A program made the position numbers and the translations under genes. Source: Hormoscilla sp. (GTDB lineage: Bacteria; Cyanobacteriota; Cyanobacteriia; Cyanobacteriales; Desertifilaceae). From it: a DNA stretch of 43,774 nucleotides. How positions within the stretch are numbered: the stretch's first letter is position 1; the number at the start of each line of letters is the position of its first letter. Below are positions 1 to 43,774 of this stretch, in pieces. The notes beneath the pieces were generated by a model. That model saw only the letters and a list, made by a program, of their open reading frames with translations. It did no database searches and was not told the DNA's origin. The stretch covers positions 1-43,774 of the forward strand of contig JBFRWI010000183.1 in assembly GCA_051439505.1 (NCBI GenBank). The letters run 5' to 3'.

Positions 1-332
1 GTTGTAGAGGATCCCCCCCAAACCCCCCCTTCCAAAAGGGGGGGCTCCGGAAGCCCCCCTTTGTAAGGGGGGTTTGGGGGGATCCGGCGACTGGGAGGGC
101 CGCCCGAACGATCAACTGTTTTTGACCACACCCGTTACAGACAGCCGCGCAACGGTTAGCGTGGCGCAGCCATATTTTGAATTTTTAATTTTGAATTTTG
201 AATTGTTTAGCGGGGCGAGTCTTTCTTACCAACTGATTTTGACCACACCCCCTCGCAATGACAAGTAGGTGATTTTTTTGCACTACATCAATTTGAGAAA
301 CGCTATATCGTTCGGGGGGAAAATAAAGTTAA

Positions 333-914
333 TTAATTGAAGCCCGATCGCCCATTATTTTCTGCTCTTGCTTGACAGAGTAACCTTGACAATATCCGAC
401 CGATATTCCAGGCATCATCGCCCCCCCGGTGGTGAGTTCCTTCCAGAGGCAGATTGAGTATTTCTAAGGCCCGGGCCATGCCTACTTCTCGATCCATGGC
501 ATTAATAATTGCCAACAAGTTTTTGACATTGATATGCTTCGGACCAAAAGGATATTTGATCGATCGGGCAAGGCATTGTCTCTGGAATTGTCTTTTATCG
601 TACTCTCCATAGCTGGCCCAAACTCGCTGATGGGTGTTATAATTCTTGCGCAGCTGTAAGCAAGCTTCGGCAAAGGAAATTCCTGTATCTACTTGTGACT
701 GGGTTAAGGTGGTCAGTTTGGTACAGAATTCACTTACTTGAGAACGTTCTGGCTTGACTAAGATACTATCTTTTTCTATTGCTTGACCGGAATTTATATC
801 AACTACGCAAATTCCAATCTCGATAATTTCATTTTCTTGACCTGCTGGCGGTTTACCTTGCCAGCAAGTCGCTTCTACATCTACTACGATGATTCGATCT
901 AGTTTATCTCCCAT
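333..914 (-). CDS. DEDDh 3'-5' exonuclease (ERI1/KapD-like)
   Basis: Motifs VVDVEATCW, EIIEIG, WASYGEYD and HHRGGDDAWN. Start moved to the ATG at 914 (MGDKLD). Confidence 0.9.
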   Translation of the reverse strand: MGDKLDRIIVVDVEATCWQGKPPAGQENEIIEIGICVVDINSGQAIEKDSILVKPERSQVSEFCTKLTTLTQSQVDTGISFAEACLQLRKNYNTHQRVWASYGEYDKRQFQRQCLARSIKYPFGPKHINVKNLLAIINAMDREVGMARALEILNLPLEGTHHRGGDDAWNIGRILSRLLCQARAENNGRSGFN

Positions 915-959
915 TTTTACTTTTACACAAACGGGCGGGCCGCAGCCCACCCACAAAGA

Positions 960-1352
960 TTAATTATCTTTGGCGATCGCCTCTGGTTTCAGCAAGTTTT
1001 CCAATTTTTCTTTCGACCAAGTTTGCGTGGGATAGGCGATCGCGAATATCGATTCCAGCCGAATCAACCACGTGATACATTTATATTCATCATCGTCTTC
1101 GTCATATTCATCGGGAGGTACTAACAGGAGGATTTCCACAAACTCCTGGTCCAAATTTATCGGGATACCAGAGAAACTGTCCTCGGCTTCAATCTGAATT
1201 TTGCTCCCGCGATCGAGGGCTTCTTTTAACCGCTGGTACAGCAGATTCGACTTTTTCTCCTGGGATTTTTTTGCCAAAATTATTCTCCCTAAATTGCAAA
1301 TAATGCTCGATCGAACTGGTTCGGGATTTCTCGCAGAAGGGGCGATCGCCAC
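960..1352 (-). CDS. hypothetical protein (130 aa)
   Basis: Tightly packed between the HNH and exonuclease genes on the same strand. Start uncertain. Confidence 0.65.
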   Translation of the reverse strand: MAIAPSARNPEPVRSSIICNLGRIILAKKSQEKKSNLLYQRLKEALDRGSKIQIEAEDSFSGIPINLDQEFVEILLLVPPDEYDEDDDEYKCITWLIRLESIFAIAYPTQTWSKEKLENLLKPEAIAKDN

Positions 1353-1356
1353 CTAT

Positions 1357-1638
1357 TTAACTTCTTTGGCGACGCACTTGTATGTGCCGGTCAGCCTTCT
1401 GCTTCCTCACCCATGACAAGAATTTTTCCATCTGAGGCTCGTTTTTCAGTTTTTCTATGCTATTGAATTCCTCCGCCAAGCGCTTGTTGTCAAACGTAGC
1501 ATGGATCTGTCGGTGACAAGCAGCACAGATCTCGACGGTCGGACCGGGAGACTGCTTTTTCCGTTTTGTCCTCTGTCGGGGAACTAGATGATGAACGGTC
1601 AGACGACCGACTTCCCTTTCACATAGTTTACACTGCAT
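1357..1638 (-). CDS. small HNH endonuclease (93 aa)
   Basis: MQCKLC...LTVHHLVP...ICAACHRQIH zinc-binding HNH pattern. Real start is the ATG at 1638, not 1887. Confidence 0.85.
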   Translation of the reverse strand: MQCKLCEREVGRLTVHHLVPRQRTKRKKQSPGPTVEICAACHRQIHATFDNKRLAEEFNSIEKLKNEPQMEKFLSWVRKQKADRHIQVRRQRS

Positions 1639-2454
1639 GCTGTTCCTCCTGCAACTACCGATCCCCCGATCGCCCCTACGCAAAGCTGGGCAACTAACTC
1701 CGTGGCCGTGGCCGCACTCTGCAACTGAATGCCTGTCTCTTGCAGGACTTTTTCTATCCCCCGATCGCTCAACCGCATGCCTGCCGTGAGAAAATCCGTA
1801 CAGGGTTGTTGGTGTCGCACCGTGGGAGTTTGGCTGCGCTTGGCCCAGAAATGACTGATGACATGGAAAACATGCCCGGTTCCCCAATCAAAACGCACTG
1901 CCACTACTGGTGCTTTATATTTTACCAACAAATCGTGGCTGGCTGCTTCCACACTTCTCTGGGTCGATCACCTCTATGGGATAGCTTCCCCACAACCACC
2001 ACTGGGGATCGGCACCCAATACGGCAATTTCGGACCACAAACTATCTAGGTAAGGTTCTACTGATATGACTGATTCGTCGCTAGACACTTTCGTCCAGCG
2101 GACTGTATTGGGAAATGCTGGCTCGATGATATAATGCAGGGCCCAATCTGAGGTGACTAGCCATGTGCCCTTTTTTACCCGATCGCCTATTTTGGCAATG
2201 AGAGTTTGGTCGTAATTCCTAGAACAATTGACAAAAACAATCTTCGGGTCTGTTTTCTTAGCATTAGGATTTACGAGGGCGGGAATTTGCAAACATTTCA
2301 ATACCTCCTCCACTTGGTCGAAAGTCCCGGCATAGGCAGCTACCTCATCTTTGCGAATGCGATCGAGAATTGTCAAGTAGTCGGGATGCTGTTCGGCAAA
2401 CCTTTGTCGCACCGCTGCGGCGGCCACTTTGTAAGCTATTTTTATTGTACTCAT
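1599..2454 (-). pseudogene. hypothetical protein split by a frameshift near 1955
   Basis: MSTIKIAYK... (ATG at 2454, GGAG upstream) reads to ...EVIDPEK and continues as VEAASHDLL... in ORF 1599-1952 in another frame. The ORF-track extension to 2577 runs through a repeat element. Confidence 0.6.
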
Positions 2455-2509
2455 TTTATCTTCTCCTACCAAACTATAGTAGGTCGTACAATTCCAAGCT
2501 TCGTTGTTA

Positions 2510-2563
2510 GCCCGCCGGGGGTTCAAACCCCCGGCTAATAGCTTAAGTGGGTTAAAACCCACT
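2510..2563. repeat. palindromic dispersed repeat CCGGGGGTTCAAACCCCCGGCTAATAGC
   Basis: Copies at ~4526-4579 and, inverted, ~25930-25982. Confidence 0.8.
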
Positions 2564-2676
2564 GGAAGCCTTATCAATAAATTGTTTAGTCCACAAAGCG
2601 TGGAAGAGTCGATCTTATACGATCGGGACGGGAAAGTTATGCACTAGAGACGCAACACTGGGCGTCTCTAGTATAG

Positions 2677-4350
<1,674 letters not shown>

Positions 4351-4359
4351 AATCAGATA

Positions 4360-4482
4360 CCGCGCAAGTTAGAGAAGCTTTTGGTTTAATTGTTGCCTGC
4401 TATAGGTCTCAGGCTTGCAGCGTAACTACCGATTACGCACCGTGGTTTGGTTGGTATGTAGGCTTCTCTTGTTAGGGCGCGG
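4360..4482 (-). ncRNA. scaffold RNA cassette A (non-tRNA insert with two hairpins)
   Basis: 5' CCGCGCCCUAAC-AAGAGAAGC-CUACAUAC ... AGCUUCUC-UAACUUGCGCGG 3'. Insert hairpins GCGUAA/UUACGC and GCCUG/CAGGC. Confidence 0.7.
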
Positions 4483-4620
4483 CGACAACTGCTAAACAAT
4501 TCAAAATTCAAAACTTCGCACTTCACCCGCCGGGGGTTCAAACCCCCGGCTAATAGCTAAAGTCGGTTAAAACCGACTAAGAAGAGCCGTAGGTTGGGTT
4601 GACGTTAGGAAACCCAACGA

Positions 4621-4852
4621 TGGCAATGCCAACAAATAAGAAGATTTTATCACTCTACAAGTTCCCCGTTCCCACCCTCACCAAAATCCTAGACCAGCAC
4701 GCGGTTGTAACTTTAACAATGCCCTGTACGCCTGTGACATTGCTGGGCTTTATTTGTAACTTAATCATGGCCCCTCATGGTCAGATTATAAGTCTGATTT
4801 TCCAACTTACCCTGTTGGCGGGTTGTGCTCGCTTCTATTCCTTTGGCTACCA
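4621..4852 (-). ncRNA. candidate multi-branched structured RNA downstream of the DIP1984-family gene
   Basis: Closing stems UGGUA-GCCAA/UUGGC-AU-UGCCA and AAUAGAAG/CUUCUUAUU. Internal hairpins CCAAC/GUUGG, UCAGA/UCUGA, GCAAUGUC/GGCAUUGU. AAGUUACAA occurs twice. Confidence 0.45.
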
Positions 4853-4858
4853 ACTTGC

Positions 4859-5317
4859 TCAATCAATCAGTTCTGTCGTCCAATTTGCTGCTTGAATTTT
4901 TGTATCTAACTCCCGATAGTCTCTAGACATTATATCCATTTGCCCTTGCAGTTCGGCAACGTTGACCGTGCTGAAGGTTTTGATTTCCGATCGCCCGTAC
5001 CGATTTTGGTTCACAGCAGCGGCATTTACTAGACTATCATATACGCTGCGTTTTAGCAAGATAGCATCCCTCTGGGCTAAAGCATCGGACATAGTCATCC
5101 CGTCTTCCAGATTTGTCCGGGAATTGGTAGAATTGATTTTCTTAATCAATTCTACCAGTTCATTTACCGTTGCGTCCAACTCGGCAATCAAAGCTTGGGG
5201 ATCTTCTGGGGGTGCTTCTCCTTCCTGGACTTGGGCACTTCTGGTTAGTCTTGCTCGCAACTGTTGGACTTTCTTCTGACAATCTGCTCTCAGAATCAAC
5301 GCTTCTGCTAATTTCAT
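4859..5317 (-). CDS. DIP1984-family coiled-coil protein
   Basis: Characteristic MKLAEALILRAD...VQEGEAPPEDP...RELDTKIQAANWTTEL. GGAGGTG RBS. Confidence 0.85.
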   Translation of the reverse strand: MKLAEALILRADCQKKVQQLRARLTRSAQVQEGEAPPEDPQALIAELDATVNELVELIKKINSTNSRTNLEDGMTMSDALAQRDAILLKRSVYDSLVNAAAVNQNRYGRSEIKTFSTVNVAELQGQMDIMSRDYRELDTKIQAANWTTELID

Positions 5318-5471
5318 CTGTTATCACCTCCTCATTATATCATTTTTATGGGCGATCGCCCTATCAATTATATCTTTTTTGCAGCCTGTTGCCCCTGTTG
5401 AGAACGCCTCCCACGAGTTGAAAAAGCTTTCGTCAGGGTGCGAGGCGCTATTTGAAACTATAGCATAAGAT

Positions 5472-5604
5472 ATCCGCGCAAGTTAGCAAAGCTATTTTAT
5501 TACCCTTGCGCTCTAGTCCACTGAGCTAATTCCGCAATGCAGAATATAGGATTTGAACCTATGACATCAAGTTGTATGTAAGCTTTACAAGTTAGGGCGC
5601 GGAT
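5472..5604 (-). ncRNA. scaffold RNA cassette B: circularly permuted (YrlA-like) tRNA mimic
   Basis: Order is T arm AUAGG-UUCAAAU-CCUAU, acceptor stem AUUCUGC/GCGGAAU closed by an AUU loop, D arm GCUC-AGUGGACUA-GAGC; CUUG/CAAG joins it to the scaffold. Confidence 0.8.
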
Positions 5605-5717
5605 TAAAAACTCAACTTATATTAATGTAGGGTGGGCACCGCCCACCATCCGCCACTTATAGTAATGTAGGGTGGACGCGGTGCCTGTCATCTCTATTGA
5701 TAGGAGTGAGAGTCGCC

Positions 5718-5834
5718 TCGCGCAAGTCAAGAAAGCTGTTGTTCATACGCGAGATTTGAACCCGCTACAAATCGATGAAAATCGAGTGCTCTACCAAATG
5801 AGCTAGTATGTAAGCTTCCGAGGTTAGGGCGCGA
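5718..5834 (-). ncRNA. scaffold RNA cassette C: normal-order tRNA-like insert
   Basis: CAUAC/GUAUG short acceptor stem, D arm GCUC-AUUUGGUA-GAGC, hairpin UCGAU-UUUC-AUCGA, T arm GCGGG-UUCAAAU-CUCGC, all inside the shared scaffold. Confidence 0.8.
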
Positions 5835-5862
5835 CGCGAACTTCCTACCCAATGCTGTGCCA

Positions 5863-5981
5863 ACGCGCAAGTCAAAAAAGCTGTGGGAAAATACACAGGG
5901 ATCGAACCTGTTACCTTACTAATTATGAGTTAGTTGCTCTACCAATGAGCTAGTATGTAAGCTTTCCAGGTTAGGGCGCGT
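5863..5981 (-). ncRNA. scaffold RNA cassette D: normal-order tRNA-like insert with CAU anticodon
   Basis: D arm GCUC-AUUGGUA-GAGC, anticodon arm ACUAA-CUCAUAA-UUAGU, T arm ACAGG-UUCGAUC-CCUGU. Acceptor stem only 4 bp (AUAC/GUAU), inside the scaffold. Confidence 0.8.
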
Positions 5982-6013
5982 CAGCAGCAGCACGAAGTAA
6001 ATTTTTAATAGGA

Positions 6014-6162
6014 TCCGCGCAAGTCAGAAAAGCTTTTTACAACTTCTAGCGTGTCTACCCTTCCACCATAAAGACCGCAGTCTCCAGTGGGACTCGAACC
6101 CACACTTCTTTTCAGAAACTAGCTTGGATTATGTGTGTATGCTTTTCAGGTCAGGGCGCGGA
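6014..6162 (-). ncRNA. scaffold RNA cassette E: circularly permuted class II (Leu-like) tRNA mimic
   Basis: CUAG, variable arm UUCU-GAAA-AGAA, T arm GUGGG-UUCGAGU-CCCAC, acceptor UGGAGAC/GUCUUUA closed by UGCG, Leu-type D arm GUG-GAAGGGUAGA-CAC, then CUAG. Confidence 0.8.
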
Positions 6163-6175
6163 AAAAAGTCTATTT

Positions 6176-6445
<270 letters not shown>

Positions 6446-6486
6446 CTATATCGGTTGCCAAACATTTTATGAAATGCCCTATTTCT

Positions 6487-6554
6487 TATTCAGTTTTCTA
6501 GGTTCGGATGGGCCGAGCGCAGTAGAGAGGTTTTCGCCCCTCCTTTGCCTGCCC
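6487..6554 (-). promoter_or_regulatory. leader hairpin plus boxA-like element (ACCTAGAAAACTGAATA)
   Basis: Hairpin GAGGGG-CGAAAA-CCTCTC followed by a motif nearly identical to ACCTTGAAAACTGAATA in the tRNA array leader. Confidence 0.55.
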
Positions 6555-6561
6555 TATGTCT

Positions 6562-6590
6562 ATACTACACAATACCACTCGTACTGTCAA
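6562..6590 (-). promoter_or_regulatory. sigma70-type promoter, proximal
   Basis: TTGACA-17 bp-TAGTAT. Confidence 0.8.
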
Positions 6591-6663
6591 GGGTCTGAGA
6601 AAATTTTTTTTCTGAGGCGATCGCCCTATTGTGGTTCTTCCTCTCCTAATATGCCCTATCTAT

Positions 6664-6693
6664 ATACTACATACATATTACATCTACTGTCAA
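6664..6693 (-). promoter_or_regulatory. sigma70-type promoter, distal, overlapped by TACTACA-N4-TATTACA
   Basis: TTGACA-18 bp-TAGTAT. Flanks resemble those of the proximal promoter. Confidence 0.7.
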
Positions 6694-6873
6694 GGGTTTG
6701 AGAAAAGTTTTTTTTCAGAATGGTTCAAACCCAGGCATGGCAAGGGTTACAGGTTTTCGCTCCCGGAAGAGTCAAGCTCCATAGCACCGGTGACTGATGA
6801 GAATATGACCGGCGATCGCCATCAAGAGTACCGGTAATGGGCGATCGCCCTTTCAGGGGAATACCTCTGAGGA

Positions 6874-7275
6874 TCAGTCGTCGTAGTTAAACTTCAAGGT
6901 GAGAAACTCATCACTAGAACCCGGTCCATTACAAAACATCTCCTTCTTATTGGAGTGTTCGTCCTTCATACAACGAACCTTGCGCTTAAACCCTTCCAGG
7001 TTGTTCTTGTAGCGACCGGGGTCAATTTTGAGCTTATTTCGGAACTCACTCCAAGGAACATCAACAATTTTGTCACCACAGACCATCTCCACTTCGCCGC
7101 CTTCCACGTCAACATCGCCAAAATCTACTTCCAACTCGGCATCTTCGATCTCCACGAATTTGCAGGTTTCCAGTTTAGCTTGCTTGCCGCAAGCACCTAA
7201 AAGCCCTACGGTGATGACGAAAACGCTGCCCAGAGTAACATTCGCGATCCTTTGCCTGTCTAGATTACAACTCAT
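6874..7275 (-). CDS. putative lipoprotein
   Basis: Hydrophobic signal with lipobox LLGAC. AAGGAGG RBS. Confidence 0.75.
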   Translation of the reverse strand: MSCNLDRQRIANVTLGSVFVITVGLLGACGKQAKLETCKFVEIEDAELEVDFGDVDVEGGEVEMVCGDKIVDVPWSEFRNKLKIDPGRYKNNLEGFKRKVRCMKDEHSNKKEMFCNGPGSSDEFLTLKFNYDD

Positions 7276-7528
7276 TTTGAAACCTCCTTTATCAAACTGT
7301 CCCTAGCAGTTTTGTATATTCTACCAGGAGGGCAAGTTCTGCATCCAGCAGGCAAGGGAAGTCCACCAGGGAGGTACTGCCGCTTCTAAAAATCTCTGTA
7401 TATCTAGGCAAGGAGCCGAAAGTCATACAAAGACCCAAGTCCACGGTATAACTTCGCTTAACTAGAAGTGCGCTTGCGCTTGGTCTGGTTTCTCCCGCAA
7501 GCAGGAGCCACCATTCCCTTGACCTCTA

Positions 7529-8615
7529 ATCCCCAGGGTCTCTCCGGTCACGTTCGGTTGAGGCTCTGCCTCCTGGCCTCGACTAATTAGCTCATAGGAG
7601 TCCGAGAAATCACAAGCTCACTCTTAGCAGAGCCTCTGATTGCTCATTCCCAGGGAGACCCACCGGAACGAGGGAACGAGGGAACAAGAGAAAAGCAATT
7701 GGTAAATTACCTCGTGACCAGGGTCTCCCTGGTCACGTTCCTTTGAGGCTCTGCCTCCTGGTCTGGATTAATTAGCTCACAGGAGTCCGAGAAATCACAA
7801 GAGGCAGAGCCTCTGATTGTTCGTTCCCAGCTCGACCCTGGGAACGAGAGAACGAGAGAAAATCTGACGGATATCCTCTTCTCATGCATCCAGTTGTGCT
7901 TGAATGAATGCTCGAAGAGCCTCCTGCAATTCGCCATGCTCTGAGGAGCTAAATCGGACGGAGGTCCTCTGCTCAGGTGGATAATGCCAGACAGGCCCGA
8001 CACGATAGCGCTCAGGTTCACTCATATATCGCGGAAAAATATGCGCATGCAGCGCGGCATCGGTGTTACCCAAGATCGAATAGTTGATCCTGTGAGAATC
8101 AGTACATGCAAGCAGAGCATCACCAATCAAAGCCATATCGCTCAGGTATTGGGCTCTTGCTGGCATTGTCAGATGGTTCAGGTCAGGCACAACAGGATCG
8201 CCCAGCAGCAACGCATACCCCCGAATGAATTGATAGTCGCCCAGAACCGCCCAACCAGAGGGCATTCGGCAAATCACATACGGATTGCCCCCCTGCCGTG
8301 CAGACTCTACGCGCTGATGGATCAGTGTGCTCATGGCCATAACTTGATTTCAAAGAATGCGGGAAACAACGGAGTGCTCCCTTGCGCGAGATTGTGTCTC
8401 GTAAGCTTCAGACAGAGCGAATGCCCGATCGAGATTAGGCACATAATAAGCCCTTTCCCTCGTGACCGGGGTCTCCCTGGTCACGTTCCTTTGAGGCTCT
8501 GCCTCCTGGCCTGGATTAATTAGCTCACAGGAGTCCGAGAAATCACAAGCTCACTCTTAGCAGAGCCTCTGATTGTTCATTCCCAGGGAGACCCACCGGA
8601 ACGAGGGAACGAGAG
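7529..8615. repeat. three direct copies of a ~150-bp repeat (about 7535-7690, 7710-7860, 8459-8615)
   Basis: Shared GGTCACGTTC...GAGGCTCTGCCTCCTGG...GAGTCCGAGAAATCACAAG...GCAGAGCCTCTGATTG...GGAACGAG. Confidence 0.85.
7882..8340 (-). CDS. HIT-family nucleotide hydrolase-like protein
   Basis: RINYSILGN...LHAHIFPRY HIT-like motif. Confidence 0.8.
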   Translation of the reverse strand: MAMSTLIHQRVESARQGGNPYVICRMPSGWAVLGDYQFIRGYALLLGDPVVPDLNHLTMPARAQYLSDMALIGDALLACTDSHRINYSILGNTDAALHAHIFPRYMSEPERYRVGPVWHYPPEQRTSVRFSSSEHGELQEALRAFIQAQLDA

Positions 8616-8659
8616 AAATAAATCACACCTCCTGTTTTAATGAATGTATTATCAATCAG

Positions 8660-8732
8660 CACCCCCACCAGGATTCAAACCTGGGACGATCGCCTTAGAA
8701 GGGCGCTGCTCTGTTCCCTGAGCTATGGGGGC
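8660..8732 (-). tRNA. trnR: tRNA-Arg(TCT), slightly degenerate
   Basis: Cloverleaf with anticodon loop CUUCUAA. T loop UUUGAAU is non-canonical. Confidence 0.75.
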
Positions 8733-8799
8733 ATAAGCAATTCAAAATTCAAAATTCAGAATTCAAATTTGGGAAAAAAATTGATAAAAAGGGTTTCGG

Positions 8800-9129
8800 C
8801 GTTTTAATCGATCGCCGTCTAGCAATGAGAGCATCTACCCGTTGCAAGGCCGCTCTTGCTTGAGTAGTGCTGCGCGGCGGAAATAATGCACCAGCCTCAT
8901 ATTGGCTCAAAGCCTTGATACACAATCATTTTGAATTTTGAATTCTGAATTTTGAATTCCGCGCAGCGGCAGTAGCATGTTCGTCTCGGGATTTGAATCC
9001 CGTCGGCACCTTGCCAACTTCAACAACAGCAATTAAGGTATTCTCATCTAAATTACCCCGTGCAGAATCAATCCGTTTTTCTAACAGCGTCAACTCTGCC
9101 AATGCATCCGTAACCGTCATGGTTGTCAT
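8800..9129 (-). pseudogene. DIP1984-like coiled-coil gene, interrupted and truncated
   Basis: MTVTDALAELTLLEKRI...DEHAT | QARAALQRVDALIARRRSIK split by an insert at 8868-8970 with AGTAG duplicated at 8863-8867 and 8971-8975. The 3' part is lost at another AATTCAA element. Confidence 0.65.
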
Positions 9130-9167
9130 ATACTTCACCTCCCCTTAAAATTGCTGTATGTTTATTT

Positions 9168-10013
9168 TTATGAGTTACTCGCAAATCCTCTGTGGAATTC
9201 TGAGATAATCTTTTTTTCCTTGGTTGAATCTAAGATCGAGAATAACACGGTCTTAAAGTTTATACATAATCCTCCCCTTGGTAATAATAGATCGGCAAAC
9301 ATTTGGGATACCATTGATGGATCGTTTTTGAAGACCCCGCATCCCCAAGCCCCTAACACTAACGCATCACAACCCCGATCGGCAAACAAACTCAATAATT
9401 TAGAACCCCGATCGTATACAACATCCCTGATTTTAGCAATATCTTCATGGTGGTGTCTCGCGATCGCCCCAGCATTAGGAGCCGGACTGGTGATGAAATC
9501 TACAAGATAAGGTTGTTCGAGTATGGTACCATCATCTTTGCGGAAAATAGGACAATTCGGTGAATAAATCATCCTATGGGAGTATAGCAGAGATTTATGA
9601 GAGCGATGAAAATCATAGTATTGGGGACATTTAACGAGACTCTTGTAAAGTGCGGAACTCCGAGCTAAACTTTCTTCTTGAGCTTGAGCGCCTTTGAGAA
9701 ATCCACCTCCCGGGTTTTTAGCAGAAGCAAAATTTAGCACCCCTATCTTTTGTAAATCTGGCGATCGCGCCAGGCGTTCTGCCCCCATTAAGGTAGTTTC
9801 ATTCCTGACTTCAAATTCGGTATTATCAAATCTAGCAGAATAAGAACTAACCTTTTGCTCGATCTCTAAAAGCCTATCGGGTTCGTAGTATTTCGTCCCA
9901 GCAACACAAGCGGAAACTTCCCGATCGATATCGACTCGTTTACCCTCCGGTGAATGGTAGTAGCCCGCATCGATAATTTTTAGCGTATCTTGGGCGATCG
10001 CCATCCGCTTCAC
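9168..10013 (-). CDS. TIGR02452-family macrodomain / bacterial PARG-like protein
   Basis: VLNFASAKNPGGGFLKGAQAQEESLARSS and LVLGAWGCGVFKN motifs. Confidence 0.9.
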   Translation of the reverse strand: MKRMAIAQDTLKIIDAGYYHSPEGKRVDIDREVSACVAGTKYYEPDRLLEIEQKVSSYSARFDNTEFEVRNETTLMGAERLARSPDLQKIGVLNFASAKNPGGGFLKGAQAQEESLARSSALYKSLVKCPQYYDFHRSHKSLLYSHRMIYSPNCPIFRKDDGTILEQPYLVDFITSPAPNAGAIARHHHEDIAKIRDVVYDRGSKLLSLFADRGCDALVLGAWGCGVFKNDPSMVSQMFADLLLPRGGLCINFKTVLFSILDSTKEKKIISEFHRGFASNS

Positions 10014-10167
10014 GATCTTTCCTCCAATTAAATCTTACGGGTGTAATTAAGCCCGCGCAGGCGGGCTTTGTTTTTGTAGCCGGACCCTTTAGGGTTCGGG
10101 CAGGCTACAGGGGCATTAAGCAATTCAAATTTTTGAATTTTGAATTGATAAATTTTGAATTGCTAAG

Positions 10168-10242
10168 TACCCCTGGCAGGATTTGAACCTGCAAAAACGC
10201 TTAACCTGAGTAAGCGATGTCTGCCAATTGCATCACAGGGGT
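10168..10242 (-). tRNA. trnL: tRNA-Leu(CAG) with short variable region
   Basis: GCUUA-CUCAGGU-UAAGC anticodon arm and Leu-type D arm, but no long variable arm. Confidence 0.8.
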
Positions 10243-10245
10243 ATA

Positions 10246-10319
10246 TCGGGATGGCAGGATTTGAACCTGCGACATCTTGCTCCCAAAGCAAGCGCGCTAC
10301 CAAACTGCGCTACATCCCG
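10246..10319 (-). tRNA. trnP: tRNA-Pro(TGG)
   Basis: Canonical cloverleaf; CUUGC-UUUGGGA-GCAAG. Confidence 0.95.
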
Positions 10320-10356
10320 TTGGTGCTCCTGGTGGAAGTACACCACGCTCTCAAAG

Positions 10357-10447
10357 CGGAGAGGGAGGGATTTGAACCCTCGACGGTTTTTTTTTAAACC
10401 GCTCTTTCTTAGCAGGAAAGCGCCTTCAACCACTCGGCCACCTCTCC
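10357..10447 (-). tRNA. trnS: tRNA-Ser(GCT)
   Basis: CUUUC-CUGCUAA-GAAAG, long variable arm, G73. Confidence 0.93.
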
Positions 10448-10451
10448 AAAA

Positions 10452-10533
10452 TGGGCCAGGTAGGATTCGCACCTACAACGCATCAAGCGGGGGTTTTACA
10501 GACCCTTGCCCACGCTAATAGGCGGGCTGACCC
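10452..10533 (-). tRNA. trnY: atypical or pseudo tRNA-Tyr(GTA)
   Basis: Acceptor GGGUCAG/CUGGCCC, loop CUGUAAA and variable arm present. D arm is aberrant and the T loop is UGCGAAU. Confidence 0.6.
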
Positions 10534-10612
10534 AAAAATTTTGCCCTCAATGAAAGCTAATATCATATGCCAAGCTTCGAGGCTCCGGTGCCGAAGCGTT
10601 GTTATTTGCCAT

Positions 10613-11209
10613 TTACATGTTGTAGGAACGGTCAAACGCCCGTTCAACAAAGTTACGAATCTCATCATAAGACGGGCTTGGTCTCAAATCACGATTGCGA
10701 TCATTAGATTCAACAATCATTTGTCTGATATTTGCCATTTGTTCCGATCTGTCAAATACGTTTTGAAGGATGCCATTGGTAAAGATTAGTTCAATTACAT
10801 TTTTGTATTTCCATGGACTGTGGAATCCCATATGAACATATAATTCTCGAATGAATCCGTCTGCGATCAACAACCCGCCACTATATTCTAGATGGTAATT
10901 CAGACCCTTGTAATGATTATTGAAGTGGAATTCTTCTCTTGCGTCAGTGGGGGTGATTCCTTTTATGACAGGACCTTGCTTGCGTTGGAAACTCTTCTCA
11001 TCTTCTAGGAGATGCACATAAAGAGTGTCAAGAACTAAGTGTGAATTGGAAATGGCAAAAACTGCAATATAACCACGCCAACACGCAGAAGAGGGCCCTG
11101 TTGGTTTCAGTTCAAAAATAGCGGGATCGAAGAGTTCGCCTTCACTGATCCCAGCCAACGAATACTCGATGCCACGATATTGAAATATGTCGTCCATTTG
11201 GGCTGTCAT
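10613..11209 (-). CDS. hypothetical protein embedded in the tRNA array
   Basis: 198-aa ORF with AGGAGG RBS, co-oriented with the tRNAs. Confidence 0.8.
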   Translation of the reverse strand: MTAQMDDIFQYRGIEYSLAGISEGELFDPAIFELKPTGPSSACWRGYIAVFAISNSHLVLDTLYVHLLEDEKSFQRKQGPVIKGITPTDAREEFHFNNHYKGLNYHLEYSGGLLIADGFIRELYVHMGFHSPWKYKNVIELIFTNGILQNVFDRSEQMANIRQMIVESNDRNRDLRPSPSYDEIRNFVERAFDRSYNM

Positions 11210-11267
11210 TTCAGTACCTCCTATCTCCAGGATTTAAGTCTCTTATCACGTTAATAAAATAGTATAA

Positions 11268-11340
11268 CAGCCCCAACGGGAATCGAACCCGTGTCTTCTG
11301 ATCGAAAGTCAGAAATCCTTGACCGCTAGACGATGGGGCC
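11268..11340 (-). tRNA. trnE: tRNA-Glu(TTC)
   Basis: UCUGA-CUUUCGA-UCAGA; T arm ACGGG-UUCGAUU-CCCGU. Confidence 0.9.
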
Positions 11341-11343
11341 ATT

Positions 11344-11418
11344 TGGCGCGGGGATTAGGATTTGAACCTAAAATTCCAGTTTTGGAGACTGGAGTGTTGC
11401 CAATTACACCATCCCCAC
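11344..11418 (-). tRNA. trnW: tRNA-Trp(CCA)
   Basis: CCAGU-CUCCAAA-ACUGG; G73; CCA encoded. Confidence 0.9.
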
Positions 11419-11419
11419 A

Positions 11420-11524
11420 TTAAGCAATTCAAAATTCAAAATTAAAAATTAAAAATTCCGGAAACTATTGATAGCAAGGGTTTCGGCGTTTTGGCCTATG
11501 CAATTTAAATGGGCGACAGCTTAG
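11420..11524. mobile_element. ~105-bp MITE-like element with AATTCAA heptamers
   Basis: TAAGC...GCTTAG termini. Near-copy at 15904-16007 and partial copies near 8735, 10117, 4495 and 175. Confidence 0.65.
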
Positions 11525-11597
11525 TGGCAGCGGCGGGACTCGAACCCGCATCGACCAAGTTATGAGCTTGGTGCTTTGACCATTAAGCTACGCTGCT
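11525..11597 (-). tRNA. tRNA(CAT), Met or Ile2
   Basis: CCAAG-CUCAUAA-CUUGG. A1:C72 mismatch, but lacks the initiator GGG/CCC pairs. Confidence 0.85.
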
Positions 11598-11607
11598 ACA
11601 TCGCCAG

Positions 11608-11679
11608 AGGGGAGAGCGGGAGTCGAACCCGCGATTTTCCGCTTTGCAGGCGGACGCCTTACCACTTGGCTATCTCCCC
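11608..11679 (-). tRNA. trnC: tRNA-Cys(GCA)
   Basis: UCCGC-CUGCAAA-GCGGA; U73. Confidence 0.93.
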
Positions 11680-11756
11680 TGGGAGTCCCGACGAGATTTG
11701 AACTCGCATCTTCACCTTGAGGGGGTGACGGCTTAAGCCAATTTGCCTACGGGACT
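11680..11756 (-). tRNA. trnE: tRNA-Glu(CTC)
   Basis: UCACC-CCCUCAA-GGUGA; CCA encoded; unusual C33 and C73. Confidence 0.8.
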
Positions 11757-11762
11757 TCGGGA

Positions 11763-11837
11763 CGAGGCTGACGGGATTTGAACCCGCGACTTCCTGTTCG
11801 ACAGACAGGCGCTCTAGACCAACTGAGCTACAGCCCC
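11763..11837 (-). tRNA. trnD: tRNA-Asp(GTC)
   Basis: CCUGU-CUGUCGA-ACAGG; G73. Confidence 0.93.
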
Positions 11838-11846
11838 AAAAAAGAC

Positions 11847-11934
11847 TATTAAGTTTTCAAGGTACGGTTGGCTTGGGGTGGAGCTTTGAAGCTCTTCTTC
11901 CCTCGCTCTATTAATGTAATACATATATACTACA
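11847..11934 (-). promoter_or_regulatory. proximal copy of the tRNA-array leader (hairpin plus boxA-like) with TAATACA-N4-TACTACA operator
   Basis: Near-identical to 12078-12136. Confidence 0.65.
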
Positions 11935-12077
11935 ATAATTCCTGAAAGTCTGAAAAACTTTTTTGGGATTGGCTGTTGTCCAGGCGATCGCCGGTCCTAG
12001 AGGAATGCGATCGCCGGTCCCTGGGCAGGCACTCCGCCTACCTATGGGATTTTATGAACTACAACCGAGGGAAAAAT

Positions 12078-12174
12078 TATTCAGTTTTCAAGGTACAGTT
12101 GGCTTGGGGTGGAGCTTTGAGGCTTTTCACCCTCGCCATATTAATATACTACATGAATAATACATAAGTGTCAA
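12078..12174 (-). promoter_or_regulatory. tRNA-array promoter and leader with boxA-like ACCTTGAAAACTGAATA
   Basis: TTGACA (12174-12169), 17 bp, TAGTAT (12151-12146). TACTACA-N4-TAATACA overlaps it. Confidence 0.8.
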
Positions 12175-12390
12175 GGGTTTGCCGAAAAATTTTTGGGGCT
12201 CGCCGCAGGCGGATGCGATCGCCTGGGCCACGGGAGTTGGGCACGAGGCCGAGCGTCCGAGAACCGGCGACTTCCTGTGGGGCAGAGGGTGCTGTTCAGG
12301 GAAAATGGTGAATATGGTGAGTGGTTCATCGCAATTCACCATTGGCAATAGCGCTACGCGCACTACGTATAAGCAATTAGCAACGAACAC

Positions 12391-13083
12391 ATGAAAATTA
12401 ATGCCGACTTAAGTCAACGGGCCGTGGTCTACAGCGAGGAACTGCCGTGGGTGAATTCCCCAGCACCAGGAGTGCAGCGGCGGATGCTGGAACGGGATGG
12501 AGAAGAAATCGCTCGCGCTACCACCATTACCCGTTTTGCCCCCAATAGTTCTGTTCCCATGCATTCCCACGGTGGCGGCGAAGAATTCTTGGTTTTGTCA
12601 GGGGTTTTCTCTGACGAACATGGCGATCATGGTCCTGGAACCTATATCCGCAACCCAGTTGGCTCTCAACATACTCCCTATAGCAAAGAGGGCTGTATTA
12701 TCTTTGTTAAACTCTGTCAAATGTCCCCTGATGACCAAAATTATGTTTGCATCGATACTAACCAGGCAGCTTGGGAACCTGGCCCGATTTTTCGGGCCGT
12801 CCGCGGACCGATCGCAGGTCTAAAAGTAATGCCATTGCATCGCTTTGGTACGGAACGAGTAGTTCTGATCCAGTGGGAAGCGGGAATACATTTTCCTCAT
12901 CATACCCATGAGGATGGATCGGAAGTCTTAGTTTTGGAAGGAGTTTTGGAAGATGAGCATGGTAGCTATCCCAAAGGCACTTGGTTGAGGCATCCTGTGG
13001 GCAGCAGTCACGCAGCTTTCAGTCCTTCGGGCTGTTTACTTTACGGTAAAGGCGGTCACTTGCTGCCCGACCTCAAGCAATAA
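12391..13083 (+). CDS. ChrR-like tandem cupin domain protein
   Basis: Two repeats of HxHxxGxE(F/V)LVLxGVxxDEHG...GTxxRxPVGSxH. Confidence 0.9.
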   Translation: MKINADLSQRAVVYSEELPWVNSPAPGVQRRMLERDGEEIARATTITRFAPNSSVPMHSHGGGEEFLVLSGVFSDEHGDHGPGTYIRNPVGSQHTPYSKEGCIIFVKLCQMSPDDQNYVCIDTNQAAWEPGPIFRAVRGPIAGLKVMPLHRFGTERVVLIQWEAGIHFPHHTHEDGSEVLVLEGVLEDEHGSYPKGTWLRHPVGSSHAAFSPSGCLLYGKGGHLLPDLKQ

Positions 13084-13255
13084 CCCCCGGGTTCCCAGGC
13101 GGGATCCTGGGAACGAGAGCTAATTATTTGTGGCTTTGCACAAACAAAAATAATCTAAAATAGAGGATTGAGTTAATCTAAGTAAATTCCGATGGCAGCG
13201 AACGAAACCCAACCTACGACTCGTGATTAATTAATTGTTTGGAGAAATTAAAAAG

Positions 13256-14335
13256 ATGAATAGGATCAATGGCTTGTCATTATTACCAGGAGATATTGGG
13301 GATATCGAGACCAAGGCGGTACTCAAAAAGTTAATTACTGCTCATCAGGCGTTAGCAGAACTCAAAGGGGTGGCTAATAGTATTCCCAATCAGGAAATTT
13401 TAATTAACACATTATCCTTGCAGGAAGCTAAAGATAGTTCGGCGATCGAGAACATTATTACTACCCAAGATGATTTATATCGTAGTGACAGTCAGGTTGA
13501 GCAGTTCGTGACAGTTGCTGCTAAAGAAGTACATAACTATGCCACGGCCCTACGTGAGGGGTTTAAGCAGGTTCAAAAAACGGGATTATTAACGGAACGT
13601 CAGATATTAGAAATTCACGCTAGGATCGAGGGAAATAACGCGGGTTTCCGCAAGCTTCCGGGTACTACCCTAAAAAACGATGCCACGGGGGAGGTGGTTT
13701 ATACACCGCCACAAAGTTATGAAGAGATTAAAACTTTGATAGCTAATTTGGAAAAATTCATTAATGATGACAGGCTTTGTGATTGGGACCCATTGACGAA
13801 AATGGCGGTAATTCACCATCAGTTTGAGAGTATCCATCCATTTTACGACGGAAATGGTAGAACAGGGCGAATTATTAATGTTTTGTACTTAGTCAAACAA
13901 AATTTACTGAAAACTCCTGTACTTTATTTAAGTCGTTATATTAATCAAACAAAAACACAATATTATGACTTGCTGCAATTTACTCGGCAAACGATAGATT
14001 GGGAACCTTGGGTAATCTATATCTTAGAAGGAGTTGAAGCAACTTCGCGAAAAACAGTTGAGTTTATTGAAGGAATTAAAGTGCTGATGCTGTCCCACAA
14101 GCATTTCATGCGGAATGAACTACCTAAGGTATACAGTCAAGATTTACTCAATAATTTGTTTAGGCATCCTTACACTAAGATTGACTTCGTCCAGAATGAG
14201 TTGAGAGTGAGTCGGGCGACAGCAACAAAATATTTGGAGGAGTTGGTGAGAATAGGTTTACTAGAAAAGCTCAAGATGGGACGTGAAAATTACTATATTA
14301 ATGTTGCTTTATACAACCTGTTAGCGGGACTTTAA
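13256..14335 (+). CDS. Fic-family protein with C-terminal HTH
   Basis: HPFYDGNGRTGR catalytic motif; EAKDSSAIEN inhibitory motif. Confidence 0.92.
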   Translation: MNRINGLSLLPGDIGDIETKAVLKKLITAHQALAELKGVANSIPNQEILINTLSLQEAKDSSAIENIITTQDDLYRSDSQVEQFVTVAAKEVHNYATALREGFKQVQKTGLLTERQILEIHARIEGNNAGFRKLPGTTLKNDATGEVVYTPPQSYEEIKTLIANLEKFINDDRLCDWDPLTKMAVIHHQFESIHPFYDGNGRTGRIINVLYLVKQNLLKTPVLYLSRYINQTKTQYYDLLQFTRQTIDWEPWVIYILEGVEATSRKTVEFIEGIKVLMLSHKHFMRNELPKVYSQDLLNNLFRHPYTKIDFVQNELRVSRATATKYLEELVRIGLLEKLKMGRENYYINVALYNLLAGL

Positions 14336-14820
14336 GCTGTCGGGTGGGCACCTCCCACCCGCAGCAGGCTGTAACCATACTGAGTTAGAGGGCTACCGGT
14401 CCGGGGTCGCTGGACTACCGGTGAAATCCCCGGCGCAAAAGTGAGATTTACCCAGTCCCGTTAGGGAATATGTATAGAAAATGGATAAAATCTATGCATA
14501 TCGGAAAAACATGTATAGAAAATGGCGTTTTCTATACATGTTGCCGCACTGAATCAATAATATTAATCTTAAAATATAATTCCAATATATAGGATAGCAT
14601 ATTAAGTTATAGATGTATCGCACTTATACCCACCGAGATAGTCAAAGAAACCCAGTTTTTCAACTTCCACCCGAATTTTTTATGGGTTCTCACCGCGCAA
14701 TTTGTAGTGATTTTAAGCGGTTTTATGAGGTCTAGACTGAAGCACCGGATTTTCTGAAACAGCTTGTTTGCAGTTTTTATCGCCATGCTATACTAGAGGT
14801 ATATAGCTGGACGGGTTATA

Positions 14821-15888
14821 ATGAGTCTAATCTCACATTCAGGCGATCGCACTTATCGGGAGTTCCTACAAGATATGAAAACCCAGGTAGTTCAAAGTCG
14901 GATTGAAGCGGCGCGATCGGTCAATCGATCGCTCATCGGATTGTATTTGTCTTTGGGGCAGTTGATTGTGGAGCGGCAGGAGGCATTAGGATGGGGTAAG
15001 GCAGTGGTAGAACGGCTATCGGCTGACCTCAAGGCTGAATTTCCAGAAATGAAGAGCTTTTCGCCGCGCAATTTGTGGTTCATTAAGCAGTTTTATGAGA
15101 CCTATGCTGAAGCACCGGAATTTCTGAAACAGCTTGTTTCAGAAATTCCTTGGGGCCACAATATTCTGATTATGCAGCGGATTAAGGATGAGGCGGCCCG
15201 CCGCTATTATCTGGAAGCGACTGCTCGGTTAGGCTGGACGCGCAACGTGCTGCTCAACCAAATTAAGGCCGGTGCTTATGAGGTGAGCCGGCAAGAGAAA
15301 AGCCATAACTTTTCGACAGCTTTACCGGAATATTTGGCAGATCAAGCAGAGGAAATTCTCAAGAACCAGTACAGTTTAGAGTTTTTGGGCTTGACGCAAG
15401 CGGTGCGCGAGCAGGAGTTGGAGCGAAACTTGATTGCTAGACTCAAGGATTTTTTGATAGAGTTGGGTTATGGGTTTTGTTTTATTGGCAGTCAGTATCG
15501 GCTCACCTTGGGAGAGAACGAATATTTTCTGGATCTGCTGTTTTACCACCGCTTTTTGAAGTGCTTGGTGGCGATCGATCTGAAAACCGGACGCTTTCGC
15601 CCGGAGTATGCGGGGAAGATGGATTTTTATCTGGAGGTGTTGAATGACAAAGAACGCGCCCCCGATGATAATCCTTCCATTGGAATTATTCTCTGTGCCG
15701 AGAAGGACCGGCTGGAGGTAGAGTTTAGCCTGAAGTCCAAGACAAACCCGATCGGGGTAGCAACTTATCAGCTTTACCCGCAGGTGCCGTCAGAATATCA
15801 GGGACTATTGCCAACGGATTCTGATTGGCAGCTATTTAAGAAGTCCGCGTTGCCGTCCGATTTTTCCGGAACGGTGGAGGATAATTGA
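14821..15888 (+). CDS. DUF1016 / YhcG-family PD-(D/E)XK nuclease
   Basis: WGKAVVERLSADL, IPWGHN, FLIELGYGFCFIGSQY, DLLFYH...AIDLK...GKMDFY. Confidence 0.92.
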   Translation: MSLISHSGDRTYREFLQDMKTQVVQSRIEAARSVNRSLIGLYLSLGQLIVERQEALGWGKAVVERLSADLKAEFPEMKSFSPRNLWFIKQFYETYAEAPEFLKQLVSEIPWGHNILIMQRIKDEAARRYYLEATARLGWTRNVLLNQIKAGAYEVSRQEKSHNFSTALPEYLADQAEEILKNQYSLEFLGLTQAVREQELERNLIARLKDFLIELGYGFCFIGSQYRLTLGENEYFLDLLFYHRFLKCLVAIDLKTGRFRPEYAGKMDFYLEVLNDKERAPDDNPSIGIILCAEKDRLEVEFSLKSKTNPIGVATYQLYPQVPSEYQGLLPTDSDWQLFKKSALPSDFSGTVEDN

Positions 15889-16082
15889 GAAATTATGACA
15901 CCACTAAGCAATTCAAAATTCAAAATTCAGAATTCAAAATAGGGAAAGTCCCTGAGAACAAGGATCTCAGGCGTAGCCCTATGCAATTTAAATGCACGAC
16001 AGCTTAGAGTTAAGAGAAAAAGGCTATCATATTTTAGTTATTAGTTAGCTATTTAGCTTTTTACAACAGATGGGATGGGGGC

Positions 16083-16475
16083 ATGGTGACTATACCAAAA
16101 TATTACGATAAAATGTCAGAACTGCTGGATGCCTTAATCGCACAGCGCCGGCAACAGGCGATCGACTATCACGAGTATCTGGAGAAAGTCAAGCAACTGG
16201 CCCAACAGATCCTGGAACCTCATGAAAATTCCTCCGCCTATCCCGAATCCCTGGATACCGCCGGCAAGCGATCGCTCTATGATAACTTAGGAAAAGATGA
16301 AGATTTGGCCCTTGCGATCGATCGGGCTGTACGCTATACTAAAAAAGAAGGTTGGATCGGCAATCGTTTCAAAGAACGGGAACTGGAAATCGAAATCAAG
16401 AAATCCCTGGGCGATCGCTCACTTAATGTCAAAGAGATCCTAGAGATAGTCAAAAACAAAGATGAATATAAATAA
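16083..16475 (+). pseudogene. hsdR: C-terminal fragment of type I restriction subunit HsdR
   Basis: PKYYDKMSELLDALIAQRRQQAIDY...SLYDNLGKDEDLALAID...WIGNRFKE resembles HsdR C-termini. Overlaps the M48 gene, as in type I loci. Confidence 0.65.
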
Positions 16476-17181
16476 ATTAACAGCCGAAACCCAGATATTA
16501 GTAGGTGGCATATCCATACAATTACTGCGCAAATCAATCAAAACCTTACGCATTGTAGTATATCCCCCCGACGGTCGCGTTCGCGTTTCCGCCCCTTGGC
16601 ACTTAACCGATGAAGACATCAGTTTGGCGATCGTTTCCCGGATTTCCTGGATTAAAGAGAAACAAGCAAAATTTCAAGCGATGCCCCGCGTGCAGAAGCG
16701 CGAAATGGTAACGGGTGAAACTCATTATGTTTTTGGTAGGGAGTATCAATTGGAAGTTAGAGAACGTCGCGGTCGTCACGAAATACTGCTTTCAGAGGGC
16801 AACATCCTACAGCTTTTTGTAAGTCCCGGCACCTCCACCGAAAAACGCTCAAAAGTGTTAACTAAATGGTATCGGGATCAACTCAAAGGGAAAATTATCG
16901 ATTTACTCAACAAATGGCAACCAATTATTGGCAAGCAAGTGAATGATTGGGGCATCAAGAAGATGAAAACAAAATGGGGAAGCTGCAATATCACCCAGGG
17001 TCGCATCTGGTTAAACTTGGAACTTGCTAAGAAACCAATTGAATGCCTTGAGTATGTCTTAGTACATGAGTTAGTACATCTTTGGGAAAGATATCATAAC
17101 GAAAAGTTCAGAGCATACATGGATAAATATTTACCACAGTGGCAGGAATATAGTGATATTTTGGATCGCGAACCATTGTAA
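16462..17181 (+). CDS. M48/DUF45 (YgjP-like) metallohydrolase
   Basis: MKTKWGSCN...LEYVLVHELVHL...H motif. Confidence 0.9.
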   Translation: MNINKLTAETQILVGGISIQLLRKSIKTLRIVVYPPDGRVRVSAPWHLTDEDISLAIVSRISWIKEKQAKFQAMPRVQKREMVTGETHYVFGREYQLEVRERRGRHEILLSEGNILQLFVSPGTSTEKRSKVLTKWYRDQLKGKIIDLLNKWQPIIGKQVNDWGIKKMKTKWGSCNITQGRIWLNLELAKKPIECLEYVLVHELVHLWERYHNEKFRAYMDKYLPQWQEYSDILDREPL

Positions 17182-17278
17182 TGCTCCCTCGACCACACCC
17201 GCGTTAAATTAAGAAACCCGGTCTTCTATAAAAACCGGGTTTCTGAGCTATCAGATGCTCTCCCTATATTTCCTCAGC

Positions 17279-17656
17279 TCAGTCCTTCATCGCCGAAACA
17301 TAAGCAAGAGATTCCTGCCAGAGATTGAACAGTAAAAACTCCGCCCGATCGCCCATTTCGAGGACAAAGACACCTTCTTCGCCCTGGGCCTCGGAGGCGA
17401 TCCAAGTTCCTTTCAGGCTAACTTCGATGTAGTCAGCATCGCACAGGTCAAGGGCGATCGCCTCGGCACGCTCAACTTGCAACTTAGACAGGTAAGGCAA
17501 ATCAATTGGCAGCAAGAAGGAAGCGGTGCTGATTTCGATATTAAAGGTTACACCCGCTTGCCGCGCCAGCATTACTCGTGTCTCGACCCAATCTTCCAGA
17601 GGTTGAGCCAGACGCTCCATCTTAAAATCGTTTTCAATATAAGTCAGTTTCAACAT
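17279..17656 (-). CDS. Alr0857-family cyanobacterial protein
   Basis: MLKLTYIE...LEDWV..RV.LA...STASFLLP.DLP...LKGTWIA...EEGVFV recognised from memory. Start at ATG 17656. Confidence 0.75.
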   Translation of the reverse strand: MLKLTYIENDFKMERLAQPLEDWVETRVMLARQAGVTFNIEISTASFLLPIDLPYLSKLQVERAEAIALDLCDADYIEVSLKGTWIASEAQGEEGVFVLEMGDRAEFLLFNLWQESLAYVSAMKD

Positions 17657-17669
17657 TGCCGGTAGCCTC

Positions 17670-18203
17670 CTACTCCAGGATTTTTGTCTGTTCGCGCCAG
17701 AACTGTTCTGCAAAAGCAACAGCTGGATGAAGAGGCGCTTTTGGTTGAGTGCGTAGTGGCATTTTTGCCTCTGCTGGAGTGCGATCGCCCTTCCGAGAAT
17801 TGCACACTTGGCAAGCAGTTACTACATTATCCCAACTGTGTTTTCCACCTCGCGATCGGGGGATGATATGGTCCAGGGTTAGCTGCTTGGTACTACCACA
17901 GTACTGGCAGGTTTGCTTGTCACGTCGCAATACTTCTCGCCGGCTCACTGGCGGCACTTTCCAGATCCGTTCCGAACTGGCGAAGGTCAAACGGATATGT
18001 TCTGGTACTAGTAGTACCAAGCTGGGCGAACGTACTTGCCATCCGGTGTTACTGGCGATATCCAGGGGTTCCGCTTTTCCGGTCACCAAGAGGGCGATCG
18101 CCCGCTTGATATTCACCCGACTCACCGGCAGATAATTCTGGGAAAACACCACTACCGATCGGCTTAAAACATTAGTTGCGCTGGTCACGGCTTGACTCCT
18201 CAT
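17670..18203 (-). CDS. HNH endonuclease
   Basis: RRDKQTCQYCG...LTLDHIIPRSRGG...WDNVVTACQVCNSRKG. Confidence 0.92.
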   Translation of the reverse strand: MRSQAVTSATNVLSRSVVVFSQNYLPVSRVNIKRAIALLVTGKAEPLDIASNTGWQVRSPSLVLLVPEHIRLTFASSERIWKVPPVSRREVLRRDKQTCQYCGSTKQLTLDHIIPRSRGGKHSWDNVVTACQVCNSRKGDRTPAEAKMPLRTQPKAPLHPAVAFAEQFWREQTKILE

Positions 18204-18240
18204 AAAACAGCCCCCGCTTCAGTTGGTAGGAAGCGGGGGC
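18204..18240 (-). terminator. intrinsic terminator-like hairpin abutting the HNH start codon (attenuator)
   Basis: GCCCCCGCUUC/GAAGCGGGGGC 11-bp stem followed by UGUUUU-AUG. Confidence 0.7.
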
Positions 18241-18270
18241 GTGGAAAACTTTTAGGGTTTTCTGGTCCTA

Positions 18271-18507
18271 TTACGGTACAGTTTTCAGCCCGTACCTCCC
18301 GCTTCCTGTATATCTCCGCGAATCTGCTGATGGCAGATTTTTGCCAATTTGGCCCAAATGTCCCGTCTCTGTGACCTGTTCTAGCCATAGATAACCGCCC
18401 TTACATATATACTCCCAGCCCATAGCCGCTGATTGCCCACCGCCGGGGCGACCGGCGTCAGAGGCGGCATAGAAGGGGGTATTGGATAAGGTGGATATAT
18501 GGATCAC
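18271..18507 (-). CDS. putative leader peptide (78 aa)
   Basis: Lies between the TAGTAT promoter motif at ~18550 and the terminator; contains a sequence complementary to the terminator 5' arm. Confidence 0.5.
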   Translation of the reverse strand: MIHISTLSNTPFYAASDAGRPGGGQSAAMGWEYICKGGYLWLEQVTETGHLGQIGKNLPSADSRRYTGSGRYGLKTVP

Positions 18508-18601
18508 AGGAATAATTTTTGAAAGCGACTACTTGAACTAGACTTTTCTATACTACACTAAGATTACAGATTAATCCACTTATTTTGGAGAAAAAAAAAT
18601 C

Positions 18602-18937
18602 ATGCCTACATTACCACGCACCTCAACCAGCGAAATGGAAGTCACCAGCATCCGTTTGGAAAGGGAACTGAAGAATCAACTGAAGCGACTGGCTGGAGGT
18701 CAGGGCTATCAAGCGATGGTGCGAAATATCCTCTGGAACTACGTCCAGCAGAAATCCGGTCAATACAGGTCCCCGTTGGTGCCTGATGATATCCGCAGCA
18801 GTGTTGATGCGATCGCCCGCAAGGAGGAGCGCTGCGCGATCACCGGCGATCGCATAGAACCGAATGAGCCGATGTTATTGGGCCTCACGGCCAGCGGCGA
18901 TTTGGTACCCCTCAGTATAAAGTGTTTTGCCAGATAG
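18602..18937 (+). CDS. trcR: ribbon-helix-helix transcriptional regulator, TrcR-like
   Basis: EVTSIRLERELKNQLK...GYQAMVRNILWNYV RHH pattern plus C-terminal CAITG. Divergent from HNH and Alr0857-like genes, matching my recollection of the Anabaena PCC 7120 all0854 locus. Confidence 0.7.
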   Translation: MPTLPRTSTSEMEVTSIRLERELKNQLKRLAGGQGYQAMVRNILWNYVQQKSGQYRSPLVPDDIRSSVDAIARKEERCAITGDRIEPNEPMLLGLTASGDLVPLSIKCFAR

Positions 18938-19201
18938 TCCCCTCATTGGCATTGCACCGCAGATAAGATTGTTGGGGCGATCGCCTGGTCCCGAAGCGCG
19001 ATCGCCCCTATAAACGTTTGTCTTAATTTTGCTGCTCTCCCACCGGCAGCAGCCAGTTCGGCTAGATATATACACCCATCTCCATCAACCCGGTTTTTTG
19101 CTGGCACCGGGTTTTTTCTGGATCTCTGGTACTTTAAATACTGCCCCTATAACTTTATAATTCTCAGCATTCATAGGTAGTAAGGCCCTAACTAGAGGAG
19201 A

Positions 19202-19330
19202 GTGCAAGTGACAGCCCTGCCACAGATTACCATAGAAGTGATCGACGAGCGCTCCCCCTATTTGCCCGCAGTCATAGCTTTAGGTGATGCCCATAAAAAA
19301 ACTCTGAGCTTTTTTCCCGAAGGCGCTACT
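19202..19330 (+). pseudogene. N-terminal fragment, probably of a GNAT-type gene
   Basis: AGAGGAG RBS and SPYLPAVIALGDAHKKTLSFFPEGA, then the frame runs into HIP1 and repeat sequence. Confidence 0.4.
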
Positions 19331-19476
19331 CGCGTGTTCGCAGCAAAAGTGCGATCGCCCGTTGGTGGTGGTGCGATCGCCCCCTTGCTGCGAGAAACCG
19401 GTTTGGAGAGATATCCTTTAATCTTTGCCCAAGGTTGGAAAAAGAAACCCGGTTTCTGGTCCCAGGGGATATTTTT

Positions 19477-20256
19477 TTAGTCGGAATCTCCAGTAATGAC
19501 AATTTCGTTGCCAAAGTTGCGGTATACTGGACGCTGGTTACTCCTTCGTAGCTTGTCCTCGATATACTTGGTCAAGCTGTGGTTTGTCACCCAAGAATCT
19601 TCATGGTTCTTGAAGTCCAGCGCCTCTAATAAAGCTGCTGTGAACACGCCATTATATCCGCGTATCTGCTCTTCGGCCTCCTCGAAACTCCGAGAAGCTG
19701 CGATCAAGCAGGTATCCTTATCCCGCCCTAAATCATCGGAGAACCTTTCGTCAATATTGAGCAAATGGCCGCTGTGGCAGCAGTCCAACCATACTAGCTT
19801 CTGGCGCACTGGCGACTTCACCAACACGGAACGCAACCAACTCAACGATACGCCCACCAAGGTGCCGTCCCGTTTTTTGCCCTTAGCAGTGGAAGTGGCC
19901 AAAAAGCCATCCTTGACCCCATCAATATCCTCAACAAAGCCGTGACCAGCAAAAAATAAGATCGCCGTATGGGGAATCTCCCCCGGGATATCAGTGGGTG
20001 GGTTGAATAGCAGCTCAATCTCAGCCTCCAAGTCCTCCTTTCTCACGCGAGGGTTTTGCCCATTCTTCTTACCGTCCCAGAGTAACACTTGCGGGGGACC
20101 ATCCGGATTAAGTTTTAAGGGAAGGCGCTTTACCCAAAATCCCCCATGTTTTTCCAGCATCTTGGCCACCTCTTCCGCATCTTTTGCCGGTTTAAGCAGT
20201 TCTTTCAGAGGATAGTAATACTTGTTGATTCCTACTACGAGAGCTTCTCTGTTCAT
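19477..20256 (-). CDS. caspase-like protease (peptidase C14)
   Basis: ALVVGINKY; FFAGHG (His) and WLDCCHSG (Cys) dyad; GVFTAALLEAL. Confidence 0.9.
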   Translation of the reverse strand: MNREALVVGINKYYYPLKELLKPAKDAEEVAKMLEKHGGFWVKRLPLKLNPDGPPQVLLWDGKKNGQNPRVRKEDLEAEIELLFNPPTDIPGEIPHTAILFFAGHGFVEDIDGVKDGFLATSTAKGKKRDGTLVGVSLSWLRSVLVKSPVRQKLVWLDCCHSGHLLNIDERFSDDLGRDKDTCLIAASRSFEEAEEQIRGYNGVFTAALLEALDFKNHEDSWVTNHSLTKYIEDKLRRSNQRPVYRNFGNEIVITGDSD

Positions 20257-20565
20257 AACTAATCACGTTCACCTTTGGCTCTCCTGGGTTTATGGTGAAA
20301 TGTATACCACAATACATTTTGCTGGGATAAAAAAGGCTGAAACCCTTGATTTTGCGTGGCGTTCAGATTTACTTATCACCAAAACCCTAGGAGACCCTCA
20401 CCTTTCTCTGCTAGTATACTGGATAGTCTACTAAGTAGTCATGCAAAATTATTTTTATATCGAATCCACTCTCTACGCTGACTTGGGGCGGATCTCATAT
20501 AAAATAAATTTTGCCTAGCTAGGTACTTATAGTCTATAGCCAAAAAATCCCGAAGGTCGCCGAAC

Positions 20566-23500
20566 ATGAATACAGCCAGTTACATCCCCTTACTAGCCCT
20601 ATTGCTTACTCTATCAGAGTTAGAGAAGCCTCTGACCCAAGACCAAATAGAATCCTTAAATGAGCTAGGATTCCGGATGGAGATGGATATGGAGTGGGAC
20701 TGGGAGCCTGATCTGCTCAATATAGTACAAGATAACCCCGTCTGGAATCAACAATTTACAGAAACCAAAGCCAAACTGGAGGGTCTCGAAGAAGAACAGA
20801 TCCTGAGCATAATCACCATCGAGGACTTAATACGGGTCTTTCCCGAGGCCATAGACCTAAGCAGCAACATGAGGGTGCGCATTCGGACCCCTTCGGCCAT
20901 CGAGCCTTCAAAGCGCGGTCTGCCACTTCGTTCGCGTGTAAAAGGGAAGGATTATTATGTGATCAATACATCTTTGCTCATTCTCATGGACAATAACCCC
21001 CAGGAAAAGGCGAAAGAAATATTCGGTGATAAACTCAAAGAACTATTTCCGTCCGTGGCCTTTCCAGCACGACAAAATCAACTCCAAATCCCTCAGGGAG
21101 TACGGGGCGATCGTGCCTTTGGCAACGACAGCCTCGGCGTCCAAGATGAGCTGGAAGCGTTGGCGCAGGTGTTGATGTTGCGTAGCGTCTTCCCACCGCT
21201 GGCGATCGGGCTGCTGGGCAGTTGGGGTAGCGGCAAATCCTTCGGGATGCACTTGATTCAGCAAAAAATCAACGACATTCGCGCCGAAAAAATTGATGAC
21301 GATCAAGCCTGGGGTGAGAAACCCTCGCCTTACGTTGGCCATATCTACTCTATTACCTTCAACGCCTGGACCTATGCAAAAGAGAACCTTTGGGCAAGCT
21401 TGATGCAGGAGATTTTCTACGAGCTGAACCGGCAGATCGGTCTCGAACGTCGGCTTGCGGAGCTATTGGCGGAGACAACAACCCCAGTCAGCACTGAAGA
21501 AAAACCAGTCAGCACCGAAGAAAAACGCGCGATCGATCGCTTTATCTATCAACCCTGGCAATGGTTTAAGGCACAAATCTGGCGACCCATCCGACTGTTT
21601 GCATTGCGAGTTGGTCGGGTTGTTGACTTGGCGATCGTTCAGCCAATCTGCCATGTCCGGGGCTTTCTTCCCTTTCTCATAATTTTGATTGCGCAATTGA
21701 GGGCAGATGGGGTCAAAACAATATATAGGGAACTAGAGAATCAGTTAACCGGACAAAGCGGAGATAGCAGCGAGTCTACGGAAAAATCCGGGCAAGCAAG
21801 TCGCTCCACTCAATACTATTGGCGTGACGAAATCCCCCCGGAAACGAATCGCCTCGAAACCGTCATTGAGCGTGTTTTATACCTACTGCTTCTCGGCTTC
21901 CCCGAACGCCTAAAAGATACTCAAACCCGCTGGGATAAGAAAATCAATCCCGCCACAAAACCCACACCCGAAGAAATCGCGAGTTTGCTTCGGGAAGGTG
22001 GCTCCTTTTGGTCGATCCTCTACGAACTAGACCCCGCCAAACGCACTAAAGAAATTAACAACGAAATTAACAACAAAAATTTAGGCAAACGAAGCGAAGA
22101 ATTCAACGCTCAACCCGGCTACCTCTGGCAAATACTTGACAAGCTGCGCCAGAGCGAACAACAAAAGCTCCAAACCCTCAAAAAACAACGGGACAAACGG
22201 GAAATCGAACTGCAAAAACTCCTGAAAACCGAAGGCGATCGCCGCAAACTCATTGCCCTGTTCAAGCCGATCGTTCAGAAACTCGCCAAGCTTACCCCAG
22301 ACGAACTCTCCGCCATCGGCACCCCCCTGGGCTTCCTTGCGATCGTTCTCTTCGTCGCTGCCACCACCGTCCTCGCGCAGCAAACCGACGCGATCGCCAA
22401 CTTCGTCGCCAGCGTGACCGACGCGATCGCTAACCTCGCAACCGAGATAGCCAAACTTCCTGCTATTCGCTACATCGGCCTTGTCAGCACCGCGATCGCC
22501 ATCTTACCCAAACTCATCGGCTACATCAACGCCGTCAAAGAAGAACTCAGGGCCATCAAACTCGACCCCGAGCACCTGTTTGACGATGACAGCGGCACCA
22601 GCGAAAAAGGCAAAAAACTCAACGCGGAACTCGCCACCCTGCGGCTCGAAGTCAAAGAACAAGAAGAACGGGCCGGATTCACTGCCAACCACAGCTCCGT
22701 TGTCGATTTCGTCAACGCTCGCCTCAATACCGACACCTACGGCAAACATCTCGGCCTGATGCAGCAAGTCCGCCGCGACCTCGAAGACCTCTCCCAGGGC
22801 TTCACCTCCGACCCCGACCGCCTAAAAGAGATCTTCCCCCGAGGCCCCGTCCGCGTCGTCCTGTATATCGACGACCTCGATCGTTGCCCGCCCGATCGGG
22901 TGGTGGAAGTTCTCGAAGCCGTGCAGCTTTTACTCAAAACACCACTGTTTATCGTGGTTCTCGCCATCGACGATCGCTACATCGCCCGGGCCCTCGAACA
23001 GGTCTATAAAGGGGTCCTCAAACGCAAAGGCAAACCCTCGGGCATCGACTACCTCGAAAAAATTATCCAAATCCCCTATCGGATGCGGCCCATTGCACCC
23101 CACACCATCAAAGACTACCTCGAATCCCAGACAGAAGTTCAAGAGGAGGAGAAGGCCGAACCCGAGGCCAACTCCGACCCGAACCAAGACCTTCCCCCCG
23201 TCCAGGGAACAGACCGACCCACCAACGACGCACCCAAATCATCCGATCCATCGTCCGAACCTGCGATCGAGCAGAGCGACACCAAAGAACAAACCACCAC
23301 CGACCCCGAATCTGAACCCGAAAACGTCATCGAGACGATCAAACTCGATCGCGAAGAATTCCATATTCTGGTCGATTGCTGCAAACACGTCGATGTCACC
23401 CCCCGCACTGCCAAACGCCTGATCAACATCTACAAAATTCTGCAAATCATCTGGCACACCCGCAATACCAAGAACCCCAACTACCAGACTTTTGAAACGC

Positions 23501-24048
23501 AAGATAAACGCACCGTGATGTCGTTCCTGGCGCTGTCAGGACGCTATCCCGAATTGATGCGTTATCTCTTTGAAGAAATTGATGTTTTGCTTGAAGAAGA
23601 CGCCGGTCAATATGTCGATCGCACGGACTACGATAACCCACGCCTCTCGATTCCGCTAAATGTCTTGCTGGACGACAAACTCAGCTATGCCCAAAACTCA
23701 CGGGACCCCTACGCCAAACGAGAGTGGAAACGCTTTGAGGGCGATATTAAGCGCATGGTGTCATCATACAGACTTAGCATCGATCGCGAAACCTTCGAGC
23801 TAATGATCTCCTTCTGCTTCGTTGGCGACATCGGCTACGACCCGGACGATCGCGACATCGATCGCGACATCGAAAACCACACCCCACCATCACCGAGGGC
23901 GCATCTAAGCTTTGGGGGGGCGCTCCGGGGCTCACAGGGAGCAGGGAGCCCCGGAGCAGGGAGAGGGAGACTCACAGGGGGGTGTGGTCAAAACCCGTTG
24001 ATCGTTTCTGGGCCCGTAGGGGCGAAGCATTCGGGCGACAAGTTATGA
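20566..24048 (+). CDS. KAP-family P-loop NTPase with transmembrane segments and an extra N-terminal domain
   Basis: AIGLLGSWGSGKS, FNAWTY, VVLYIDDLDRC, YLEKIIQIPY, TPRTAKR. Confidence 0.92.
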   Translation: MNTASYIPLLALLLTLSELEKPLTQDQIESLNELGFRMEMDMEWDWEPDLLNIVQDNPVWNQQFTETKAKLEGLEEEQILSIITIEDLIRVFPEAIDLSSNMRVRIRTPSAIEPSKRGLPLRSRVKGKDYYVINTSLLILMDNNPQEKAKEIFGDKLKELFPSVAFPARQNQLQIPQGVRGDRAFGNDSLGVQDELEALAQVLMLRSVFPPLAIGLLGSWGSGKSFGMHLIQQKINDIRAEKIDDDQAWGEKPSPYVGHIYSITFNAWTYAKENLWASLMQEIFYELNRQIGLERRLAELLAETTTPVSTEEKPVSTEEKRAIDRFIYQPWQWFKAQIWRPIRLFALRVGRVVDLAIVQPICHVRGFLPFLIILIAQLRADGVKTIYRELENQLTGQSGDSSESTEKSGQASRSTQYYWRDEIPPETNRLETVIERVLYLLLLGFPERLKDTQTRWDKKINPATKPTPEEIASLLREGGSFWSILYELDPAKRTKEINNEINNKNLGKRSEEFNAQPGYLWQILDKLRQSEQQKLQTLKKQRDKREIELQKLLKTEGDRRKLIALFKPIVQKLAKLTPDELSAIGTPLGFLAIVLFVAATTVLAQQTDAIANFVASVTDAIANLATEIAKLPAIRYIGLVSTAIAILPKLIGYINAVKEELRAIKLDPEHLFDDDSGTSEKGKKLNAELATLRLEVKEQEERAGFTANHSSVVDFVNARLNTDTYGKHLGLMQQVRRDLEDLSQGFTSDPDRLKEIFPRGPVRVVLYIDDLDRCPPDRVVEVLEAVQLLLKTPLFIVVLAIDDRYIARALEQVYKGVLKRKGKPSGIDYLEKIIQIPYRMRPIAPHTIKDYLESQTEVQEEEKAEPEANSDPNQDLPPVQGTDRPTNDAPKSSDPSSEPAIEQSDTKEQTTTDPESEPENVIETIKLDREEFHILVDCCKHVDVTPRTAKRLINIYKILQIIWHTRNTKNPNYQTFETQDKRTVMSFLALSGRYPELMRYLFEEIDVLLEEDAGQYVDRTDYDNPRLSIPLNVLLDDKLSYAQNSRDPYAKREWKRFEGDIKRMVSSYRLSIDRETFELMISFCFVGDIGYDPDDRDIDRDIENHTPPSPRAHLSFGGALRGSQGAGSPGAGRGRLTGGCGQNPLIVSGPVGAKHSGDKL

Positions 24049-24133
24049 CATAAATTTACAGATGTTCTCTCCGAATGCTTCGCCGGAGCACCCCACGAGG
24101 GTCTCCCCGTACCAACTGTTTTTGACCACACCC
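23980..24133. mobile_element. MITE-like element with GGGTGTGGTCAAAA terminal inverted repeats
   Basis: GGGTGTGGTCAAAA at 23980 and TTTTGACCACACCC at ~24120. The same right end occurs at 120-133 and 237-250. Confidence 0.65.
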
Positions 24134-24323
24134 CGGGAGAGGGGCAAATTCAAAGTCCCCCTTTCAAAGGGGGATTTAGGGGGATTTAGGGGGATTTAAG
24201 CGCTGTACCTCACCATATTGAAAAATGCTATATATATAGGACAGAAACGCGATCGATCGAGACCTGGTTGACGATTTCCATGTCAGATGGTAGTATAGTA
24301 GATAGTTGCTATTCATAAGAAAG

Positions 24324-25358
24324 ATGACGATAACTCTCAAACCAGAGCAAGAAGCATTTGTGCGCCAACAGCTAAAGAGTGGCAAGTATCGCACAATTGA
24401 TGATGTAATAGTGAAAGCGTTTCAACTGCTAGCAGAACGAGACCGAGAATATCTCCATGGGGTAGAAGAAACTCGCGCCCAAGTGGAGGTTGAGCAGCTG
24501 ACCCAGGAGAAAAATAAACAAGTTATGCGTTTTGATGAAACCATCAGGGAGCTGAAACGCACCCAAGCGCAACTGATTCAAACTGAAAAAATGTCCAGAT
24601 TGGGGCAGATAGTAGCGGATATAGCTAACGAAATAAACGGCCCCCTCGGCTTTATATATGGCAATATTAATAGCACCGTCAGAGAATATATCCAAGACCT
24701 AATCGACCTGATAAATATATATCAGGAGGAATATCCCAATCCTACAGCAAGAATACAGTCGGAGATCGAAGAGATCGATCTGGAATTGATTGTGGAAGAC
24801 CTCTCAAAACTATTAGATAGTATACATGCCGGAGCCGATCGCATCCGTTATATCGTTCGGTCCCTACGGACTTTCTCCCACCTGGATAAATCATTCATGA
24901 CACGAGATATCCATGAAGGAATTGAGAGTACCCTAGTCATGTTAGAGCGTCGCCTGGGGAGCGCTAGTATCCAGGTAATTAAAGCATTCTCTCAATTGCC
25001 CCTGGTGACTTGCTATGCTAGTGAGTTGAATCAGGTCTTCCTCCATATTCTCAATAATGCCATCGATGCTTTACACAATCAGCCATCGCCCCAAATTATC
25101 ATTCGCACTGAGATGACTCGATCCGATCGGGTGAAGATTGCGATCGCCGACAATGGACCGGGGATGAGTGAAGAGGTGAAAGAGCGCATCTTTGACCCGT
25201 TTTTCACCACGAAACCGGCAGGCGCGGGCACGGGTTTGGGATTATCCATTTGTTATTCGATTGTAGTAGAACAGCATCGTGGAAGTTTGACCTGCAATTC
25301 TGCGCTAGGACAGGGAACCGAGTTGATAATCGAGATTCCTATTCTCCCAAAAACATAA
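24324..25358 (+). CDS. ParD-like RHH domain fused to a His-kinase core lacking the phospho-acceptor His
   Basis: MTITLKPEQEAFVRQQLKSGKYRTIDDVI. H-box reads ADIANEINGP (paralogs [10 protein letters not shown]). N, G1, F and G2 boxes intact. Confidence 0.8.
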   Translation: MTITLKPEQEAFVRQQLKSGKYRTIDDVIVKAFQLLAERDREYLHGVEETRAQVEVEQLTQEKNKQVMRFDETIRELKRTQAQLIQTEKMSRLGQIVADIANEINGPLGFIYGNINSTVREYIQDLIDLINIYQEEYPNPTARIQSEIEEIDLELIVEDLSKLLDSIHAGADRIRYIVRSLRTFSHLDKSFMTRDIHEGIESTLVMLERRLGSASIQVIKAFSQLPLVTCYASELNQVFLHILNNAIDALHNQPSPQIIIRTEMTRSDRVKIAIADNGPGMSEEVKERIFDPFFTTKPAGAGTGLGLSICYSIVVEQHRGSLTCNSALGQGTELIIEIPILPKT

Positions 25359-25477
25359 CATCGTGCAGGGGGCTTGGTCTTGTCTGCAAGTTGACCACGG
25401 TACATCAAAAGCATGGACGAAACTCGGCATAGCCTCAAACCCCTTTCCCACCGACAGAAACGCGATCGATCGAGACC

Positions 25478-25764
25478 AGATCCTGTCTGACCCTCAAACA
25501 GGTGCAGCACGCTATATCCTGGATACTAAATACAAGACTGGCGATCAAGTGGCGATCGGGGACTTCCACCAAATGGTCAGCTATGCAAAAGCAACAAAAT
25601 GTTACGAAGCAGTTTTAGTCTATCCAAAACCCCTAAGCTTTCCCCTAGACGCCAAGAATGACGATATCCGATTTTTCCGGAACGGTGTCCGCAGTCTGAC
25701 TTTCTCCCTGGATGGCAACCTCGATCGAGCAGGCGTTGCATTTCTGCGGGATTTGCTGGAGTAA
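25478..25764 (+). pseudogene. mcrC: C-terminal fragment of an McrC-family nuclease
   Basis: YILDTKYK...DFHQMVSYA...AVLVYP motif; no N-terminal part. Confidence 0.65.
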
Positions 25765-26065
25765 TGCTAGCTGATTGCATGGAAAAGAAACCGGGTTTCT
25801 GTTACAATGAACCGTGACAGACGATAATTGGTAAAAGAAACCCGGTTTCTGGCCCCCCCTGCAACTCCCATGTAATGAATCATACCATTTTTAAAAAGAA
25901 TGCTACAATAACTTTGAAGATTATTTATTAGTCGGTTTCAACCGACTTTAGCTATTAGCCCGGGGTTTGAACCCCGGGCGGGATAACAGCGAAGTGACTA
26001 ACTGTATCATCATTAAATCAAAATGGTATGACAACTAACAACCCACAACTAACAACTGACAACAG

Positions 26066-26446
26066 ATGAAACTCAAACCTGGTTTATTTCAAATAATCGT
26101 CGTCGTAGCGATTTCCTCCCTCGTTGTAGCCTGTAACCCATACTCGCCCTCAAGGAATCGGTCAAATTGCAACGACAGAACAGTACGGCGATCGGATGAC
26201 TGTGACCCCCCAGAAAGAAGCGGTGAAAGTGTATTTTTTCCCCCTAGTGGCGGTCGGGCTCCCGCTAGCGTGGGGCGTCCCGGCAAAAGCGGTGAAAGTG
26301 TATTTTTTGCCCCTAGTGGCGGTCGGGCTCCCGGTAGCGTGGGGCGTCCCGGCAAAACTGGTACAACAACCCCTTCACCGCCTTCAGCGCCTAGAGGAGG
26401 TCGCGGAGGCTTTGGCAGTTTTGGTCGCGGTGGCGCTAGCGGATAA
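26066..26446 (+). CDS. lipoprotein with Gly-rich tail and a 69-bp tandem duplication
   Basis: Lipobox LVVAC; 2 x SGESVFF.PSGGRAP.SVGRPGK; RGGFGSFGRGG tail typical of partners of GSP-synthase genes. Confidence 0.8.
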   Translation: MKLKPGLFQIIVVVAISSLVVACNPYSPSRNRSNCNDRTVRRSDDCDPPERSGESVFFPPSGGRAPASVGRPGKSGESVFFAPSGGRAPGSVGRPGKTGTTTPSPPSAPRGGRGGFGSFGRGGASG

Positions 26447-26457
26447 GGAGAACTCTA

Positions 26458-27728
26458 ATGAATTACAATCCCTTTGACTGTCCTCAACGAGACAGGTTGT
26501 TTAACTCTTCCATGAGAATGACATGGTATAATCTTTGCCCGATCGACGGAGAAACGGGTTTACCAATAGCCAAACAACAAGTACCTTACGCCCTTTATCA
26601 CTGTCATCAAGTATCGCCCCAGACTGTACGAGAAATTAAGCAAGCTTCCGAGTCTGTCGGTCGCCTTTTGATGTCAACTTGGGAAGTCATTCGCACTCTT
26701 GACGAAGAAGCATTACTTTACTATGGCTTTCCCCAGGAAGCTGTCAAGCTAGTTAAGCATGACTCTCTGGCACCCTTTTGCATGCGCCTTGACTGGTGCT
26801 GGAACGAAGCGACTGGCATTAAAAAGGTTGTCGAAGCTAATCCCCAAACTCCTAGTTTTTGGTACGAATGTGCAGAAGGAAATCGTCATGTGGCTTCAGA
26901 ATTTGGCTGCCAAGACCCCGACCCCGAGTCCCAAACACTCTTAAGGATAACTCTCAATCAGCAGCTCCAAAGGGCAGCTTTACATCTAAATAAACCCCCA
27001 TCTGAATGTCGGGTGGCCTTTACCACCTTGAATAATGCTGAAGATATGGGGACTATGCAATGGTTGAGCCGTCACTTGCAGCACCAGAGTGCTGTTTTTC
27101 CCCTGGAATATCTGCGCATTCAAGATGGCAATTGCCTGTTTGACCAAAGAAATGGAAAACCTATAGATATCCTGTTTATGTGGTATCCGATCGAATGGGC
27201 GATCTATGATGAAGATGAAGCCGGGAAAAGATTGTGGCCGGCCCTAGAGCAACTAATTCTGGAAAAAAAGGTGGTAGTTGTTAACTTTGCTTCCGCTTTT
27301 GCCCTGCAACCCAAAGGAGTATTTGCCCTGATTAATGATTTGGGTACTGATTTTTTTATGCCCGAGATGCCGCAACTATTTTTGACTATTTTCCCAAAAC
27401 CTCTCTGTCTCCAGATGCGATCGGGCCTGACTACTTTGCCAAACCCATTCTGGGCCGCCAAGGTGAAGGTTCCTTTGCTGTGCGATCGGGCGCGATCGCG
27501 TACCGGAGCAATAGTAACGATCCCTGGTATACAGAACAAGAGTATGTATACCAAGAGCTGTTGGACTTTCCTCAGATCGAAATTGCGGGCCAGGATCTGA
27601 CTGCTGTTTGGGGAGTCTGGCTGTACAATAATGGTAACAATGAGTTAGTCTCTGGAGGATTGGGAATTCGAGTTTCTGAAGGAATTATTACCGACGACTT
27701 CTCCTACTGGTGTCCCATTGGATCCTGA
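26458..27728 (+). pseudogene. glutathionylspermidine synthase-family ATP-grasp protein, frameshifted near 27360
   Basis: MRLDW...VEANPQTPS...YPIEW in the first frame. The alternative frame continues DYFPKT...YFAKPILGRQGEG...YVYQE...GLGIR. Confidence 0.75.
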
Positions 27729-27917
27729 GGTGATGCCCGATCGCTTTAGCACTGTACGTAATATCAGTCTGGGTATAATTTTAGTGATAATAATCTGCTA
27801 AACTACGCAAGAATGATAATGTGAGTTAAAATAGATTAGCTTGGCCTTGACAAAATTTTCAGATTGGGGCAGTATAGTAATAGGCAACCCATAAGAAAGA
27901 AAGCTATAAAAGGCTCC

Positions 27918-30900
27918 ATGACTAGCACCCAAACCATAATTCCTGGCTACAGCAACCTGCAACTGCTGCACGACTCTCAGAGAACCATCGTCTATCGGGG
28001 ACTGCAAAATGAATCCCAGCAACCGGTGGTAATCAAGCTACTCAAGCCAGAGTATCCTACCTTTAACGAACTGGTCAATTTCCGCAATCAGTACGTCATT
28101 GCCTTAAATCTCGACTTGCCAGGAGTGGTCAGACCCCTCGCCCTGGAAAATTATGGTAATGGTTTCGCCCTCGTAATGGATGACTTTGGAGGCATTTCTC
28201 TGTCGGACTACATTGATAAACAGAGTCTGAGTTTAGAGGAGTTTTTCCGGGTGGCGATCGCCCTATGCCGCATTCTGGAAGGACTGTATCGCGATCGGGT
28301 GATTCACAAGGACATCAAACCCGCAAATATCCTCATTCACTCCGAAACTCTGGAAATAAAACTGATCGACTTCAGTATCTCCTCCCTACTACCCAAGGAA
28401 ACCCAAGTTCTGCAAAACCCAGGGATCCTGGAAGGTACTCTTGCCTATATGTCCCCGGAACAAACCGGAAGGATGAACCGAGGGATTGACTACCGCAGCG
28501 ACTTTTACTCCCTGGGAGTTACATTCTACCAACTATTGACCGGGCAACTTCCCTTTCCATCGTCCGATCCGATGGAGTTAGTCCACTGCCACATTGCCAG
28601 AACACCCACTCCTCCCCATGAAGTTAAACCTGACATCCCCCAGATGCTATCATCCATGGTCATGAAGCTGATGGCGAAAACCGCAGAAGACCGCTATCAA
28701 ACGGCCCGGGGACTCCGACATGACCTGGAGATCTGTAACTCTCAGTGGATGGAAACTGGTAGCATTGATCCCTTTGAATTGGCTACAAGGGATATATCCG
28801 AGAGCTTCATCATTCCCGAAAAACTCTACGGACGGTCCCAAGAAGTGGAAACCCTCCTGGCAGCATTCGATCGCGTAGCGGATGGCAAGAGTGAAATGAT
28901 GTTGGTGGCGGGTTTCTCCGGCATTGGCAAAACTGCTGTCGTGAATGAAGTCCATAAGCCGATCGTGCGGCAGCGGGGTTACTTCATCAAAGGGAAATTC
29001 GATCAATTCCAACGCAACATACCCTTTTCGGCTTTCGTGCAAGCCTTCCGAGACTTGATGGGACAGTTATTGGGTGAAGATGATGCCAAGTTGCAAGAGT
29101 GGAAGAGCAAGATTCTAGAGGCATTAGGCCAAAACGGTCAGGTCATCATTGACGTAATTCCAGAATTAGAGCACATTATTGGACCACAGCCGACTCTTCC
29201 CGAACTATCAGGCAGTGGGGCCCAAAATCGCTTTAACATGCTATTTGAGAAATTCATTGGTGTGTTCGCCACTTCGGCTCATCCTTTAGTCATTTTCCTG
29301 GATGACTTGCAATGGGCAGACTCAGCATCCCTGAAATTACTGCAGTTGCTGATGAGTGAGACACCGACGGGATATCTCTTGCTGCTGGGGGCCTACCGAG
29401 ATAACGAAGTGTTTCCTGCTCATCCCTTGATGCTGACTCTTGACGAAATTGGCAAGACAAGAGCAACTCTCAATAAGATCACCCTAGCACCTTTGAGTCA
29501 AGTCGATCTGAATCAATTAATCGCAGACACCTTCATCTGCACCAAAGAACTGGCCTTACCGCTGACAGATTTACTGTACCAGAAAACAAAGGGAAATCCC
29601 TTTTTTGCCACCCAGTTTCTGAAGGGACTACAGGAAGATGGACTGATTGGGTTTAACGAAGATGTCGGTCACTGGGAGTGCGATCTGGCAAGGGTGCGGC
29701 AGTTGGCCCTGACGGATGATGTGGTGGAGTTTATGGCTCTTCAGTTGCGGAAGTTGCCAACTCTTACTCAGTCAGTTTTGAAGCTAGCAGCTTGCATTGG
29801 CAACCAGTTCGATCTGGAAACTTTGGCGGTGGTCTGCGAACAGTCTGTGACCAAGGTAGCCACGGATCTTTGGGGGGCCTTGCAAGAGGGGTTGGTGTTG
29901 CCGAAGAGCGAGATGTATAAGTTTTTCCAAGGAGTTGACGAATCAGAGCGAGAACAGTCGGAAGAGGTATCGGTTGGGTACAATTTTCTGCACGATCGGG
30001 TGCAGCAAGCGGCCTATTCTCTGATTCCCGATTCCCAGAAAAAGTCAACTCACTTGCAAATTGGTCAACTGCTGTTAAGCCACAGGACTCAAGCAGAAAG
30101 GGAAGAGAATATCTTTGACATTGTCAATCAATTAAATTATGGAGTCGAGTTAATTGCCGACGCCGCTTCCCGCTCTCAATTAGCCCAGTTAAATCTGATT
30201 GCCGGACAGAAAGCGAAGTCTGCTACTGCTTATGGCGCCGCCGGGGAGTATCTAGCAATCGGAATGGGACTGCTGGCAAGTTCTAGCTGGCAAAAGCAGT
30301 ATCACATGACCTTGGCACTTTATCAGGAAGCAGCAGAGGTAGCATACCTCAGCACTGACTTTGAACGGATGGAGGGATTGGTTGAAACCGTGTTGCAAAG
30401 GGCTAGTAACCTGTTGGATAAGGTGAAGGTATATGAAGTCAAGATGCAAGCCTGCATGGCCCAGAATCAACTCATAGAATGCCTTCAGATTGCCCTACCG
30501 GTACTGAAAGAATTGGGAGTGCAACTGCCCGAGTCTCCGCAATTCTCAGAGATAGAGGAGGGATTAGCAGAAGCCACCTCACTCTTGGCGGGCAAACAAC
30601 TGTCCGAATTAATTGACCTGCCCCTAATGAGCGCTCCAGACAAGCTGGCAGCAATGATGCTCCTCTCAAAGGTAGTTCCTGCTGCTTTTACCGCAGTACC
30701 TCAACTATTGCCGCTAGTTGTATTTCAACAGGTGAATTTGTCAGTAAAATATGGCAATGCTTCCCAGTCGCCCTTTGCCTATGCCAATTACGGGCAAATT
30801 CTTGGCGGGGTAGCGGGAGACCTGGAACGAGCCTATGAATTTGGCCAGCTTGCTGTCAGCCTGTTGTCCCGGGTAAATGCCCGGGAACTGAAAGCAAAGA

Positions 30901-33305
30901 CCTACGTGATTGTTAATTTTTGTATCCGACATTGGCGGGAGCATCTGAGGGAAACATTAAAGCCTTTCCAGGAGGCTTACACTAGCGGACTGGAAACTGG
31001 AGATGTGGAGTATGGTGCCTATGCAGCGATCAATTACGGCATACATTCATATTTTAGCGGTGGGGAACTGGCGCAGCTCTCTCAAGAAATGTCCGGCTAT
31101 AGTACCCAGCTTCGCAAACTCAAGCAAGAAACGGCCCTTAATTATCATGAAATATTTCGGCAGGCGGTGCTCAATTTGCTCGGGTGCGCGGAAAATCCCT
31201 GCCTGCTAAGGGGCGAAGCCTATGATGAGGTAACCATGCTGCCCCGACATTACTCGGGGAACGATCGACTCGCTATTGCCCACGTTTCCTTAAACAAACT
31301 TATCCTCTGTTATCTGTTTGGCGAGTACCCTCAAGCTGTGGAAAATGCCGCGATCGCCTTCGAGTATTTAGACATGGCGACAGCCTTCGTCGGTATTCCT
31401 CTATTGCATTTTTACGATTCTCTGGCTCAGATGGCCACGTACCCGGCAGCATCGGCCAAACAGCAGCCGATCGCACGAGTCACGAGTAATCAGGAAAAGA
31501 TGCATAAATGGGCCCAAAATGCGCCCATGAATCACCTGCATAAATTCGATCTGGTAGAGGCGGAGCGGCATCGGGTGTTAGAGGAAAATGTGACTGCAAT
31601 GGAGATGTACGATCGGGCGATCGCGGGTGCGAAGGAAAACGGGTACGTACAGGAAGAGGCCCTAGGGAACGAACTGGCAGGGAAGTTCTACCTGGACTGG
31701 GGCAAAGAGAAAATTGCCCGTACTTACATGATAGATGCCTACTACTGCTATGCACGCTGGGGCGCAAAAGCCAAAGTTGAGTATTTGGAGGAACGCTATG
31801 GGTCATTACTCGCTCCTATTCTCAAGCAGAACACAACTAGCTTCACCCCTGGCAGTGCGGTCACTCTGACAAGCGGAACGGTTACTTCTAGCACGACTAG
31901 CGCTGAGAACTTGCTGGATTTATATTCAGCGCTCAAAGCATCTCAAGCAATTTCTGGGGAAATTAAACTGGAGCAATTGCTCAAAGTATTGATGCAAGTC
32001 ATTATCGAAAATGCTGGTGCCTCCAAAGCGGCGCTGCTGTTGCCAAAAGCAGAAGGTTTAGCCATAGAAGCGATCGCCTCTTACGATGCCGAGGACTCTG
32101 GGATCCAAGTAACCTCCGTTGCCCAGTCATTGAGTGTTGCAGAAAGGGAAGATATTCCGCAACTCGTCATCAACCGCATCTGGCGCACCCGGGAAACCCT
32201 GGTACTCAATGATGTTCCCGCCGATACGCGGTTTGCGGGAGACTCCTACCTTCACCGCTGCCAACCGAAGAGTCTACTTTGCGCACCTCTGTTCAATCAA
32301 GGCAAACTGATTGCGATCCTGTACTTGGAAAATCAACTGGTGACAGGAGCCTTTACTTCCTCAAGGATCTCCATACTCAACCTGCTGACCGTTCAAGCAG
32401 CGATTTCCCTGGAAAATGCCCGACTCTATCAGCAGTCTCTCGATTATGCCCAGCAACTGGAACAGGCACAACTGCAACTGGTGCAAAGTGAAAAAATGGC
32501 AACAGTCGGTCAGTTAACTGCCGGAGTTGCTCACGAAATCAATAACCCTGTCAGCTTCATCTCGGGTAATTTGAGTCATGCTTCTGAATATATCCGAGAT
32601 TTAATCGACCTATTGCAACTTTACCAAAAAGAAATATCACTACCCAGCGCTACCATTCAAGATAAAATCGCCGAAATCGAGTTAGATTACCTGATCGAAG
32701 ACTTGCCGCAACTGATTGAGTCCATGAATGAAGGCACCGATCGCATCACGGAGATCAGCAAGTCCATGAGAACTTTCTCCCGTTCCGATACAGTTGCTAA
32801 AGTTGCCTTTAACCTGCACGAGGGGTTAGATAGCACCTTGTTGATTCTCACCCATCGACTCAAGGCTAATCAAAATCGTCCCGCAATTCAAGTGGTGAAA
32901 AACTATGGTGACTTGCCAGAGGTCCAATGCTACCCCGGACAACTCAACCAGGTGTTTATGAATATTATCGCTAATGCGATCGATGCCTTTGAAGAAAGCA
33001 ATCAAGGGAAAACATTTGCCGAGATTAAAAAACACCCCAATCAGATTACCATTACCACAGAACTGACTTCTCTACAAGATACGGTAATCGTGAGAATTCG
33101 GGATAATGGGATGGGGATACCCGCAGAAGTAAAGGCGAAAATATTTGATAATTTGTTTACCACCAAACCCGTGGGCAAAGGAACCGGATTAGGATTAGCA
33201 ATTTCTCAGCAAATCGTGGCAGAAAAGCATGGCGGCAAATTAACATGCACTTCTCAGGTGGGTGAAGGGACGGAGTTCGCGATCGCTTTACCCCTCGGAG
33301 CATGA
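27918..33305 (+). CDS. Ser/Thr kinase - AAA ATPase - GAF - histidine kinase, copy 1
   Basis: [29 protein letters not shown] (LYLEN), AHEINNP, GKGTGLGL. Start MTSTQ matches the paralogs. Confidence 0.95.
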   Translation: MTSTQTIIPGYSNLQLLHDSQRTIVYRGLQNESQQPVVIKLLKPEYPTFNELVNFRNQYVIALNLDLPGVVRPLALENYGNGFALVMDDFGGISLSDYIDKQSLSLEEFFRVAIALCRILEGLYRDRVIHKDIKPANILIHSETLEIKLIDFSISSLLPKETQVLQNPGILEGTLAYMSPEQTGRMNRGIDYRSDFYSLGVTFYQLLTGQLPFPSSDPMELVHCHIARTPTPPHEVKPDIPQMLSSMVMKLMAKTAEDRYQTARGLRHDLEICNSQWMETGSIDPFELATRDISESFIIPEKLYGRSQEVETLLAAFDRVADGKSEMMLVAGFSGIGKTAVVNEVHKPIVRQRGYFIKGKFDQFQRNIPFSAFVQAFRDLMGQLLGEDDAKLQEWKSKILEALGQNGQVIIDVIPELEHIIGPQPTLPELSGSGAQNRFNMLFEKFIGVFATSAHPLVIFLDDLQWADSASLKLLQLLMSETPTGYLLLLGAYRDNEVFPAHPLMLTLDEIGKTRATLNKITLAPLSQVDLNQLIADTFICTKELALPLTDLLYQKTKGNPFFATQFLKGLQEDGLIGFNEDVGHWECDLARVRQLALTDDVVEFMALQLRKLPTLTQSVLKLAACIGNQFDLETLAVVCEQSVTKVATDLWGALQEGLVLPKSEMYKFFQGVDESEREQSEEVSVGYNFLHDRVQQAAYSLIPDSQKKSTHLQIGQLLLSHRTQAEREENIFDIVNQLNYGVELIADAASRSQLAQLNLIAGQKAKSATAYGAAGEYLAIGMGLLASSSWQKQYHMTLALYQEAAEVAYLSTDFERMEGLVETVLQRASNLLDKVKVYEVKMQACMAQNQLIECLQIALPVLKELGVQLPESPQFSEIEEGLAEATSLLAGKQLSELIDLPLMSAPDKLAAMMLLSKVVPAAFTAVPQLLPLVVFQQVNLSVKYGNASQSPFAYANYGQILGGVAGDLERAYEFGQLAVSLLSRVNARELKAKTYVIVNFCIRHWREHLRETLKPFQEAYTSGLETGDVEYGAYAAINYGIHSYFSGGELAQLSQEMSGYSTQLRKLKQETALNYHEIFRQAVLNLLGCAENPCLLRGEAYDEVTMLPRHYSGNDRLAIAHVSLNKLILCYLFGEYPQAVENAAIAFEYLDMATAFVGIPLLHFYDSLAQMATYPAASAKQQPIARVTSNQEKMHKWAQNAPMNHLHKFDLVEAERHRVLEENVTAMEMYDRAIAGAKENGYVQEEALGNELAGKFYLDWGKEKIARTYMIDAYYCYARWGAKAKVEYLEERYGSLLAPILKQNTTSFTPGSAVTLTSGTVTSSTTSAENLLDLYSALKASQAISGEIKLEQLLKVLMQVIIENAGASKAALLLPKAEGLAIEAIASYDAEDSGIQVTSVAQSLSVAEREDIPQLVINRIWRTRETLVLNDVPADTRFAGDSYLHRCQPKSLLCAPLFNQGKLIAILYLENQLVTGAFTSSRISILNLLTVQAAISLENARLYQQSLDYAQQLEQAQLQLVQSEKMATVGQLTAGVAHEINNPVSFISGNLSHASEYIRDLIDLLQLYQKEISLPSATIQDKIAEIELDYLIEDLPQLIESMNEGTDRITEISKSMRTFSRSDTVAKVAFNLHEGLDSTLLILTHRLKANQNRPAIQVVKNYGDLPEVQCYPGQLNQVFMNIIANAIDAFEESNQGKTFAEIKKHPNQITITTELTSLQDTVIVRIRDNGMGIPAEVKAKIFDNLFTTKPVGKGTGLGLAISQQIVAEKHGGKLTCTSQVGEGTEFAIALPLGA

Positions 33306-33454
33306 GCGATATAATATCAAAATCGGGGGATATTTTACAAAAGACTCCCGAAAATCTACCTTAAGGATAATTTGCTTGAGATTTCACAAGATTTTCACAT
33401 TGGGGCATCATGATAATAGGGAACCGATAAGAAAGACAGTTTTGATAAATTGCC

Positions 33455-36400
33455 ATGGCTAGCACCCAAATCCTAATCCCGGGCTACAGCAACCTGCAAC
33501 TGCTGCACTCAAGTCAGAGAACCATTGTGTATCGGGGACTGCAAAATGAATCCAAGCAACCGGTAGTAATCAAGCTACTCAACTCAGAGTATCCTACCTT
33601 TAACGAACTGGTCAATTTCCGCAATCAGTACGTGATTGCCTTAAATCTCGATGTGCCGGGAGTGGTCAAACCCTTGGCCCTGTCCAATTATGGTAATGGT
33701 TTCGCCCTCGTAATGGATGACTTTGGAGGCGTTTCCCTGTCTGACTACGCCGACAAAGTCAGTTTGGAACAGTTTTTGAGAATCGCGATCGCCCTCTGCC
33801 GCATTCTCGAAGGACTCTATCGCGATCGGGTGATCCACAAGGACATCAAACCTGCCAATATCCTCATTCACCCCGAAACTCTCTCAGTGAAACTGATCGA
33901 CTTCAGTATCTCTTCCCTACTACCCAAGGAAACCCAAGTTCTGCAAAACCCAGGGATCCTGGAAGGTACTCTTGCCTATATGTCTCCGGAACAAACGGGA
34001 CGGATGAACCGAGGGATTGACTATCGTAGTGATTTTTACTCCCTGGGAGTGACATTCTACCAACTATTGACCGGGCAACTTCCCTTTTCATCGTCAGATC
34101 CGATGGAGTTAGTCCATTGCCACATCGCCCTTCCACCCACTCCTCCCCAGGAAGTCAAACCTGACATCCCCCAGATGCTGTCATCCATCGTCATGAAGTT
34201 GATGGCCAAAACGGCAGAAGACCGCTATCAAACTGCCCGAGGACTCCGACATGACCTGGAGATTTGTTACTCTGAGTGGGTGGAAACTGGTAGCATTACT
34301 CCCTTTGAGTTAGCCAAGTATGATATATCCGATCGCTTCTGTATTCCCGAAAAACTCTACGGACGAGATCGAGAAGTGGAAACCCTGCTGACAGCATTCG
34401 ATCGGGTAGCATCGGGTAAGAGTGAAATGATGTTGGTGGCGGGTTACTCCGGCATTGGCAAAACTGCTGTCGTGAATGAAGTCCACAAACCCATCGTGCG
34501 GCAGCGGGGTTACTTCATCAAAGGCAAATTCGACCAATTCCAACGCAACATTCCCTTTTCGGCTTTCCTGCAAGCCTTCCGGGACTTGATGGCACAGTTG
34601 CTGGGGGAAACCGAGACAGCTTTGCAACAGTGGCAAGCTCAAATCTTGTCAGCAGTGGGAGAACAAGGTCAAGTCATTATTGACGTGATTCCCGAACTGG
34701 AACGAATAATTGGGCCTCAGCCTCCCGTACCCGCACTATCGGGAACTGCGGCTCAAAATCGCTTTAAACTGTTGTTTGGCAAATTCATCGGCCTGTTTGC
34801 CACCCCGGAACATCCTTTAGTTATTTTCATCGACGACCTGCAATGGGCTGACTCGGCCTCATTGAAGTTGATAGAACTATTAATGTCCGAAACAGAAACG
34901 GAATATCTCTTGCTAATTGGTGCCTATCGGGACAACGAAGTGTATGCAGCTCATCCCTTGATGCTAACATTGGATGAGATTGGCAAAACAACCGCAACAG
35001 TGAATAGCATTACCCTGGCACCCCTCAGTCAAGCAGATATCAATCACCTGGTTGCTGATACCCTCAACTGTTCGGTATCCTTGGGAAGACCCCTGACAGA
35101 ATTAGTTTATCAGAAAACTCAGGGCAATCCTTTTTTCTCCAATCAGTTCCTCAAGTCCCTACATGCAGATGGGTTGATTGATTTTAACTTTCAGGTGGGT
35201 CACTGGCAATGCGATATTACCAAAGTCAGGCAGTTGTCTCTCAGCGATGATGTGGTAGAGTTGATGGTAACTCGCTTGCAAAAGTTACCCCGGGAAACTC
35301 AAGATGTGCTGAAGCTGGCTGCTTGTATTGGTAACCAATTTGATTTGGCAACTCTGGCGATCGTCTACGAGCAGGATCTGACAGAAACAGCCGCTTGTTT
35401 GTGGAAAGCATTACAAGAGGGATTGATTTTACCCACCAGTGAGATTTACAAGTTCTTTACAGTTCCCACCGTAGGGTGGGCACCGCCCACCACCACAGCA
35501 CCGCCCACCACCACAGATACCGCCGTAGGGTGGGCACCGCCCACCTTACAGGAAGGAGAAGCAAAAGATATCGAGATTGCCAGTTACAAATTTTTGCACG
35601 ATCGGGTCCAACAAGCTGCCTATTCCCTTATAGAAGAAGATCGCAAGCAACAAACTCACCTCAGCATCGGCCAACTGCTTCTGAAAGATACCCCTGCCGA
35701 ACATCTGGACCAAAAGATCTTCGATATTGTCAATCAACTTAATATTGGTGCTGATTTAATCGTCGAACAGTCCCAGCGCGATCGCCTGGTTTCCTTGAAT
35801 CTGATGGCCGGACGCAAGGCCAAATCATCTCTTGCTTACGAACCAGCGGTTCGCTATCTGAGTTGCGGACTCCAATTCTTGGCAGAATCTGCCTGGGATA
35901 GCTCTTATGAATTGACGTTCACTCTTTATATTGAAGCCATTGAAGTTCAATTCCTTAACGTTAATTTACCAGAAGCCAAACGACTCTCAGAATTGGCAAT
36001 AGCAAAAGCAAAAACCCTTTTAGACAGAGTCAGGGTTTACGAATTAGAAATTTTGTTTGACATTTCCCAAAATCAAATGCTATCGGCGATCGACCGGGGA
36101 ATAAAAACTCTGGAAATGCTAGACATTGTCTTCCCAAAAGAACCAGAGTTATTGAGGGCCGAGATCGATCGCTTGCGGGCAGAGGTGAACTTAGAAGTCG
36201 AGCAAATTCCTTCTTTAGTTAATCTCCCGGAAATCAGCGATGCCTATAAATATGCGGCCATCCGCATTCTGACCAATGTATCTTCGGCTGCCTATATTGC
36301 CAATCCCACTCTATGTCCTGCCCTGGTATTCACGACTGTGAAAATTTGTCTAGAATACGGTCATTGCCCTTTAGCCGCTTCTGCTTACAGTTGGTATAGC

Positions 36401-38989
36401 TCGATCCTCTGCGGTGCTTACCAAGATCTAGAACTCGGCTATGAGGTTGGCAAGCTATCCATGCAGTTATTGTCGAAATTTAATGCGGCAGCTTTCACCG
36501 CCAAAGTCGGCAATATGTTTGATGTTTTTGTGAGACCTTGGCGAGAAGCCCTTGGCGAATCAATTGCTTCTCTGCCACAGGCAATTCAAGCGGGATTTGA
36601 CAATGGCGATGTCGAGTATGCTTTTTATGGTGCGGTTCACTATTGCAACTATTGTTTCTATGGGGGGCAACCCCTCAAAGACGTGCAGAAGCTCCAGACA
36701 ACCTATTTAGAAGCAACTACCAAAGCCAAATACGAATTCCACGCCGGTTTTCTGCGCATCAACCAGCAAACGGTGGTCAATCTTCTGGGAGAAGGGGAAA
36801 ACAAGAGCGAATTACAAGGTGCGTACTTTGATGAAAGCAAATTGTTACCTGCATGGCTGGAAAATGAGATCATGTTTCTAGTGCTCTGCACCTACGAAGC
36901 CAAAACCAGACTGGCATACCTGTTTGGGGATTACGCCACAGCAGTTGCAGCGGGAAGGACGGGTAAGCAATACGCAAAAGCGGCGGCAGGAACTCTTTAT
37001 AGTTCGGAGCATAACTTTTATTACAGTCTCGCATTACTGGCTAACTACAATCCGAGCAAGGATATCCACGCCCAGAGAATTCTAGAGGAAATCGCAGCCC
37101 ACATGAAAACCTTGAGTTTTTGGGCAGATAACGCCCCCAGCAACTTCCGGCATAAAGAAGCCCTCGTGGAAGCAGAAAAAGCCAGGGTGTTGGGACAAAA
37201 ACTGGAAGCAATGGAACTATACGATCGGGCGATCGCGGGTGCCAAGGAAAACGGGTACGTGCAAGAAGAGGCCCTCGGGAACGAACTGGCAGGCAAATTC
37301 TACTTGGAGAACGGCAAAGAGAAAATTGCCCGCACCTATATGATTGATGCCTACTACTGTTATAGTCGGTGGGGGGCAAAAGCGAAGGTCTCTGACTTGG
37401 AACAACGCTATCCGCAATTACTAGCGCCCATTCTTAACCAGGAAACAACTCCCCTCAGCTCTTGCAGTATCCTGGCCCAAATGACGATGGGAACTGTTAC
37501 CTCCAGCAATTCGGGACGGTCAACCCTTTTGGATCTCTCTTCAGCCATTAAAACCTCTCAAGCCCTTTCTGGGGAAATTGAGTTGGAAAGATTACTCCAG
37601 AAATTGATGCAGGTAATGATGGAAAATGCCGGGGCGACCAAAAGCGCTTTGCTGTTGCCCCAAGCAGAGACTTTAGTCGTTGAAGCTAAGGCAGATTATA
37701 CCGAAGAGGCAGCTTCCATACTTGTACTCCAGCGGGGGCACGCGCCCTCAGAGAAAGAACTGCCCATCAGCATTATCAACACCGTCTGGCGCACCCGGGA
37801 ACCCCTGGTTATCAACGATGCGCTCAATGAAACCAGGTTTACCTCTGACAGCTACCTGATGCGGTGTCAACCGAAGAGCATACTATGTCTGCCCCTGTTG
37901 AACCAAGGTACTCTCATTGCGATCCTGTACTTGGAAAATCACCTGACGACGGGGGCCTTTACTCCCGAGAGGCTCTCTTTGCTGCAACTGTTGGCCTCCC
38001 AAGCTGCCATTTCTCTAGAAAATGCCCGACTCTATCAGCATTTAGAGGAGAAAGTCGCAGCGCGGACCCAGGAGTTAAAGGATAAAAATCTGCACCTTGC
38101 CAAAACTCTCTGTGAACTGCAACACACCCAAGCGCAACTGATTCAGAGCGAAAAAATGTCTAGCTTGGGGCAGATGGTAGCGGGTATAGCTCATGAAATT
38201 AACAACCCCGTCAGCTTCATCTACGGCAATGTTGACCACGCCAATGACTATGTCCGAGACCTACTGCACCTGATTGAGACCTATACCGAATCATACCCCA
38301 ATCCCACAGATATAGTTTCTCAGACAAGGGAAGAAATAGACCTGGAATATCTGGTGGACGACTTGTCAAAACTGATGGGTTCAATGAAGTCTGGTTCCCA
38401 ACGCATCCAAAATATTGTCCTATCCCTGCGAAACTTCTCCCGCCTGGATGAATCATCCATGAAACCTGTAGAACTCCATTCCGGCATTGAGAGTACCCTA
38501 CTCATTGTGCAGCATCGCCTGGAGAGCGCTGGGATCCAGGTGATTAAAGAATACTCTCAATTGCCCCAGGTGACTTGCTATGCTAGTGAGTTGAATCAGG
38601 TATTCCTGCATCTTCTCAATAATGCGATCGATGCTTTGCACAATTCCCGATCGCCCCAAATAACCATTACCACTGAGGTGACCCGATCCGATACTGTGAA
38701 GATTTCCATTGCCGATAATGGACCCGGGATGAGTGATGAGGTGCGATCGCGCATCTTCGACCCGTTTTTCACCACGAAACCGGTGGGTAGTGGCACCGGT
38801 TTGGGGTTAGCGGTCAGTTATCAGATTGTGGAAAAACATGGTGGCAGTCTGACCTGTATTTCTCCACCAGGACAGGAAACCAAGTTTGTCATCGAGATTC
38901 CCACCCAAAACCAGATGGACAATTCCCGATCGGGGACGATTTTAATTGGAAATTTCCAAAAAGGTAATCAAAATCTATCTTCAGGTTAA
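33455..38989 (+). CDS. Ser/Thr kinase - AAA ATPase - GAF - histidine kinase, copy 2
   Basis: Same motif set as copy 1. Confidence 0.95.
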
Positions 38990-39260
38990 TTGAGATAGAT
39001 GGGCTTGATATAGCAGTTCTCAAATTACTGTGATCTGCCATTGGGGAGATTGCTAGCGCTCCTGCGTCGCGCCGCTGCGCTAACGGGGGGGTTAACTCAT
39101 AAAGCATAAGTTGATCGCTACGTACCCCCCCCCCTCGCAATGACAAATATTATTTTGCTGTAACACATCAATAAGAGAAATGCAATATTTCAGAAGATTT
39201 TGACATTGGTGTAGTAGAATAGGGAGTAACCTATCAGAAAGGCAGTTTTGATAAATGGCC

Positions 39261-42200
39261 ATGACTAGCACCAAAACCAAAATCCCTGGCTACAGCAACC
39301 TGGAACTGCTGCATTCAAGTCAGAGAACCATTGTTTATCGGGGACTGCAAAATGAATCCAAGCAACCGGTGGTAATCAAGCTACTCAAGCAGGAATATCC
39401 GACCTTCCGGGAACTGGTGCATTTCCGCAATCAGTACGCGATCGCTAAAAATCTCGACGTGCCGGGAGTAGTCAAACCCCTGTCCCTAGAGAATTCCGGG
39501 CGAGGTTTTGCCCTCGTCATGCCCGACTTTGGGGGGATTTCTCTGTCCGAATATATGACTAAACAAAATCAATGTTTATCCGAGTTTTTACGGGTGGCTT
39601 ACGACCTATGCGGGATCCTGGAAGGACTGTATCGCCATCGGGTAATTCACAAAGACATCAAACCAGCGAATATCTTAATTCACCCCGACACTTTGGAGGT
39701 AAAACTACTCGACTTCAGTATCGCCTCCCTACTACCCAAAGAAACCCAAGTTCTGCAAAACCCAGGGATCCTGGAAGGGACTCTTGCCTATATGTCGCCG
39801 GAACAAACGGGACGGATGAACCGGGGGATAGACTACCGCAGCGACTTTTACTCCCTGGGAGTCACATTCTACCAACTATTGACCGGGCAACTTCCCTTTC
39901 CATCCTCAGATCCCATGGAGTTAGTCCACTGTCACATCGCCAGGAGACCCACTCCTCCCCATGAAGTTAAGCGTGACATCCCAGAGATGCTATCATCCAT
40001 GGTCATGAAGCTGATGGCGAAAACCGCAGAAGACCGCTATCAAACGGCCCGGGGACTCCGACATGACCTGGAGATTTGTCAGAAGAAGTGGGTGGAAAAT
40101 GGTAGTATTAGTCCCTTTGAGTTGGCCACAAGGGATATATCCGATCGCTTCTTTATTCCCGAAAAACTCTACGGACGTCAAACAGAAGTGTTAAGCTTGC
40201 TAGCTGCCTTTGACAGGGTAGCATCGGGCAAGAGTGAAATGATGTTGGTGGCGGGTTTCTCCGGCATTGGCAAAACTGCTGTCGTAAATGAAGTCCATAA
40301 ACCGATCGTCCAGCAGCGGGGTTACTTCATCAAAGGCAAATTCGACCAATTCCAACGGAACATTCCCTTTTCGGCTTTCCTGCAAGCCTTCCGGGACTTG
40401 ATGGCACAGTTGCTGGGGGAAACCGAGACAACTTTACAACAGTGGCAAGGGCAAATATTATCAGCAGTAGGAGAACAAGGTCAAGTCATTATTGACGTGA
40501 TTCCCGAACTGGAACAAATAATTGGGCCTCAGCCTCCCGTACCCGAACTGGAAGGAACGGCGGCTCAAAATCGCTTTAACCTGCTGTTTGGCAAATTTAT
40601 CGGTCTATTTGCGAAAAAAGAACATCCGTTAGTTATTTTCATCGACGACCTGCAATGGGCAGACTTGGCCTCATTGCAGTTGATAGAACTATTAATGTCC
40701 GAGACGGAAACTGAATATCTGTTGTTAATTGGGGCCTATCGGGACAACGAAGTCTATGAAACTCATCCCTTGATGCTAACCTTAGCAGAAATTGGCAAAA
40801 CAACCGCAACGACCAATACCATTACCCTAGGGCCCCTGAGTCAAGCAGATATTAATCAGCTGGTGGCCGATACCCTCAACTGCGATCCAGAGATAGGAAA
40901 ACCCCTGACAGAATTAGTCTATCATAAAACTCAGGGCAATCCTTTTTTCTCCAATCAGTTTCTCAAGTCTATACATACAGATGGGTTGATTGATTTTAAC
41001 TTTCAGGTGGGTCATTGGCAATGCGATATTGCCAGAGTAAAAGAGTTGTCTCTCACTGATGATGTGGTAGAGTTTATGGCAAGTCGCTTGGCATTGTTAC
41101 CCCGGGAAACTCAAGAGGTGCTGAAGCTGGCCGCTTGTATTGGCAACCAATTTGATTTGGCAACCCTGGCGATCGTCTACGAACAGGCGATCGCGGAAAC
41201 AGCGGCTTGTTTATGGAAAGCATTGCAAGAGGGATTGATTTTACCCACCAGTGAAATTTACAAGTTCTTTACAGCAGAAGTATCCTCAACACTGCCCACC
41301 TTACAGGAAGGAGAGGCAAAGGATATCGAGATCGCTAGTTACAATTTTTTGCACGATCGGGTGCAGCAAGCGGCTTATGTGCTAATTCCCGAGTCCCAGA
41401 AGAAGTCAACCCACTTAAAAATTGGTCAACTCCTGTTAAGCAATACTCCCATAGAGGAACGGGAAGAGAAAATTTTCGATATTGTCAATCAGTTAAATAC
41501 GGGCAGAGACTTGCTGACGCAGTCCGGGAAACGGGTAGAATTGGCACAGTTAAACCTGCTAGCGGCACGCAAGGCCAAAAGTTCTACTGCTTATGGGGCA
41601 GCTAAGAATTATTTAGCAGCGGGACTAGAACTGTTAGCAGAGGATGGATGGGATTTGCAATACGACCTGATGTTAGCACTCCAGGAAGCAGCAGCAGAAA
41701 TTGCCTTCTTAAACGGCGATTTTGAGCAGATGGAGAAATTCATCGAAGCGATCCTGTCACGGGCAAAAACACCCTTGAATCAGATCAAGGTTTATGAAGT
41801 CAGGATCCAGGCTTATGCAGCCATGAATCGTCTTGTGGATGCGGTCAAAACTGCATTAAAAGCGCTGGAACTTTTGGGAATAGAACTGACTCAAGAGCCA
41901 ACTCAAGCCGATATCGAGTTAGCCATGAGGAAAACGGAATCTCTTCTCGCCCAAACTCCCATCGAATCTCTGATCGAACTGCCAGAGATGCAGTCCGAAA
42001 CTAAACTAGCAGCCATGGGAATTTTAGCGAGAGTTTGGGGACCGGCTTACATTGCCGTGCCCAATTTAATGCCCTTAACGGTGTTAGAACAGGTGAATTT
42101 ATCCATCGCCTATGGCAATACAGCATCTTCAGCCTTTGCCTACGCCTGCTACGGATTAATTTTATGCGGGCAAGCAGGCAAAACTTCCGAAGGCTATCGC

Positions 42201-43774
42201 TTTGGCAAGTTAGGCTTAAATGTATTGGAACGGTTGGGTGCTAAAGAGCTGAAAACTAAAACCTGGCACATTGTTTACACCTTTGTCACCCATTGGACAG
42301 AACATCTCAAGGATGCGATCGGGCCTTTACACGAAGGCTACAGGGTGGGACTGGAAACGGGAGAATTAGAAACCGCAGGCTATGCAGCAGTTGCCAATTC
42401 CTACTACTCCTATTTTAGCGGCATGGCCCTTTCAGAACTAGACCGCCAACTGACTGCTTATCAAGATTCCTTAACCAGAATTCGGCAAGACACGGCTGTA
42501 AACTATATCAATATGTATCGCCAAAATGTCCGGAACTTATTAGGCGAGGGTGGGGAACATGCCTGGAAATTGCAGGGAGTTGACTATGATGAAGAGCAAA
42601 TGCTGCCACGGCACAAAGAGGCATCTGACCTCTATGCTGTTGCCAATTTCGCGGTGTTAAAATTGATTCTTTGCTATCTGTTTGGCCACTACGAAGAAGC
42701 GCTTAAACAGGCAACAACAGCTGCAGAATATCTGGAGGGGGTTATCGGACAACCTTGGGTGCCGATCTTTTACCTGTATAATGCTTTGGCACAGTTAGCT
42801 ATTTATCCGACTGCCTCTCCAACGGAAAGAGAAAAAATCCTAGCTCGGGTGGGGGAAACCACAGATATGCTGCAACAGTGGGCCCACCACGCCCCGATGA
42901 ATTTCTGGCACAAATACTATCTAGTTGCAGCGGAAGTCCATCGAGTTAGGGGAGAAAAGTTGGAGGCAATGGATATGTACGATCGGGCGATCGCCGGTGC
43001 CAAGGAAAACGAGTACATCCAGGAAGAGGCCCTTGGGAACGAACTGGCAGGCAAATTCTACCTGGAGAACGGCAAAGAGAAAATTGCCCGGACCTATACG
43101 ATCGATGCCTACTACTGCTATAGTCGGTGGGGGGCAAAAGCGAAAGTCTCTGACTTAGAACAAGGCTACGGGGAATTACTTGCTCCCATTCTCCAACAAG
43201 AGGAAAGTAGCCCCTTTGGCGACCCTCAGGGACCGGGTGAAACGATCACTCAAATGACCATAGGAACTGTTACCTCTACCAGTTCGGGGACTTCAGCCCT
43301 GTTGGATATCTCTTCAGCCATTAACACATCTCAAGCCCTTTCTGGGGAAATTAATCTGGAACAATTACTCTCCAAATTGATGCAGGCGGTGATGGAAAAT
43401 GCCGGGGCGACCAAAAGTGCTTTGCTGTTGCCCCAAGCAGAGACTTTAGTCATTGAAGCTATTGCTGATTATCAGTCGGGAGCGCCAAATATACAAGTAC
43501 GAGAACGGGGGTACGCCCAAGACTCCAAAGAACTGCCCGTCAGCATCATCAACACCGTCTGGCGCACCCGGGAACCCCTGGTTATCAACGATGCGCTCAA
43601 TGAAACCAGGTTTGCTTCTGATACCTATCTGATGGGGTGTCAACCGAAGAGCGTACTATGTCTGCCCCTGTTGAACCAAGGCAAGCTCATTGCGATCCTT
43701 TACTTGGAAAATAACCTGACGACGGGTGCGTTTACTCCCGAGAGGCTTTCCTTGCTGCAACTGCTAGCATCCCA
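39261..43774 (+). CDS. Ser/Thr kinase - AAA ATPase - GAF sensor, copy 3 (partial, runs off the window)
   Basis: ATG ACT AGC ACC start and collinear homology to copies 1 and 2 through the GAF domain. Absent from the ORF track, consistent with no stop inside the window. Confidence 0.9.
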   Translation, partial: MTSTKTKIPGYSNLELLHSSQRTIVYRGLQNESKQPVVIKLLKQEYPTFRELVHFRNQYAIAKNLDVPGVVKPLSLENSGRGFALVMPDFGGISLSEYMTKQNQCLSEFLRVAYDLCGILEGLYRHRVIHKDIKPANILIHPDTLEVKLLDFSIASLLPKETQVLQNPGILEGTLAYMSPEQTGRMNRGIDYRSDFYSLGVTFYQLLTGQLPFPSSDPMELVHCHIARRPTPPHEVKRDIPEMLSSMVMKLMAKTAEDRYQTARGLRHDLEICQKKWVENGSISPFELATRDISDRFFIPEKLYGRQTEVLSLLAAFDRVASGKSEMMLVAGFSGIGKTAVVNEVHKPIVQQRGYFIKGKFDQFQRNIPFSAFLQAFRDLMAQLLGETETTLQQWQGQILSAVGEQGQVIIDVIPELEQIIGPQPPVPELEGTAAQNRFNLLFGKFIGLFAKKEHPLVIFIDDLQWADLASLQLIELLMSETETEYLLLIGAYRDNEVYETHPLMLTLAEIGKTTATTNTITLGPLSQADINQLVADTLNCDPEIGKPLTELVYHKTQGNPFFSNQFLKSIHTDGLIDFNFQVGHWQCDIARVKELSLTDDVVEFMASRLALLPRETQEVLKLAACIGNQFDLATLAIVYEQAIAETAACLWKALQEGLILPTSEIYKFFTAEVSSTLPTLQEGEAKDIEIASYNFLHDRVQQAAYVLIPESQKKSTHLKIGQLLLSNTPIEEREEKIFDIVNQLNTGRDLLTQSGKRVELAQLNLLAARKAKSSTAYGAAKNYLAAGLELLAEDGWDLQYDLMLALQEAAAEIAFLNGDFEQMEKFIEAILSRAKTPLNQIKVYEVRIQAYAAMNRLVDAVKTALKALELLGIELTQEPTQADIELAMRKTESLLAQTPIESLIELPEMQSETKLAAMGILARVWGPAYIAVPNLMPLTVLEQVNLSIAYGNTASSAFAYACYGLILCGQAGKTSEGYRFGKLGLNVLERLGAKELKTKTWHIVYTFVTHWTEHLKDAIGPLHEGYRVGLETGELETAGYAAVANSYYSYFSGMALSELDRQLTAYQDSLTRIRQDTAVNYINMYRQNVRNLLGEGGEHAWKLQGVDYDEEQMLPRHKEASDLYAVANFAVLKLILCYLFGHYEEALKQATTAAEYLEGVIGQPWVPIFYLYNALAQLAIYPTASPTEREKILARVGETTDMLQQWAHHAPMNFWHKYYLVAAEVHRVRGEKLEAMDMYDRAIAGAKENEYIQEEALGNELAGKFYLENGKEKIARTYTIDAYYCYSRWGAKAKVSDLEQGYGELLAPILQQEESSPFGDPQGPGETITQMTIGTVTSTSSGTSALLDISSAINTSQALSGEINLEQLLSKLMQAVMENAGATKSALLLPQAETLVIEAIADYQSGAPNIQVRERGYAQDSKELPVSIINTVWRTREPLVINDALNETRFASDTYLMGCQPKSVLCLPLLNQGKLIAILYLENNLTTGAFTPERLSLLQLLAS

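What the first reader, a model, noticed from the sequence alone, without database searches (positions are those of the whole stretch)
5472..6162. Two opposite tRNA topologies grafted on the same scaffold
Seen: cassettes B and E are circularly permuted (T arm, loop-closed acceptor stem, D arm; joined to the scaffold through the anticodon stem). Cassettes C and D are in normal order (D, anticodon, T arms; joined through a truncated acceptor stem that uses the scaffold's CAUAC). E retains a class II variable arm and a Leu-type D arm. Established: YrlA uses the permuted topology. Inference: C and D display an anticodon loop but cannot be aminoacylated, while B and E display the elbow and a sealed acceptor end. 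The inserts look like independent captures of different tRNA genes. I do not know of normal-order inserts in described Y RNAs.
Basis: partly seen in the sequence, partly recalled or inferred. Interest (0 to 1): 0.85.

Follow-up and report, generated by a model that had tools for sequence, protein, structure and literature searches.

The report
Tandem tRNA-mimic Y-like RNA array
Four neighbouring small RNA genes in a cyanobacterium share one stem-shaped handle but carry tRNA-shaped bodies wired in two opposite ways, and they sit beside a distant relative of the Ro60 RNA quality-control protein, so they look like a new branch of the bacterial Y RNA system.

Summary
On the minus strand, 5472-6162 holds four cassettes with one scaffold: an outer stem, a conserved internal loop, an inner stem and an invariant UACAUAC. 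C and D carry a normal-order cloverleaf (ARAGORN and Rfam tRNA). B and E carry the permuted order: T arm, hairpin-closed acceptor, D arm.

A fifth cassette (A, 4358-4482) and a 479-aa protein (2677-4116) complete the locus. Pfam sees only a vWA domain in that protein, but its profile and predicted fold match Ro60/Rsr.

Covariance models find 100 such cassettes in 21 cyanobacterial loci: 45 normal-order, 32 closed-acceptor, 23 other. Both classes occur in 20 of 21 loci. In 151 genomes of the phylum, all 11 with the Ro-like gene have a cassette just upstream on the same strand. Covariation supports both folds.

Best reading: a divergent Ro/Y-RNA system whose RNAs display tRNA mimics. Binding, processing and function are inferred, not shown.

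Deinococcus Yrn1 already has the other arm order. The CGAA motif and the Rfam YrlA threshold are not met.

Relatives also hold a third, D-loop-joined topology and a 23S helix-69-like insert.

The parts
6013..6162 (-). Cassette E: scaffold plus a permuted (YrlA-type) tRNA-like body. It has a hairpin variable arm (about 6105-6118), T arm (6087-6103), an acceptor stem closed by a 4-nt loop (6069-6086) and a 3-bp D arm (6051-6066). With the full outer stem it spans 6010-6167.
   Evidence: Sequence read. Closed acceptor of 7 of 7 bp, loop 4. R2 covariance model 89 bits. Both halves score best against tRNA-Leu. Orthologues in G003 and G044.
5861..5982 (-). Cassette D: scaffold plus a normal-order cloverleaf. 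Acceptor 5' strand 5953-5959, D arm 5936-5950, anticodon arm 5918-5934 with CAU at 5925-5927, T arm 5895-5911, acceptor 3' strand 5888-5894. With the full outer stem it spans 5858-5987.
   Evidence: ARAGORN tRNA-Met(cat) 5884-5959. Rfam tRNA 47.5 bits. R1 model 117.8 bits. Alignment A2 and pair counts.
5716..5835 (-). Cassette C: scaffold plus a normal-order cloverleaf whose 'anticodon' loop is too short (6 nt, or a 4-nt loop on a 5-bp stem). With the full outer stem it spans 5713-5840.
   Evidence: ARAGORN tRNA-??? 5741-5812. Rfam tRNA 38.6 bits. R1 120.6 bits. The minimum-energy fold gives the cloverleaf plus both scaffold stems. The G003 orthologue has a 7-nt loop with UUU.
5472..5603 (-). 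Cassette B: scaffold plus a permuted (YrlA-type) body. T arm 5546-5562, 7-bp acceptor hairpin with a 3-nt loop 5529-5545, D arm 5510-5526. With the full outer stem it spans 5469-5608.
   Evidence: Rfam YrlA 30.5 bits, E 2.6e-4, below the gathering score of 69. R2 126.8 bits. RNAalifold on 11 homologues.
4358..4482 (-). Cassette A: the same scaffold with a non-tRNA insert of two hairpins, directly upstream of the Ro-like gene.
   Evidence: Exact scaffold pattern match. Conserved in 6 aligned loci, with 11 of 29 pairs compensatory. No Rfam family.
2677..4116 (-). Gene for a 479-aa divergent Ro60/Rsr-like protein: a helical-repeat ring plus a vWA domain whose invariant residues (D302, S304, S306, T364, D388) fit the metal-site pattern (that they are the metal site is my reading).
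   Evidence: Profile against PDB: human RO60 E 1.5e-15, phage and other TROVE proteins 2.3e-12, Xenopus Ro 6e-11, Rsr 4e-7. Model pLDDT 87. Foldseek top hits are all Ro60/Rsr/TROVE, E 6e-12 to 2.5e-9. Pfam TROVE not matched.
6176..6376 (-). 66-aa ORF of unknown family that ends 13 nt before cassette E. It is the conserved first gene of the module.
   Evidence: tblastn finds it in 19 of 20 related loci, always on the far side of the cassettes from the Ro-like gene. No Pfam or NCBIfam match. Atlas neighbours are unnamed cyanobacterial clusters.
4859..5317 (-). DUF6847 / DIP1984-family gene lying between cassettes B and A. It is an accessory, not a core part.
   Evidence: Pfam E 1.9e-56 and NCBIfam E 1.7e-58. 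Present in 4 of 20 related loci, one of them (L029) only a partial match of 58 of 152 residues at 59% identity.
6562..6693 (-). Two promoter-like sites (TTGACA, 17-18 nt spacer, TAGTAT) upstream of the 66-aa ORF. They are possible start points of a polycistronic transcript.
   Evidence: Consensus scan only, 10 of 12 matches each. Not evidence of function.

Best explanation
The region is a tandem array of Y-RNA-like genes that belongs to a divergent, so far unannotated Ro60/Rsr-like system of cyanobacteria.

I infer that the 66-aa ORF, cassettes E, D, C and B, cassette A and the Ro-like gene are read as one minus-strand unit and cut into RNAs of about 120-155 nt.

Each RNA pairs its 5' and 3' ends into a long handle. 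The handle has an outer stem of up to 11 bp, a conserved internal loop (5' CCYRAY, 3' RACUUG), an inner stem of about 8-10 bp and an invariant UACAUAC. I infer that the Ro-like ring binds this handle.

The far end of each RNA displays a tRNA-shaped module:
- In C and D the acceptor end is buried in the handle. The elbow and an anticodon arm point outward.
- In B and E the anticodon end is buried. The elbow and a sealed acceptor end point outward.

I infer that these modules work like the effector-binding modules of known Y RNAs. They would tether the ring to proteins that recognise tRNA, such as exoribonucleases or processing and repair enzymes, or gate access to the ring. The different connections would offer different faces of the tRNA shape while keeping the RNA out of translation.

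Shown here: the structures, their conservation, and their linkage to the Ro-like gene. Inferred: binding, processing and function.
For: Structure:
- 27 normal-order cassettes give 90.4% paired cells, and 22 of 42 pairs have changes on both sides. 0 of 500 shuffles reach this, and slid controls fall to 29-50% paired.
- For 11 permuted cassettes RNAalifold predicts on its own both handle stems, the T arm, a 7-bp closed acceptor and the D arm. 17 of 31 pairs are compensatory, including 6 of 7 in the acceptor.
- G-U pairs are common in the handle. That fits selection on the minus-strand RNA.

Shared handle:
- 100 cassettes in 21 loci align to one model. Invariant or near-invariant letters are CG..CC..A, AGC.TACA.A, GC and ACTT(G) in all three classes.
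- The classes are 45 normal-order, 32 closed-acceptor and 23 other. Both tRNA classes occur in 20 of 21 loci.

Partner protein:
- Ro60/Rsr homology by profile and by fold.
- The gene is in 18 of 20 related loci. The other two matches stand on short or cut contigs.

Linkage:
- In 151 genomes sampled across the phylum, full-length cassette hits of 90 bits or more occur in 12 and the Ro-like gene in 11.
- All 11 are among the 12. The cassette lies 283-2048 nt upstream on the same strand.

Precedent (PMC4201824, passages and sections 5 and 9 read; 10.1101/312249, passages read):
- Y RNAs lie next to Ro60 on the same strand and come two or more per species.
- They are made polycistronically in D. 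radiodurans and carry tRNA-like effector modules.

Expression:
- Contigs from three RNA libraries, 90-99% alike, cover 5703-6250.
Against: - No experiment or tool here shows that the Ro-like protein binds these RNAs.
- The motif that marks known Ro-binding modules (GNCGAAN0-1G, or CGAA) is absent. The loop reads CCYRAY.
- Rfam YrlA scores only 30.5 bits on B, against a gathering score of 69. It reaches threshold on none of 9 related loci.
- Pfam TROVE does not match the protein.
- Thermodynamic z-scores are modest.
- The RNA-library contigs come from relatives in metatranscriptomes. They could be DNA carry-over, and they show no RNA ends.
- No effector is identified. PNPase or other partners were not examined.
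- The loci were found with the cassette sequence itself, so cassette counts per locus are not an unbiased sample. The phylum sample is the fairer test.
Confidence: 0.55

Rival explanations
1. Decoy or sentinel array. The handle-tagged mimics of translation RNAs serve as baits for RNA-damaging enzymes such as anticodon nucleases and rRNA-cutting toxins. The baits would be tRNA anticodon arms of set identity, sealed acceptor ends and a 23S helix-69 copy. The Ro-like ring would then sense, sequester or clear the cut bait, or trigger a response.
For: - Normal-order cassettes keep authentic-looking 7-nt loops of recurring identity. Among 29 ARAGORN calls on 74 extracted rows there are CAU 9, UAG 8, UAA 2 and single others; 2 loops are odd.
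- U33 is at least 90% conserved.
- Relatives carry a 26-33-nt copy of the helix-69 region of 23S rRNA, 91-95% identical, on the same handle.
- Some loci, including this window, adjoin long tRNA arrays. A paper links such arrays to survival under translational stress (PMC8421152, abstract and passages).
Against: - No toxin, nuclease target or sensor output is identified.
- tRNA arrays adjoin only 2 of 20 related loci.
- Cassette C of this window has a loop too short to mimic an anticodon loop.
- The permuted cassettes show no anticodon loop at all.
Confidence: 0.2
2. C and D are precursors of working tRNAs. The paired flanks are a processing stalk, as in rRNA operons. RNase P and RNase Z would release a tRNA that receives CCA and is charged.
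For: - They score above the Rfam tRNA threshold and ARAGORN calls them.
- D has a standard CAU loop, and its 3' strand is followed by C-CCA.
- M. smegmatis YrlA is cut by RNase P and gets CCA.
- A 10-gene tRNA array lies 2.7 kb upstream.
Against: - The acceptor 5' strand is the same UACAUAC whatever the anticodon. It is also present in cassettes with no tRNA body, which does not fit tRNA identity rules.
- Position 2:71 is unpaired in 22 of 27.
- The 5' leader runs straight from a conserved helix into the acceptor stem.
- The flanks covary as conserved stems over 21 loci and are shared with sealed, unchargeable bodies.
- C has a defective loop.
Confidence: 0.12
3. These are non-functional remains: decayed tRNA genes, or a repeat element with inverted ends that picked up tRNA fragments.
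For: - One allele in a related organism lacks exactly the tRNA body of E. A contig joins 6045 to 6131, skipping 85 nt with 4 other letters in between.
- The G003 copy of E has a damaged 5' arm.
- Some relatives have insertions inside T loops or acceptor loops.
Against: - Compensatory changes keep every helix across many genera.
- Elbow nucleotides (U8, A14, G18 G19, GTTC..A..C) stay invariant or nearly so.
- Outside this contig the exact scaffold pattern is absent from the genome.
- Position and strand relative to the Ro-like gene are fixed.
Confidence: 0.05

Closest known systems
YrlA (Y RNA-like A; Rfam RF02553) of Salmonella, Mycobacterium and many other bacteria and phages
   Same: It is encoded beside a Ro60-type gene on the same strand. 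Its 5' and 3' ends pair into a stem with an internal loop. Its distal module is a tRNA mimic in the order T arm, loop-closed acceptor stem, D arm, joined through the anticodon-stem position. B and E have exactly this order.
   Different: - The handle lacks the GNCGAAN0-1G/CGAA motif.
- Scores fall far below the Rfam threshold.
- The partner protein is about 55 residues shorter than the canonical 533-534-aa cyanobacterial Ro60 listed by Chen et al. (Supplementary Table S1) and is missed by Pfam TROVE.
- These loci hold 3-7 cassettes, apart from one contig-end fragment (L032) with a single cassette, instead of one YrlA.
Yrn1 of Deinococcus radiodurans
   Same: Chen et al. describe it as having the T and D arms in the opposite order to YrlA, with an 'anticodon arm' (5-bp stem, 6-nt loop) between them. 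It is made in one precursor with another Y RNA and a tRNA. C, with its 6-nt loop, and D have this order.
   Different: - The authors call the tRNA likeness of Yrn1 weak: no clear D arm and no variable arm.
- C and D are full cloverleaves that pass the Rfam tRNA threshold.
- I did not compare sequences with Yrn1.
YrlB / Yrn2-type second Y RNAs
   Same: [quoted passage not shown] Relatives of this locus carry handle-only 'mini' cassettes of 79-105 nt next to the Ro-like gene.
   Different: This window has no mini cassette. Its cassette A carries two extra hairpins.
Yrl1 and Yrl2 of Thermus phage phiLo with phage Ro60 (PDB 9L5Y, 9KOP)
   Same: Two Y-like RNAs lie upstream of a divergent Ro60. That protein is among the best sequence-profile and fold matches of the protein here.
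   Different: Those RNAs were picked by their CGAA motif. The passages I read do not describe them as tRNA mimics.
Circularly permuted tRNA genes (Cyanidioschyzon merolae) and two-piece tmRNA
   Same: Both are tRNA parts encoded in a rotated order. The permuted-tRNA comparison is made in 10.1101/312249.
   Different: Those are processed into working tRNA or tmRNA. Here the rotated bodies are sealed by a loop and stay on a handle. The two-piece tmRNA comparison is from recall and no call tested it.
[quoted passage not shown]
   Same: They are clustered extra tRNA genes, often with an HNH endonuclease gene, induced under translational stress (PMC8421152). This window has a 10-tRNA array at 8659-11838 and an HNH gene at 1357-1887.
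   Different: L-array tRNAs are free-standing and 23 of 26 are charged in vivo. The cassettes are handle-embedded. The paper's text has no hit for vWA, Willebrand or TROVE. Arrays adjoin only 2 of 20 related loci.

Membership tests
Y RNA, YrlA subfamily (RF02553) | Encoded within a few kb of a Ro60/Rsr gene, on the same strand | tested here: met
   The cassettes lie 242 nt (A) to about 2 kb (E) upstream of the Ro-like gene on the minus strand. The same arrangement holds in 11 of 11 phylum-sample genomes that have the gene and in 18 of 20 fetched loci. Ro kinship rests.
Y RNA, YrlA subfamily (RF02553) | Long stem formed by the 5' and 3' ends, interrupted by an internal loop or bulge | tested here: met
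   Outer stem 11 pairs (8 covary) and inner stem 10 pairs (5 covary), separated by a conserved internal loop.
Y RNA, YrlA subfamily (RF02553) | GNCGAAN0-1G (CGAA) motif in the Ro-binding module | tested here: not met
   The loop reads CC-Y-R-A-Y, for example CCCUAAC, in 100 cassettes.
Y RNA, YrlA subfamily (RF02553) | tRNA-like domain in the order T arm, closed acceptor stem-loop, D arm | tested here: met
   Met for B and E. Not met for C, D or A.
Y RNA, YrlA subfamily (RF02553) | Score at or above the Rfam gathering threshold (69 bits) | tested here: not met
   B scores 30.5 bits. There is no YrlA match in the window or in 9 related loci at gathering threshold.
Y RNA, YrlA subfamily (RF02553) | Bound and stabilised by Ro60/Rsr | not testable with these tools
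   Needs immunoprecipitation or a binding assay.
Yrn1-type Y RNA | D-like arm, anticodon-like arm and T arm in normal 5'-to-3' order on a Ro-binding stem | tested here: met
   C and D. The description of Yrn1 comes from passages of PMC4201824. Sequence kinship to Yrn1 was not tested.
tRNA (RF00005) | Cloverleaf scoring above the gathering threshold | tested here: met
   D 47.5 and C 38.6 bits against 29. 29 of 74 extracted cassette rows are called by ARAGORN.
tRNA (RF00005) | Seven-nucleotide anticodon loop | tested here: inconclusive
   D has one (CUCAUAA). C does not: 6 nt in the Rfam alignment, 4 nt in the minimum-energy fold.
tRNA (RF00005) | Free, matured 5' end and 3' CCA end that can be charged | not testable with these tools
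   In the DNA both ends run into conserved, covarying helices. The RNA contigs show no ends.
Ro60 / Rsr (TROVE plus vWA) protein | Ring of helical repeats followed by a vWA domain, by fold | tested here: met
   Model pLDDT 87. The top 12 Foldseek ranks, of which 11 are listed (similar chains of one entry are dropped past rank 10), are all Ro60/Rsr/TROVE, aligned over 461-539 columns with TM 0.53-0.64.
Ro60 / Rsr (TROVE plus vWA) protein | Match to Pfam TROVE (PF05731) | tested here: not met
   There is no match in the whole genome, in the protein or in 46 family members. 9 of 46 match vWA_Ro60.

The most novel reading that the evidence does not exclude
Cyanobacteria own a second, unrecognised Ro-type ribonucleoprotein system. 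Its RNA partners form a small library: one protein-binding handle carrying interchangeable copies of translation RNAs. The copies are the tRNA shape cut open at three different places (acceptor end, anticodon loop, D loop) and a piece of 23S rRNA around helix 69. The ring would use these as baits or adaptors to watch over, repair or defend the translation apparatus. This would be a modular, evolvable RNA-display system rather than a single Y RNA.
Probability: 0.3. Interest if true: 0.85.

Novelty: new variant of a known kind. Interest (0 to 1): 0.72.

Why it matters
What the tRNA-like domain of bacterial Y RNAs is for remains an open question. The structural paper I read says its binding factor is unknown.

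This family offers a natural experiment. The same handle presents the tRNA shape with different ends exposed, in the same operon, conserved over many genera. Finding which proteins bind which topology would show which face of the tRNA mimic matters.

It also shows that Ro-type systems are under-counted. Neither Pfam TROVE nor Rfam YrlA sees this one, and about a hundred tRNA-like bodies in 21 loci would be annotated as odd tRNAs or not at all.

Tried and rejected
Tools that gave nothing usable:
- Rfam at E up to 10 gave no family for cassette A or for the helix-69-like cassette of L035.
- BLAST of the helix-69-like inserts against this genome found nothing useful. The shared 11-mer occurs once, outside any rRNA, so the 23S gene seems unassembled. 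I used the 23S gene of a relative instead.

Searches beyond cyanobacterial genomes:
- A protein search of plasmids found only two records, and none was the Anabaena megaplasmid I had in mind.
The single protein found no relative in viral contigs. A 16-nt scaffold motif hit 5 viral contigs, but none holds a cassette by model R2. These are narrow searches and do not show absence.

Analyses I corrected or set aside:
- My first rule-based sorting of cassettes misfiled several normal-order ones. I replaced it with ARAGORN and two covariance models.
- MAFFT misaligned the E-type acceptor hairpin, so the covariation test of the permuted fold uses the 11 non-E sequences.
- The R1 model also hits ordinary tRNAs in every genome at about 50-63 bits. 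Only full-length hits of 90 bits or more were counted as cassettes.

RNA libraries:
- Parts of 4300-6250 have no cover in contigs from RNA libraries. The very deep bins at 4498-4629 come from a widespread repeat. I draw nothing from either.

Literature:
- Two look-ups failed because the papers are not held: the 2020 Annual Review on bacterial Ro60 and Burroughs and Aravind 2016, under the DOI as I recalled it. Either may describe this protein family.
- Searches that found no description of this RNA family.

Not done:
- I sent no protein-complex job, because I do not claim that the 66-aa protein binds the Ro-like protein.
Full report
**What is there**

Everything lies on the minus strand. Between 5472 and 6162, two direct-repeat families (4 copies of 37 nt and 4 of 26 nt) bracket four units.

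Each unit reads in this order:
- 5' outer-stem strand (..CGCGC)
- conserved loop CCCURAC
- inner-stem strand (..RAAGCU)
- invariant UACAUAC
- a variable insert
- inner-stem strand (AGCUUU..)
- conserved loop RACUUG
- outer-stem strand (GCGCG..)

The 19-nt pattern of the 5' arm matches exactly five times in the 6.47-Mb genome, all in this contig. The fifth copy, at 4462-4480, belongs to a fifth unit, A (4358-4482). With up to two mismatches the pattern is no commoner than its reversed control.

**The two topologies**

C and D are in normal order.
- ARAGORN calls 5741-5812 (odd loop) and 5884-5959 (CAU).
- Rfam's tRNA model gives 38.6 and 47.5 bits against a threshold of 29.
- In both, positions 1-7 of the cloverleaf are the scaffold's UACAUAC.

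B is permuted.
- It has a T arm, a 7-bp acceptor stem closed by a 3-nt loop, and a D arm. It joins the scaffold where the anticodon stem would be.
- Rfam YrlA matches it at 30.5 bits (E 2.6e-4), far below the family threshold of 69.

E has the same order as B plus a 5-bp hairpin with a GAAA loop in the variable-arm position and a 3-bp D stem.
- Its two halves each score best against this genome's tRNA-Leu genes among 55 tRNA calls.

Single-sequence folding is only weak support. Z-scores are -1.45 (E), -1.34 (D), -1.77 (C), -3.10 (B) and -3.80 (A). The minimum-energy fold gives the whole expected structure only for C.

**The neighbouring protein**

The 479-aa ORF at 2677-4116 (minus strand) gets only weak vWA matches from Pfam and nothing from NCBIfam. 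Pfam TROVE finds nothing in the whole genome, which is 93% complete.

A profile of 46 family members (28-78% identical to it) matches solved Ro-type proteins:
- human RO60, E 1.5e-15
- two TROVE proteins, one from Thermus phage phiLo, E 2.3e-12 over residues 25-393
- Xenopus Ro, E 6e-11
- D. radiodurans Rsr, E 4e-7

An AlphaFold model (pLDDT 87) has Ro60/Rsr/TROVE structures at all of the top 12 Foldseek ranks, 11 of which are listed. They align over nearly the full length (E 6e-12 to 2.5e-9, TM 0.53-0.64). Bare vWA domains come only after them.

Nine of the 46 members match Pfam vWA_Ro60 and none matches TROVE. The invariant columns D302, S304, S306, T364 and D388 fit a vWA metal site; that reading is mine. 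I take the protein to be a divergent Ro60/Rsr homologue. Sources name its relatives 'vWA domain-containing' or 'hypothetical' protein, and all the names shown come from cyanobacteria.

**Relatives**

A DNA search of 61 related genomes found similar cassettes in tandem in many of them. I fetched 20 loci. Two covariance models then gave reproducible counts.

Model R1 was built from 27 normal-order cassettes.
- It finds 45 full-length cassettes (71-134 bits) in the window plus the 20 loci, at least one in each.
- The only other hit is a true tRNA of the window, at 52 bits and partial.

Model R2 was built from 11 permuted cassettes.
- It recognises the handle of every class and lists 100 cassettes.
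- 32 of them score 68 bits or more and have a closed acceptor stem.

Sorted by these two lists, the 100 cassettes are 45 normal-order, 32 closed-acceptor and 23 other. Both tRNA classes occur in 20 of 21 loci. The exception is a contig-end fragment with a single cassette. Apart from that fragment, loci hold 3 to 7 cassettes.

The letters shared by all classes are CG..CC..A, AGC.TACA.A, GC and ACTT(G). 'Two opposite topologies on one scaffold' is therefore a conserved property of the family. It is not a peculiarity of this window.

**Structure support**

For the normal-order class I wrote the structure by hand and counted pairs.
- 90.4% of 1133 cells pair, and 22 of 42 pairs change on both sides.
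- 0 of 500 shuffles reach any of the five measures. Sliding the partner by 1-3 columns drops pairing to 29-50%.
- Pairs that covary, by helix: outer stem 8 of 11, inner stem 5 of 10, anticodon stem 5 of 5, T stem 3 of 5, D stem 1 of 4.
- The acceptor stem has no covariation because its 5' strand never varies. Its four inner pairs form in 25-27 of 27 sequences, 3:70 in 19, 1:72 in 16 and 2:71 in only 5.

For the permuted class, RNAalifold predicted both handle stems, the T arm, the 7-bp closed acceptor and the D arm without guidance. 17 of 31 pairs were compensatory, 6 of 7 in the acceptor hairpin.

These sequences are related to one another, so the shuffle figures overstate significance. The slid controls and the independent prediction are the better guides.

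**Linkage to the Ro-like gene**

In the 20 fetched loci, tblastn finds the Ro-like gene in 18. It also finds a 66-aa ORF (window 6176-6376) in 19, on the other side of the cassettes.

The other genes of the window are not conserved partners. Of the 20 related loci, the counts are:
- DUF6847: 4 (one only a partial match)
- the 220-aa ORF: 3
- HNH: 2
- the 130-aa ORF: 2
- the RNase T-like exonuclease: 1
- long tRNA arrays: 2

Those loci were found with the cassettes themselves, so I also used a sample of 151 genomes drawn across the phylum.
- Full-length R1 hits of 90 bits or more occur in 12 genomes. The next best score is 63 bits.
- The Ro-like gene (E <= 1e-30) occurs in 11 genomes.
- All 11 are among the 12. 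In each, a cassette lies 283-2048 nt upstream on the same strand.
- The twelfth genome has its cassette 3.7 kb from a contig end.

**What it most likely is**

The pattern is a terminal stem with a conserved loop, a distal tRNA-like module, several RNAs per locus, and a position beside a Ro-type gene on the same strand. This is the pattern Chen et al. 2014 describe for bacterial Y RNAs (PMC4201824; passages and sections 5 and 9 read). The structural preprint on YrlA describes the same (10.1101/312249, passages).

I therefore read the region as an array of Y-RNA-like genes of a divergent Ro system. The handle would be the protein-binding part and the tRNA-shaped bodies the effector or gating modules. 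Two promoter-like sites lie upstream of the 66-aa ORF. Together with the 13-nt gap between that ORF and cassette E, they suggest one precursor, as shown for Yrn2, tRNA-Asp and Yrn1 in Deinococcus.

Contigs from three metatranscriptome libraries, 90-99% alike, cover 5703-6250 at low depth. This is weak evidence that relatives transcribe the array. It shows no RNA ends.

Binding, processing and function are all inferred.

**Why it is not simply a YrlA**

- The CGAA-type motif that marks known Ro-binding modules is not in the loop, which reads CCYRAY.
- Rfam YrlA does not reach threshold in the window or in 9 related loci. All 67 matches there are tRNA.
- Chen et al. searched only next to TROVE-annotated proteins. 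Their Supplementary Table S1 lists cyanobacterial Ro60 proteins of 533-534 aa, each with one YrlA 100-500 nt away. Their alignment shows the CGAA motif in those RNAs.
- That is a different system from the 477-479-aa family here. This genome has no TROVE match at all.

Chen et al. state that Yrn1 of D. radiodurans has the T and D arms in the other orientation, with an anticodon-like arm (5-bp stem, 6-nt loop) between them. So a normal-order Y RNA is in print. Cassette C, with its 6-nt loop, looks much like that description.

Three things are new as far as my six literature searches show:
- full cloverleaves that pass a tRNA threshold, fixed on a Y-type handle;
- both orders side by side in one array as a rule;
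- the unrecognised protein and handle family.

Two relevant papers were not available to me.

**Origin of the inserts**

The bodies derive from different tRNA types.
- E is like tRNA-Leu.
- Relatives have class II Ser-like bodies with UGA or CGA, and class I bodies with CAU (9), UAG (8), UAA (2), GCU, GAA, GAU, AUU, UUU, CUU and ACA. These come from 29 ARAGORN calls on 74 extracted rows, and 2 loops are odd.
- CAU-type and UAG-type bodies recur with their own D-arm sequences in many genera. That points to old paralogous lineages more than to recent captures.
- Gain and loss do happen. One contig from an RNA library of a relative joins 6045 to 6131, replacing the 85-nt tRNA body of E with four letters while keeping the handle.

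**Beyond the finding**

- Relatives hold a third topology. The handle joins inside the D loop, so the RNA reads D-arm 3' half, complete anticodon arm, T arm, closed acceptor hairpin, D-arm 5' half. Among the 5 aligned sequences, the split D stem is legible in 3 and covaries there by eye: GAGU/ACUC, GAGC/GCUC, AAGC/GCUU.
- Four loci hold a cassette of about 190 nt whose insert copies 21-33 nt of the helix-69 region of 23S rRNA at 91-95% identity (E 2e-7 to 6e-5 against a relative's rRNA locus). That the stretch is helix 69 is from my memory of 23S rRNA.
- Handle-only mini cassettes of 79-105 nt lie next to the Ro-like gene in five loci. They recall the YrlB/Yrn2 type.

**Verdict**

The claim of a first normal-order Y RNA is overstated.

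The family fails two defining tests of YrlA, so I file it as a new variant of the Ro/Y-RNA kind rather than as a member of YrlA. It works like a Y RNA with about 0.55 confidence. What the tRNA mimics bind remains open.

Noticed in passing
L031:7196-7342(+), L037:7227-7377(-), L033:1254-1418(-), L030:7526-7652(-), L042:8665-8795(-): A third tRNA topology sits on the same handle, with the scaffold joined inside the D loop. The order is D-arm 3' half, full anticodon arm with a 7-nt loop, T arm, loop-closed acceptor stem, D-arm 5' half. It is not present in this window.
   Followed up: partly
L031:7774-7965(+), L035:7310-7500(-), L044:7805-7995(+), L037:7646-7843(-): Cassettes of about 190 nt on the same handle carry a 21-33-nt copy, 91-95% identical, of the 23S rRNA region that I recall as helix 69 and its 3' flank. 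Rfam's LSU model did not report it on a 251-nt slice.
   Followed up: partly
window 6176-6376 (-): A 66-aa ORF of no known family ends 13 nt before cassette E. It is present in 19 of 20 related loci, always at the start of the cassette array. It may be a third component of the system.
   Followed up: partly
window 5617-5687 and 6410-6440: Three copies of a repeat of about 31 nt holding a GC-rich hairpin (GGGTGGGCACCGCCCACC). Two copies widen the gap between cassettes B and C. The same repeat occurs on many contigs of this genome and its congeners.
   Followed up: no
window 8659-11838 (-): An array of 10 tRNA genes (Arg, Leu, Pro, Ser, Glu, Trp, Met, Cys, Glu, Asp) is interrupted by a microbial PARG gene (9168-10013) and a 198-aa ORF. 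Much longer arrays (31 and 17 tRNAs) adjoin the cassettes in L037 and L040.
   Followed up: partly
window 333-2577 (-): Downstream of the Ro-like gene lie a 220-aa ORF, an HNH (HlpB-like) nuclease, a 130-aa ORF and an RNase T / KapD-like 3'-5' exonuclease. All run in the same direction, but they are conserved in only 1-3 of 20 related loci.
   Followed up: partly
window 6045-6131, seen in run X2: A contig from an RNA library of a related organism keeps the handle of cassette E but replaces its 85-nt tRNA-like body with four letters. It is an insert-less allele.
   Followed up: no
L037:7855-8039(-), L037:7465-7639(-), L040:7411-7587(-), L039:7119-7334(+), L046:7486-7699(-): Some cassettes carry extra segments of 25-70 nt inside the T loop or the acceptor-hairpin loop of the tRNA-like body. 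They may be small inserted repeats.
   Followed up: no
G005:C1:5951111-5951166: An isolated 56-nt match to positions 1093-1148 of the bacterial LSU rRNA model (51.8 bits) lies outside any rRNA operon, about 57 kb from that genome's Ro-like locus.
   Followed up: no
window 6562-6693 (-): Two near-identical promoter-like segments (TTGACA, 17-18 nt spacer, TAGTAT) about 100 nt apart lie upstream of the 66-aa ORF.
   Followed up: no
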